Source: Cyanophora paradoxa CCMP329 (lineage: Eukaryota > Plantae > Glaucophyta). From it: DNA of 64,000 bases. The notes below the pieces were generated by a model. That model saw nothing but the letters and a program-made list of their open reading frames with translations. It was not told where the DNA came from and did not search any database. Location of the stretch: NCBI GenBank assembly GCA_004431415.1, contig QPMI01000230.1:78028-142027 (forward strand), written 5' to 3'. Position numbers and translations under genes: made by a program. Positions 1 to 64,000 of this stretch are shown here, piece after piece; positions within the stretch are counted from its first letter, which is position 1, and each line of letters starts with the position of its first letter.

Positions 1-1069
1 CCGCCCCGTCCCGCTTCGCGTCCTGCGGGGGGTAGGTGAATCCAGGAAGGAAAGCGCACGGGGGGGCGGAGCGGGGGTACGTGGAGGGTGGGCCGCGCCT
101 GGGCGGGCTCGGGGAGGAAGCGGGCGGCGAAGGCGGCCGCCGCGGCGACGGTCACGGCGGCGGCGACGAACGGCAGCCGCAGCGAGCGGGCCCCCAGCGC
201 CCCCCCGATGGCCTGCCCGCCGGGGGCGGTGTGGGAGGAGGGCGCAGGGGGAGGGGGCTGGGCGGGGGCGCGCGCACCGGCCCGACGACGAAGCCGGCGC
301 CGAAGCAGATGCCCACGAGCGCGTACTCCCCCGAGAGCTGCCCCTCCCGGTACCCCTCCCCCGCGGGGGACGCCCCGCCCCGCTCGCGCTCCGCCTCCCG
401 CGCCGCGCTCGCGCTCAGGTCGCCGAGGTACCTGCACCGAGGTCGGGGGCACGCGAGCGGTCGGGCCGGGGTGGGCGGGGAGGGGGTACGGACGCGTAGG
501 CGAGCTCGACGAAGGCGCCGGTGGCGCCCGAGGCGAGGAAGCCGGCGAGGAGGAGGGCCGGCGTGCCGAAGCTCTCCAGCAGGAAGCCGCAGGCCGAGCC
601 GCACAGGCTCAGGACCATGAACGGCTTCCGGCGGCCCGCGCGGTCTGCCGCGCCGCGCGCGCCGCGTCGACGTCGACGTCGGGCGCGCGGGGCGCGGAGG
701 CGCGGCGCACCGCTGAGCTGCCCGAAGAGCGGTTTAGCGAAGAACTCGAGCGCGTTCTGGACCGCGATGAGGAGGCCCGTCTGCGCCCCGCGCGTCCACG
801 CCGGTCAGCCCGGTCGGCTCGGCGCGCGCAGAGAGCGGGCAGAAGCCGCACGGCGACCGAGGCGTCCGCTGCGTCGCCTCCGACCGCCCGCTGGACCAGC
901 GGCGCTAGGGAGGTCACTGTACAGCTTGTGGACGCGCAGTCAAATGTGCAGTCAAAGCCTTGCAGCGGAAGAGGAAGAGGCCTATGAGTGGAAGACGAGC
1001 GCACCCGAGGCTGAACAGGAACGCGAAGAGGACGACGCCGAGACGCGCGCGCGGCGACAGTGTCTCCAT
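1..1069 (-). CDS. MFS transporter, TetA/DHA1-like (multi-exon; 3' end runs off the window)
   Basis: Spliced translation METLSPRARLGVVLFAFLFSLG...KPLFGQLSDRAGRRKPFMVLSL (MFS motif A, GxLSDRxGRR)...GICFGAGFVVGP (motif C-like), with several hydrophobic helices. Confidence 0.85.
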
Positions 1070-1352
1070 CGCGCGCGGCCGGCCCGCGCGCGTGGACGCC
1101 GTGGGCGCTTTCCGGCCGTCGGTTCTGGTGCTGAGCTTAAACGGGCTAGATTGACTGTTGAGATGTAAGGGCGCGACCAGACGCGTGCAGGCAGCCCCCG
1201 CTAGAACCGGCACCGTGTCGTGAGGGGTACGACAAAAGCCACACGAGCCGACTTGGCGCGAGGGCTGTATTGAGCGTACTTCGGCAGCAAATCAATCACG
1301 TGAGCATCGGGCGAGCCGGTGTAGAGGTCAGCCCGGACGCGGGCGCCCTACA

Positions 1353-4300
1353 ATGTCGAGCCTCGTCGTCGAGGACCTTGTGTCGGGGCTTTCTGAATGG
1401 CGTAACATACAGGAGATCGTGCGCATGGTGAGTTGCTTGCTCTCTGCACACCCGACGCCACCCGCCCCGCCAAATTCAAACTTGCGGCTCACACACCGTT
1501 CGCCCGGGGCGCCGCAGACCTTCAACGCGCTTCACGGTGTGCATGCGCCTAGATGCACGCAGGGTTTCGAAGCAGGCGTTCCCGAAGCTGACTCGGCCGC
1601 CCGCTCCCGCCGCAGACGTCGTGAAGGCACAGGGGGAGGCCATCAAGTCGCTGGAGGGGCAAGTGCGCGAGCTTCAGACGTCGGCGATGGAGAAAGCATC
1701 TCGCTCGGAGCTCAACTCGGCGCTCCGGAACAAGGCGCGCTGGGCTGCCGCCCGCCAGCACGGTTTGGGCCGCTGAGGGCTCGCCCCTTGCGCAGGCAAA
1801 CATACCGGACGTCAACAGGAGCATAATGGAGCTGGAGAGGCTGCTCGACACCAAGGCAGAGACCTCGGCTGTGCGGGAGCTAGTCGACAAGAAGTTCAAG
1901 GCGGCAACGAAGGAGCTCGAGCGCGCGGGTGGGGACAGGGCCTCGAAGGCGCGCCCGCCTTAGCTAGGAGCGCCGCGAGCGCCGCGCGCGGGGCGAGCGG
2001 GCCGGCAGGCGGAGTTCGACAACTTCGCGGCGCTGGTGAAGGAGGACATCCGGCAGGCGCACCGCTCGCTGGTGGACATGGACAGGAAGCTGGAGGGCAA
2101 GGCGGACCAGGACTACCTGGCGGCGCACTTCGCCTCGAAGGCGGAGGTCGCGGCGCTGCAGACGCTCGTCGCGCAGGCCGACGAGGCCCGCGCCTTCGAG
2201 AAGTCCCTCGACACGAAGGCGAGCAAGAGCGAGCTCAACGGCGCCATCAGCAGCTTCATGCAGGAGATGTCCGAGGTCGGCGGCCGGCGCGCCGCGGCGC
2301 CGCGGTTGCGTGCTGAGGCCGCCGGCGGGGGCGGGCAGGTGACGCGGACGGTGTCGGAGATGATGCGGGAGCTGTCGGAGAAGGCGGACACGACGTTCGT
2401 GGCGGCGCAGCTCGAGAAGCGCGTCTCCAAGGCCGAGCTGCAGGCCACCCTCCGCGCCAACCTCGAGGAGGTCCAGGTCCGCCCCATCTCCCTTCCTTCC
2501 TTTCCTTTCCTTTCTTTTCGGTCCGACGCTCGTCGGGCCCCGTCCAGGGCGCCGTGGATCGGCAGGACCACGCCGTGAAGGGCTTGCGGCTGGACCTGGA
2601 GTCGAAGCTGGCGGGCCTGCAGGACGCGCTCGCGAGCAAGGCCGGCAAGCAGGCCGTCGAGAACGCCCTGCACAGCAAGGCCAGCCGCTCCCAGGTCCGC
2701 TCCCCGCTCTCTCTTCTTCTCCCTCCTCTCTGCGCCGACGGGCGGCGGGCAGCTGGAGGAGGCGGTGACGCGCCTGGAGACGGGCCTGGCGCGCAAGGCG
2801 GACAAGGACGAGGTGCGCCGGCGCCGGGCCCCCGCGGCTGGGCCGCCGGGCCGCCTCAGAGGCGCGCTGGGGTGCAGGTGCAGTCGGCAACGCTGGAGGC
2901 GCGGCGGGAGCTGGAGCTCTTCGCGACGCGGGCGGAGGTGGAGGCCAAGTTCGCCGCCGGCGACCAGAAGCTCGACGCCCGCGCCGCCGCCGCAGCCCGC
3001 CAGGCGCCCCCGCCCTGCCCCGCCCCCCCGCATCCCGCCCGGCGGTCTCCTTACCCTCCTCTCTCCTGCGCGGCAGCTACGGACGGAGGTCGAGGGGCGC
3101 ATCGATTCGATCCAGGAGGTCCGTTCGGGGTACTCCGGCCCGGGGCTGTACCCCGCCTGACGCGGGGCCCCCAGGTCCTCGATGCGAAGGCGTCGGCGGC
3201 GGAAGTCCGCGCGGCCACCTCCTCCAAGGCGCGCCCCGCGCCCCCGCAGCCCCGTACCCCCATCCTGACCCGCTCGCGTACCCAGGCGGACAAGAACGAG
3301 GTCGCTGCGCTGCGGCAGGCGGTCGAGCAGCTCGACCGCATTGTCGAGCGCAAGGCGGGCGTACCCCTCCGGTCGATGCCGTACCCCCCGTCTGATGGTG
3401 TACCCCTCAGGCGAACCTGGACGAGCTGCACGCCGCGCTGGAGGGCAAGGCCGACACGAAGGACCTGATCCAGAAGATCAACACGCAGGTTCGAGCCCCG
3501 GCTGGGCGATGCCAGGCCGCCTGCCTCACGGCGGGGCAGGACGTGTTTGAGCTGGTGGACACGAAGGCCGGCATCGAGGACGTCAACCGCGTCCTCGCCG
3601 AGGCGAGCACCCGCCCGCCCGCCCGCCCGCCCGCCCGCCGGCGCGGCATCGGGCCCGCGCGGGGCTTGTGCGACCTCCGGCGCCGCAGGTGAACAAGGAG
3701 CTGAACAAGCGGGCGAAGGCGGACGAGATCCAGGAGGTGCAGGTCCGGCTCGGCGACGTCAGCCAGGCGAGCCGTGCTCCCCGCCCGCCCGCTCACCCCC
3801 CGACCGCGCTCACGCCCGCCCCGAAACAGGCGCTCGCCCACATGGCGATGTACGGCCGCTGGATCTGGAAGTCCGGGAAGACCAAGGTTCGAGCCCCGCC
3901 GGACCCTTTCCGGCCGCGCCGGAGCCGAGCGCTCGGGCCGGCGCAGGGACCTGGCGGGGGCGTCCCGTGGAACGTGCAGGTGGTGAACACGGCGCCGGAC
4001 AACTTCCAGTGGGAGAAGGACCGCGTCAACATCCAGGTACCCCGCCGTCGTCTGTCTGCCGCACCCCGCGCCCCGTGGCGAGCTCCGTCCGCAGCTGGCC
4101 GCCCCGGGGCTCTACGAGGTCACCTTCGGCTTCTACGCGCGCAAGAAGCCCACCGTGCAGCTCCTCGTCAACGGCGACCCGGTACCCCCAACCTACGACC
4201 CCTTGTACCAACTTCCTTCACCCACGACCCCTCCTCAGGTGCTCTCGGCGATGAACTCCACGAGCTACGCCGTCCACCACAGGTACCCGTACCCCCCTCC

Positions 4301-4548
4301 ACGCATCGAACCCGCTGACCCGGGGTACGCAGCTCGGGGCGGCTGACGAGCGTGGACCGGCACCCGGCGGGCAACGTGACGGGGCTCACCCTCCTGGACT
4401 TCCTCGCCCTACCCCCGCGCGCGAAGGTGCGGTACCCCCGCTACTGTTCTTCCTCCGCGATTCTGCCGCCGAACCGCCGCGCCAGATCGCGATCACGTAC
4501 GCTGGCGAGGAGGGCGCGGAGGGCTTCATTGGGCTGCGGAAGCTGTAG
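1353..4548 (+). CDS. Long coiled-coil protein with KA(D/S)K-type repeats and a C-terminal C1q/TNF-like beta domain (21 exons by manual parse)
   Basis: MSSLVVEDLVSGLSEWRNIQEIVRM|TFNALH|DVVKAQGEAIK...; C-terminus GRWIWKSG...VPWNVQVVNT...PGLYEVTFGFY...VQLLVNG...GFIGLRKL*. Twenty GT/GC-AG introns keep the frame. Confidence 0.8.
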
Positions 4549-4570
4549 AGCTAGCCGCGGCTGCGCTCTC

Positions 4571-4575
4571 TGTAA
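4571..4575 (+). terminator. Candidate UGUAA polyadenylation signal (one example of a recurring class)
   Basis: Sense-strand TGTAA occurs shortly after stops at 4571, 24832, 28854 and 37886 (+), and as TTACA at 12002, 42067, 52195 and 60588/60615 for minus-strand genes. Confidence 0.55.
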
Positions 4576-5007
4576 TTTCAGTTTGGCCATGGCGTGCTGT
4601 GCACGCGAGCCCTGTTCAGCGCGCGGCCTGCAAACCACGAACTGATCATAGTTTTGCAATTTGCCGATTTGCCGACGGCGCAATTGCCCCGTACCCCTGC
4701 GATAGTAGACACATACCCTGGAATCCCCGGTCACCTGACGTATACGTACGTCAGCTGCACTGCCTGACGATGAGCTTCGGATCGGAGGCAGACGCGTTGT
4801 CAGCTGCAGCCGCTGAGTATTCCCCGATCGGTCACCTGACGATGGCTGTCGAGGTCTAATGTGAACGCGACTAGTCGGTCAGTCTACGTACCGCAAGAGG
4901 CGAGCAAGCAAGGACTTGGAAGCAAGCACCCCGAGGACTTGGAAGCAAGCATCTGAAGCTGAGACGGCGAGCACAGTTTGAGCACGAGTGACGCCGGGCG
5001 CCCCGCA

Positions 5008-8000
5008 ATGGGGCGCCCGCGGCGCTCCAGCCGCGGGCGTCGCCGAGGGATCCAGAGCGAGAAGCCGGAGGATGCGGAAGGGGGCGAGCCAGCGTGCGCG
5101 AGCATCGAGGATTTGCCGGGTTCGTACACGTCGGCCGCGGCGCGGTTAATGTTGTGGGTCGAGTTCCTTCGCCGCACAAATTGCTGACGACCCCTCTTTC
5201 TGTCTCTCGCGCGCGCAGACGCCGTGCTCGTGAGCGTCTTCTCCCTCCTTGTGCCCGACGCCGGGCTCCAGCGGGTCGTCTCAACCCTCGCGCTCGTCTC
5301 GTACCGCTTCCGCGACCTCGCCTGGTCCCTTCCCCTCGCTGACGGGGCCCTCACGGTGCCTGCACCCGCCCTCCCTCGAGCTCCCGCCCCGAACTTACGG
5401 CCGCCGGCAGCGGGAGCACTCGCTGCACGTGCACTTCATCATGGAGGCCCTTTTTATGGCCTGCCGAAGCGGGGGCCTGCGGCGCCTTGACCTGGCGCGC
5501 CTGCCGCTGCCGGACGGCGTGGACGCCTTCGAGCTGCTCGTTGACTTCGGGCTGCTGCACATGCGCGCCGCTGCCAGCCTCACGCACCTCACCGCCGCCT
5601 TCCGCTCGCGCTTCCCCGGACCGCGGGCCCCCTCCGCCGCCCTCCGCTGCCTCCCGCCCCTGCCCCGCCTCGAGCACCTCGACCTCAGCGGCTCCGTCGT
5701 CTATGCCGATGCCCTCCGCGGCCTCCTCGCCTCCTGCGCCCCCTCCCTCCGCGCCGTCTACCTCTCGTGCGCGCCGTACCCCGCCCCGGCCCCGGTACCC
5801 CCTCCTGACCGGACCGGCCCTGCAGCGCGGTGCTGGTGGCCCACAAGGGCCCCGCGCCCGTCGTCGAGGGGGCCCCGCACCCCGCCTCCGTCCTCTTCCC
5901 CCTCCAGGGCCTTCGGTGCGCGCGCCCCTCCCCTCCGCCCGCGCGCGCCTGCGGCTGACGCGGGGCCAGGCTGCCGGCGCTGGAGGCGCTGGACCTCTCC
6001 GACTGCGTGCTCGACCCGGCGGACGTCTGCGACTTCGTGGCCGGCCTGCCCCGCCTCGCCCGCCTCTTCCTCGCCCGGCCCCGCGCCGCCCCCGCCCCGG
6101 AGCAGTGGCCCTGCGGCTGGGCCGAGTTCCGGACCCTGCCCGCGTGGGGGCCGGCGGCGCGGGAGGGCCTCGCGGCCGCCCTCGCCCGCCCCGGCCTCGC
6201 CGTCGTCGTCCGCGACCCCTTCCGCGAGCTCGCCGCCGCCTGCGGCGAGACGGACCCCGCCCGGCAGCGCCTGCGCGCCCGCGAGGCGGCCGCCGCCTTC
6301 CGCGCGCCGCTCGCCGCCGGCCTCGACGCCTTCGACGCCCGCGGCTTCACCCCTTTCTCCGTGCGCCGCCCGCGCCCCGGCGCCCCGGCGCTCCCCTTTG
6401 CCATGCTCACGCGCGCCGCGACCCAGTGGCCGTGCAGGCGGGGGCTTTCGTCGCGGCCCGCGAGCTCCTCGCCGCCGGCGCCTCTCCGAGCACCGCCCCG
6501 CTGGGGCCCGAAGCCCGGCCCCTCCCCGTCCCCTGGTCCGCCCCGTACCCCTGCGAGGCCTTCGACCCCCGCCGGCCGTGCGGCCGCTGTCCCGCCCGGC
6601 CGGCGGCGGGGGCGCTGCACCGGCTGCTGCGGGAGAAGGAGCACAGCGGGCTGGTGCCCGCCGTGCTCGCCCTGGTCGCCCTCGGGGCGGACCTCTTCGA
6701 GACGGACGAGCGCGGCTGCACGCCCTTCGAGGCGCTCGTGGCGGGCGACTGGGTCGGGCGCGACTGGCTCGCCGCCCTCCGCGCCATCGCGCCCCTCCAG
6801 GGCTTCGCCCGGCGCGAGCGGCGCGCCCTCCCCGCCGTCCTCGCTGAGGCCGAGACCGACGAGCACGTCGAGACGGTGGCCGCCCTCGTTGCCGCCGGCG
6901 CCGACCCCGCGGCTTGGGGAGTGAACGGTGCCCCCGCGCGCACCCACGCCCCGATGCAAGCCCGCCCGCCGTGACCGCTCGCCCCGCGCGCGCGCAGGCG
7001 TGCCACCCGTGCACCGCGCGGCGGCCTCGGGCCGCACCCGCGTCCTCCGCCTCCTCCTTCGTGCGTCCCGACCCCTCGAGCGCGGGAGGCGCCGCGGGGT
7101 CGGTCCCGACGCCGGCGCGCAGGCGCTGAGGGCGCCGTGAACGCGCGGACGGCGGGCTGGAATCCGCCGACGGCGCTGCAGGCCGCCGTGGCTGCGGGGG
7201 AAGTGGAGGCGGCGCGGCTCCTCCTGGAGGCGGGGGCGGAACCCGGCCGCGGCGACCCGCCCCCGCTGCACCAGGCGGCGGCGCTGGGTCCCGAGCGGCC
7301 CGGCGCGCCCGACCTCGTCCGCCTCCTCGTCGAGGCCGGCGCCGTTCCCGACGCGCGCGACGCCGCCGGGCGCACGGCGCTGCACGTCGCCGTCGAGGCC
7401 GGCGCCGCCGCCGCGGTCGCCGCCCTCCTCGCCCGCGGCGCCGACCCCAACGCGCCCCTCGACGGGCCCGAGGGCGGCCCATCCCCGCTCCAGCTCGCCG
7501 CCGCCGCCGGCCGCCCCGACATCCTCGACGTCCTCCTGCACCCGCCGCCCCTCCGCTTCCGCCCCTCCCGCCGCCTCGCCACGCCCCCGGAGTCCGAGCC
7601 GGAGGCCCATCGCGAGCCCGTCCTCGAGCTCGCCACGCGTAAGCCCCCGGGGCCCAAGCCGGAGGGCGCGTGGTGCGAGGTGCGGCCGCGGAGGAGGCGC
7701 CCGTACGCGTGACCACGGGGGGCCAGGGCCCCGTGGCGGTGGAGGTGGAGGTGCGGGACGGGCGGGGGGCCACGCCCCTCGCGGAGGCCCTCCCCGCCCC
7801 CAACCTCCCCCCCCCTCCCTCCTCGCAGCCGACCCCGCCGCCGCGGCCTTCACCCGCTCGCCCTCGCCCCCCTCCCCCTCCGCGCTGGAGGCTGGGGGCG
7901 GCCATGGCCAGCCGCGCCTGGAGACCCCCGCCCTCCGCGCTCCCCTCGCCGCCCTCGCCGCCGCCTAGGCCTTCCCTTCCAAGTTTGGGTCCCAGATCCT

Positions 8001-8032
8001 TGAGACACTCCGGGGGCCGCGCTCTCAAATAA
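5008..8032 (+). CDS. F-box / LRR / ankyrin-repeat protein (paralog A1; stop at 7968 or 8032 uncertain)
   Basis: F-box IEDLP|DAVLVSVFSLL...LALVSYRFRDL; LRRs LRRLDL, LEHLDLSGS, LEALDLSDC; ankyrins GRTALHVAVEAG...LLARGADPN and SPLQLAAAAG. A probable indel lies near 7640-7700. Confidence 0.8.
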
Positions 8033-8524
8033 AGGTCGATCCGAGCTTCGATATATAACGTACGCGTTGCTTCCGAGTTCGTTTCTTGATCAGTTTCTCC
8101 ATATTTGCAATACTCTTTCTCCAGATTCCAATATTAATGTTCTTGGCCTGCGATTTTTTCGATTTTCAATATTCAATTAACACGCACTGTGAGTCTGTGA
8201 CTACGTATACATATGTATAGCGGCTGTACTAGTGTCAGGAATGACCAATCGCGACCAATCATTGAATTGATCATGATTACTAAGTTAGGAGATATATCGA
8301 TGAAACACTGAAACACCATGATGAAACACTGAAAGGCCCTGAGGATCCGGAACAGCAGCTTATAGCTAGCTATAGGATCCGATCATCATGGCATTGGAGA
8401 AGCTTTGAAAGGAAACTGTTTTGGAACGAACTTTAAAGCCACCCTATCCATGCCGGCAACGGAGAACAGCTTCATGACCGGGCAACCGAACGCCTGGATT
8501 GGGGTGCGGCCCGCGCGGGCCCCC

Positions 8525-11470
8525 CTAGGCGGTGCGGGGGCGCTTGGCCGGCGGGGCGCCCGCGTCGGCCTCCGGCTCCTCGTCGCCGCCGATCCCGAGG
8601 GCCGCCCCCACCGCGAGGAACTCCCGCTCCGCCCCCTCCAGCGCCTCCACGCCCTCCCCGCTCTGCGCGCGACCGGGGTACATCGGAAAAGACGCAAGTT
8701 TGGGGGGGGGAAGGGGAGCGGGGGGGGGGGGGGGGGGGGGGGCGGACCAGGCGCGCGGGCTCGGCGCCGGCGTCGAGGAGGGCGCGGGCGGCCCGGGGCA
8801 GGGCCCCCCGCGCCGCGAAATGCAGGAGGAGGTCCGTACCCCCCGGGCCCCAGACGGGCTCCTCCAGGAAGGCGCGGCGTACCCCCAGAGCCTCCAGGCG
8901 GTCCCCATCGAGCCCCAGGAGCTCTGCGCGCGCGCGACGTCACGATTTGGCATCGGCCGCGGGGCGGGGACGGTCGAGGTCTCGGGGGAGGGGCACGCGC
9001 CGACGGCGTGGGCGGCGATGAGCGAGCGGCCGAAGCGCTCGCTCGCGTGCAGCTCCCGCTCGTCACCGGCGCCAATCGCGAGCAGCCGCTGCAGCGGGGT
9101 GCGCCCCGCGCCGTCCCTCACGGCGAGCAGGTCGAGGCCGGCGCGGGCGGCGGCGGCCAGCAGCGCCCGCGCCGCCTCCGCGTGCCCCAGCGCGCAGGCG
9201 ACGTGCAGCGCCGTGGCCCCCTCCGCGTCCTGCCCGCCCCCGCGTGAGCGGCGCAGGGCGAGGGGCGCAGGGCGGGGGGGCGGGCCTGAAGAAGGGGGTC
9301 GGCGCCGGCGGCGAGGAGGACGGCGACGAGGGCCGGGGAGTGCGCGGCGGCGAGGTGCAGCGCCGCCGCCGGCTCCCCGAGCGCAGCCGCTCGTCCACGA
9401 GGCGCCCCAGGCCCCACTCCCTGATCAGCTGCCCCCGCTCGGTTAGACGGGGCGGGGCGGGGCGGGGGGCGGGGCGGGGGGCGCGCCTGGCGGACGCTGG
9501 CGGCGGTGTAGTACGCAGCGGCGGAGCGTGCGGCTAGCACGTGGAGCGCCGTCGCCCCGTCCGCCACCAGCGGGTCCGCCGCCGCCGCCACCGCCGCCCC
9601 GTCCCGGAAGTAGGGCGGCGCCTGCGCGGGCGGCGTCGGCGAGAGAACCCGCGAGCGAGCGGGGCGCGGGGAGGGGGCTCGCCCAGGGCCCAGGGGGCGG
9701 GGCGGCGTCGGGGCCCTCAGGAGGGAGTCGCCGAGCCCCGAGACGAGGCGGCGGGCGGCGGCGAGCCCGCGGGGCCCCGGCCCGGCGGAGAGGGCTGCGC
9801 GGGGGCGGCGCGTCACGGGCCTCGGGGGCGGCAGAAGGGGAGGGGCGACCTCGGAAGAAGGCGGGGCGGCGAGGCGGGCGAGGTCGAAGCGTTCGGCCTC
9901 GGGGCGGGGGCGCGCGGTCCCGTCGAAGTGCTCGCGGAGCTCCCGCAGCGACGCCGCGCTCAGCTCCTCCAGCGCCTCCTGCTGCAGCCGCGCTCGGCCG
10001 CGGCCGAGGGCGGCGGGCGGGGCGGGGCGGGGCGGGGGCGGACGGGGTCGGTGAGGAGGACGAGGCGGGCGGGGCGGCGGGCGGGCCGCGCCACGAAGAA
10101 CTCGAGGTCCATGCGGAAGCCCTCCTCCACCTGCGCGCCCCGCCCCCGAGGGTCTAAGTCTCCGTCCCATCCCCAGCCCCAAGGCGCGGGGGCGGACGGC
10201 GTAGAGCTCGCGGAGGGCGGGGAGGCGGGCGACGAGGGCGGCGAGCGCGCGCGCGTCTCCCGTCGCGTTCGTCCCCGACACGTCCACGCTCTCCAGCCGG
10301 GGGAACCTGCGGGGGCGGGGGGACCGGTCGGCAGGGGGGCGGGGAGGGGCGGAGGGCGCGCGCACTCGAGCCCCTCGAAGGCGCGGAGGAGCCTGCGGGT
10401 CTCGTCGCCCTCGAGCCCGAGCTCGGGGCGCTCCGGGAGCACGCGCACGCCCCTGCGCGGCGCTCGGGCACGCCGGCGCGGGGGCGGGGGCGGGGGCCGG
10501 GGGCGGGGCACGGGAGGAAGAGGCGCGCGAGGGTGGCGGCGGAGGCGCGGAGGAGGCGGCGGAGGGCGCGGAAGGGCGCCGCCAGCCCCGAGAGGTCCAC
10601 CTGGCGCAGCCGCCGCACCGCCCCGCCCGGCAGCCCCGGCGCCGGCGCCGCCAGGGCGGCCAGCGGCCCCAGCGCCTCGCCGGGTCGGCCCCCGCGAGGG
10701 AGAGGTGCGTGAGGCCCGGGCAGCCGCGCAGGGCGCGCAGCAGGGCCCCGTCCCAGCGCCCCCGCTCGCCCGGCGGGAGCTGCGCCGGCCTCTCGCTGCC
10801 GGCGGCGGGGCCGAAGCGGACGCCGCCGAGGCAGAGCCGCTCGAAGTGGCTCCCGAAGCGCGCGCTCAGCCGCGCCACGTCCGGCAGCGACATCGCGCCC
10901 CCGCCCTGCGCCAGGCGTGAGCGCCGGGAGAGAGTTCGTACGCTCGGCGCATGGCCAAAACGGCTCCCAAGAGAGTCGGCGCACCGGGCGGCCTCCCAAG
11001 AGAGTCGGCTCTCTGAAAAGCGCCGCGTGGCTGTACGTGAGCACCTGGAAGCGGCGCCGAGCGAGGGCGAAGCTCAGGACGTCCACAATCCCGCCGAGAG
11101 ACGCCAAGTGCTCGACGATCAGAACGATGAGTTCGTCTGCACGACGCAGATCAGCGCGCGCGCTCGTGCTTTGCATCGGTCCTAGGCCTGGAGTACTAGT
11201 GCGCGACCCGGCACTTGACCACGCACTTGGCAGGTCCATCAGTGACGGGGCTCCGTGCCCAATCATTGCTGCTTTGCTCTCTGCATCGAAGTCCGGAGCG
11301 GCAGCACGCCCCAGATCGCTGCAGCCGGCTGATGCGAGCGTTCGCATGCGCATGCGCTTTCCAGATGCGCATTCCAGGAGCGTGATGGCGGCGTCTTGGC
11401 TCGCAGTACGGGTCATCGGCCTCTCCAACGCTCGATCAATGTCGTCTGCGCTCGAGGCTGCCTGCGACAT
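8525..11470 (-). CDS. F-box / LRR / ankyrin-repeat protein (paralog A2)
   Basis: F-box LMDLP|NELIVLIVEHL...FALARRRFQVL; LRRs LTHLSLAG, LRQVDLSG, LESVDVSGT; ankyrins GATALHVLAA, AALHLAAA...LLAAGADP, DGAGRTPL; basic C-terminus PPAKRPRTA*. Confidence 0.8.
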
Positions 11471-12063
11471 GGCGCGGCGCTGCAGCTGACTCCCCGCTGC
11501 CCGCTGGATCCGGAGCTGACAACCTGCGTCAACAGGCTGCAGTCGAGTGCTATTATTCACTGCTATCTGAAGTGATCTGCAGCAGCAGAGTGATCTGCAG
11601 GCTGCAGCAGCTACAGCTATAGGAGTTCGAGGAGTGGAGACGGGTACGCAGCGGAGACGGGTACGTACGCAGTTGATCGATGAATTGGCTCAAGTGATCA
11701 TGATCATGATCATGATCATGAAGCGCGCCATTTCGGAATTCTCTCTGGATTATGGCGATTTAACCCCCTCGCCCGGCGGCCGCGCCGGCATGCGCATGCG
11801 CAGATATATTATATATAATTAACGTTAGTTCCCCGGGCCCGACAGTACTAGTTCTCGACAGTACTAGTATACGTATGCGCTGCCAGGCTGATCATCGGAT
11901 CTGGCACTGCCGCAGTGCGGCAATCCAAGATCCTTGCCTCAGCCTGATCTAGATCTCTGCGTGACTCCTTAAAGTAGCCTTCTTCAAATTGATTAATGTC
12001 TTTACAGGTGTCTTGACTCAGTGATTCTTGAATACGAAATAAGCTTGCCTCGGTTGCATTGCC

Positions 12064-14292
12064 CTAGCTCGAGCTCGAGGGTGCCGAGCGGAGCCGGTGC
12101 GGCTGCCCGGCGTGCACGAGGCCATGCACATGGGCCTGCCCGTGGGACGCCGTGCGCCCCTGCGCGACGCCACCGGTCAGAGTGCGCCCCCATGCGCCCT
12201 GCAGCTGGACCTCGAAGGCCGCGGCGGCGGACCTGCGAGCGCGCCTGCGCCTGCGCGCATCTCTCCCACTCGTCGTCCCGCCGCATCTCCCCCACCGCGT
12301 TCTTCAGGTCGAAGCCCTGCGACGATAGGTAGTAGCTGCCCGCCGGAAGGGTCAGGCGGGCAGGGTACGGCGAGCGGCGGGAAAGGAGGGGTACGCGAAC
12401 CTCGCCTCCCCCTCCGAGAGGCCCATGGAGCGCTGAAGAGTGCGGACGAGCCTGCCGGGTACCAGCGTGAACGGGGGGTACGGTGTGAGAGGGGCGCCGG
12501 GTGCTCACCTCGCCCGCCGCCGCGCCTCCGCAGCGGCCTCCGCGGCGGCCTCCGCCTCGGCGCTCGGCGGGGGCACGTCGCTCACCGCTAGCTGCGCGCC
12601 GCGAGGGGAGCCCTCTCAGCCCACGGGGGGGCCCGCGGGGCCGGGGCCGGCTGCGGGAGGGGCGCGCCTGGGACTGGGCGAACGCGAGGGAGTACCGCTG
12701 CGCCGCGTCGTCTGCCGGCGCGCCGGCGTTGGCGGGCGGCGGGCGGCCAGCGCGCGTTACCCCTCTCGCCGACGCACCGTAGTGCAGGCGGGGCACGGGC
12801 GCCTCGGCCTCCTCGGGGCGGAGGAGGACGGGCATGGCGGCCGGGGGCAGGGGCACGAGGACCGACTCGCGCTGGCGGAAGGTCCCCTCGCTGAGGATGT
12901 TGTTCGCCCGCTTGATGTCCCCCGGCTGCGTCCGCGGGATCGAGGTCGGAAGGGGTACAGGGGCGGGCGCCGAGCGGGGGTACGGGAGCGCACAGTCACG
13001 CGGTAACGGAGGGCGAGGCCCGCGACCGTGTCGCGGCGCTGGACCTGCCGGGGGTACATCGCTCATCTCAACAACAGGGGTACAGGCACAAGCGGTGGGG
13101 AGCGGGCCTTGTGGACGATGAAGAGCTCCGGAGGGCCGGCGAGCATCTCGGCGAAGGCCCGCTTCCAGGACCCCCCGCAGGCTGCCGGCATACCCCCCAC
13201 GTCCGCCACGCCGAAGCGCGCCGCGAGCGCCCGCCTCCAGACGTGGCTGCAGAGCACGTCGGAAGGGAAGGCGGGGCCGAGGACGGGTGCGGCGCACGGG
13301 GCGTCGGCCACGGCGCGGAGAGGGCGGGAGGCGGCGGCGAGGCGGCAGAGGTCCCTGTGCCCCAGCAGCGCCACGATGTCGTCCAGCAGGTCCTGCGGGA
13401 GGCACCCGAGGCGCCCCAGGCCGTCCCACCCCTCCCCGCCCTCCCTGCCCCGCCCCCGTCAGCGTTCGAACGGCGGGTCTAGGAGAGCTTTTGAAACGCT
13501 GGGCGCACTCGCAGTGAGTCCCCGGCGATTCGTCGGAGGGGTTTGCACAGTCGTCGGCAGAGTTCAAGGCTGGCGCCTGCGCATGCAGAAGGATTAGAGG
13601 CGCGGCGCGACGAGAGAAAGAGCGGGGAGCGAACCGAGGCGGGCCGGGCGCGCGCCCTCCGGATCCCCTCGCACGCGCCCGCCTCGCCGCCCGCGTCCAC
13701 GGCGGCGGTACCATCGCGAACGGAAGCAACGCCATCTTCGAGGCGATCGAGCTCGAAGAAGGAACGGAGCCGACGGTGGCCGAGGGCGCCAGGACACGAG
13801 GCACACAAGCCAGCAAGGAATCCGAGTATCCGCGCCCGCCGCTGCGACGGGCCGGCGAGAAAGAGCTCCTTGACGCCCGCACGGAGGCTCGCCTTCAGCG
13901 CCGAGCCGAGATCCGCGCGAAGCTGCGCCGGCGCCCCGGCCGATCCGCGTGAGACAGCGGCGACGGGCGCCTCTCGATACGACGAGCGCTCCTGTGACCA
14001 AGCGACCGCTACGTATACCGCATCTAAGCTCCTATTGGGCGCGGCAAGCGCCCCCTTCGGCCGCGCCCCTTCGGCCGGCGCCGCGCACCGACGCCTCCAA
14101 ATCGCATAGGTCGGCGAAGGAGCGCAGCACGCTTCGTGGTTTCCCCTCATACAGAAATGAAATGGAAAAGAGTTCCAGGGCCTGCTGGGCGCTCCGCGTT
14201 GGCTGCCGTGCGGCGTTCTGGTCGACGTCGAGCCCCCTGCAGCTGCCGCTCCGCAGGATCACGGGACTCACGCCAAGAACTCTTAGATGCAT
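12064..14292 (-). CDS. PX-like + F-box + LysM protein with a small UBA-like C-terminal motif
   Basis: N-terminus FSISFLYEGKPRSVLRSFADLCDLEAS...HRRLRSFFELD (PX-like); F-box LPQDLLDDIVALLGHRDLCRLAAASRPLR; LysM HK|VQRRDTVAGLALRYRVT|PGDIKRANNILSEGTFRQRESVLVP; YYLSSQGFDLKNAVGEMRRDDEWE. F-box and LysM are strong calls; PX is weaker. Confidence 0.75.
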
Positions 14293-14820
14293 TGAAAGCG
14301 CTGCTGGGCGCAGCCGCTGCGGCGCCGGCGGGTCGACGTCCGACGCACTCCACCAGGCCTTGCTGTAGGTCTCGTACCCGGCCCTGCCGCAGTGCCCATG
14401 CCTGAACGCACGTGCACGTGCACGGGCGCGGCGGGCCGGCACGATTTGATTCGACCGAGAATACAGCGGCGTGTCGCCGAGTCGGTGTGCGTCGACCGGC
14501 GCCGGGCGCTCGCGCGCCGGCGGGCCGGGGCCCGGGGGCCGGCCGCGACTAGCGCGCGCATGCGCCTGCATATGCGAGCCCTCGCCGAGAGCTCTCAAAA
14601 GTGAATTAGCAATAAATGACGTTCAATGAAGCGAAAAATAAAGTGAATAATAGCGACTGGTGTCGCAAAGCGGCGAAGGGAGGCCTAGGGCGCCGGCGGT
14701 GGCTATGGTAATAGGAATTCGAAGGCCTAGCTATAGGGGAGGCCGGCGAACGCCGAGGCCCGAGAAGGTTGGTGGGGAGGGTGCCGGCCAGATCCACAGC
14801 AGGTCGGGTGTACTCGGCGA

Positions 14821-16525
14821 TCAGCAGCAGTCGTAGTACCTGCGGAAGAGAAGCCTCGTTGAGCCCTCGGCGGCACAGAGATCTAGAGCGGGCGGCGCGG
14901 GAACCAACGAACTCGTTCGAGAACCAGTTCCACTCCTTGCTCTTGGCCTCCAGCGCCTCGGGGGAAGGCATCTGCCTCCGAGTTCACGGCTCGCTCGGAA
15001 GACGTGAAGAGAGAGCGGAGGAGGGAACTCGCCTGCCACTCGACGGGAGGGCCGCGCCCCAGCGAGAAGCAGAAGTACCTTCAAAAGAGGAAAGTCACGA
15101 GGGCGGAGCCAGGGGCGTGCGGGAGGGGTAGGCGCACCGCAGGTTCGGCCAGCAGCCCCGCGAGAAGGGGTACACGTTCTCCGGGACTGCCTTCAGGTAA
15201 TCGATCTTCGCCCGCTTGAGCATCTGGGTACAGGGCCTCTCAGCTCGCGAATCCCCCGCAGCGATTCGAGGCACGGGCCTCCCACGTGGTCTGGTTCGAG
15301 CACGCCAGGAAGCCGTGGTAAACAGCCAGCGAGAAGGGGAGCATGCCTGGCGGGGAAACGGGATTCGAACGGGGTGCGGCAAGCGCGCCGTGGCAGATCT
15401 TGAGGGTACGGCGCACCGAACATAAGGATAAGAATAATACAGATGAGGAGGAATCCGTTGTCGTCAAGCCATTGCTTGAAGCCAGGGCGGTCCTCGAGGC
15501 CGCTCCCCGCCTGGATCCGAGCCGCCTGGAATTCAGGAGGCGCAAGGGAAGGGGGGGGAGGGGGAGGGGGAGGGGGGGGAGGAGGAGGAGGGGTAGAAGC
15601 CGGGGTACGGGCGCACAAGTAGGAGGCCCCAGCCACAGACTAGAGTCTCTGTGATGAGGTACCAAAGAAAACGACCTGGGATGTAAATCAGAGGGGTACG
15701 GGACGCATAGAGGGGGGTACGTGCAGTGATTCTTCTCCCCGACGCATGTCCCGATCCAGAAGCAGTGATGGTCTGCCGTCACAACCGAAAGCAGGATTCA
15801 GTCTCGCCCAAGTTTGACCAGCCGGCGCAGTCTCGTGCACCGAAGCGGCGGACGCAGCGGTTGCATTCCTTACAGTGCTTGCTCCGCAGCGGCTGCGGGG
15901 GGGTGTCGGAGGCTGCGGCTGTTATCATGAACGGCTGTGCAACTCTGGCACCTGTACAATCCCGCACGGCGTGCAGAAGCGGTGGTACGGTGGCAGGGTC
16001 GCCAGCGGCGGCGCAGCGCGGGACGCGCCGACGTCAGCGGCGTAGCGCAGAAGGCCAGCCTCCTGATCCGCGTCCGGGTCATCTGCGGCGATATCGGAAT
16101 GTCGCGTACGGGAGACTGGCCGTCGCGGCGAGCGCACCGGCCCGCACGCGGTCGGCGACCTCCACGTATCCCGGATCGCTGCCGACAAGGCTGAAGTACC
16201 GCCAGCAGTTGACCGCAACCACAACGGCGAATGCTGCGCGGCACAGCGAAGCTCGCTCGGTGCTACGGGCGCAGTCCGCTGAACGCACCGGCGACGTAGC
16301 CCCAGGAGCCGTCCGAGAAAGCCCTCCACAGCGCGTTGTCCGACCAGAGCACTCCACCGGCGAGTCCCACGTGAATCACGCACCAGGCGCCGACGACGGA
16401 CCGTGCTGCACGACGAGAATTTGATCGGCGGGGGCACGCGGAAGGATGCTCAAAACCGCACTTGGCGTGCAATCCGGCACGGTCCGTGAGAGCCGCCCCA
16501 CGAGCCGCTCCGCCCACTCAAACAT
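14821..16525 (-). CDS. DHHC protein S-acyltransferase, PAT10/ZDHHC12-like
   Basis: SDPGYV; QPLRSKHCKECNRCVRRF|DHHCFWIGTCVGEKNH; NQTTWE; IDYLKAVPENVYPFSRG; C-terminus WFSNE|YYDCC*. Confidence 0.92.
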
Positions 16526-16587
16526 CGACCGACACTTGTACCGGGGGCAGAGTTCATCCCCCGGGGTAAACTCAGCCGGCCGTCAAG
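16526..16587. promoter_or_regulatory. 62-nt bidirectional promoter region between the DHHC and PTEN genes, with a dyad
   Basis: Two divergent ATGs; central inverted repeat CCGGGGG...CCCCCGG flanked by TACC/GGTA. Confidence 0.6.
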
Positions 16588-19500
16588 ATGGACGGTGCGT
16601 CGCGGCGCCTCGTATGTGTGGCGAAGAGCTCGGCTTCGAGCGCTTAGCGGCCCGTCGCCGTCCCGCAGGCTTCTTGAGCAAGCTCCGCGCCGTCGTGAGC
16701 CAGGACCGAAAACGGCTCGTCGACAAAGAGAGCGGCGTCGACCTGTAAGCAATTTCCAACGCCGCCGCCGCCGCGACAGCGCCTCCGACCCTGGCGGCGG
16801 TCATTCTCATGAATCCTATTGCGCCGCGCAGCGACCTCACGTACATCACTGACCGCATCATCGGTACGTCTGCAACGCTTGCGCCGCCTTCAGGCCGCCC
16901 GTAGCGCTCGAAGGAGCGCCGCTAACTCGTGCACGCAGCGATGGGCTTTCCTTCCGCCGGCGTGGAGGCGGCGTTCCGCAAGTGCGCATTCGGCGCTCAT
17001 AGCATTCTCAGGCGCGCGGCATGCGGCGCAGCTGACCCCGGCCGGCCGCAGCGACATCGACGATGTCGCGGCGTTCCTCAACGGCCGGCACAAGGGCAAG
17101 TACATGATTTGGAACCTGAGCGACCGCCGCTACGACTGTGCGTCGCGTTCACCCCGCTCCTCGTCCCCGCCGCCGAGCTCACCCGCACGCCGCAGACACG
17201 AAGTTCGACAACCAGGTAGGGCAGGAACCGCTCAGCGGCGCGCTCCCCGCTTAGCTGTGCGGCCTCAGGTCCTCGAGTTCGGATTCCCGGACCACCACGG
17301 TGAGCCCGGCGGGCCGCTCCCGTGCCGCCTGCCCCTCTCCGCTCCTCACGCAGCGCCCCGCGCCGCGCCGCAGCGCCGCCGCTGGAGATGCTCTTCAAAA
17401 TCTCGAAGTCTATGGACGGCTGGCTCAAGGCAGACCCGCAGAACGTCGCCGTCGTCCACTGCCTGGTACCCCGGCCCCGTCCCGGCCCGCTGCACCCGCC
17501 TACCCCGCCGACCCGCGGGCGGCAGGCGGGCAAGGGCCGGACGGGCCTGGCGGTGGCGGGGTACATGGCCTACGCGGGGATCGCGGAGAGCGGCGCTGAG
17601 GCGCTCCACATGTTCGGCGTGAAGCGCTCCTGGGACGAGAAGGGCGTCACCGTGCCCTCCCAGAAGCGGTGCCCGCCCTGCCCCCCGCGCCGCTCGTGAC
17701 CCCCCGCCAACCGCCGGGGGTACAGCTTCGTCGGCTACTTCACGGACGTGATCAAGGGCCGCCGCGTCCCGCACTGCCGGCCCCTCGTCCTGCAGGCGCG
17801 CGCGCATGCCCCGGCCCCGGCTGCGGCCCGCTCTCGAACGAGCGCCCCCCGCAGCGCATCATCATGAACACCATACCGAAGTTCGACCGCTCGGGCGGCT
17901 GCAAGCCGTACTTCCAGGTGCGCTTCGCACCGCTCCACAAGCTGCCCGCTGCTACCCCGCTTATCTTGCGCCCGTACCCCCCCAGATCTTCCGAAACTTT
18001 GGGAAGACGCCCATCTTCAACTCCGCCGAGCACGGGCCCCTGAAGTGGGCCCCCCGGGCCCCTCCCGGTCCCCTCCCGCCCGGTCTCACGCGGGGCCCGG
18101 GCCGCCGGGGGCGCGCAGGACGTACACGAACAAGGACCTCTCGGTCTCCTTCCAGGTGGAGTGCATCATCCAGGGCAACATCCTCGTCAAGGCGCCCCCG
18201 CCCCGCCATCGGAAGCCAGCGGCCCGCTCGTCCCTGACCGCGCCTCTACGCCAGTTCTTCCACCTGGGGGCCCTCACGACGCCGATCCTCTTCCGCTTCG
18301 CCTTCCACACCGGCTTCGCCGACCACGGTGCGCGCCTCCAGGCTGGGAAGGGGCGGGCGCGGGGCGTGCTGGGGCGGCGCCCGCCCGCGCCCGCCCGCCC
18401 GCCGCGCCTCTCCCTGCTCGGCGGCGGGAGCGGCTCACCGCCTCCCCCGCGTGGCCGGCAGGCGTGCTGCGGTTCACGAAGCTCCAGCTCGACGGGGCCA
18501 CCGACGACAAGCGGTCCGCCCCGCCCCGCCCCGCCCCGCCCGTGGGTCTGCCCCGCCCCGCCGGCCTCACCGGCCTCGCCTCGCAGCTTCGAGGAGGACT
18601 TCTTCATCGACCTCATGTTCGGGCCCCTCCAGGTCCCCTCCCCCGCCCTCCGCTGCACCCGCTGCACCCGCCCGCCCCGAGCGCCCCGGGCGCAGGGCGA
18701 GCTCTCCAAGTCCGCCAAGCGCCAGCTCGCGCGCGAGGAGGCCCAGTGGCACGACATCCTGGTGCCCCCTGCCCCCTCCCCCCGCACACGACGCCCCGCC
18801 GGCCTCACCGCCCCCGCAGGCGGCGCTGCCCATCAACCAGGGCCGCACCGACTTTGAGTACCCCGTCGGCGGCTCCATGTACGCCGCCGAGGCCGGTCCC
18901 AGCGGGGTACAGGTGCGCCGTGTCCCGCGCCATCTCGCATCCGCGCGGGCCTAACGTGCCTCGGGGCCAGGCGAAGCCGGTCGGGGACGCGCCGGGGAGC
19001 CCGCCGCTGAAGCGGCCGCCGGAGGCGGTGTTCGAGCTCTCGGGGGGCGGCCAGGACGACTTCGACGGCCCCGAGGAGGCGGCGGGGGCGCCCGGCGCGC
19101 CCTCCGCGCCCGCGAGGCCAGCCGGCGAGGGCGGCGGCTGGGGCGACGTCCAGTTCGACCTCGGGACGCCCCCGGGGAGCCCCAAGGGCCGCCCCAGCGA
19201 CGCCGCCGCCGACGCCGACGCTGAGGCCGAGGCCGAGGCCGAGGCGAAGGCGGCGGAGGCGGCCAAGGCGGCGGCAGAAGCGAAGGCGGCGACTGAGAAG
19301 AAGGCGGCTGAGGGGAAGGCGGCGGCAGAAAAGGCGGCGGCACAGAAGGCGGCAGCTGAGAAGGCTGCGGCCGAGAAGGCGGCAGCAGAGAAGGCGGCGG
19401 CCGAGAAGAAAGCAGCAGCCGAGAAGGCGGCGGCGGAGAAGAAGGAGGTGGAGGCAAAAGCGGCGGCCGACAAGAAGGCGGCGCAGGAGAAGGCGGCCGC

Positions 19501-20010
19501 GGACAAGAAGGCCGCGGCCGAGGAGAAGAAGGCGGCGGCCGAGGCCAAGAAGGCGGCAGAGGCCTCTGCGGCGGCTGAGAAGAAGGCGGCGGCCGAGAAG
19601 GCGGCGTCAGAGGCCAAGGCCAAGGCCGAGGCAGAGGCCAAGGCGGCGGCCGAGAAGGCGGCGGCCGAGAAAAAGGCGGCTGAGGAGAAGGCGGCGGCGG
19701 AAAAGAAGGCGGCGGAGGAGAAGGCGGCAGCAGAGGCGACGGCGGCGGCGGAGGCGTCGGCGGGGAAGCCGGCGGCGGGGGCGGGGGAGGAGAAGAAGGG
19801 CGGGGCGAGCCTGAAGGCGGCCATCGAGGACCCGGCCAACTTCGAGGTGCCGCGCCCCCGCCTTCGGCCGCCCGTGCCCCGGGCCGAGCTCCCGCGCAGG
19901 CGTGGCTGGACGAGGCGGCGGCCTCGGCGACGGCGCCCTCGGCCTCGCCCCCCGGCGCCTCGGCGTCGGCCGCCGCCTTCTCCCTCGACGACGACGACTT
20001 CCTCTCCTGA
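16588..20010 (+). CDS. PTEN: PTEN-like phosphoinositide phosphatase (phosphatase + C2) with a long Ala/Glu/Lys tail
   Basis: [12 protein letters not shown]...DL|[10 protein letters not shown]|AMGFP; FPDHH|APPL; HCL|AGKGRTG; GVTVPSQKR; C2 region CKPYFQ...QGNILVK|FFH...[10 protein letters not shown]. Confidence 0.9.
19220..19750 (+). repeat. Coding low-complexity repeat, (EK(K)AAA)n charged helix
   Basis: Repeated gagaaggcggcggc-type units translating as [12 protein letters not shown] within the PTEN frame. Confidence 0.9.
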
Positions 20011-20301
20011 CCGCGGGCTCGCCTCTGGGCCCCTCAAGCTTCCACCACCCGGCCCGGATCTATAGCTAGCTAGACCTTTGCAGCGCCCTCCGATCCCCCC
20101 CGCCCCCCCTCCTCTCGATCCACGTACATGCACCGAACGAATTCGAAGAAAGCATCGCCCGACTGGTTTGATTCCCAACCGAGGCTCATGTGCGCTGGTC
20201 GCTCTCGCGCGCACGGGAAGAAAAAGAAATGTACAGGGTGGTGGTTGGTACCTCTGCTGCTAGGGCGATTGCCCCGGCGCGTTGCCGTGCCGGGCCGCTC
20301 G

Positions 20302-21629
20302 CTAGCTGTCGGAAGAGGAGCTGGCGAGGGCGGCGGCGAGCGAGCGGGCCGCCTTCTCCTTCTCCGCCGCCGCGCGCTGCTTCGCCGTCAACTTCGGCTC
20401 CGCTCTCGCCTGCGGCTCCGCCACAGCCGCCGCCACCGCCGACTCCGAGGGCCCCGCCGCCGGCGCCGGCGCCGCGGCCTTCGCCGGGCCGCGATGGCGA
20501 CGCCGGCGGCGGCGGCGTTGGCGGCGGCGGCCGCCGCCGCGAGGGCGGCGAAGGGAGAGGGGCGGGCGGGGCGGGCTCGGCCGCCGGCGCCGGGTCGACC
20601 ACGGGCGCCGCGGGCTTTCCCAGGGCAGGACGGCCGGCTTCGACGCCGCGGCGGCCTGCGCGTTGGCGGCCGCTGCCAGGCCGGCGAGAGCGGCGAAGGG
20701 GCTGGGCGCCGGGGCCGCTGGGGGCGCCGCCGCTGCGGGGGCCCCAGACGATGCTGCTTGCGCGGCCGCCGCCGCCTGCAGTGCGGCGAGCTGCGGCGCA
20801 CGGGCGTTAGTGGGACGCACGGGGCAACCGCAACGCGGCGGCGACGCGGCGCGCCTGCTGCGTCAAGGCGCGGAGCTGGTTCTCGAGCGATGCCGGAGGG
20901 GGCCGAGCGAGCTCCCGCGGAGCGCGCGGCTTCGCCTGCGTCCCGGGCACGACCCGGCGCCGAGGGGGCGGGAAGTCCACGGGAAGCTGGCGCCGGACAA
21001 CATGACCGCTCGGATTCCCGGAGCGCGGCGTCTGCGGGACCTCCGCAGCGTCCAGGGCTGCGCGGTTTCGCGTCAGACCGCGGCGGGCGGCCCGGAAAAC
21101 GCGGCCGGCGGACGGACCGTCCATAAAGCCAGTGCCCTCCTTCTGGGCGGGGATCCGCACGATGCCGAATCGGATGCCGAGGCGCCGCACGTATCTGCAG
21201 AGGCCCGTCAACCGCTGAGTGCGAAGGCGGCCGCCGCAGAATTCCGCAGAAGTCGGACGAGGCGGAACGGCATCCGGGAGCCGCAGCCTATACGGGGCGA
21301 CCCGCAGCTTGCCAACGAACCTCCGAAGCTTCCGCTGCGTCCGCGGATCCCGGAGGCCAAGCCGCTCGACGATGAAGGTTGGGCCCTGCGGACGACGTTC
21401 GGAAACCCTTCACACGGCGCATACGGAGCCCTTGGACACTTGCCTCAGTGAGAAGCCATGTTACAAGGTCTTTGAAACAGCCGGCGAGTTCTTTTGACAC
21501 GGACCAGAGCCGAACTCCGATGGCGATGACCTCCTTCTCCTTGGCACTGAACTGCTCGGTCTCACCATCGCTGTCGTGCCCAGAGCTCGTCGAGCTGGGC
21601 GCCCGGCGAGCCGTACGAGCCGTGGCCAT
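20302..21629 (-). CDS. Hypothetical protein with an Ala/Pro-rich C-terminal half
   Basis: MATARTARR...VTWLLTE|GPTFIVERLGLRDPRTQRKLR|RYVRRLGIRFG... The frame is kept across GC/GT-AG introns and ends SLAAALASSSSDS*. No family recognised. Confidence 0.6.
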
Positions 21630-21698
21630 CTTCTCAGCAAACGAAGTGGACCGACGTACCGGGGCAGGAGCGGGTTGGGGGTACAAACGATCGATCAA

Positions 21699-24600
21699 AT
21701 GCGCCGCCTCGCGTTCCTGGCGCTCTTCATCCTGGCGCTCCGGGCCTCCGCGCAGCTCTCGGGGAGCTGCGAGGGGCAGTCGGATTGCAATAGCTGCGTC
21801 CAGCTCCCGGTGACCGCTTGTCCTTCCGCCGCTGATGCGCCGCTCCCACCGCTGATGCTTCCCGCGCAGGATTGCGGTTGGTGCCTCGCGGATGGTGCCC
21901 CGGGTGTCTGCGCGCAGAGCGCCAGCTGCGCGGGAACGTGGGCGCTCTCCGCGACGGATTGCTCGGGTTCGTCAGGCGGCGGCGCGCTCTTCTAGCTTGT
22001 CATCGCGTTTGGCAAAGAGCTTTTCCGCTTTCCGCGCTCGCTTATACGCGCGCTTGATCGGCGCCGGCTGATGCTGAGCGGTTGGTCGGCTTGATTGACG
22101 TTTCCGAGCGCAGCGGCATCTTCCGTGCAGCCGGCACCTGTGATTGCCGACTGTAGTGTATCGTCTGACTGCACCTCCTGCCTGGCGACGCCGGGGTGTA
22201 CCTGGTGTCCGGATCCCGCAAGCCCGGCCTGCGTCCAGGTTTGAACCGTGAATTCGATGCCTCCTGAGCTCGCGCGCCGCGCCTCACTCGTGCCACGTCG
22301 TAGAGCGGCCTCTGCTCCGTCGCGTTCGTTTCCGACCCCTCGCAGTGCGCGGCGCCGGAGCTGCCTCAGCCGGCGCCGGCCACCTCGGGTGCGGCGCACG
22401 CGCGTGCCGGCCCGCGCCCCGCTCTTTTGACCCGCCACAGATGCGCTCCTGCCGCCGCCGCCGGACGCGCCCATCCCCGTGATCTCCGCGGCGCCGCTCC
22501 CCGCCATCTCGTTTCCGCCTCTGCCGCCGCCGCCGGCCTCGGAGTCGCCGCAGGCGTCGCCGGGCGCGGGCGCGACTGCGGGCCCCGCGGGGACGGCGGC
22601 GGCGTCGCCCGGAGCGACGGCGTCCCCCGCGGCGTCCTCGCCGGCTGCCACCGCGTCGCCCGGGGCACGCCGGGCCCCGCCACCGCCACCGCCGCCCCCG
22701 CCGCCGCCCGCGCCGCCGCCCTCGCCTTCGCAGAGGCGGACATCCGCGCCGTGCGCTCACCTTCGCGCTCCGTCGTGCCCCGCGCCGCCGGCCCCACTGC
22801 TTCCCGCAGGACGTGCTCGCGCTGCTCCAGAGCCAGGACGTCATCGCCGGCCTCGTCCGCTGCGAGGTCGGCCGCGGGCTCCAAACTCTCCTTGAGGACC
22901 TTCCTCTGACTGTCTCGCCCGCGCCAGTACCACGACGCTTTCTGCAGCGGGGTGCGCCGCGCCTTCGCCGCTCGCACGTGGCGGCGGCCGCGGGGTGACG
23001 GGGCGCGCCCGGTGGAAGGCGGACGGGAGCCTGCACTTCCCCGAGGAGCTCGCGCGCCCCGAGAACAAGCGGCTCAATTCCGTTCTCACCCTCCTGAACG
23101 CGCGCCCCGCCCCGTCGACGCCCCGCCCCGCCCCCGACCGCGACCGCCGCCGGCGCAGGACACGATCCTGAACCAGGCGAAGTACGCGGGGGTAACATGG
23201 GCCGACGCAATCGCCGTCGGCAGTGCCGCTGCCATCGAGGTCCGCCCCCGCCCCCGCCCCGCCCCTCGCCCTGCGCCGCGCTCCCCTCCCGTCTGACCTT
23301 ATCTGGACAGGCGGCCGGCGGGCCGCGCATCCCCGTGGGGCTCGGCCGCCTCGACGCCACGCGCCCGGGCGCCAACGGCCAGGCGCGCGCGCCCCCCTGC
23401 CCCTTCGTTCGCCCCCGCCGTTCGAGCGCGCGCCCCGCGCAGCTCCCCCGGCTCGACATGACCATCGCGGTGGCGTGTACTCCCCTCTCTCGAACCGGGT
23501 CCGCCCTCCTCCCGCGCCCTCTGAGAGCGCGCCCAGATGAAGCCCTACTTCGCGCACCTCGGGCTCAGCGTCAAGGACATGGCACCCGCCCCTCCGCCAC
23601 CCCGCCTGGAGCCGATCTGAAGCCCCGGGCGCGCGCGCGCGCAGGTGGCGCTCTCCGGGGTGCACGTGCTGCGGCGCGTCTTCGGGCCCGTGCCCCGCTT
23701 CTCCGCCGACTACTTCACCCAGCTCCTCGGCGTCCGCCCCCCTCAGCAGTGCCCTGCGCTGCAGTTAGAGACCGTACTTAGAGGCTCGAAGCCCCTAGAC
23801 GCGACCGCGCTCTCGCCCTCCGCTGACGCTGACCCCGCGGGCAGGCGGGGGACAACCGGACGCTGGCCGACGCGCGGCCCGCCCGTTCCCTTCTCCCCGG
23901 CCGTCTCCCCCACGTCCTCACGCCGCCCCGCGCAGCTTCTTCAGCACGGACCTCGAGCTCCTCAAGGCCCGGCCCCCTCCTCCGCTTTCCGCCTCCGCCC
24001 TCTGACGGGCCGCGCGGAACGCAGGCCGACGACTCGCGCGCGGTCGTCTCGGGCTACTCCGCGAACCTCGTGCGCCGCCTGCTGCCGGCCCGCCCCCCGC
24101 CGCCCACCCCCCGCGCGCAGGCCTCGTTCACGGACGACTTCGTCAAGGCGTACCTGCGCTCCTGCCTCGTCACCCCCTCCACCGCCGTCCGGTGCCCTGT
24201 TTCCCTCCCCGCGGCCCTATCCTCCCGCCCGACGCACCCTTCAGGTACGGGGCGTTCGCGTACGACCCGGGGAGCGGCGTGGGCGGCTGGGGCTGGTCCT
24301 ACCAGCGCATGGAGAAGATGGCCCGCCTGCCCCCGCCCGCCGCAGCCCGCGCCCGCCAGGGCTCACGGGGCGGCGGGGGCGCGCAGGTCGAGATCGCGAT
24401 CGGGTGCGCCGACCGCAACAACCGAAAGTGGTGCCCGCTCCTCGTGCGCCCCGCCCCACCCCCCGCCCGCTCCTTCTCGAACGCCCCGCCCCCGCGTGCA
24501 GTACGTGTGGAACTCGGGGGCCGGCCCCCGCGGCCCCTGCTTCGCCTTCGCGGCGGACGCGCCGAGCGCGGGGGCGCGCTTCCGCGCGGCCTGGGGCCCC

Positions 24601-24777
24601 ACCGCCGCCGCCGCCACCGCCGCCGCCGTCCAGGTCCCCTCCGCCCTCGCTCCTGCTTCGAGGCTCGGGGGCCGGGGCTCGCCTCACCGCGCGCAGGCCT
24701 GCGGGGCGGCGGGGGCGGCCCCCGCCGGCACCTCCGGATCCGCCGCCTGCGCCCCGCGCTTCGCCCAGTGCATGTAA
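21699..24777 (+). CDS. Secreted protein: signal peptide, 2 PSI-like repeats, Pro/Ala linker, non-animal heme peroxidase (APx-R-like), DUF4189-like domain
   Basis: Signal MRRLAFLALFILALRASA; CxxxxDCxSC...CxWC twice; distal LVRCE|YHDA, ADGSL...ELARPEN, VTWADAI, GGPRIPVGLGRLDA, proximal VALSGVH, STDLEL, FTDDFVKAY; C-terminal YGAFAYD...six-Cys domain. The model needs one indel near 22660-22666. Confidence 0.8.
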
Positions 24778-24970
24778 CTGTGCTCGCTGTTGGCGCCATC
24801 CGCGACCGCGCTGCATGTCGCTCGCCGCATGTGTAATTAAGCAGCAACGGGAGTCTCGTGCCGATCCGGATCCGGACGAGTGCATGCACAGCTGCAGGGC
24901 CCGCCCCGGCCCCCGGCCCCTAGCCCCCGCCCTGGCGCTGCGGCAGGGATCGACGGCGGGCGCGGGTTGG

Positions 24971-26812
24971 TCACATGACCCTGCGGGACATGTTCGTGAA
25001 GCCGGCGCCGAGGCACGAGGCGAGCAGCGTGTCGCTCTCCGGGTCCACCTTCACCTGCGCGCGCCTAAGGCCCGGGCTCCTCCTCGGGCAGGCCGGCCCC
25101 GCCCCCCGCGCACCTTGAAGGTCACGCTGAAGAACTGGCGGATGTGCCGCAGCAGCTCCACCCTGCGCCCCGCGCCCCCGCATCGGCCCCCGGCTGCCCG
25201 GCGGGGGCCGCGCGAGGCGCGAGGCGAGGCCGCGACCCGGGGGCGGGGGCGCGCACGTGTAGGGGGAGAGCTTGCCGAGGCGTATCTTGGAGACGTCCTC
25301 GGGCCCGAGGGCCATCAGCAGCAGCATCGTCCCCTGCGCGCTCGTGTCCACGCAGCCGCCCTGGGGGGCACGCCCGAGTCAGCCCGGTCCGACCCGATCC
25401 CCATCTGGAAGTGAGGGACACACCTTCATGATCTCCTCCATGAGCAGCCGCGCCGCCGCCGTCCCGATGTCCTCCGGCATCGACCCCGCCTCCCCCACCT
25501 GCAACCCGGGGCGTCGCGCGGGGCGCGCGGGGAGGGAGCGGGGAGGGGGGTGCAGCGCCCGGCACCTTCTCGGCGCAGAGCAGCGTGCCCGTCGTGCTCT
25601 CGGCGACCAGCGAGAGGGCGAACCCGGGGGACCTGCCCGGGGGCGTCGGGCCACGCCAGGCCCGACCGGGGGAGGCGGGGGCGCTCCCCGCCGGCCGCAC
25701 CTCCCCGAGTCGTTGCCCTTGTAGTGGTCCGTGTAGATGTACACGTCCGGAATGAACTTCTGCGCGCGCGGGGGGGTACGTCGATGTCGGGGGGCGGGAG
25801 ATCGGGGGCGGGGGGCGGGAGGGGGGGGGGGGGGGGCGAACGTTCAGCAGGGCCCTCGCCGAGTCGACCATCCTGTTTGCAGCTTGCGGAGACATCCGCG
25901 TGACGTACCTGGCGTGCGCACCCCTCAAGGCCCGCGCTCGCGGCGCGGGGCGGCGGGGTTCGTCCGCACGCGACTCCGCGTATTCGCTTGATCTTGCCCT
26001 CGTCGAGGAGCTGGATCGGCCTCAGCTGCTTCACCACGGGGCACTTGAATATAACCTCCCCGCCTCCCTCCGGCGGCGCCCCGCGTTTTGCTATCTGCGC
26101 GTGCGTTCGCGTCAGAGGCGGCGGGGTGCGGGCCAGCCGGGGCGGCGAGGGCGGCGCCCGCCTTGAGCTCTAGGTTCTCCTCGTCTATGCCGAAGTGCTT
26201 CAGGTTGGGCAGCGTGACTGTTCGAATGAGGTCGACCTGCGCGCGCCGCTCAGCGTCCCGCGCGCCGCGGCGGCTGCGGGGCGGGGCGCACCGACAGGTC
26301 CTCCTCTGCGTTCGTGATGCCCCGCAGCGTCGCTGCGAGCGCCTTCTTCCCGAACGGCGCGAGGCACACGAGCGCCTCCAGGAAGTAGCCTATTGACCTC
26401 GCTGTCCCGCAGTCGTGCGTGATCGTCCCGCCGACGATGAAGCCCGGCTTGTACCGCAGGCTCGTGCCTGCACGAGAGCGGAGCGGGAGCGCGTGAGTGA
26501 TGCGTAGCTAGAGGTACATGGCTACGCGCTGGAACTGCTGCCGGCGGTCCGCGGGGCCGCCTCTGCGGGGCGCACCGGTCTCGTTGATCTCGATCGTGCA
26601 CCCGTTGGTGATCTTCTCGAGCAGCCGCAGCAGACTCGCCTCGAACTCTGCGGTACGTCAGAGACGCGCTGCCGAAGCGGGGGGCGCCACGAACCTCTGA
26701 GGCCGGGCCGCTCGTCGAGGGCGCGGATGTCATCGATGCGGATCGCGCGGCCAGATAGAGTCGAGCAAACTAGCCGCTGCCTAAAGTACCGAGATCCTCG
26801 GAACCGCAGCAT
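24971..26812 (-). CDS. RCL1: RNA 3'-terminal phosphate cyclase-like protein (18S rRNA processing)
   Basis: FRQRLVCSTLSGRAIRIDDIR...PGLR; LLRLLEKITNG; RSIGYFLE; LRGITN; KRGAPPEGGGEV; GKIKRIRGVA; SPGFALSLVAESTTG; PEDIG. Confidence 0.96.
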
Positions 26813-27414
26813 TGGCCCGGGCTGCTAGCTGCCTGTCTCGCGGTAAAGCTCCCGTGCGGAACCGACACCGGGTTTTTGGGAAGTTCGTAGGGTACAGCAA
26901 ACACAAAGCGTTCGCCTCGCCATGAAGCCGCCATGGAGCGCTTTAGGCGCTGCAGATCGACGCGGAACGCATGCGCACGCTTGTTGCGGGCACGGGACGT
27001 CCGACCCCTTCGCGTCACTGACGTTGATGGTAAGTTGCGAGCTTCATCTGACGACTCTCTCTCTCTGAGTCTCAGTGCGCGCTCTACCCGTAAATCGTCA
27101 AGTCGGCATAGACAGCAAAGCCGGAAAGGTGCGCTAGGCGTAATCACATCAGCCTCGACCTGTATTTTGTTGGAGCAGCGCATAGCAGTCATCAGCAGAC
27201 GCCAGCTGCAGCAGCGCCGACGCTCAGGGCGACCTCGGCTTGTGGTTGTATCAGCTCAGAGCTTCGGGTCCGTGAACAGAGAACAGAAAGGAGCCAAGGC
27301 GCTCACATCTGCCCGCGGCCGGCCGAGCAAGCTTGGGTGGTGCGTTCGCCTAGGCCTGCTCGGCTCGACGCCCGCCCAACTCATATCCGCGCCCTGGGCT
27401 CCCACAGCTAAGCG

Positions 27415-28743
27415 ATGGGTGAGCGCAAGGTCGTCAACAAGTACTATGTACGCTCTGCAGCCCCCAATGTGTCCCCCTTCGCCTGACACTGACAGCCATC
27501 GCCTGCAGCCGCCCGACTTCGACCCGGAGAAGCTTGCGAAGCGGAAGTGCCCGAAGAATGACCAGATCAAGATCCGGATGATGATGCCGATGAGCGTCCA
27601 GTGCACGACGTGCGGGGAGTACATCGGCGCGGGGAAGAAGTTCAACTCGCGCAAGGAGACGGTTGAGAACGACGACTACCTCGGCATCAAGAAGCATCGC
27701 CTTTACATGCGCTGCCCCCGCTGCTCCGCCGAGTTCACCATCAAGACCGACCCCAAGAACAGGTCCGCCGCCCCGCCCCTCATGGCGCGTTGCCTGCTCA
27801 CGCGCGCCGCGCCCGCAGCGACTACACGGCGGAGCACGGCATCCGCCGCAACTTCGAGCCGTGGAAGGCCCGGTCGGAGGAGGTGCCCCTCGCCCCGACC
27901 GGGCGCCCCCGCGACTCGAGCTCGCTGCCGACCGCTCACGGCGGGGCCGCAGGAGGAGAGGGCGAAGAGGCAGCGGGCGGACGAGGAGGAGGGCGACGCG
28001 ATGAAGGCCCTCGAGAACCGCACCGCAGACTCCAAGCGCGAGATGGGTGCGCCCCTCGTCCCGCCGCGCCGGGGCGCGCGCTGGCCATGGCGCTCATGCG
28101 CGGGCAGACATCCTGGAGGGGCTGGACGAGATCCGGGCGCTGAACGCGGCCAACGCGGCCGCCGACGCCGACTCGCTCCTCGAGGCCCGCCGCGCCGCGG
28201 CCGAGGCGCAGCGCGTGCGCGCCGTGCCCCCGGCGCCCCCGGCCCCTCGAGGGCCCGCCCCTGACCGTCCGCCCCGCCCGCCCCGCAGCGCAAGGAGGAG
28301 GAGGACGACGACCGCCTCGCGCGGGAGACCTTCCGCCGCGGCCGCCAGCCCGTTCTCAAGGTACCCCCCGCAGCTCTGAGGCCGCGCCGCGCCCTGTGCC
28401 GGCGGCTGACTCGCGGCAGGTGGAGGCCGGGGACGAGAGCGACTGGTCCGACGGGTCAGACGAGGAGCCGGCATCGAAGAAGGCGAAGGAGGCCCCCGAG
28501 ACCCGCGCGAGCGACGGCGTCGGCGGTGCGCAGGGCGCCCCCCGCGCCCTCCCGAATCTGACCCCCGCGCCCCGCCCCCGGTGCCCGGCGCTGTCGGCGG
28601 CCAAGGCGGAGGCGGTCGACGTGGAGGAGGCGGCGGCGGCGGTGCCGCTGGTGGTGGTGAAGGCGAAGAAGAAGAAGGGCAAGGAGCCGGCCGGCCTCGC
28701 CCTCCTCGCCGCCTACGCCTCCGCCAGCGACGACGACGCGTAG
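27415..28743 (+). CDS. YJU2: First-step splicing factor YJU2/CCDC94 (Cwc16)
   Basis: MGERKVVNKYY|PPDFDP...RMMMPMSVQCTTCGEYI...KFNSRKE...YLGI...CPRC...IKTDPKN|SDY...RNFEPW; DAMKALENRT. Confidence 0.95.
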
Positions 28744-29137
28744 GCCGCCGCTAGCCCTGCCTCGGCCGGCCCTCTACCCTTGGCCATGGAGCTCTGTGCG
28801 TCAGTCAGTCAGTCAGTACGCTTTCGCTTATCACAGTGTCAATGTTGCGTTTGTGTAACTCTCGACATTTCATCGTTCGAACTGAATTCAGTGATTATGC
28901 AGTATTTTATTTCGATTCTTCCCACTGCGCCAGGCAGAATTGCATTCGTAGTGCCACGTTGTAGTTTGTTTTCATGATCATTTTGTACCATAGCACAAGT
29001 GCATTTAAAATTTGTTGCTGCAGCTGTCCAAGGGTTGCTGGAGGATCTGTCGTAATCAACTACTTGCTTTCTTTAATTGTACGTATACATGTGCAGTCGA
29101 CTTGAATTCGCATACGTGCAACGCCGCGGCCGTGCCC

Positions 29138-29194
29138 CGCGCGTACGCGTGCGCGTATGCATGCGCGCGCGCACGCATGCGCATGCGCACGCAC
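29138..29194. other. 57-nt perfectly alternating purine/pyrimidine tract (Z-DNA-prone)
   Basis: cgcgcgtacgcgtgcgcgtatgcatgcgcgcgcgcacgcatgcgcatgcgcacgcac. Confidence 0.8.
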
Positions 29195-29671
29195 TCCCGG
29201 CCGGGCCCGGCCCGGTTTACGCCCCCGTCCCGTCTGCCGCAGTACCCGTCTATAGCTATAGCTTTACGCCCCCGTCCCGTGCTGCACCTGGATTCCTGCA
29301 GCTGCAGCGGATGCCGGACGACGTGCGTACGTACGTCGCGAGCGTTCCGGAAAGCCCCGGTGCGGTGTCGAACTCGGGTCTTCGAAGAAGTCTTCCTCAG
29401 TTGCCACCTCGGATTCGCAGCTGCATCGCAACGCAGCTCGCACGGTGCAGCTCGAGAGAGCAAGCCAACAGGACTTTGCAGCTCGCACATGGCCAGCTTC
29501 GGCAGCGCTGCCAGCTAATCATCGAAGCGCGCGCTCCGGGTGCGCGGCCGGTCCAGGGCCGCTTTAGAGCGTTCGAACGCTTCTTCTTAGAGCGAGAGCC
29601 GCTCTTAGCTCGTCAGCACCTGCCAGCAGGCCTAGCAGCCTCCGATTAGATCGCTCTGGCGAGCCTCTTTC

Positions 29672-32479
29672 ATGGGCATTGAAGAAGCGAGCATCGGGCA
29701 GGAGGCCCGCAAGCACCTCTTGCTCGTCGTGCATGGGTTCGTTCGACCCTGACCTGGAGCTGATTAAGCGCACGGGGCCAAGCGCCTAATGGCGTTAGAT
29801 AGCACTGCGGCCTCTTCGGCCCGTCGTGAGGTGTTGACCGGCTGCGCGGGCGCAGCGTCGGGAGTCAGGCCGAGGGCAAGGCCATGGGCTCGCCCATCAG
29901 CGTCTGCGCCTCCCGGCTACAGTCGACGATTGACCGGGCCGCGGGCCGCTACGGCTGCGCTCCGGAGGAGGTTTCCGTACGCTTCATCGAGTGGCACGAG
30001 CAGATACACAACCTATACGTGCGTTGATTCCATGCATGCCATCGCCTTCCCGCACTCAGCGTCGCTCGGCAGGACGATGGCATGTGGGGCGGGGTGCGAC
30101 GCAGCTCCCGGGGGCCGCTCGCTCGCGAAGCTCACGTGTCGCGCAGACGCTCACGACGGGAGTCAAGACCGTTAGGAACGCTCTGAACGGTCCGCGAGCA
30201 ACGCGCACGCCGCTTGCCCCGCTGCGCGCCGACCGGCCGCCGGCGCCCGCAGACAAGCTGGCGGACTGCTTCATGTTCATGTCGGCGCACTTCGGAGGCC
30301 TCATCCTCCGCACGGTTAGCCTCTTCTCCAGCTGTTGCGCACGAGTCTCCTGAGAAACCAGCTGCGCCTCGAACGCCAGGTGGTCCGCCTCCTCAACGAG
30401 GCGTACGCGGCGTTCCTCGCCGAGGCACGGGCGGCCGAGCCGGGCGCCCCGCGGCCCCTCGTCTCTGTCTTCGCCCACTCGCTGGGCAGCCTCATCATGT
30501 TCGACGTCCTCAGCGGTGCGCCGGGCCCCTCGCACTCTTCGGGCGCCGCTCCGGGCGAGCGGGCGCGGGCGCGCGGACGGCAGGGCGGAGCGTGATCGAC
30601 CGGCGGGACGGCCCGATGGCAGTGCCCCCGCTGGACTTCGAGGTGGACACCCTCTTCCTCGTCGGCTCCCCCATCGGCGCCTACCTCTCCCTCAACGGCT
30701 CCCCGCTGGGTACCCCTCTCCCCGGCTTCGATCCCCCATCCCCCTTCCCTCCGAACGCGTACCGCAGGCTACGCGAAGGTTCCCCACCTCTGCCGCCGCA
30801 TGTACAACCTCTTCCACCCGCACGACCCCGTGGTCCGCGATCCCGTTACCGCCTCCCGCCGTGCGTGGGGCGACGTATCCCCCCCGCAGGCGTACCGCTT
30901 CGAGCCGTGGCACGACCGGGCGTACAAGGATGTGCCGCCGGTGCTGGTGGAGCACCACGAGGGGGACCTGCGCGTGCACTACCGCATCCGCGCCCTCAGC
31001 GAGGACCTCCGCATCCGCATCCAGCTCATGCGCAAGGGGTACACCCCTCCCCCGCCGCCCCCGCCGCCCCGCGCCCCCGGCCGGCTCGAGCGTCGGCGCA
31101 GGTTCCACGAGTCGCTCGAGGAGGGGAAGCGGAAGATGGAGAGCTGGCTGAAGACGCCGCGGGGCGGGCCCGAGGGCGCCCCGGGCCGCCGCATGGCGAG
31201 CGAGCGCCCCGGCCGCGCGGCCCAGCGCCAGCAGCGCCGCCGGCGGGCCGCCTCCGCCGACCCCGCCTCCCTCCGCTCCCCGCCGGCGGGCGCTCCGCGG
31301 ACGGGGCGGGCGGGCGGATGGCGGGCGGCGCGGGGGCGGGGCCTCGCGTGCAGCTCCGCTGACCTGGAGGCGCTGGCGCGGGTGGAAGCGGAGAGCAGCC
31401 GGGGCGAGAGCGGGGCGAGAGCAGCAGCGACGCCGGCGCAGAGAGCGACACGGAGGGCGAGGCCCCCGCCCCCGCCCCCGCCCCGGCGATGCCGGTGCCG
31501 GTGCCGATGCCGGTGCCGGTGATGGCGCTGCAGCGGAAGGGGCGGGTGGCGTCGCTGCGCATCGGGGCGGCCGCCATGCGCCGCAGCCGCTCGGCCGTCG
31601 ACATCGAGTGGCTCGGCCAGGAGGCCGCCCCCCCGCAGGCCGGCCCCGCCTCGGTGCCGCCCGCCCCCGCCCTCCCGCATCTCAGCCCGGCTCTGACGCC
31701 GGCCCCCGCAGGGCCCCCCTCGCCCTCCGCGACGCGCCGCTCCTCGCAGGAGCACGACAAGGGCGGGAGCGCCGCCTCGACCCGCGCGCCGGCGCCGCCC
31801 ACGCCGCCGGCCGGGGCCGCGGGCGGCACCACGGCCGGCGGAGGCGGCGGCGCGCGTGGTCGCTGGACGCGGCGCTGCGGGACCGGCGGCTCCTGCAGGC
31901 GGCCTCCGCCGTGGACCAGGAGCTCATGCGGGGCGCCCCGCTCCGCGACTCGATCAAGTCCGCCAAGTCCGGCGGCCCCGGCCCCGGGTCGGGGGCGGAC
32001 CGGGCCGAGGCGGGATGCGGCGGCACCGGCTCCCCGCGCTACGACTTCGTGCTGCAGGAGACGCCGCTGCAGAACATCAACGAGTTCTTCGGCCTCATGC
32101 AGTCCCACTTCAGGTCCCCCCCGCTTCTTCCGTTCTTCGTCTTCCTCCTTTTCCTTGCGCCTGACGCGCTGCCAGCTACTGGGAGGACCCCGACGTGGCG
32201 AACTTCATCCTGCAGCGCCTCTTCTCGGGGGGCGGCGCCCTCTCCGACGGCCCCGCCACCGCCCGGCTCCTCCAGGCGCCGCCCGGCGAGGTCGCCTCCT
32301 CCGGCGCCTCCGCCTCGGCCTCGACGCACGAGAGCGACACGGGGACTGACAGCGACGGGCGCGAGGCCGCCGCCTCCCTCCGCTCCAAGCTCACCGCCCT
32401 CGAGAAGCAGGACGCCGACTGGGCGGCCCGCATGCGCGCATTCCTCAGGGACCTCTTCCCCACCCTCTTCGACGAGTAG
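29672..32479 (+). CDS. DDHD-domain phospholipase A1 (PA-PLA1/SGR2 family)
   Basis: HLLLVVHG|VG; FIEWH; lipase motif AHSLGS; LDFEVDTLFLVGSPIG; YNLFHPHDPV|AYRFEP; RYDFVLQ...QSHF|SYWEDPDV. Confidence 0.92.
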
Positions 32480-32896
32480 CTCGATACCTTTTCTCCTTCT
32501 GCTCGTGCTTCTTATCCGTGCAGCCTATTTTATTGTTCTCAGCTCGCGCTTTCTTGCAGTTGTTCTTTTTCATGCGGACTTCGTCGAAGAAGGCCCGAGT
32601 TCTTTATACGAATGCCTAGACCGTTGATATTGAGCTAGGTGATGTAGAGGTCTTTCCGATGATGGAAAGATGTTATGTTGCGCAACCGGCACCAGATCGA
32701 TTTCCCCGCCTTGGAATCGGTCCCGCCGCAGCCCGCGGCAACCGCATGCGCAGGAACGAAAAGAGCGTAACTAAGGGATTCAATCCAAGGAAAGAGGAGG
32801 AGGACAGGCGTGCTAAGGCGAACGATGGGATCTACGGTACGACGGGGACAGGAAGGAGCGCGCGAGATTACCGCGCCCGAAACAGCGCCGAAGCGC

Positions 32897-33761
32897 TTAA
32901 CGGCCAGTGCTGGCCTGGTACTCCTTGCACGGGTACTTGGGAGACTGCGCGCGAGGGAGATCGTGAGCAAAGGGTCAAAACGCGTCTTGGGAGGGCAAGT
33001 ACCTTGGTGGTCAGAATAATAGCGACGATAAGGCCGTACAGACCCAGCGCCTCGGCGAAAATGAGAATAAGAATCATGCCGACGAAGAGCTTGGGCTGCT
33101 GGGCCGCGGCGCGGACACCCGCGTCACCGACGATGCCGATAGCCATGCCGGCGGCGAGACCAGAGAGACCGCAGCAAAGACCCGAGGCGAGGTGAGCGAA
33201 GCCAATGTAAAGCGGGTACTGATCCTCCTTGACTGCGCGTCGAGGATCGTGTGAGGCGGTGAGGAGGCCATTTCGCGGGGCGGGGCGTCGAAAAGCGAAA
33301 CGCACTGCTGGAACCGATGATGACAGCAATAATCAGACCGTAGATACCGAGCACACCAGCCATGACAACGGGAATGATGGAACGCATCACGAGCTCAGGG
33401 CGCATCACACCCATCGACGCGACACCGACGCCCGACTTCGCCGTCCCGTACGCGGCACCGAGGTCTGCGAAGCGAGAGTTCGTTGGCTGCGTTCGGGCGA
33501 TGTGGCGGGGACTATGCGAAGAGTCGCTCAAACATCCCGAGGGGACGCGCGTGCTGGGGCAGCTGGGGGCTAGGAGCGACTCACTGGCAAAGATAAGGGC
33601 CGACGCGGCGCCCATGAAGCCGAAGAAGAAGCTCTGACGCCGGGGTCAGGGTTCGATGGGCGATGGTCGGGCGAGGATTCGCTACGCGGATTCACCGATT
33701 GGGGGCACGAGATCGCCACCGCCCCTGCGGGCTCGGCCGCGGCAAGCAGGATGGAGGCCAT
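32897..33761 (-). CDS. VMA3: V-type H+-ATPase 16 kDa proteolipid subunit c
   Basis: [13 protein letters not shown]; [13 protein letters not shown]; [17 protein letters not shown]; [10 protein letters not shown]; [24 protein letters not shown] with the essential Glu. Confidence 0.98.
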
Positions 33762-33894
33762 TTTCTTTGTTCCTCGGTTTTGGAGGGTGTACCCGGGCGG
33801 AGAGGTTGGCCGTACCCGGCCGGGCCGAGCACTTGAACTTGCGAGCGCGGGTCGCCGGTAGAAAGCGCCGGTCCAGCTCAGTTAGCAGAGGTAG

Positions 33895-36800
33895 ATGATG
33901 CCGCGGGGCCCCGGCCCGCCGCGCGTGGCCGGACTGGTCCTCGTGGCGCTCCTCGTGTGCATCATGCGGGCGCACGGCCAGCTGCAGGGCGGCGCGGAGG
34001 AGGAACCCTTCCACCGCTGCGAACACAGCGAGCGCGCAACGCGAGTGCAGCTCGTCGACGCGGCTCAGCAGTACGAGCTCCAGTCCGAGGCCCCCGCCGG
34101 CGGGCGGCGGCTGCTGCAGGCGACCACGTGGAAGCCGCTCCGACTAGTTGCAGGTGCAGCACGCCGCCCTTGGATGCTCGCGCTGCAGCTGCCGTGGCTC
34201 GAGGGAGAGCGTGAGCTCGCTCTCCGCAGACTTCCGCTACCTGAAGTCCGCGGACGCTGCCTTCCGGAGTCTGATCCAGGTATGACGTTCGTAATCTGCA
34301 AGCCGCCCCGGCGCTCGCTGACCGCGCTTCAGACCAAAGTGGCGAGCCACGCCTCCACGTGTTACGCGGCGGGAGACCGCACCTGAGACGTGTACGCGGC
34401 GCAGGTCCCCGAGGCGATTAAGCGGTTCTCGGCGATGCTGAGGACGGTGCCTGTCAGCGGGAACCTGAAGCTGCAGTGCGCCCGGCGCTTCGTCGCGACG
34501 GGCGCATGCGTCCCCAACCGTGCGCTGCATACGAAGCCCCGGAGAGCCGCGCACATAAAGAAAAACAATTTTGTAGCGGGCCTGAGAAGCGTGCAGAGGG
34601 ACCCACGATGTGCGGGGACCTCGAAATTCCCCAGGACCACATCGACTTCGGTGCGCGCTCGCCGCTGCTCGCCGCCCCTCAGCAGCCGCGCCCCGCGTGC
34701 ATCGAGCCGGATGCGCAGGGGTACCGAACGCGGACGTGATCCTCTACGTGACAGCCACCGCGGAGACGTCGCGTACCCTCCTCGCGTACGCGGCGTCCTG
34801 CCAGCGCGACCAGAAGGGGCGGCCCATCGCCGGGTGCGCGTTCCCTCGCCGCGCCGGCCGCGCATCCCCCTGAGACCTCCCCGCGCCGCCCCCAGGATAA
34901 TCAGCTTTAACACGAACTCGGCGGGGCTCCAGAGCGCGAGCGCCGCCGAGCAGAAGCTCACGTACACGGCGGTGCCGCTCCCGGGGCTGGGCCGGAGGGG
35001 GGTAGCGCAGCGCCGAGCCCCCGCGCAGCTCCACGAGATCACGCACGTGCTCGTGTTCTCGGAGTCGCTGTACCCCTTCTTCCGCACGTCCTCGGGGAAC
35101 ACGGTCGGGCAGGCGCGCGCCCTCTCCGCCGCCGGCCGGGGCACTCTACCCCCCCGCCGAACGCTCAGCCCGCCGGCAGGTCACGCGGCAGTTCAACGAG
35201 CGCGGCAAGGTCGTCACGAAGATCGTCACCCCGAAAGGTCGGGGGCGGCGGCGGGCGGGGGGGGGGCCCGGCCGGCCCCCGCCGACCCCCGCTGGCAGTG
35301 CTGCAGGCGGCGCGGGCGCACTTCGGCTGCACTACGCTCAACGGCGCCGAGCTCGAGGATCAGGCGCGCCTCCCCGCATCCCGCCCCGCCGGCGCCCCTG
35401 CGCCCTGGAGCGACCCGTGCCGCCCCGCAGGGCGGGACGGGGACGGCCGGCTCCCACTGGGAGGCGGTGCGCCCCCTCTCCGGCCCCCAGCGCCCTTCCC
35501 CTCGTCGAGGCAGCCGCGTCGCAGCGCGTCCTCCTCAACGAGCTGATGGCCGGAGAGCTCCAGCACCGCCCCAAGTTCTCCGGCGCGCCCCTCCCCGCCC
35601 CCGCGCCCGTCCCTTGCCTCCCATCATCCCCCGCGCAGCCATCACCCTCGCTTTGTTCCAGGATTCCGGGTGGCGCGCCCCTCCCTCCCCGCCGTACCCC
35701 GCGAGGGCCGCTGGATCTGATCCGCCACCGCGCAGGTACCTGCCCGACTACACGGCGGCCGACCCGCTCTACTGGGGCCGCAACGCCGGTGCGCCATCCC
35801 CCGCGCCTCCCTCGCGGGGCCCGAGCGGGGCGCAGGCTGCCCGTTCGCCCTGGAGCGGTGCATCGCGCAGGGCGCCTCGGGCCCCGTCTCCGTCTCCGCC
35901 CCCCACTTCTGCTCGTCCGCCCGGCCCCCGCCCCCCGGCCCTCCTCCCCGCTGAAGTGCAGCGCCCCCGGCCTGCAGGACGCCGTCGTCCACGGGGTGCA
36001 GCCTGGACGGGACGGCCGTCTCCTTCTGCGAGTTCTCCTCCTACAACCGCATCCCCGCCAGCTTCCAGGTGCCGTACCCCCACCCTAGCTCCTCCCCCCC
36101 TCCCCGCGCGTCATCGCCTCCGACCGGTGTGCGTTGCCGCTTGTACGCAGTACTTCTCCGATCCCGTCGTCGGTACCCCGAACCCGAACCCATACCCGCG
36201 CCCCCGTGCCCCCGCCGGGTTCCAGCGCATCCCGCAGGCGGCTCGGTCCAGAACGCCGACTTCTGTCCTGTATTCGTGCGGCGGGTCCCCCCTCCGTGGC
36301 TCCCGCGCTCGGCGACCCGGCGGCGGGGCGCAGCTGACGTCGGAGACGTCGGACTGCCGGACGGGGGCGGGGTCGTCGAACGCGGCGGTCTTCGGGGAGA
36401 CCTGGGCCTGCCCCGAGTGCCGCTGCTTCCCCACCTCCCTCCTCCGCTCCGGCCTCGTCTCCTCCTCCCGGTCCGCCCGCCCCCGCCCCCGCCCCACCCT
36501 TCCGTGTGAGCCTCACCCCTCGTCTCCCTCGCAGGCGCTCGCACGGCTGGTACCGTTGCCCCTCGCCCGGCCGGCAGCGCCCGGCGCCTCACGCCGCCGC
36601 GCAGCTTCCAGTTCCGCTGCCTGGAGCTCCCCGGCGGGGGGTACAACCTCACTGTCCTCCTCCCCCCCGCCTCCTCCGCCGCGGGCGCCCCCTCCGTCGC
36701 CTGCCCCCCCGCCGGCGGCCCCGTCTCCGTCCCGGGGTACTCGGGCACCCTCACCTGCCCCAACGCCACCGACGTGCCCGCGCCCCGCGCCCCTCCTCGC

Positions 36801-37827
36801 CCCCTCCGCCCCTCTCGGCTTCGAACCCGCGCGTCCCCGCAGGCCTGCGCGGCGGGGCCCTCGCCCGGGGCCGGCCTCACCGACTGCCCCGGCGCCTGCT
36901 CCGGTACCCCGCTTCCCCGCGCTCGCCTCCCGGTCCTCACTCGCCGTCGGGCGGCAGGCCACGGCATCTGCATCGACGCGGTCTGCCGGTCCGCGCCCCC
37001 GCCCTGCTTCCTCCCAGTGAGCGCCCCTCCGAGCGGCGCGGGGCGCAGGTGCGACGAGGGGTACGAGGGGGAGGAGTGCGGGCGGCGGGCGTGCCCGGCC
37101 TCGTGCCGGGCGCCCAGCGGGGCCTGCGACGGGGCCACGGGCGCCTGCGTCTGCGCCCCCGGCTTCACCGGCGCAGACTGCTCCAAGGGTCCGACGCCCT
37201 GCGGGGCGCCTCCTCTCCCGCCCTCGCCGCCCCTCTCACGCCTGCGCGGCAGACTCCTCGGCGGTGCTCGTGCCGGGCCTCCCGCAGCTCTTCCCCCTCC
37301 AGCCCGCCGCATCCACCCGCTTCCTCCGCCTTCCCCCGCCCCCGGGCCCCGCCGCCTCCCCGCCCCTCCCCGCCTCCCTCCTCCTCCGCGCCCTCCGCGG
37401 CCGCCTCCGCGTCCTCGCCGCCGCCTCGGCGGCCGCGGTGCGCTCGGGCAACGCGACGGACCCCGCGCTGCTCGCCACCTTCGAGCTCGACGCCGCCGCG
37501 GGGCCCCGGGAGGTGCTCGTGCCCCCCGGGGCGGGCCCCGCGGGGTTCGCGCCCCTCTACCTCGCGGCCGCCGCCCTCCCCGGCACCCCGGAGCCGCCCC
37601 TCCTCCTCGTCAACGCCACCCTCGCCTGCGACGGCCCCGCCTGCCCCGCCACCGGTGCGCACGCGCCCCCCTCTCCCGTGACGTCGGCATCGCTGACCGC
37701 GCGGCGCCTGCCAGCCGCGTGCCCGCTCTACTGCTCCGGGCGGGGTACGTGCGATCCTCTCTGGAGGCAGTGCGACTGCGAGCAGGGGTACAAGGGCCTC
37801 GACTGCGGCGACGCGGACCCCCTGTGA
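33895..37827 (+). CDS. Leishmanolysin/GP63-like metallopeptidase (M8) with C-terminal EGF-like repeats
   Basis: Signal peptide; CGDLEIPQDH; LLAYAASCQRDQKGRPIAG; HEITH; ARAHFGC...GAELEDQ|GGTGTAGSHWE; NELM (Met-turn); ITLALFQDSGW|Y; EGF-like CSG(H/R)GxC...CxC repeats. Confidence 0.92.
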
Positions 37828-37973
37828 GCACCCGCCCCGCAACCCCCACCCCCCGCCAACTCCGAACCTGCCCAAATGTACACCATGTAATCTACTAAGC
37901 TTACTCTACAAATAACAACAATCCTAAACGTTGGCTATGGCGGGCAAACTTGCAGTTGAAAGGACGCGGGGAA

Positions 37974-38799
37974 TCAGGAGCAGGCGCAGCAGAAGTCGAG
38001 GAACGATTTCTCCCTCTGCGCGTGGGCAGTGCAATCAGGCCCCTGCTCGCTGGGTGGAGCGGGCTTTCAAAAATCCGCGATAGCTCGTTCTGAGTGGCGG
38101 GGCGGACCGGGGCCTCGTGGGGGGCCTTCCTGCGGGTGGCGCGCTCGAGCTCGGCCTCACAGAAGTCGCGCAGCTCGAGCAGCTGGAAGCGGTCCGCCGC
38201 CAGCAGCACCTCCAGCAGCGTCCCCAGCGCCTGCCCCCGCCCCGAGCTCTCAGCGCGCCGAGAAGACGTTCAAGGGAAGCGGAGGCGCGCCAGGGTGCGG
38301 CCGTCGGCGAGGGTTCCGTGGTAAAGGTAGATGAGGACGATCTCCATCACCTGCGCGGCTCCGGGTCTGTGTGCGCCCGGCCGGCAGCGCCCACGGCCGC
38401 GGTCGATTTGATTCGGGAGCGTTAACGTTTAGCTAGCTTAGCTACACGCCGCCGTGGCGCGCATCATGCGACTGGGCGAAGATAGTTACGAAGTGACCCC
38501 CGCGTCTAACGGCCGTGTAACTGCCGTGTAACTGCCGCAGATCCAGAGCGCATGTTGCGCACGTCAGATGTGATCTCCTCGACGACGATGCGTCCCGCGT
38601 GGTTCTCATTCAGGATCGCTCTGAACGCCGGGCTGCGCGACGCGAGGACGTGCCTGTGGGCCGGCAGCGACCCGCCGTCCGCGGCCGTGAAGACCTCCAA
38701 ATCGTAGCGCCCCCCGTGGAAGCCGCTGAATGGAGACTGCACGCCCCGGAGCGGACTGCTCGCTTCGTGATGCGCCGCTTGCGGGCGCCTGCTCAGCAT
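37974..38799 (-). CDS. Small BTB/POZ protein ending in a CaaX-like motif
   Basis: YDLEVFTAADGGSLPAHRHVLASRSPAFRAIL...IVVEEITSD|VMEIVLIYLYHG...LLLAADRFQLLELRDFCE-type BTB core; the last exon reads REKSFLDFCCACS*. Confidence 0.85.
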
Positions 38800-38966
38800 T
38801 GGCGGGACCTGTGGTCCTGAGGCGTGCTGGCTGTGCCTGAGGGGGGGTAGAGAGGCCAGGCGTTGATAGCAGCGGTGCCAGCGGATAGCTCCGCGTTCGG
38901 CTATTCGCCGGCGTGCTCGGCTCGGAGTTGTCTGGGGCTGCATCTGCAGCGGCGCGTGTCGAAGAA

Positions 38967-41269
38967 ATGCAGCCCGGAGGCGCGGGCGTCCGCTCGGCCC
39001 TCGTCGCGGCGCTCCTCGTCGCGACGCTCCTGCCGCTGGCGTCGGCGGGCATGACGATGAACATGACGGCGCCGGCCGCGACGACGGTGATCGCCGAGGC
39101 CTGCGTGGCGAACCCCTCGATGGCGTCGTGCGCGTCCTTCCAGCTCCCCTCGTCCGCCGTCGCCGCCGACTCGACGAGCCTCTGCTCCGCCATGGATTTC
39201 ATGTGCGCCGCCCGCTGCCCGCCGCCGCCGCCGGCCGCCCGCCGGCGCTCAGCCGGCCCGGCCGCAGGGTCGGCTGCTCGATCAAGAAGGCGTGCGCGAA
39301 GGGCGCCGGGGGCAGCGCCGCGGCGGCCCCGGGAGGCATCTGCAGCGGCATCAGCGCCGTCTCCCACACGTGCAGCAACGACGGGCGCGCCGGCCGCCGC
39401 CCCACCGGCCGCCTCGCCTCGCTCAACCGGCGGCGGCGCGCAGGACGATGCGGATGATGCAGGGCTGCGCCAACTGGAACGCCATGTGCGCCGCCGGCTC
39501 GGCCGTCCAGCAGGTGCCGCCTCTGTCTCGCTCGCCGCGCCTCGGCTGCTCTCTGAGGCGCGGCCCGGGCGGCAGTGCACGGAGGCGAAGGCGGCGACGA
39601 GCATGTTCCCGACGACCGAGCAGGTCAACGAGCGCGTCCAGGTCCCATCCCCCGCCCCCCCGCTGCCCCGCCCGACCGCACCGCGGGGCCGACCCCGCTC
39701 GCAGGGCATCTGCAGCGAGATGAGGATGGTCCGTGCCGCGGCCTCGCTGCCCGCGGCGCCGGGGGCCACCGGCCGCCGGGGCCGCCCCGCCGACGCCGAC
39801 GCCGGGGCCGCGGGGCGCAGGACGGGTGCGAGAAGTGCGCCCCCGTCGGCAAGTGGCTCCAGTGCGACATCCAGGCCGTCTACGGCCAGGTCCGCGCGCC
39901 CCTCCGCTCGGCGTCGCCCGCCTTCGAGCGCAGCCCCCGCGCAGCTGTGCTCCGCCATGCCGAACATGAAGCAGTGCGACCTGTGGTGCGCCCCCCCCCC
40001 CCCCCTCGCTTCGGGCCCGGATCCCGACGGGTCCACCCCAGGAGCGCGACGTGCGGGAAGCTCACGGGCGACTGGACGCCGATCGGCTGCCCCGCCCCCG
40101 CCGGCTCCGCCTCGATCAGTACCCCCGCCCCCTCCATGATCATGTACTTCCACGTGCGCGTACCCCTCCGCCGCCTTTCCGTCGCCGGTTCGAATCGCGG
40201 CGGGGCAGGCCGGGATCAACGAGTACATCCTCTTCAAGAGCTGGGTCCCCAAGACCGACGGCGAGATGGTGCGCCCTCCCCCCAAACCCCCACCCCCGTG
40301 CTGCCGTACCCCTCCCAATTCCCCCCCCCCCCAGGTGGGGGCGTGCGTGGCGGTCTTTCTGCTGGCGATGACGTACGAGCTCCTGAACAACGTGCGGCCC
40401 CTCGCCGAGCGCAAGGTACCCCCCTCCCTCCCCCCACCGCTCCCCTTCGGGCCGCGCTGAGACCCCTCGCCCTTCGCCCCCGCGCAGGTCGCCGCCCGCC
40501 GCCGCGCGCGCGCCCTCGCCGCCGCCTGCGGCTCCGGCTCCTGCCCTCCCCGCACGGCGCGCCGCCCCCGCCCGCCGATCCCCCGCGCCGCCCTCCCTGA
40601 CGCGAGGGGCCCCGCAGACGACGCAGTGGTTCGTGGCGCAGCCGTCGGGGGCCTCCCCCGAGGCCGGCGCCGCCGTCGTGCCGGGCCAGGGCCCCCCCGT
40701 CCTCTCCGGCGTCAGCGTGGCGCGCCCCTCGCCGCCCCGCCCCGCCCCGCCCCCGCGCACACGATCTGATTGCTCTCCCACGCCCCGCAGGTCTCGGAGC
40801 CGTGCCCGTGCTCCCCGGCGGCGCAGCAGGCGGCCGGGGGCGCCTCGCCCGTGGTCCTCTCGAGCCCGACCCCCGTCAAGGGCGCCCCCGCCTTCGCCCT
40901 CCCCGTCAAGCGGTGCGTCAGGCGGCCTGCAATTCGATTCGCGTCGAAGTCGAAGCCGGTGGCGCAGGACGGCCGGCGACGCCCTCGCCGACGCGGCGAT
41001 GCGATTCGTCTTCCGCCTCCTCACCGCCGGCATCGGGTGGGCCCCCGCCGTCCTCGCCGGGCGACCCGCGCCCGCGCCGAAGGTACCCCCGCAGGTACCT
41101 CTGCATGCTGGTCGCGATGACGTACAACGGGGCACTCTTCTGCATGGTAATCGCGGGGTACGCGTTCGGCGGCGCCCTCTTCGGCTGGCTCCCGGGGTAC
41201 GGCCTCGAGGAGGGCCCCGCCAAGGGGGGGGAGGTCGCCCCCGCCCCGGCCGAGGACTGCTGCTCCTAG
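38967..41269 (+). CDS. Ctr-family copper transporter with a Cys/Met-rich ectodomain (algal CTR1/2 type)
   Basis: Signal peptide; repeated CxxMxxMxxC-like motifs; MIMYFH|AGINEYILFKSWVP; YLCMLVAMTYN (MxxxM); GYAFG (GxxxG); C-terminal EDCCS*. Confidence 0.92.
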
Positions 41270-42105
41270 GGGCCCGCCCGGCCCTGCGCACGCCAGCGGC
41301 TTCTTATTCTTCAGAGTTTATTGTTTTTGTTCTTGTTGGCTAGATCGCCAGTTAGCAGGCGCCCAACCCGCGGCAGCCCAGCCAGGAGGCGCCCCGGTGG
41401 AATTCAGTCTAGCTCAGTCTACAGTACCGTAGTAGTAGTACGTCGTATCATGATCATTCTCTCGTGTCCTTTTTGCTTCGATATTGTAGCCTCAATTTAT
41501 ATTGGCACTGGAAATTATGGCGCCTGCTGAAATCGATTCCCCTGCCCTCCGGCTCGCGATCGTTCAACGGTTCCCTCCCCCCCTGCCTCATGATCACGGC
41601 ATTTCAGCCGGCGAGCTCCGATTCAGTTTGCACGAGACGCCACAGTGTGCAGGCCAGACCGTCGGACTCTGAGAGTGCACCGCCGAGTCGGAGCTCGAGC
41701 TCGAGCCTTAAGCCTGCTCAGTAGCTGATCATGAGCCTCGGAGCGATCGAGACGTCGATTTTTGATGCGTATGTGACTCTGTGAACTGAGAACTCGAACG
41801 GTCCGCCGCCCCGGCCGCTCGAATTCATGATTCGAACGTCAACTTGCCAGTTGCTTCGCGAATATTAATCGGATCCGATGATCCGAAATTCAAGCTTCAA
41901 GGCTTCGCGAATTATTCGCCGTCCGGCCCGCCGCGCCGGCCCGCCGGCGGATCGCTATCGGAGCCCGCTCGACCGTCGAGTTCAGCCTGACAGTTATACT
42001 TCGAAAACACGTTCATGTACACGTTCGATCATAGCAGAGCTCAAACTCGCCGAGTCATGGTTTAGATTACATCACAAGTACATGTACAGCGGACGTGGAC
42101 TGGGG

Positions 42106-45100
42106 TCAGATGCGGGCGGCGACCCAGGCCTTGTCGCAGGCGGGGAGCCAGCTGTCGAGCAGGGCCAGGCAGCGGTCCCCCAGGATCTCTCTGCCCGCCC
42201 CGCCCCCCTTCAGATGCAAGGGGAGCAACAAGCGGCGCAGGGCGCACCGGTCGTCGTCGGGGACGGCGAGGGCGATGGAGACGGGGAGGCCGGGCCGCAG
42301 GCGCGCCCTTCCACCCTGCACCCACAGGCTGCCCCGGCCCCGCACCCCCGTGAGCCCCGGAGCGGAGAGTGGGGGTGCGGGGGCGCGCGTGCCTGTAGGG
42401 GTGGAGGTCGGCGGTGTGGCGGACGACGTGGCGGAGCTCGAGCTGCCGGGGCCGGGCGTGGGTGAAGCTGCGAGGGGGCGGGAGCGGGGGGCGGGGCACC
42501 TTGCGGAGGCGGGGGCACGCGAGGAGCGCCTCGACCTCCCTCCGCGAGGGCCCCCGGTCCACGTACGTCTCGTACCTGCCCCCGGGCCCGCCCGCGGCCG
42601 TCGGTCAGGCGAGCCGGCTGCGAGCGAGAGACTCTGCCGAGTGCTCTAGAGCCTGCGGGCGAGCCGGGCGGGGCTCGTGCAGCGGTACAAGGGCGGGGCG
42701 GGCGCACAGGACGGCGACGAGGGCGGGGCGCGAGGCCGCCACCAGCTCCGCAAAGGCGTCTGCCCGCACGCGGCGGAACTGTAATTAGAGGAGGCGAGAA
42801 GGGGACCGCGGCGAGGCCCCGGGCTCGCACCGGGCTCGAAGGCGCAGTAGGCGGCGGGGTCGGCGTCGGGCCCGTCGGGCAGGTCCAGCTGCGGCGCAGG
42901 CAGCAGGCAGATCTGCCCCCGCGTCAGAGCGGGGAAGACGGGGCGTGGCGGGGCGGGGCGGGGGGCCCTTGCCTTGGAGAGGGCGGCGGCGGGGAGGAGG
43001 CGGCGGACGAGGGCGGCGAGGGCGCGGCAGGCGGCGGCGACGCCCTCCGTCGAGCGCCGCGCCAGCCGCACCCGCACGTGCAGCTCCCGCAGCTGCCCGC
43101 AGCGCGCCCCTCGGCCCCGCTCCGGAGCGCAGCCGGGGCGGGGCGGGGCGGGCGTGGGGCGCACGCGGGTGAGGGCGGCGAGGTGCGGCACGCCGGGGGC
43201 GCTGGAGCCGTCGACCTGCAGGCGGGGGTCGACGAGGGCGCGGGGGGCTCGGGCGCCGGGGCGGGGGCGGACGGCGAGGGAGAGGCCGGCGAGGCCCTCG
43301 AGGCGCGCCACCGCCGCCAGCGCAGCCGCCGAGAGCGCCTTCGCCCCTGCACGCCCCGATCAAGCCGGCCTCAGCCTGGAGCACGAGGGTGGAGGGGCGG
43401 CGGGGGGCGGACAGCCGAGGTGGAGCTCGCGGAGGGAGGTGGCGGCGGGGCCGGCGGCGAGGGCGGCGAGGCCCGCCGCCACGTCCTCCGCCGCCGCCGG
43501 CGTGTGGCAGTAGAGCTCCTGCAGCGCCCCCAGCGACGCGATCTGCCGCAGGCTTCGCGGGGGGTTGAGATAGAGAAGGGGGGAAGGGCGGACGTGCTGG
43601 AGGGCGCCGCGGGCGTGCCCGAAGGCGATGGAGAGGCCGAGGTTCGCGAGCGCGGGGAGGCTCTCCACCAGCGCCTGCGCCCCCGTGCACGGTGGGGCGA
43701 GGGGAGGGGAGGATGCACGGAGGGCGGGGGGCACCTGGACGTGCTCGGCCGAGAGGGTGCAGGAGCGCGGGAGGTCCAGGACCCGCAGGGCGGGCGACAG
43801 GGGGCCTGGGGGTGCGCGATTGCGGTTGAAGGGAGAGGGGAGGGGGTCTAGGGCCGGGGGCGGACCGAGGAGGGAGGCGAGGCGGGCGGGGGGCAGGGAG
43901 ATGGATGCGGTGGGGAGCCAGCGGCGGGAGGCGAGGGCCGTGCAGAGCTCGAGCTCCTGGAGGGGGGCGCGTTAGGGGCTGCTGGAGCTGACGACGGGGC
44001 GCGGGTGGACCCGACCTGGAGGCCCGTGCAGGGGAAGAGGGCGACGGCGGCGTCCTGCAGGCAGACACAGCAGTCAAATGCGAGGAGATACGCAGGGAAC
44101 GAGCTCCAGCTTGAGCGTGGAGAGCCCGGGCGAGGGGGGCGCACCTCGAGCATGTGCTCGAAGCGCATCGCCGGCTCCCAGCTTGCCAGCGCCCGCTCCA
44201 CGTACCTGGGGGGAGGGGGGGGGATCGGATGAGGGGGTACATGTGGGCAGGGCGCGGGGGGGAGAAAGGGGGAACGGGCGTACTCGGGGCTCGTCTTCCC
44301 GTAGATCGTGACGCTGCGTCGAGGGGGTACCGGTGCAAGGTCAGCTCCGCTGCGGGGCGGCCCCCGGGGAGGGGTGCGGGGCGGACCTGACGGAGGAGAG
44401 GGAGGGGAAGGCGCGGGCGGCGGCGGCGAGGAGGCCGCCGAGCTCCGGCACGAAGTGCGCGAACGCCCGCGCGAACTCCACCTGCGCCCCGGCTCGAGCC
44501 CCCGCGGGGCCGCCCGGCTTCAGGGGCGGGGCGGGGCACCGAGCGCTGCGGGAGGTCGTCGGCGGCGAACTCGTCCGGACCGGATTCGAACTCGTCGTCG
44601 TCGGGGGTGAGGAGCAGCACCTGGGAGGCGGGGACCCGCGGGGTCAGACGGGACCGGACTGCACTTGGAGGTCTCTGCGGGGGGGCGCCTCGAGGCGGTT
44701 GGCGGAGAGGAGCTGCTCGCTGAGGAGGCGCTCGGTCCAGTTCCAGAGCACCGGCTTCCACCGGCAGCTGCACGCCGCCCCCGCCGCCTGCGCCGCGTCC
44801 ATGTCCGCCCCTGCGCCCGCCCCCCGAGCCCCCAGCGAGCTCAGCCGCGGGTCCGGCCCGGCGCGCCCGCGCGCGACGCTTCGTGGATCCAAGGCACCGG
44901 CGTAGACGCAGCGCTCCGCGGGCGCTTCGGTGCCCTCGGCGCCGCCCTGCGGCCCGCTTTTCTTCTCGCGGCCGAAGAGCTCGGCGCATATCTTGAGGCT
45001 CGGCCAGGCGACGCTGTACAGGAGCCGCTGGAAACGGCGGCTGACCTGCGAGCCCGGCGTGAGCGCGGCGCGGCGCAGCGCAGCGCGTTCGGCTTGTTTA

Positions 45101-45530
45101 GATGAATCACGCGCGCGCCTGGCCCACGCCGCTCTCGAACGCGTCCTCGGCGCCGAGCATGACGAAGACCCTCTGAATGAGGTCGTCCTGCGCGGCGCCG
45201 ACAGCTCGGTGGGACCCCCGTGGGCGCAGGAGGTCACGTACGTACCGGGAGCAGGTCAAAGGGAGAGGCCGGCTCGGCCGCTGCCGGCCGCACGCAGCTG
45301 GCGTTCGAAGTTTCCTCTTGAAGAGTCCTGAGCGCGGCCTCGGCCAAGGACTCTTCTTCTTGTCGTCGACGTTTCGCTGCACTTCCAAGTCTGCCAAGCG
45401 TGGCCTCTAGTTCCGCCTCCGCCAGCTCCAGCGTGCTGCCGGGCTCCGCGCGCGCCGGCTCCGCGGCCGCGGCCGTATCCATCCGGCGCTTCCCTCCAGC
45501 CCTCAAAAGTCCAGCTAAACGTCGGAACAT
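42106..45530 (-). CDS. F-box protein with degenerate LRR/RNI-like repeats (paralog B1)
   Basis: SPFDLLP|DDLIQRVFVMLGAEDAF...|VSRRFQRLLYSVAWP; LQELY, LRELHL and LRELHV repeats; C-terminus GDRCLALLDSWLP. Confidence 0.8.
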
Positions 45531-45625
45531 AGCGCGCGCCGCCGCGCGGCCGTGCGCGCGAAGAAGTTAGAGGGGGTCTTGCCGGGAGCGGGTACACGCT
45601 TTTCGGTTTAGGCACTAACTCTGCG

Positions 45626-48215
45626 ATGAGCCGGCGAAGCCAAGCGAGCTTCGCCGTCGTCGCGGCACCGGCCGTGACCGGCAGCAGTCACACGGGCGTC
45701 GCGCGGACCGCCGTCTCCGCGTTCGGCGCCCCAATAGTTATCCGGACGGCCGCCGAGCGCAGCGCCGTGTGCTGGCGATGCTACGTCGACAAATCGCCTG
45801 TTCGGGCCGTCGGCGTGCACCGACGCATGCGTCCGAGCCGCCAGTTTGTGTGCACAGCGTCTGCGGCGCCCCTACCGGGCGGTCCTACCCCGAACGAGCG
45901 GAGGCGACGGCCGAGCTTCCGCATGCCTCCGATTGTCGCTCAGCGGGCGCGCGCGCTCGAAGCCATCGAGGCGGTCCTTAAGCAGCTCGGCCGAAGCGTC
46001 CTCCGCGCTCTCCGGCAGCGGCTGCTTGATCTCCTCCGGCGCCCGACGCGCCGGCCGCTGCTGGCGGTGGTGGACTCGTCCTCGGGAGGCGGCACGACGG
46101 CGGCGGCGCACGCGGAGGCGGCCGCGGAGGAGGAGGAGGTGGAGGCGGAGGTCGGCCGCGCCTCCGAGTTCGTCGCCTCCGACGTCCCCTCCATCGACGT
46201 GCGCCCCTCCTCTCCACTCGCCCCCACCCCCGCCCCCGCCGCGCCCCGCGGGGACCCGCAAGGGGCGACTCGGCCCCGCGGGGATGCGGGCATGGGCGGC
46301 GCCCCTCGGGGCGCGCAACCGACGCGCGCGGGCGCAGGTCGCTTTGACGGTCGGCGAGGTGGTCCAGATGCTGCATCAAACACACGAGGCCTCCTGCGAC
46401 GTCCTGCCCCGTGCGCCCCCGCCCCGTCCCGCCGCGCCGCGCCGCGCGCGCCGCCGCCGCCGAGCCGCGTGCGGGGGCAGGGTGCCACCTGGAGCGGCTG
46501 TACGTGACGGCGGACCACGAGACGGCGGTGGAGATCGTGGAGAAGCCGGCGGCGCGGGAGGAGCGGGAGGCGGGCGAGGGGGCGCGGAGCCCGGCCTCCC
46601 CCGCCTCGCCCGGCTCCCCCGCCGACGCCAAGGAGCTCGTCGGCTTCATCTACCTCGACGACCTGGTACCCCCCCGCCCCCCCCCCCCCTCCACCCGCAC
46701 CCCTTCCTTCGCAGGAGCTGACGCCGGGGCGCGCGCGCGGGGCAGCTGCTGAACCCGCCCTCGACGCCCGTCCGCCAGATCCTCCACCGCAACGAGCTCG
46801 TCATCAACGTGCGCCCCCGCGCACCGCACGCCCCGTCAGAGCGCGCGCGTACCCCCGCCGACCCGCGTACCCCCCGCAGGTGCACGAGAAGCGGCAGCAG
46901 TTCGTCCGCAACATCCTCAAGATGGGCCTCCCCAACGCCCCCGTCGTCGACGACTTCGGCCGTTTCGTCGGTCCGCGCGCCTCGCCCCGTACCCCCGGCC
47001 GCAACCGCGCCACCCCCGACCCTCCGTGCCCGGCAGGGATCGTCACCGCGAGCGACGTCGCGACCATCGTGGACGAGGACGCCGGTTCGAGTCCCCGCGG
47101 CGGCGCTCCGCGCCGGGGGCGGGGCCGGGGGTCTGAGGCGGGGGCCCGGGGCAGCGGACGACGTGCTGCGGATGTCGGGGGTGGCGGTGTCGAGCCCGTC
47201 GGCGGCCGTGCGCTCCTACTTCGAGACCCCCTTCCACGAGATGATCAAGCAGCGCCTCCCCTGGCGCGCCCGGCCCCCCTGCCTCCCCCGACCGCCCCTG
47301 ATGGCGCACCCCCGGGCAGGCTCGGCGGCCTGCTCGTCCTCCAGTCCGTCTCCTCCTTGTGCGGCGCACCCCCCCGCCCGCCTCGCGCGGGCCTCGGGGC
47401 GCTGAGGGCGCGGGGCCAGCATCCTGGCGGGCTACGAGGACCTCATCTCCAAGCACCTCGCCATCGCGGTCCCCGCCCCCGCCCGCCCTCCCCGCCGCCC
47501 CCGGGCCCCTCGTGACATCCCCCGGCGCAGCTCTTCCTGACGATGCTGATCGGCACGGGGGGCAACTCGGGGAACCAGAGCTCCGCCCTCGTCGTCCGCG
47601 GCCTCGCCACCGGTGCCCCCGCCCCCCGCCCCTCGCCCCTCGCCCCCCCCGGCCGACGGCGCGGGGCGGGCAGGGGAGATGGAGGGGGTGCGCCCGGCGC
47701 TGCGCGTCCTCTGGCGCGAGTTCCGCCTCTCCCTCGTCATGGCCACGTCCGCCCGCCCCGCCCCGCCCCAGGCCCCCAGGCCCCCAGGCCCCTGCGCTCG
47801 TCCTCGCCCCCTGACCCCTTCCCTCGCGGCGCAGGCTGCTGGGGAGCATCTCGTTCTGCCGCGTGGCGGCGACGCCGCACGCCTCCTTCATGGACGCCGT
47901 GCGCGGGCCCCGGCCCGGCCCGGCCCGGGCGGCGCTGGAGCTGACGGCGGCGCCGCAGGTCGCCATCTCCATCTCCGTCTCCCTCGTCGTCATCTCCGCC
48001 ATGACCCTCGGTGCGCGCCCCCGGCCCCGCCCCCCCCGCCCCCGATCCCAGCGCCCGTGCGAGGGCGGCGCGGGGCAGGCACGGCGCTCCCGCTGCTGCT
48101 GAACCGCCTCAACTTCGACCCCGCGCACTCGGCGGCCCCCTTCCTCTCCACCCTCGTCGACATCGCCGGCGTCCTCATCACCTGCGCCGTCTGCTCCTGC
48201 GTCCTCGGCCGATGA
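45626..48215 (+). CDS. mgtE: MgtE-type Mg2+ transporter with CBS-like domains and a probable plastid transit peptide
   Basis: APVVDDFGRFV|GIVTASDV (CBS); QRLPW|L; MLIGTGGNSGNQSSALVVRGLATG; LPLLLNRLNFDPAHSAAPFLSTLVD. The N-terminus MSRRSQASFAVVAAPAV is Ser/Ala/Arg-rich and poor in acidic residues. Confidence 0.92.
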
Positions 48216-48588
48216 CCCGCCCCGTCCCCTCTCCTCTCCCCCCGGCGCCCGCTCCCCGGCGCCCCTCTCTCCCTTTTTTCAAGCACCTCCGCCCGGCCGC
48301 CCGCGATCTCTAGGCGGGGCGGGCGCTAGCCACCGCGCGAAAGCGCAGGTTGCGGCAAGTTGGTCTTTAACAGGTAGGGCCCGATATCGATAAAAAGCAC
48401 CCGCTCGCGTGTACTCGTTCATCTGTACTCGCTGTTGTATGTTCAAGTGCATTTCTAGGTCTAGCTATATAGCGTGACATTTGCGTCCGCCTGTACACGT
48501 GCGTGCCTGACCTGAGGGCCTACCCCCCGGCCCCCCTCCCCCCCCCGGCTGGCAGCCAATCGTCCGAAACCAGCGCACTGCGGCAGCG

Positions 48589-51500
48589 ATGCTCGACGCT
48601 ATCATCTCTTGGCTCCGGCCGTCGAAGCGCAGGCGCACGACGGACAGCGAGGCGCAGACCATGCCCGTGAAAGAGAGCGAGCCGGATTCGGTCGAGGTAG
48701 CGGAGGCTGCGCCGTCGCCTCGATCAGCCGTGTGCGCTCTCGCATCCGTTGACTACCGTGAGAGCATTCGCTCGCTGTCGGACGAGACGACGTTCCTCTT
48801 CCAGCCGTGGGTCCCCGACATGAGTTTGCACCGTCTCCCGCCTCCGCCGGAGCCCGTCGTGGAAGAAGTCAGCCCCCTCGACAACCTACCTGTGCGATCC
48901 GAGCCCGCCGCGACCCGCCGCCGCCCGCCGTCGCGTTCGCCTCGCCGGCATCGCGCTCACGGGGTGGAGGCGACAGGACGAGCTGCTGCGGCGGATCATC
49001 GTGGCGTGCGGGGCGGAGGCGGCGTTCGAGCAGCTGAAGCTGGGGGCGGTGTGCCGGCGCGTGCGGCGCATCCTCTTCTCCGTCGAGTGGCCCGTCATCG
49101 ACCTCACCGTCGACATGCTCGGCGAGGAGCGCCTCACGGTTGCGGAGGCCGCCAAGCTGCTGCCGCGGCCCGAGGGGGCGCCGCTGAGCTCCAAGGGCGG
49201 CCGCGTCCTCCTCAAGCGCTGGAACGAGCGCATCCAGGCGCGCAAGGTCGCCGGCGCCGTCAAGGCGCGCCCGCCCCGCCCCGCCCAGCCCCGCCCCGCC
49301 CCGCCCCGCCCCGCCCCGCCCGCCATGCGCCCGAGCGCAACATTCGACGCGAGCGGGGGCGGGGGCGCAGCTGGAGATCACGCTGAAGACGCCGGAGGAT
49401 CTGGAGCAGGCCTTCGAGGACCTCCCGGACGCAACCCAGGCGCGCCCGCCCGCCCGCCCTGCCCGACGCCGCCAGGCCCCGCCCGAAGCCAGCGGACGCG
49501 CAGCTAGCTTTCCACACGCAGAGCCTCCCTGTGCGCCCTCGAGGCGGCTGACGCGGGGCGCAGAACGCGATGGTCTCGGAGCTCTCGGACGGAATCGCCG
49601 GCTGCTCGGCCGAGCTCGCCTCGCTGCTGGCGGCGGCCGCCGAGCGCTTCTCCCGCGCCGGCTCCCTGCAGACCGTCTCCCTCTGCGTCGCCGGCCGCAC
49701 CAGCAAGGCCCGCCCGCCCGTCCCGCCCCCGCCTCTAGAGGGAGGAACCTCGGCGTGTGCGAGGGGGCTGACGGGGCGGGGCGGGGCAGGCGCTGCTGGA
49801 GATGGCGATGCACCACGGGGCCCCGCACCTCGAGCACATCCTCGAGGACGCCGCCGTGGCCCTCATCCCCTGCGCCTCCCTCCGCGAGGCGCGCCCCCGC
49901 CCCGCCCCCAAGCAGCGCCCCGCCCCCGGCCGGCCGGCGGCTGACGTCGGCGGGGGCGCAGCTCACGCTGGACTCGTACTCCTGCTGCCAGCCGTCGCTG
50001 CCCTTCTACCCCGCCGCCCTCGAGCCCCACATCCTCGCCAGCGCCCTCGGTACCCCGCTCCCCCTCCTCGTTCATCCCCCCATCCCGCTTCGCGCGGGGC
50101 CGAGGGTGCCCTCGCGCAGGCCCGCACGCCTCGTCGCTGCGGGTCCTGCGGTTCCCCTTCTCCTCCACGCTCGACGCCCCCCACGTCGCCGCCCTCGTCG
50201 CCAGGTTCACGTACCCCCCCGCCGCCTCCCCCCCTCTTCTGAGCCCCCGCCCCCCCCCCCCCCCCCCCCCCCCCGCAGCCTCCCGCACATCGAGACCCTC
50301 GCGGTGTCCCTCAAGGCGCGCCCCCTGCCCCGCCCTCTCTGGTACCCCTCTGACCCCATTCCCGTACCCCCGCAGGCGCAGGACGCGGCCACGTGCTTCG
50401 CGTCCCTCTCGACCCTGAACGCCCTCGCGGAGATCTGGGTACGCGAGCTTTCCCGTCGGCCGCGCCCCCCCCCCAGCCTGATCGCGTACCCCCCTCCCTT
50501 CTCCCGGGGCGTCAGGTGCGGACGCCGGCGCCGCCGGAGACGCTGGCGGCCGGCCTCACGGCGCTGTCCCGCGGCCCCGCCGCCGCCTCCCTCCGCCGCC
50601 TCGTCCTCGGCGGTCCGCCCCGGCCCCCGCCCCCTCCCCATACCCGAGCCCCCCCGACCCTCTCGCAGGGTCGCAGCAGGTGTACGCGAACGGCCTCGCC
50701 GCCGTGTCGACCCTCTCGGGCCTGACCAAGCTCTCCCTCGGGGTGCGCCTGCCCCCCTCCCGCCCCCGCCGCCCCCGGCCCCCGCCCACGCTGCCTCCCC
50801 CTCGCGCGGGCAGATGGACTCGCGGTCGGCCCCCGGGGTGCACCTGCTGGCGCAGCTCACGGCCCTCCGCGAGCTCTACGTCAAGGTGCCCGCCCCTTGC
50901 CCCAGCCGCACGGCCCCCAGCAGCCGCTGAGGCCCGCCCCCCCAGATCCGCCTCGACGGCCACGACGAGGGCAACGAGGTGCCTCCGCACGCCCCGCACG
51001 CCTGCCCTCCCCCGCCCGTGGCCGACGGCGGGGGCCGGGGCAGCTGTGCCGGGCGCTGGCGCCGGTGATGCGGCGGCTGCTGCACAAGGGCACGGGGCGG
51101 GCGCCGCGCACCCCCAGCCTCGACTCCATCGGCCTCTACGTCGTGCCCCAGGCGCGCCCCGCCCCGCCCCGCCCCCCCTCCCACCGGGGGCGCCTCCGAG
51201 AGGCTCGTACCCCGCCAGATCGACGAGGCGGAGGGGGACGCGTCGCTGCCGACGGACGCGCGGGCCTTCGACTCGTCCGCCTTCGCCGACCTCCTCGCCG
51301 CCTCCGCCCCCGCCCTCACCTCCGTCAAGCGCGCCCCTCCTCTCCTTTTCCTCTCCTCTCCTTCTCCCTCCTGATGGGGCGGCAGCTACGAGGTGTACGT
51401 GCGGGCGCCGCCCACGCGGGAGGAGCTGCAGGCCCTCGCCTCCTGCTCCAAGTCCGCCCGCCCCGCCCCTCGCCCCCGCCCGCCCTCCCCCGACGCCCCG

Positions 51501-51940
51501 CCCCAGGCTCGCGACGCTCACCTTCCGCCACCGCATCACCAGCACCGCCGACCTCGCCCCTTACAGGCCCGCCCCGCCCCTCCCGCGCCCGCCCGCTTGT
51601 AAAACTTGGACTGAGGCCTCGCCGCAGCCTGCTGGTCCCGGGGGGCGACCCGGCGCGCGCGCAGCCGCTGCGCCGCGGCGTGAAGGTGCGGCCCCCGCGC
51701 CCGCGAGGGCCCGCACGTGACCCGACCGACGGACCGAGCGCGCCGGGCGCAGCCGTCGGTGTACCTCGGCGTGCCCGCCACGGGCCGCAACCTCGGCGAG
51801 CGCTGCCTCTGGTGCGAGCGTACCCCCCTCCCCTCGCCCCCGCCGTGCTCCTGGCTCAGCCGGCGACCCCCGCGCCCAGGCTGCTGGACTCGTGGCTCCC
51901 GGGGTCGTACGTGAGCTACATCACCTACGAGCCCGAGTGA
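48589..51940 (+). CDS. F-box protein with degenerate LRR/RNI-like repeats (paralog B2)
   Basis: SPLDNLP|DELLRRIIVACGAEAAF...VCRRVRRILFSVEWP; LRE|LTL, LRRLVL and LRELYV repeats; C-terminus GERCLW|LLDSWLP matches B1. Confidence 0.8.
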
Positions 51941-52238
51941 GGGGCGGCCGAGACAGAAAGGATTCAGCGTGCCCGGCGCAAGAATCGAGGGGCGCACCCC
52001 CGCTCGCGCCAGGCGCAGTCAGATGAGAGCATTGCGACGAGCTGCCTTGGCAGGCGTGCAGTATTAGATATTCTTCACAGCGTTCGCTCCTCAGATCGCT
52101 AGAAAGCAGCGGGAAGCGGCCTCGTGCATGGCCGGTCGTGTGATCACATTAGTTAATTGCAGAAAGAATCATTGAATCTCAGTATACGTATAAATTACAG
52201 AAAACTTGCATAATCATACAGCGCGGGTGGAGGGGCGG

Positions 52239-54349
52239 TCAGGCGTGCTGCTTCTCGAGGGAGGCGAAGTGGGCCTGCCGCGAGACGTACACCCGCCGCT
52301 TCGCCCGCATGTGCTGCACCTGCCCCCGCGCCCCCCCCGCCTTTTTAGCGCCCCCGCTGCCCCCCGGAGGCGCGCCCCTCGGGGCGGGCGGGGCGCACGG
52401 AGTAGAAGCAGACGGCGAGGCTGGCGGTGCCGAGGCAGGAGCCGATGACGGCGCCCACGAGCGCCGGCACCTGCGCCGCGGGGGCGAGCCCGTTGAGCCC
52501 ACCGGTCTCTCTCTCAGAGCCGGGGGGATCTAAGCGCAAGGGCATCCGATGCCGCTCTCCGAAGGGCCACGGACCGAGATGCCGCTGCCGCCGCCGCCCG
52601 ACGAGGAGGCGCCGCCGCCGGCGTCGGTGCCGGCGGCCGCCGTGAGGTTGCCCGCGGGGAGCAGCAGGTCCGACGGCCTGCGCGCGCGCGGGGTCAGCGA
52701 GGGGGCGGGCGGGGCACGGGGCGCGGGGGGGGCGGGGCGGGCGGGCCCGATGAGGGCGGCGGAGAGGACGCGGAAGCCGAGGAAGAAGCGGTTGTTCGCC
52801 GGCGTCGCCATCAGCGTCGGCACCCACTCCCGCAGCTTCTGCCCGCCCAGCACCGCCTGCCCGCAGCTCAGCGGCGCGGTGCTGGGCCCGGGCGGGGCTC
52901 GCGCGCCTGGCCGGCCGGCTCGGCGAGGTCGTGGGCGCGCAGGCGCAGGTGCGTCGCCGAGAAGAGCCGCACCGCCTCCGGCACCTCCGCCCCCGCCCGC
53001 GGTATCTGCCGCCCCGCCCCCGCGGTATCTGCCGCCCCGCCCCCTCGGGGCGGCCCGGGGCGGGCGCACTCGGAGGGCGTCGGCGAGGCCGGCGGCGGCC
53101 GTGTCGGTGGAGTTGACGGAGCGGCCGGGGCCAACCGTCTCCAGCTCGATCCTGCCCCAGGGCGTCAGCCGGCTCCGGGGCGAGAGGGAGAGGGTACGAG
53201 GGCACCGGGCGTCCTGGGACTTGCCGGCGACGGGGGCCCAGAGCGGCTCGGGCGACGCCGCCGGCGTGGGCGAGGGGCGGGCGGGGGCCGGCGTGGCGGT
53301 GGGCGTGGGCGAGGGCCGGCGCGTGGGCGCCGTGCAGTTCGGGTGCGTCGCGTTCGTCCCGTTGACGATCGCCGAGCAGTTCAGCACGAACGGGCGCGGC
53401 GTGGGCGTCGGCGAGGGCCCCCGGGAGGGCGAGGGCGAGGGCGAGGGCGACGGCGTCGGGGTGCTGCCGTTCAGGGGGTGGGGAGGGCGTGGGGGTCGTC
53501 CCGTTCGACGCCGCCAGCCAGCGCCGCCGGGCCGGCGCCCCGCGGGCCGCGCGCGCCGCCTGCCTCCGCAGGGCCGCGGCGGCGGAGCGCGCGGCTGACG
53601 CTGCGGCGCGGCGCGGCGCAGTCAGCGGCGGCGCACACGGGGCCGCGGCGGGCTAACCGGTGGGGTGGACGGAGAGGAAGGCGCCGCCGGCGACGGGCCC
53701 CCAGCCGGACGCCTCACGGGGCTCGCTCCCGTGCTGGAGCCGCAGCCTCGCCGCGCGGGCGGGCGGCCTGCGCGGCGCTCAGCGGCGGGAGAAGAGAGGG
53801 GATTTGAGGGGCGGCGCGCGTTTGGAAGACGACGTGGGCGAGGCGCGCGGGGGCGCCGCCATCCACCTCCGCCGACGCGCTCCGCTCCTCCAGGACCGCC
53901 CCATCGGCCGCGAGGAGCCAGGCGCGGAGCGTGTACTTCCCGCCCGCACCGCCGCTCCCCGCGAACCACTGCACGCGTCCCGATCACGCTCCCGCCGCCC
54001 CTGAGAACGTGACGCGCGGTCATCGAGCGTTTCTCACCTCGCCAGCAGCAAGCGCGGAGCCATCGGCTCCTTGCGTCAGAGGCGAAATATCTAGTTCGAT
54101 CTCCTCCGTAGCCCCTGCGCTGGCGCCTACTCTACAGGAGCCGGGCTCGCTCGAGCTCGGCAAGGGCCTCGGGCACTCGTCGAGCCAAGCCCAGGGACCT
54201 TTCCACGGCGGCTCTGATCCATCGCTGCTGCTGCTACTGCTGCCGCTGGCTGGAAAGCGCAGGGACCGAGCGCCGGGCGGAGCGATGCCCGACACCGCGG
54301 CCAGTAGCGCAAGCAGGGCGAGGGCCTGCAGCGGGCCTCGCCCGCGCAT
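52239..54349 (-). CDS. Putative single-pass (type I) membrane glycoprotein with Pro/Thr/Ser-rich linkers
   Basis: Signal MRGRGPLQALALLALLAAVSG; PSPSPS/PTPTP tracts; N-glycosylation sequons NCS, NGT, NAT; TM segment VPALVGAVIGSCLGTASLAVCFY followed by a basic tail HMRAKRR. Confidence 0.7.
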
Positions 54350-54415
54350 CCCTGTCCGACGCGACGCTCGCTGGGCCCGTAGCTGGCTAGCCCGCCAGTT
54401 TCGGCTTGGGCTTTC

Positions 54416-54446
54416 GTGTACCCGCGCCAGGTAGTACCGGGTACAC
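54416..54446. promoter_or_regulatory. Inverted repeat GTGTACCCG-N13-CGGGTACAC in a divergent promoter
   Basis: Perfect 9-bp arms. The same half-site occurs at 33787-33795 and 45589-45597 in other divergent spacers. Confidence 0.5.
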
Positions 54447-54631
54447 CGTGTTTCCAGGCAGCAGCGCTGCCCTAGCTGCCCTAGCAGCCGCCGCAGGGGC
54501 AGCAGCGTAGAACGCGTTAGCTTCGGGCACACGGCGGATGCATCGCCACGACGTGCGGGCGATTTGAAACTTGTCCACCTCATCGGCGGGCTTAGCCAGT
54601 GCCGACCCGCGCTGCTGCACGCTAGCTAAGG

Positions 54632-57600
54632 ATGGCGGGAGCCTGGAGGAGAACTGACTTGGACTCCTTTGACCCGGAGGACCAGGAGGGCCTGGCGTGG
54701 TTCTTTCACTTGGTGCGCCCGTCGCCGAGCGTGCAGCGCAGGCCCGCTCGTCGCTGGAGGCTCACCGCAAGCTGCAGCACGATGAGGTCGATTTGGCGAT
54801 ACGGCTGCTGCGCGTCGTGGCGCGCGAGAAGGCGATCCTCTCGCTCCGCCGGCTGCGCCAGGACGTTGCCCTCAAGATGGAGTCCTCGGACCGGCGATTC
54901 AAGCTTCTGGCTAAGATTTCCGGCATCGGTGCGCTGCAAACGACGCCCAGCCGCCGCGCGAGCGCCGCCGGCGGCCGACTCGCTCCCTCGCCAGACCTGG
55001 GGGAGGAGGACACGCCGCGGCGGGATGCGGGGTCGGAGGGATACGAGGGGATCTACACGGAGCCGGCGACCGTGCGGAACGAGATGCGGTACCAGAGCGA
55101 CTTCGTGGGGCAGGAGATCGACCGCCTCGACCGCGAGCAGAACGAGGAGCTCGACGAGGCGCGCCGCCGCCCCGCCCGGCGCCGCTCGACGCGGCTGACG
55201 CGGCGCAGCTGGCGGGGGCGGCGAAGGAGATGGCGTGGCACGCGAGCCCGAACCAGTGGCGGGAGGACCTGGCGCGCCTCCTCGACCAGTTCCGCGAGCT
55301 CCGCGCCTCCAGCGACGCCAACAACGGCGGCTCCTTCATCGAGGGCGCGCCTGGGGCCTTTGATCTTCCGCTCCCCGCCCCAGCCGCTGAGCTTGGGGGC
55401 GTGGCAGGCTTCCTGAAGGCGGTGCAGTCGGCGGGGGCGTTCAAGCTGCGGGCCCTCAAGAAGCGGGAGAAGGCGACCGTGGCCCTCTATCGCAACGTAC
55501 AGACCGTCCTCGCCTGCCAGGGCAAGCGGTGCGCGCCGGGCGGGCGCGGCTGGGCGCGGTCCGCGGTCCGTCGGGGGCCGATCCTCCCCCTCCCGTGTCG
55601 CAGGTGGGCATTCGCGTGCAGCGTCTCCGAGGGCGAGCTCATCAAGTGCGCGCGCCCCGCCCCCGCCCCCGCCACGCTCGCCGGGGCCGACGCCGCGCCG
55701 GGGCAGGCGGGGCGTGCCCGTGAGCAACCGGCTGCCCCCCATCTTCGAGGACTCGGGCTTCTACCTCCTCAACAAGGTTCGCCGCGCCGTACCCGGTGCG
55801 GCGCGCCGCACCCGCCCGAGCGGCTCCGGCGGGCAGCACTCGGAGCGGAGCATAACGGCGGAGGAGGTGGAGGAGGCGGCCGCCGAGGTCTCCGACCGCC
55901 TCGCCTCCGCCCGCGGCGCCCGCAGCGCCAGCGGCGGCAGCAGCGCCCGCGTGCGCCCTGCCCCTCACAGACGCGTGCACGCGCCGCGCGGCCCTCCGCC
56001 GAGGGGCGTCGGGGCGGGCCAGGAGCGGGAGGCGCGGGAGGCGGAGGCGGTGGCGGCGACGATGGACGAGGCCAAGCGCCGCGCCAAGGCAGGCCGGGCT
56101 TCGCTTCGTCACGCGACCCCGGGCTGAGGGGGCGGGGCCGCGCAGGAGGCGATCGCGCGGCGGGGGGCGCAGGGGGTGACGACACCCCCCTCGGCCTTCC
56201 TCCTCGAGGAGGGGGCCCAGGCCGAGGAGCCCCAGCACGCCGCCTGCGGCACGCACGCCGGCGGCCACGGCCACGCCCACGCCCACGCCCTCGCGTCCTA
56301 CCACCTGAACGGCAACGGCGAGGTCCGCGCCGCCCGCTCCCGTCCCTGCGCCGCGGCCTCATGTGCGGGGGCGCAGCTGCGGGCGTCGCCGCCGCCGGAG
56401 CCCGTCGCGGCCGCCAACGTCGTCGTCGCCTCCCTTTTGGAGGTGCGGCGCGGCCCCTCTCCGCGAGACTCCAGAGGCGGGGCTCGAGCCGGGTCCGGGG
56501 CGGGGCGTGCAGGCGGAAGAGGCGCGGGAGCGACTCGGGGCAAGCCGGCGCGAGCTCGACGAGGTCCGCCCCCGCCCCCGCCCCGCTGATCCGAAGCGGC
56601 CCCGCCGTGCTTGACGCCCCGCCCCGCAGCGGGGGCGCGAGCTCGACTTGGCGATCCGCGCCAAGGCAGGCCCCGCCTGTGCCTCTTCCCCGGCCTGCGG
56701 CTGACTGCGCCGGCGGGGGCAGGAGGCGGCGGAGGAGCGGGCGGAGCGGCTGGCGCGGGAGCGGGACCACCTCCGCCAGGAGGCGCGCCCACCCGCCCCC
56801 TCTCCGGCCCGCACGAGCCGCCCGCGCTGAGCGCCCGCCGCGCGCAGCTTCAGATGGCGCTGAACGTGAAGGACGACATGCAGTCGCGGCGCGACGGTGC
56901 GGGCCCCCCGGGGCTGGCGCGCCGGGGCGCCTACGGTGAAGGCGACGGGGCGGGGCGGCAGGGCTGCTGGCGGAGGCGGCGCAGCTCTCCGACGCCCTCG
57001 CCGCCGCCCTCCGCGAGGCCCGCCCCATAGCCAGCTCCACTCCTTTTTCCTCCCTTACCGTCGGAGGCGGCAGCTGGAGGGGGAGCGGGGGCAGAAGGCG
57101 GAGTGGCGGGCGGCGCTGGAGCGCGAGCGCGCCGAGATGCGCGCCCTCTCCCGCGAGATCGTCCAGGCCCGCCCCGCCCGCCATGCGCCGCCAGCGCGCC
57201 CGGCCGGCCGGCCTCTCACCTGCGCCCGCCCTCAGGTGGCGAACGAGGCGGAGCGCGAGGTGGCGAAGGTCCCTCCTTCCTTCCCTCCCGCTTTCCTCTC
57301 TTCTCCTGGGCGCCGAACCCGCGCGCCTCGCGGCAGGTGCGGGAGCTGCAGCGGGAGAACGCGGCGCTCAAGGCCCGCGCCGCCGAGCTCGAGCGCGCCG
57401 TGCGAGCAGCCCCCGCCGGCCGCCTCCCGCCCGAGCAGGCGCCCCCGCTGAGCCGCCTCTCCGCGCAGATGGCGCAGGGCGTCTCGCGCCTCTCGGGCGG
57501 CGCCTCGTCGCTGCAGGCGGCCCCGAGCCCGAGCCCGCGCCGCCTCTCCTTCTCCGCCGCCCCCAGCAGGGCCGACAAGGAGCTGCAGACGAGCCCGGGC

Positions 57601-58657
57601 CGGGGCGAGGCCCCCGCGCCCGCCCCCGCCTCGGCCTCGAGCAGCAGCAGCGCGGCGGTGGCGGCGCGGCTGGCGCGGCGGGTGGAGGACCTGGAGGAGG
57701 AGGTGGCGCGGGCGCGGGCCGCCGTGGAGGCCCTCCAGCGCGAGCGCGCCGAGGCGGCCGCCGAGCTGCGCTCCGCCCTCACCGCCGAGGCCCGCGCCGA
57801 GGCCCGCAGCAGGGAGGCCGTCGCCGCCATGACCGGCGACATGCGCCGCCTCGCCAAGGAGCTCAACGCCTGCCTCGACGAAAAGGTCCGCGCGGCCGGG
57901 GGTTTGTACTCTAGGCCGAGGGATAATCCTGGAGAGCCTCCCTTGCACCTCTCGCGCCTCTGACCGCCGCCCGCCCGCCCGCCCGCCCCGGCGCAGGACA
58001 CGCTCAAGCGGCAGCTGGACCGCTTGCTCGCCCGCTCGAGCCCCGCCGCCCTGCTGCCCGCCGGCCCCGTCCCACCCCTCCCCCGCTCCTTCCCCCCGCC
58101 CCTCTCCGCGCCGGGCTCCGGCGCCGGTGCCGTCCCGGCGCCGCTGCCGGCCGGCTCCAACCCCCACTCCTCCTCCTCCTCCTCCTCGTCCTCCTCGGAG
58201 CCCGCTCCGCTGCCCCGCGCGCCGGCCTCCGCATTGCACGCGCAGGCCCTCGGCGCGGCGGCGGCGGCTGCTCCGGCGGCGGGGCCGGCCCTGCGGTGGG
58301 CTCGCTGGGGGTCCTCTCGGCGGACGCGGAGGCGATCATACGGGCGAGCCCGCGGCGGCGGCGGCGCTGCAGACGCTCGTGCGCCTCCAGCAGGCGACGC
58401 GCTACCGGGGCCCCTCCAACCCCCCTCCGCCCCGCCCTCCCGCACCGCCTCCCGCGCCGCCTCCCCCGCCCGAGCCCCCGCCCCCGCGCCGCCGCCGCAG
58501 CCCCCGCCGGCCCTGCGGCTCGCCGGACGCCTCGCCGCTGCGGGCGCGGCCGTGCGCCTCGCCGGGGCCCGGCACGCCCTCGCGCGCCGCCCGCGTCGCC
58601 GTCTTCCGGGTGGGGCAGAGCCCCAGCAAGCCCCCGCCCGCCCTTGCCGCCCCGTGA
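54632..58657 (+). CDS. Large hypothetical coiled-coil protein with a Pro-rich C-terminus
   Basis: Spliced frame MAGAWRRTDLDSFDPEDQEGLAWFFHL|LQHDEVDL...; heptads VRELQRENAALKARAAELER and RRVEDLEEEVARAR. A probable 1-nt indel lies near 58340. Confidence 0.7.
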
Positions 58658-58705
58658 CCGCGCGGGCGGACCGCCCACGTCGGCCTCGGCTAGCTATAGG
58701 TAGAT

Positions 58706-60434
58706 TTTTTTTTTTGCAAAAGCCCAACCGGGCAATGGTCGTATTAAAATGACAACAACAGCCGCCCCGTCGGCTTCGTCGAACTGGGGGGGCACCTTAT
58801 CTTGCTCTAAGGCTCTGCTACCATGCTACCACAACTTAGCTAGCAACGTGTTGAGCTGGAGCGGGGAGGTCCTAAGGGTGCTGTCGTCCGTGGCCCTGTG
58901 GGGGGGAGGGGGGAGGGGGGGAGGGCACTTCCGGGGGAAGGGGCGGGGCGCCGGAGCCGGAGGCGGGGGCGGGGCGCTGGAGCCGGAGGGCGGGGGCGGG
59001 GCGCTGGAGCCGGAGGGCGGGGGCGGGGCGCTGGGGCCGGAGGCGGGGGTGGGGCGCTGGAGCCGGGGGCGGGGGCGGGCGCTGGAGCCGGGGGCGGGGG
59101 CGGGGCGCTGGAGCCGGAGTCGGGGGCGGGCGCTGGAGCCGGAGGGCGGGGCGGGGCGCTGGAGCCGGAGGCGGGGGTGGGGCGCTGGAGCCGGGGGCGG
59201 GGCGGGGCGCTGGAGCCGGAGGCGGGGGCGGGGCGCTGGAGCCGGAGGCGGGGCGGGGCGCTTGAGCCGGAGGGCGGGGGTGGGGTGTTGGAGGGCGGCC
59301 GGGGCGGGGCGCTGGAGGGCGGCCGGGGCGGGGCGCTTGAGCTGGGGGCGGGGGTGGGGCGCTGGAGCCGGGGGCGGGGCGGGGCGCTGGAGCCGGGGGC
59401 GGGGTGGGGTGCTGGAGCCGGGGGGCGGGGGCGGGGCGCTGGAGCCGGAGGCGGAGGCGGGGCGCTGGAGCCGGAGGGTGGGGGTGGGGCGCTGGAGCCG
59501 GAGGCGGAGGCCGGCGTGGAAGCCGGGTCCGGGCGAGCCTCGTCTGGCTCGGACTGCGGACGGGGTGGGGGCGCCCGAGCGTACACGTTCCTGTACCGAC
59601 CTCGGGGAGGAGGAGTCCGGGTGGGCGCCCTTTGGGCCCAGGCCGGGGGAGAGGGGGCGGGGGCGTGGGCCCGCGGGGCCTGGGCTCTGGGCGGGGGAGG
59701 AACCGGCGCGGGGCGCTAGGGAGTAGGACGTGGGCGCACCCAGCAGTCCTTGCGCAGTCGTACATCGGACGGCGCCGACGGCCCCGTCGCGCGGCGAGCT
59801 GGTCGAGATCTGCAGGCGCGCGAGCACGTGCTGTAAGGATGGGGCGGCGCGCGCGGCGCCTGTAGCATGGCGGCGGCGTTCGAGGGGCAGCGGCGGCGGC
59901 GCGCGACGGCGGGAGCGTCAGTTTAGAGAGCTGGTGGTCATCGGATATCGGCTATGCGGCGGGTGGCGTGTAAGTGGCCGGGACGGGCCGTGGCGCATGC
60001 ACGGCAATGGCGGGAATCCGGGCGAGGTCTAGGCGGCCGACCGGCGCCGTTTGCGCGTTCTAGAACTGCAGTATTATACCGGGAGCGGCAGCGTGCTATC
60101 TGTACTTCCCGCGCGGGGTGCCGGCGAGGTCCTCGACATTCAAAAAGTGGCTCGGTGATGACGGCGGGGCTCCACGACGCTCCGGGGGCGGGCTGCCGGC
60201 TTCGGCGGTTGTACTGGACGGTGATGTGCTCGTGTCGCCTGGTGGGCTGCGCCCGGCTGGCCTAACTAGCGTTGTCGGTCCACGGGGGTCGGGTGGAGCT
60301 GGCGCGCGACTTTCCGAGCAGCTTGACACGCGGCGTTATCAGGCACCCACGGGTGGGAAGCCTGGCCCGCCGCGCTGCCGTAATCGTCGCGCTACCGCAA
60401 ATTTTCCGTACCCCCCGCTCCCCAAACTTGTATC
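58706..60434 (-). mobile_element. Non-autonomous non-LTR retroposon (about 1.73 kb) with poly(A) tail, 14-nt TSD and internal VNTR
   Basis: AGCTATAGGTAGAT at 58692-58705 and 60435-60448 flanks the segment. A T11 run (58705-58715) abuts the left copy and reads as poly(A) on the minus strand. No RT or endonuclease motif was recognised. Confidence 0.85.
58944..59526. repeat. GC-rich minisatellite (VNTR), about 22-23 units of 24-27 nt
   Basis: Consensus GGGGCGCTGGAGCCGG(A/G)GGCGGGG(G)(C/T) repeated head-to-tail without unique spacers. Confidence 0.95.
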
Positions 60435-60792
60435 AGCTATAGGTAGATATGCATATGTCAGAGACGCATAAGGTTCCGATCCAAGCGGGGAGCGCCGGGG
60501 TCCGAGGTCCGAGGGGCGGGGAGCGTCGTCTGATCGAGAGTCCAGGGTAGTATGTCGCCGAATTCAAAAGAAACGCTGTTCGATTTATTACATGCACTGC
60601 ACTGTACTGATTTATTACATGCACTATGATTTTTGATAACATTGCAATCTGCACTGACTGCATTATTACCTAACTTTATGGCCATAGAATCGAAGAACGA
60701 AAGCGAAAGCAAACACTTAAACGAAATCGAAATAGAAATCTCCAGCAGCAATTTATTACTATAATAATGCGGTCGACGCCGAACGCGATCGC

Positions 60793-63608
60793 CTAGAGCG
60801 CGGCGAGGAGCGCGGCCGCCGCGGCGCTGAGCAGGAGGCCGAGGAGGCCCTACGGCAAAGCTGACTCAGCCCGGCGCGGGCGGCCGGGCGGGCGGCGGGG
60901 CGGGGCGGGGGCGCGCACGGCGGGGGCGGGGGCGGAGGCGGAGACCCAGTAGGTCTTGTCGGGGACGACGTTGTTCGTCACGGGGCTGAACCTGAAGGCC
61001 TGCGTGCGCGGGGGGCGACGGTGAGACCGGGCGGCCGGCGGGGCGGCCGCTGGAGGGGTCCGACGTCGCGCGCGCTCACGTTGCGCAAGATGATCGCGGC
61101 GAAGCCTTCGGGCTCGAGGCGAAGGTTGTACTGTTGAGCGCGTGGCGATCAGCACAGGCGCCTTGCAGGCCCGAGGCGCATACCGGGGTGTTGGGGAGGA
61201 AAAGAAGGTGGCGGCGCGGCAGCACGGGCGGCGCTGCAGCGCGTCGTTGGTGTGTGTGTGTGTGGTGGTGGTGGTGGTGGTGGTGGTGGTGGTGGTGGGG
61301 GGGGGGGGGGGGGGGGGGGGGGGGAAGGTCTGCGCACTGAAGCGGAGCTCGACATCGTTGCCGACCTTCACGAGCGTGACGCCGGTGGCGGGCAACTTGG
61401 TGCCGGCGTTGTCTGCGACAAACACCATGACCCTCTGGGTCTCCTGCGGACGAGCGGTGAGTGAGAAGAGCGGTGAGACGAGCGGTTGTGATCACTCAGC
61501 GAGAAGGAAGCGCACAGTCAACAGGCCCGTGACCTTGAGGGTCAGGGGAGTCGTCCCGTTCTGCGAGGGTGCCCCGTGGGGTCGGCGGCTGCGTGCGGCC
61601 GTGCGGGGCCGCCGTGAGGATTGCCGCGCACCAGCCCGCCCGAAAGGACCTCCTTCACCTCGAGGGCGTAGACCTTCTGCCCCGGGTTCGAGGGATCCTG
61701 CGCTCGCGCACGTCACGCCGCGCGCCTCGGAGCGGCCGGGCGGGAAGCACATCGATCTCCGTGAAGGACGACACGTTGAACTGCGGGGGGCGTCAGCAGA
61801 GCGTTGCAGCCCCGCGCGGCGATCCCGTCCCGCCCGCACCACGGTGCCGCCGATGGTGATGGGCTTGGACGGGTCCGCGAAAACAGCCTGTGCGGGCGTC
61901 GGACAAGGCTGCCTGGAGAGCGGGACGGGGTCCGGAGCGGACCAGGGCGGGGAGGGGCGTCGGGGTGGGCGTCGGCACGGCGGAGGGCGTAGGCGAGGAA
62001 GAGGGCGTGGGCGAGGGCGTGGGCGTCTCGCTGCGACGGCGAACGTCAAGAGGGGCAGGGAGAGAGAGGGGCCCCGGAGCTGCGCGGGGGGGCAGACCTC
62101 GGGGTAGGGGAGGGGGACGGCGTCGAGCTGCGCCGCAGGTGAGCCTTGAGGCGGCGAGAGGGGGAGAGGGGGCGGGTTGGGCGATAGGTGACGGCGTGTG
62201 GAGGCAAGGCTCGAACCTGGGGGAAGGGGAAGGGGAAGGGGACGGGGACGGGGACGGGGACGGCGACGGGGAGGGAGTTACGGCGCAGGTGGCTGCGCGA
62301 CAAGAAGTCAGAGACGGGCGAGGCGGCGAGAGAGCGCCGGCGCACAAACAGTGGCAGTCGCGTTCATGCCGGTGCCGCTGGTGTCACTGCTGGAGGCGAA
62401 GACGACGAGCATCTCGCTGCCGGAGGTCGTATTGTACGTGCCGGTCGCGTTGTTGGTTAGCACGGCAAGCTTGGAGACCGATGAGCTCTGCGCAAGGCGA
62501 GCCGCTGCGTTGAACTCGTAGACCTGCGCACGCCCTCACATCCGAAGTTTTGAAAAACGCATCAATGAATGAACAGCTTACCCAAATTCTGTCCTTGTTC
62601 TCATCAAGCCCTAGACCGGAGATGGCGAGGGAGAGCCGGCTCCCGGCGATGCAGGCCGTAGACGGATCCACCTTCACGTGCCTGTTTTCTCGCGCGCGTT
62701 ACAGATGCTCCAACTTCGTTCGCTCACAATGGGACGGAGTCGACGGACCAGATGCGAAGCCAGTCGGCGTCATATTGAGCGGGGAGGTTGAGCGGCGCCT
62801 GCACGCCGGGCGAGACCGTGACCACAGAGGAGTTGAACTTCACAGGGTAGCTGCCAGACACGAGCTCCGTGGCATTGCTGGCGGCCACTGCGGTGCGCGG
62901 GCGTTCGTGTTTGTAGACTTCGTTCAGGATAGCGTCAGATTGCACCAGTTGAGGGGACGCTCTTGTACGTCGCGTTGAACTCGACCGGGAAAGGCGAGAA
63001 GGGATCGCTGCCAGGTGTGGACGCAAGCAGAAGCAGCGTGTCGGACGAGGTCGTGTACGTTTTCGGGGTCGAGTCGATCCAGGGCGCCAGAAGAGCCGGG
63101 GGCGAGGCGCCGAGGTCGATCACCTGCCGCGCGCACTCATTTCAGTGCGGGCGTACCGGCTTGCTTCAGTGCGGGCATCATACCCGCATTAAATAGCCTG
63201 TACTCGATTCGACAAATGAGTTGAATGTTAGCTGCACGCGCTCCCCTTTCGGCGCTGTAATCGTCCTGGGGGCGTGACGTCAGCTAACTTCACTAAGCGG
63301 CTTCGGTCACCATAGCGCGGCTTCACTAAAGGTCCTTCTAACGGCGAATGCCTCGCCCGGCGGCCGGCTTACTGTACATGTCTAACTTCGCCGGCCGGCC
63401 GCGGCGAGATTCTCGCGGATTAGCCTAGGACGAACCAAACGGCGATGTCGTCATTCGTCGTTGTGTTGACAACAGTGATATTGACTATGAGAGATGTCGC
63501 GGTCGAAGACGCGACGTAGTCGCCGGGCGAGGCGCCTCCGTTATTCGTGATGGCTGCTGAGGCCGCAGTGAGGACTAGGGCGACGAGAAGCGCCCGCAGC
63601 GCAGCCAT
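60793..63608 (-). CDS. Secreted, probably GPI-anchored surface protein with an N-terminal Cys-less CUB-like domain and P/S/T linkers
   Basis: Signal MAALRALLVALVLTAASA; W|TITAPKGERVQLTFNSF...EFNATY (CUB-like); TPSPSPSPSP linkers; hydrophobic C-terminus GLLGLLLSAAAAALLAAL* with no cytosolic tail. Confidence 0.75.
61250..61324. repeat. Compound intronic microsatellite (GT)n-(GGT)n-poly(G)
   Basis: Directly visible. It lies inside a minus-strand GTGCGC...CTGCAG intron of the CUB-like gene. Confidence 0.9.
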
Positions 63609-63722
63609 GTTGGTAGCTCTCCCGCTGCTGCTGCTGCTGAGCTGACGGAGTGCAAATGCTGAGCTGTCCTCGAGCTCGTTGAAATGCGAACCCTCCTTGG
63701 CCAATCAGGGTCGACGTCAACC

Positions 63723-64000
63723 TGTAACGTAGGGGTACCCCCAGGTCTGAGCTGCCTCCTATACAAATGAATTCGCACACACCAAGACAAATGGCTAGGG
63801 ATATGACTGCAGTGTCCATCTGTGTCAAGTCGAGAGATGAGCCTACGGGAACAAGCCTTTCGGACATCGGACCGGGTGGAGCTATTGTACTGGAGAAAGG
63901 GGCCTATACCTGCCTAGAAGCACTGCCTACACCTGCCTAGAGAGCCGAAGCAGAGCAGAGCTACTATAACCCCCCTCAGGACAAGGGCGCCTACAGAGAG
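63723..64000. mobile_element. Possible start of an LTR (truncated by the window end)
   Basis: Begins TGTAACG where composition shifts to near-balanced GC; contains internal short repeats (ACCTGCCTAGA x2) and a TATAA near 63965. No second LTR or PBS is visible. Confidence 0.4.

Follow-up and report, generated by a model that had tools for sequence, protein, structure and literature searches.

A probable recent insertion of a non-coding, minisatellite-bearing retroposon beyond the end of a gene in the glaucophyte Cyanophora paradoxa

How did a block of GC-rich DNA come to lie between two identical 14-nt words, a few tens of nucleotides beyond the stop codon of a gene in Cyanophora paradoxa CCMP329? 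The block is found in a 64,000-nt stretch of contig QPMI01000230.1 (positions 78028 to 142027 of the forward strand); this whole stretch is the window analysed here, and its own numbering is used throughout. A first-pass annotation had read the block as a young composite retroposon resembling the SVA elements of hominoids. The C. paradoxa genome paper gives 29.4% repeats, with unknown repeats making up 11.5% of the genome and LINEs 2.47%, and does not contain the word SINE (PMC6704402); according to the methylome, the repeats are heavily CpG-methylated (PMC12344493). The repeats of this alga are largely uncurated, and no description of C. paradoxa non-LTR elements was found in the literature. 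The questions posed by the locus are therefore whether the block was inserted, by what route, and to what kind of element it belongs.

Two exact copies of the 14-mer AGCTATAGGTAGAT were located, at 58692-58705 and 60435-60448, and the repeat could not be extended to the left or right of either copy. No third copy was present in the 64-kb window with one mismatch allowed, and the word was contained in none of 100 dinucleotide-preserving shuffles, even at one mismatch. The insert between the copies spans 58706-60434 (1,729 bp), in agreement with the first-pass annotation of a 1.73-kb segment flanked by identical 14-mers. A run of T on the plus strand (58705-58715) was also correctly described as touching the left 14-mer: it comprises 11 T when the final T of the 14-mer is counted, such that the tail proper is an A10 on the minus strand (58706-58715). 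A homopolymer scan of the window showed this run to be the sole A or T homopolymer of at least 8 nt across 64 kb of DNA with a GC content of 72%. The presence of a single long A/T run, placed exactly at the junction of a repeat, is very unlikely to be due to chance. In the minus-strand reading, the left copy of the target-site duplication (TSD) lies on the 3' side of the element, next to the tail, and the right copy on the 5' side. Inverted repeats of 14 nt or longer, terminal or internal, were not found in the insert.

The locus thus shows what is expected of non-LTR retroposition: a flanking TSD, an A-tail directly against one of its copies, and neither terminal inverted repeats nor long terminal repeats. 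Target-primed reverse transcription by LINE enzymes acting in trans is classically marked by a duplication from a staggered cut, an A-tail at one of the junctions, and the lack of inverted termini and of coding capacity. Helitrons and DNA transposons have no TSD or a short one of fixed length, and carry terminal inverted repeats or 5'-TC...CTRR-3' ends; both were ruled out by the 14-bp TSD, the poly(A) end, and the absence of inverted termini.

On the minus strand, the element reads, in order, a unique 5' part, a minisatellite, a C-rich simple run, a unique tail of about 190 nt with a hairpin, and the A10. The unique 5' part, head and body together, occupies 907 nt (59528-60434; 67-75% GC) and contains no protein domain and no exon-like codon phase. 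The minisatellite (58931-59527; 87% GC, C-rich on the sense strand) amounts to a third of the element. Tandem Repeats Finder described it as a 26-nt unit repeated 23.2 times with 85% matches (score 809); when the array was split on its conserved core, 22 units were obtained, 21 of them measurable (eight of 26 nt, six of 25 nt, five of 27 nt, and two of 24 nt). The earlier estimate of about 22 variable units of 24-27 nt was thus borne out. The core of the unit is nearly invariant, and the commonest variant among the units is a G to A change at a CpG. The unique 3' tail, 215 nt if the C-rich run at 58900-58925 adjoining the array is included (58716-58930; about 60% GC), holds an A/U-rich patch some 30-38 nt ahead of the A-tail and a hairpin with a 4-bp stem and a 4-nt loop (58722-58733). 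This is the small hairpin that had been noticed beside the poly(A), and it is too small to carry weight by itself. The structured 5' head that had also been proposed was not recovered: the first 300 nt fold no better than their dinucleotide shuffles (z = -0.32), as is true of the last 224 nt (z = +0.28). The observed/expected CpG ratio of the insert shows no decay except in the short tail, where it is low.

Ten ORFs of 77-333 aa, a consequence of the high GC content, lie open in the insert, and long ones span the array in five frames. None of the ten matched Pfam at E <= 0.01, and in particular no reverse transcriptase (RT), endonuclease, or gag-like domain was detected, which upholds the earlier statement that the element has no RT. 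GC content by codon phase provided a second measure. In the exons of the neighboring gene it reaches 0.96-1.0 in one phase, with a spread of 0.3-0.4; in the unique part of the insert, exon-like phase is absent, no phase exceeding 0.84 and the spread being mostly below 0.2. Within the array, unit lengths of 24-27 nt cause the reading frame to drift. The first-pass annotation had itself named an ordinary spliced, Pro-rich gene as the finding that would overturn its reading; the codon-phase GC of at most 0.84 and the frame drift in the array disfavor such a gene. With no Pfam match and no exon-like phase, the insert is RT-less in the manner of non-autonomous retroposons of the SINE or SVA type. 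A crude motif scan of the window detected no RT-like motif and no LINE.

Searches for RNA genes were equally blank. ARAGORN found no tRNA in the 64-kb window, and no Rfam family was matched inside the insert at E <= 1, whether tRNA, 7SL, 5S, or snRNA; the absence of a tRNA-derived head, asserted previously, is supported by both programs. A classical SINE is shorter than about 600 nt and begins with a pol III head, of tRNA, 7SL, or 5S RNA origin, that carries A and B boxes. The insert was rejected as a member of that class, as no tRNA or Rfam family was matched in it, its length is 1,729 nt, and its sense strand contains runs of T4 and T5 (for example, the T5 at about 60143-60147 and two further runs in the tail). 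Runs of this kind terminate RNA polymerase III. RNA polymerase II, which also transcribes SVA, therefore most likely made the template.

There is good support for target-primed reverse transcription of a non-coding RNA, copied in trans, as the route of insertion, and the following course of events is proposed. A LINE-type endonuclease would have nicked the plus strand after the T at 58705, between that base and the one now at 60449, within an AT-rich patch separating two apparently convergent genes; the empty target site would have read ...GGTAGAT / ATGCAT.... The free 3' end would then have primed reverse transcription on the A-tail of the RNA, with one T only available for pairing, and a second nick 14 bp away would have given rise to the 14-bp duplication. 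With no reverse transcriptase, endonuclease, or gag-like protein encoded in the insert, the enzymes would have come in trans, presumably from a LINE of C. paradoxa. That the TSD is perfect and the A10 pure indicates that the insertion is probably recent.

We therefore interpret 58706-60434 as the product of a recent retroposition of a non-coding, polyadenylated RNA of minus-strand sense, and favor, at slightly better than even confidence, the view that it belongs to a dedicated family of non-autonomous retroposons. Judged from this copy, members of such a family would most likely consist of a unique 5' part, a variable GC-rich minisatellite, a short unique tail, and poly(A). In terms of known kinds of element, the insert is best filed as a non-autonomous, LINE-dependent retroposon. 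Four observations count against this interpretation: one copy was seen in the window and in weak searches of sequence collections; neither head nor tail shows excess folding; the A-tail is short, at 10 nt; and the primer end has only one T to pair.

The search for further copies was made at several levels. A second copy of the insert was not found within the 64-kb window. Homology search with the 333-aa minus-strand ORF (region 1-100) returned no match in a protein collection that includes the EukProt model of the neighboring Cyanophora gene, and exact look-up of ten ORFs with ATG starts, from the element and its flanks, returned nothing. Mixed alignments, one combining five unique-part ORFs and the other the two long ORFs of the array, likewise produced no protein match, although these were improvised profiles for which a blank is weak evidence. 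Exact 23-24-mers of the tail and head were absent from a metagenome collection, and the tail word was absent also from viral and prokaryote-genome collections, all of which are hardly expected to contain Cyanophora DNA.

The two alternatives that share the machinery of retroposition are those that survive best. In the first, the insert would be a 5'-truncated copy of an autonomous LINE, dead on arrival, its 1.7 kb representing the non-coding 3' end of the element with a tandem array. Target-primed reverse transcription as a rule leaves copies truncated at the 5' end, and a TSD, poly(A), and absence of RT are common to truncated LINE copies and the insert, and so are expected equally under either reading. 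No trace of a LINE-related protein was found in the insert by Pfam or by codon phase, a point that weighs only weakly against it. We regard truncation of a LINE as rather unlikely overall.

In the second, the insert would be a processed pseudogene, broadly understood: a one-off retrocopy made when LINE enzymes acted a single time on a non-coding transcript of the host or on a long 3' UTR bearing a minisatellite. LINE machinery of the L1 type, which acts on RNAs ending in poly(A), is known to use cellular poly(A) RNAs as templates in trans. The single copy seen in the window and protein searches is in keeping with such an event, as is the frequency of GC-rich, pentamer-based arrays in this DNA. 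A stretch of 1.7 kb without coding signal would, however, be an unusual remnant of an mRNA, and the insert, at 67-87% GC, does not resemble the adjacent AT-rich UTR and intergenic DNA, at 36-56% GC. We consider a one-off retrocopy unlikely. The last alternative, that nothing was inserted and that the block is a repeat gene (Pro-rich on the minus strand or Gly/Ala-rich on the plus strand) or a UTR, with its 14-mers paired by chance or local duplication, could draw on the long ORFs open in five frames through the array and on the splice-like motifs pointed out earlier near 59740-59860, but is practically excluded by the failure of all 100 shuffles to yield the two 14-mer copies, and the position of the window's sole long T run exactly at the junction. 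It is also opposed by the variable unit length that is not a multiple of three, the lack of exon-like GC phase and of any Pfam match, and the lack of a related protein in a collection that does include the EukProt model of the neighboring Cyanophora gene.

Retroposition of a non-coding RNA having been preferred, the likeness to SVA can be considered. SVA, LAVA, PVA, and FVA form a class described as hominoid-specific (PMC4432496, PMC7353768), and composite retroposons of this type, built around a VNTR, are mobilized by L1 in trans (PMC4432496, PMC7353768, PMC3287187). Like them, the insert is non-coding, falls in the 1.5-3 kb size class, and has a central GC-rich array of variable units (PMC3287187, PMC4432496). 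It also shares with them a unique 3' part, poly(A), a TSD (here of 14 bp), the lack of an RT of its own, a template probably made by pol II, and, by implication, the need to be copied in trans by LINE enzymes. Unlike SVA, the insert lacks a CCCTCT hexamer head, an Alu-like region, and SINE-R or any other known 3' module; its units measure 24-27 nt as opposed to about 35-50 nt in the hominoid VNTR composites, and its host is a glaucophyte alga. Membership in SVA/LAVA was rejected on the grounds that only the VNTR and the poly(A) have counterparts, that no 7SL or Alu-like Rfam match was obtained, and that the host is a glaucophyte. The description of the element as SVA-like therefore stands for the general layout (VNTR, poly(A), no RT), as an analogy only, and fails for the modules that define SVA, none of which is present. 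Since the class is called hominoid-specific in the literature, any likeness of the insert to it would be convergent.

A second comparison lies closer to the protists. EhSINE1 of Entamoeba histolytica has internal repeats of 26-27 bp, and EhSINE2 has 1-13 repeats (PMC3716655). Both resemble the insert in having a protist host, a retroposon body not derived from tRNA, internal tandem repeats, and a TSD, and the Entamoeba elements are LINE-dependent (PMC3716655). The unit length of the insert is nearly equal to that of EhSINE1. In contrast, the Entamoeba elements are far shorter and AT-rich, with few repeats and with known partner LINEs, whereas a third of the insert is array. The Entamoeba precedent for variable internal repeats lowers the novelty of the insert's design.

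The surroundings of the insert bear on its possible effects. Just upstream, the exon-bearing ORF at 57103-57960 is 98% identical to EukProt protein EP00741_Cyanophora_paradoxa_P006316 (861 aa; model tig00000989_g6123.t1). Mapping of this model on the window by tblastn placed the multi-exon, coiled-coil-like gene tig00000989_g6123 at 54644-58657 on the plus strand, with its stop TGA at 58655-58657, 34 nt ahead of the left 14-mer. The insert is antisense to g6123, as the first-pass annotation had stated along with a distance of about 35 nt from the stop. A second plus-strand frame over the last part of the gene (58024-58752) is open through the TSD and the T run, with its stop at 58750-58752 inside the insert, and a third ends within the left TSD (stop at 58701-58703). 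Should g6123 have been published with a wrong last exon or frame, the insertion would change the C-terminus of the protein. Near the end of the gene lies a C-rich plus-strand repeat with a 26-nt period in 3.3 copies (58421-58508), made of the same GCCCC-type pentamers as the array of the insert but on the opposite strand; pentamer arrays recur throughout the window. A long array elsewhere in the window (19202-19836) has a periodicity of 15/18 nt, multiples of three, and an Ala/Glu/Lys-rich translation; it probably belongs to the coding sequence of another gene.

To the right of the insertion site, an AT-rich stretch (60540-60780; 36% GC) contains a 17-nt direct repeat with 27-nt spacing (60582-60625), which may be a UTR or terminator signal common to the convergent genes. 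Beyond it, on the minus strand (60850-61428), an ORF with its ATG at 61428 encodes a protein-like N-terminus followed by a poly-Pro/poly-Thr stretch specified by (TGG)16 and G28 on the plus strand. The (TGG)16 microsatellite and the perfect G28 that directly follows it occupy 61248-61324; a homopolymer of such length is unusual. The ORF resembles a first exon, belonging to a minus-strand gene that would converge with g6123; in that case the insert sits between the members of a convergent pair and in the same orientation as the putative right-hand one. If the ORF is indeed a gene exon, the retroposon, lying downstream in the same orientation, could be transcribed by read-through. On its other side, being antisense in what is likely the 3' UTR of g6123, the insert may alter the end of that gene's transcript.

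A clean, recent, RT-less insertion would mean that the LINE machinery of this early-branching alga has in recent times acted in trans on RNAs other than its own. A bolder proposal, which we advance only tentatively, is that non-coding VNTR composite retroposons, transcribed by pol II and of an origin independent of SVA/LAVA, form an active, multi-copy family in C. paradoxa, and that the GC-rich array functions in their hitch-hiking on LINEs. If such a family exists, the layout of the VNTR composite retroposon, described as hominoid-specific (PMC4432496, PMC7353768), would have had a second, independent origin, beside the small internal-repeat SINEs of Entamoeba (PMC3716655), and the SVA design would be a recurrent solution and not a primate oddity.
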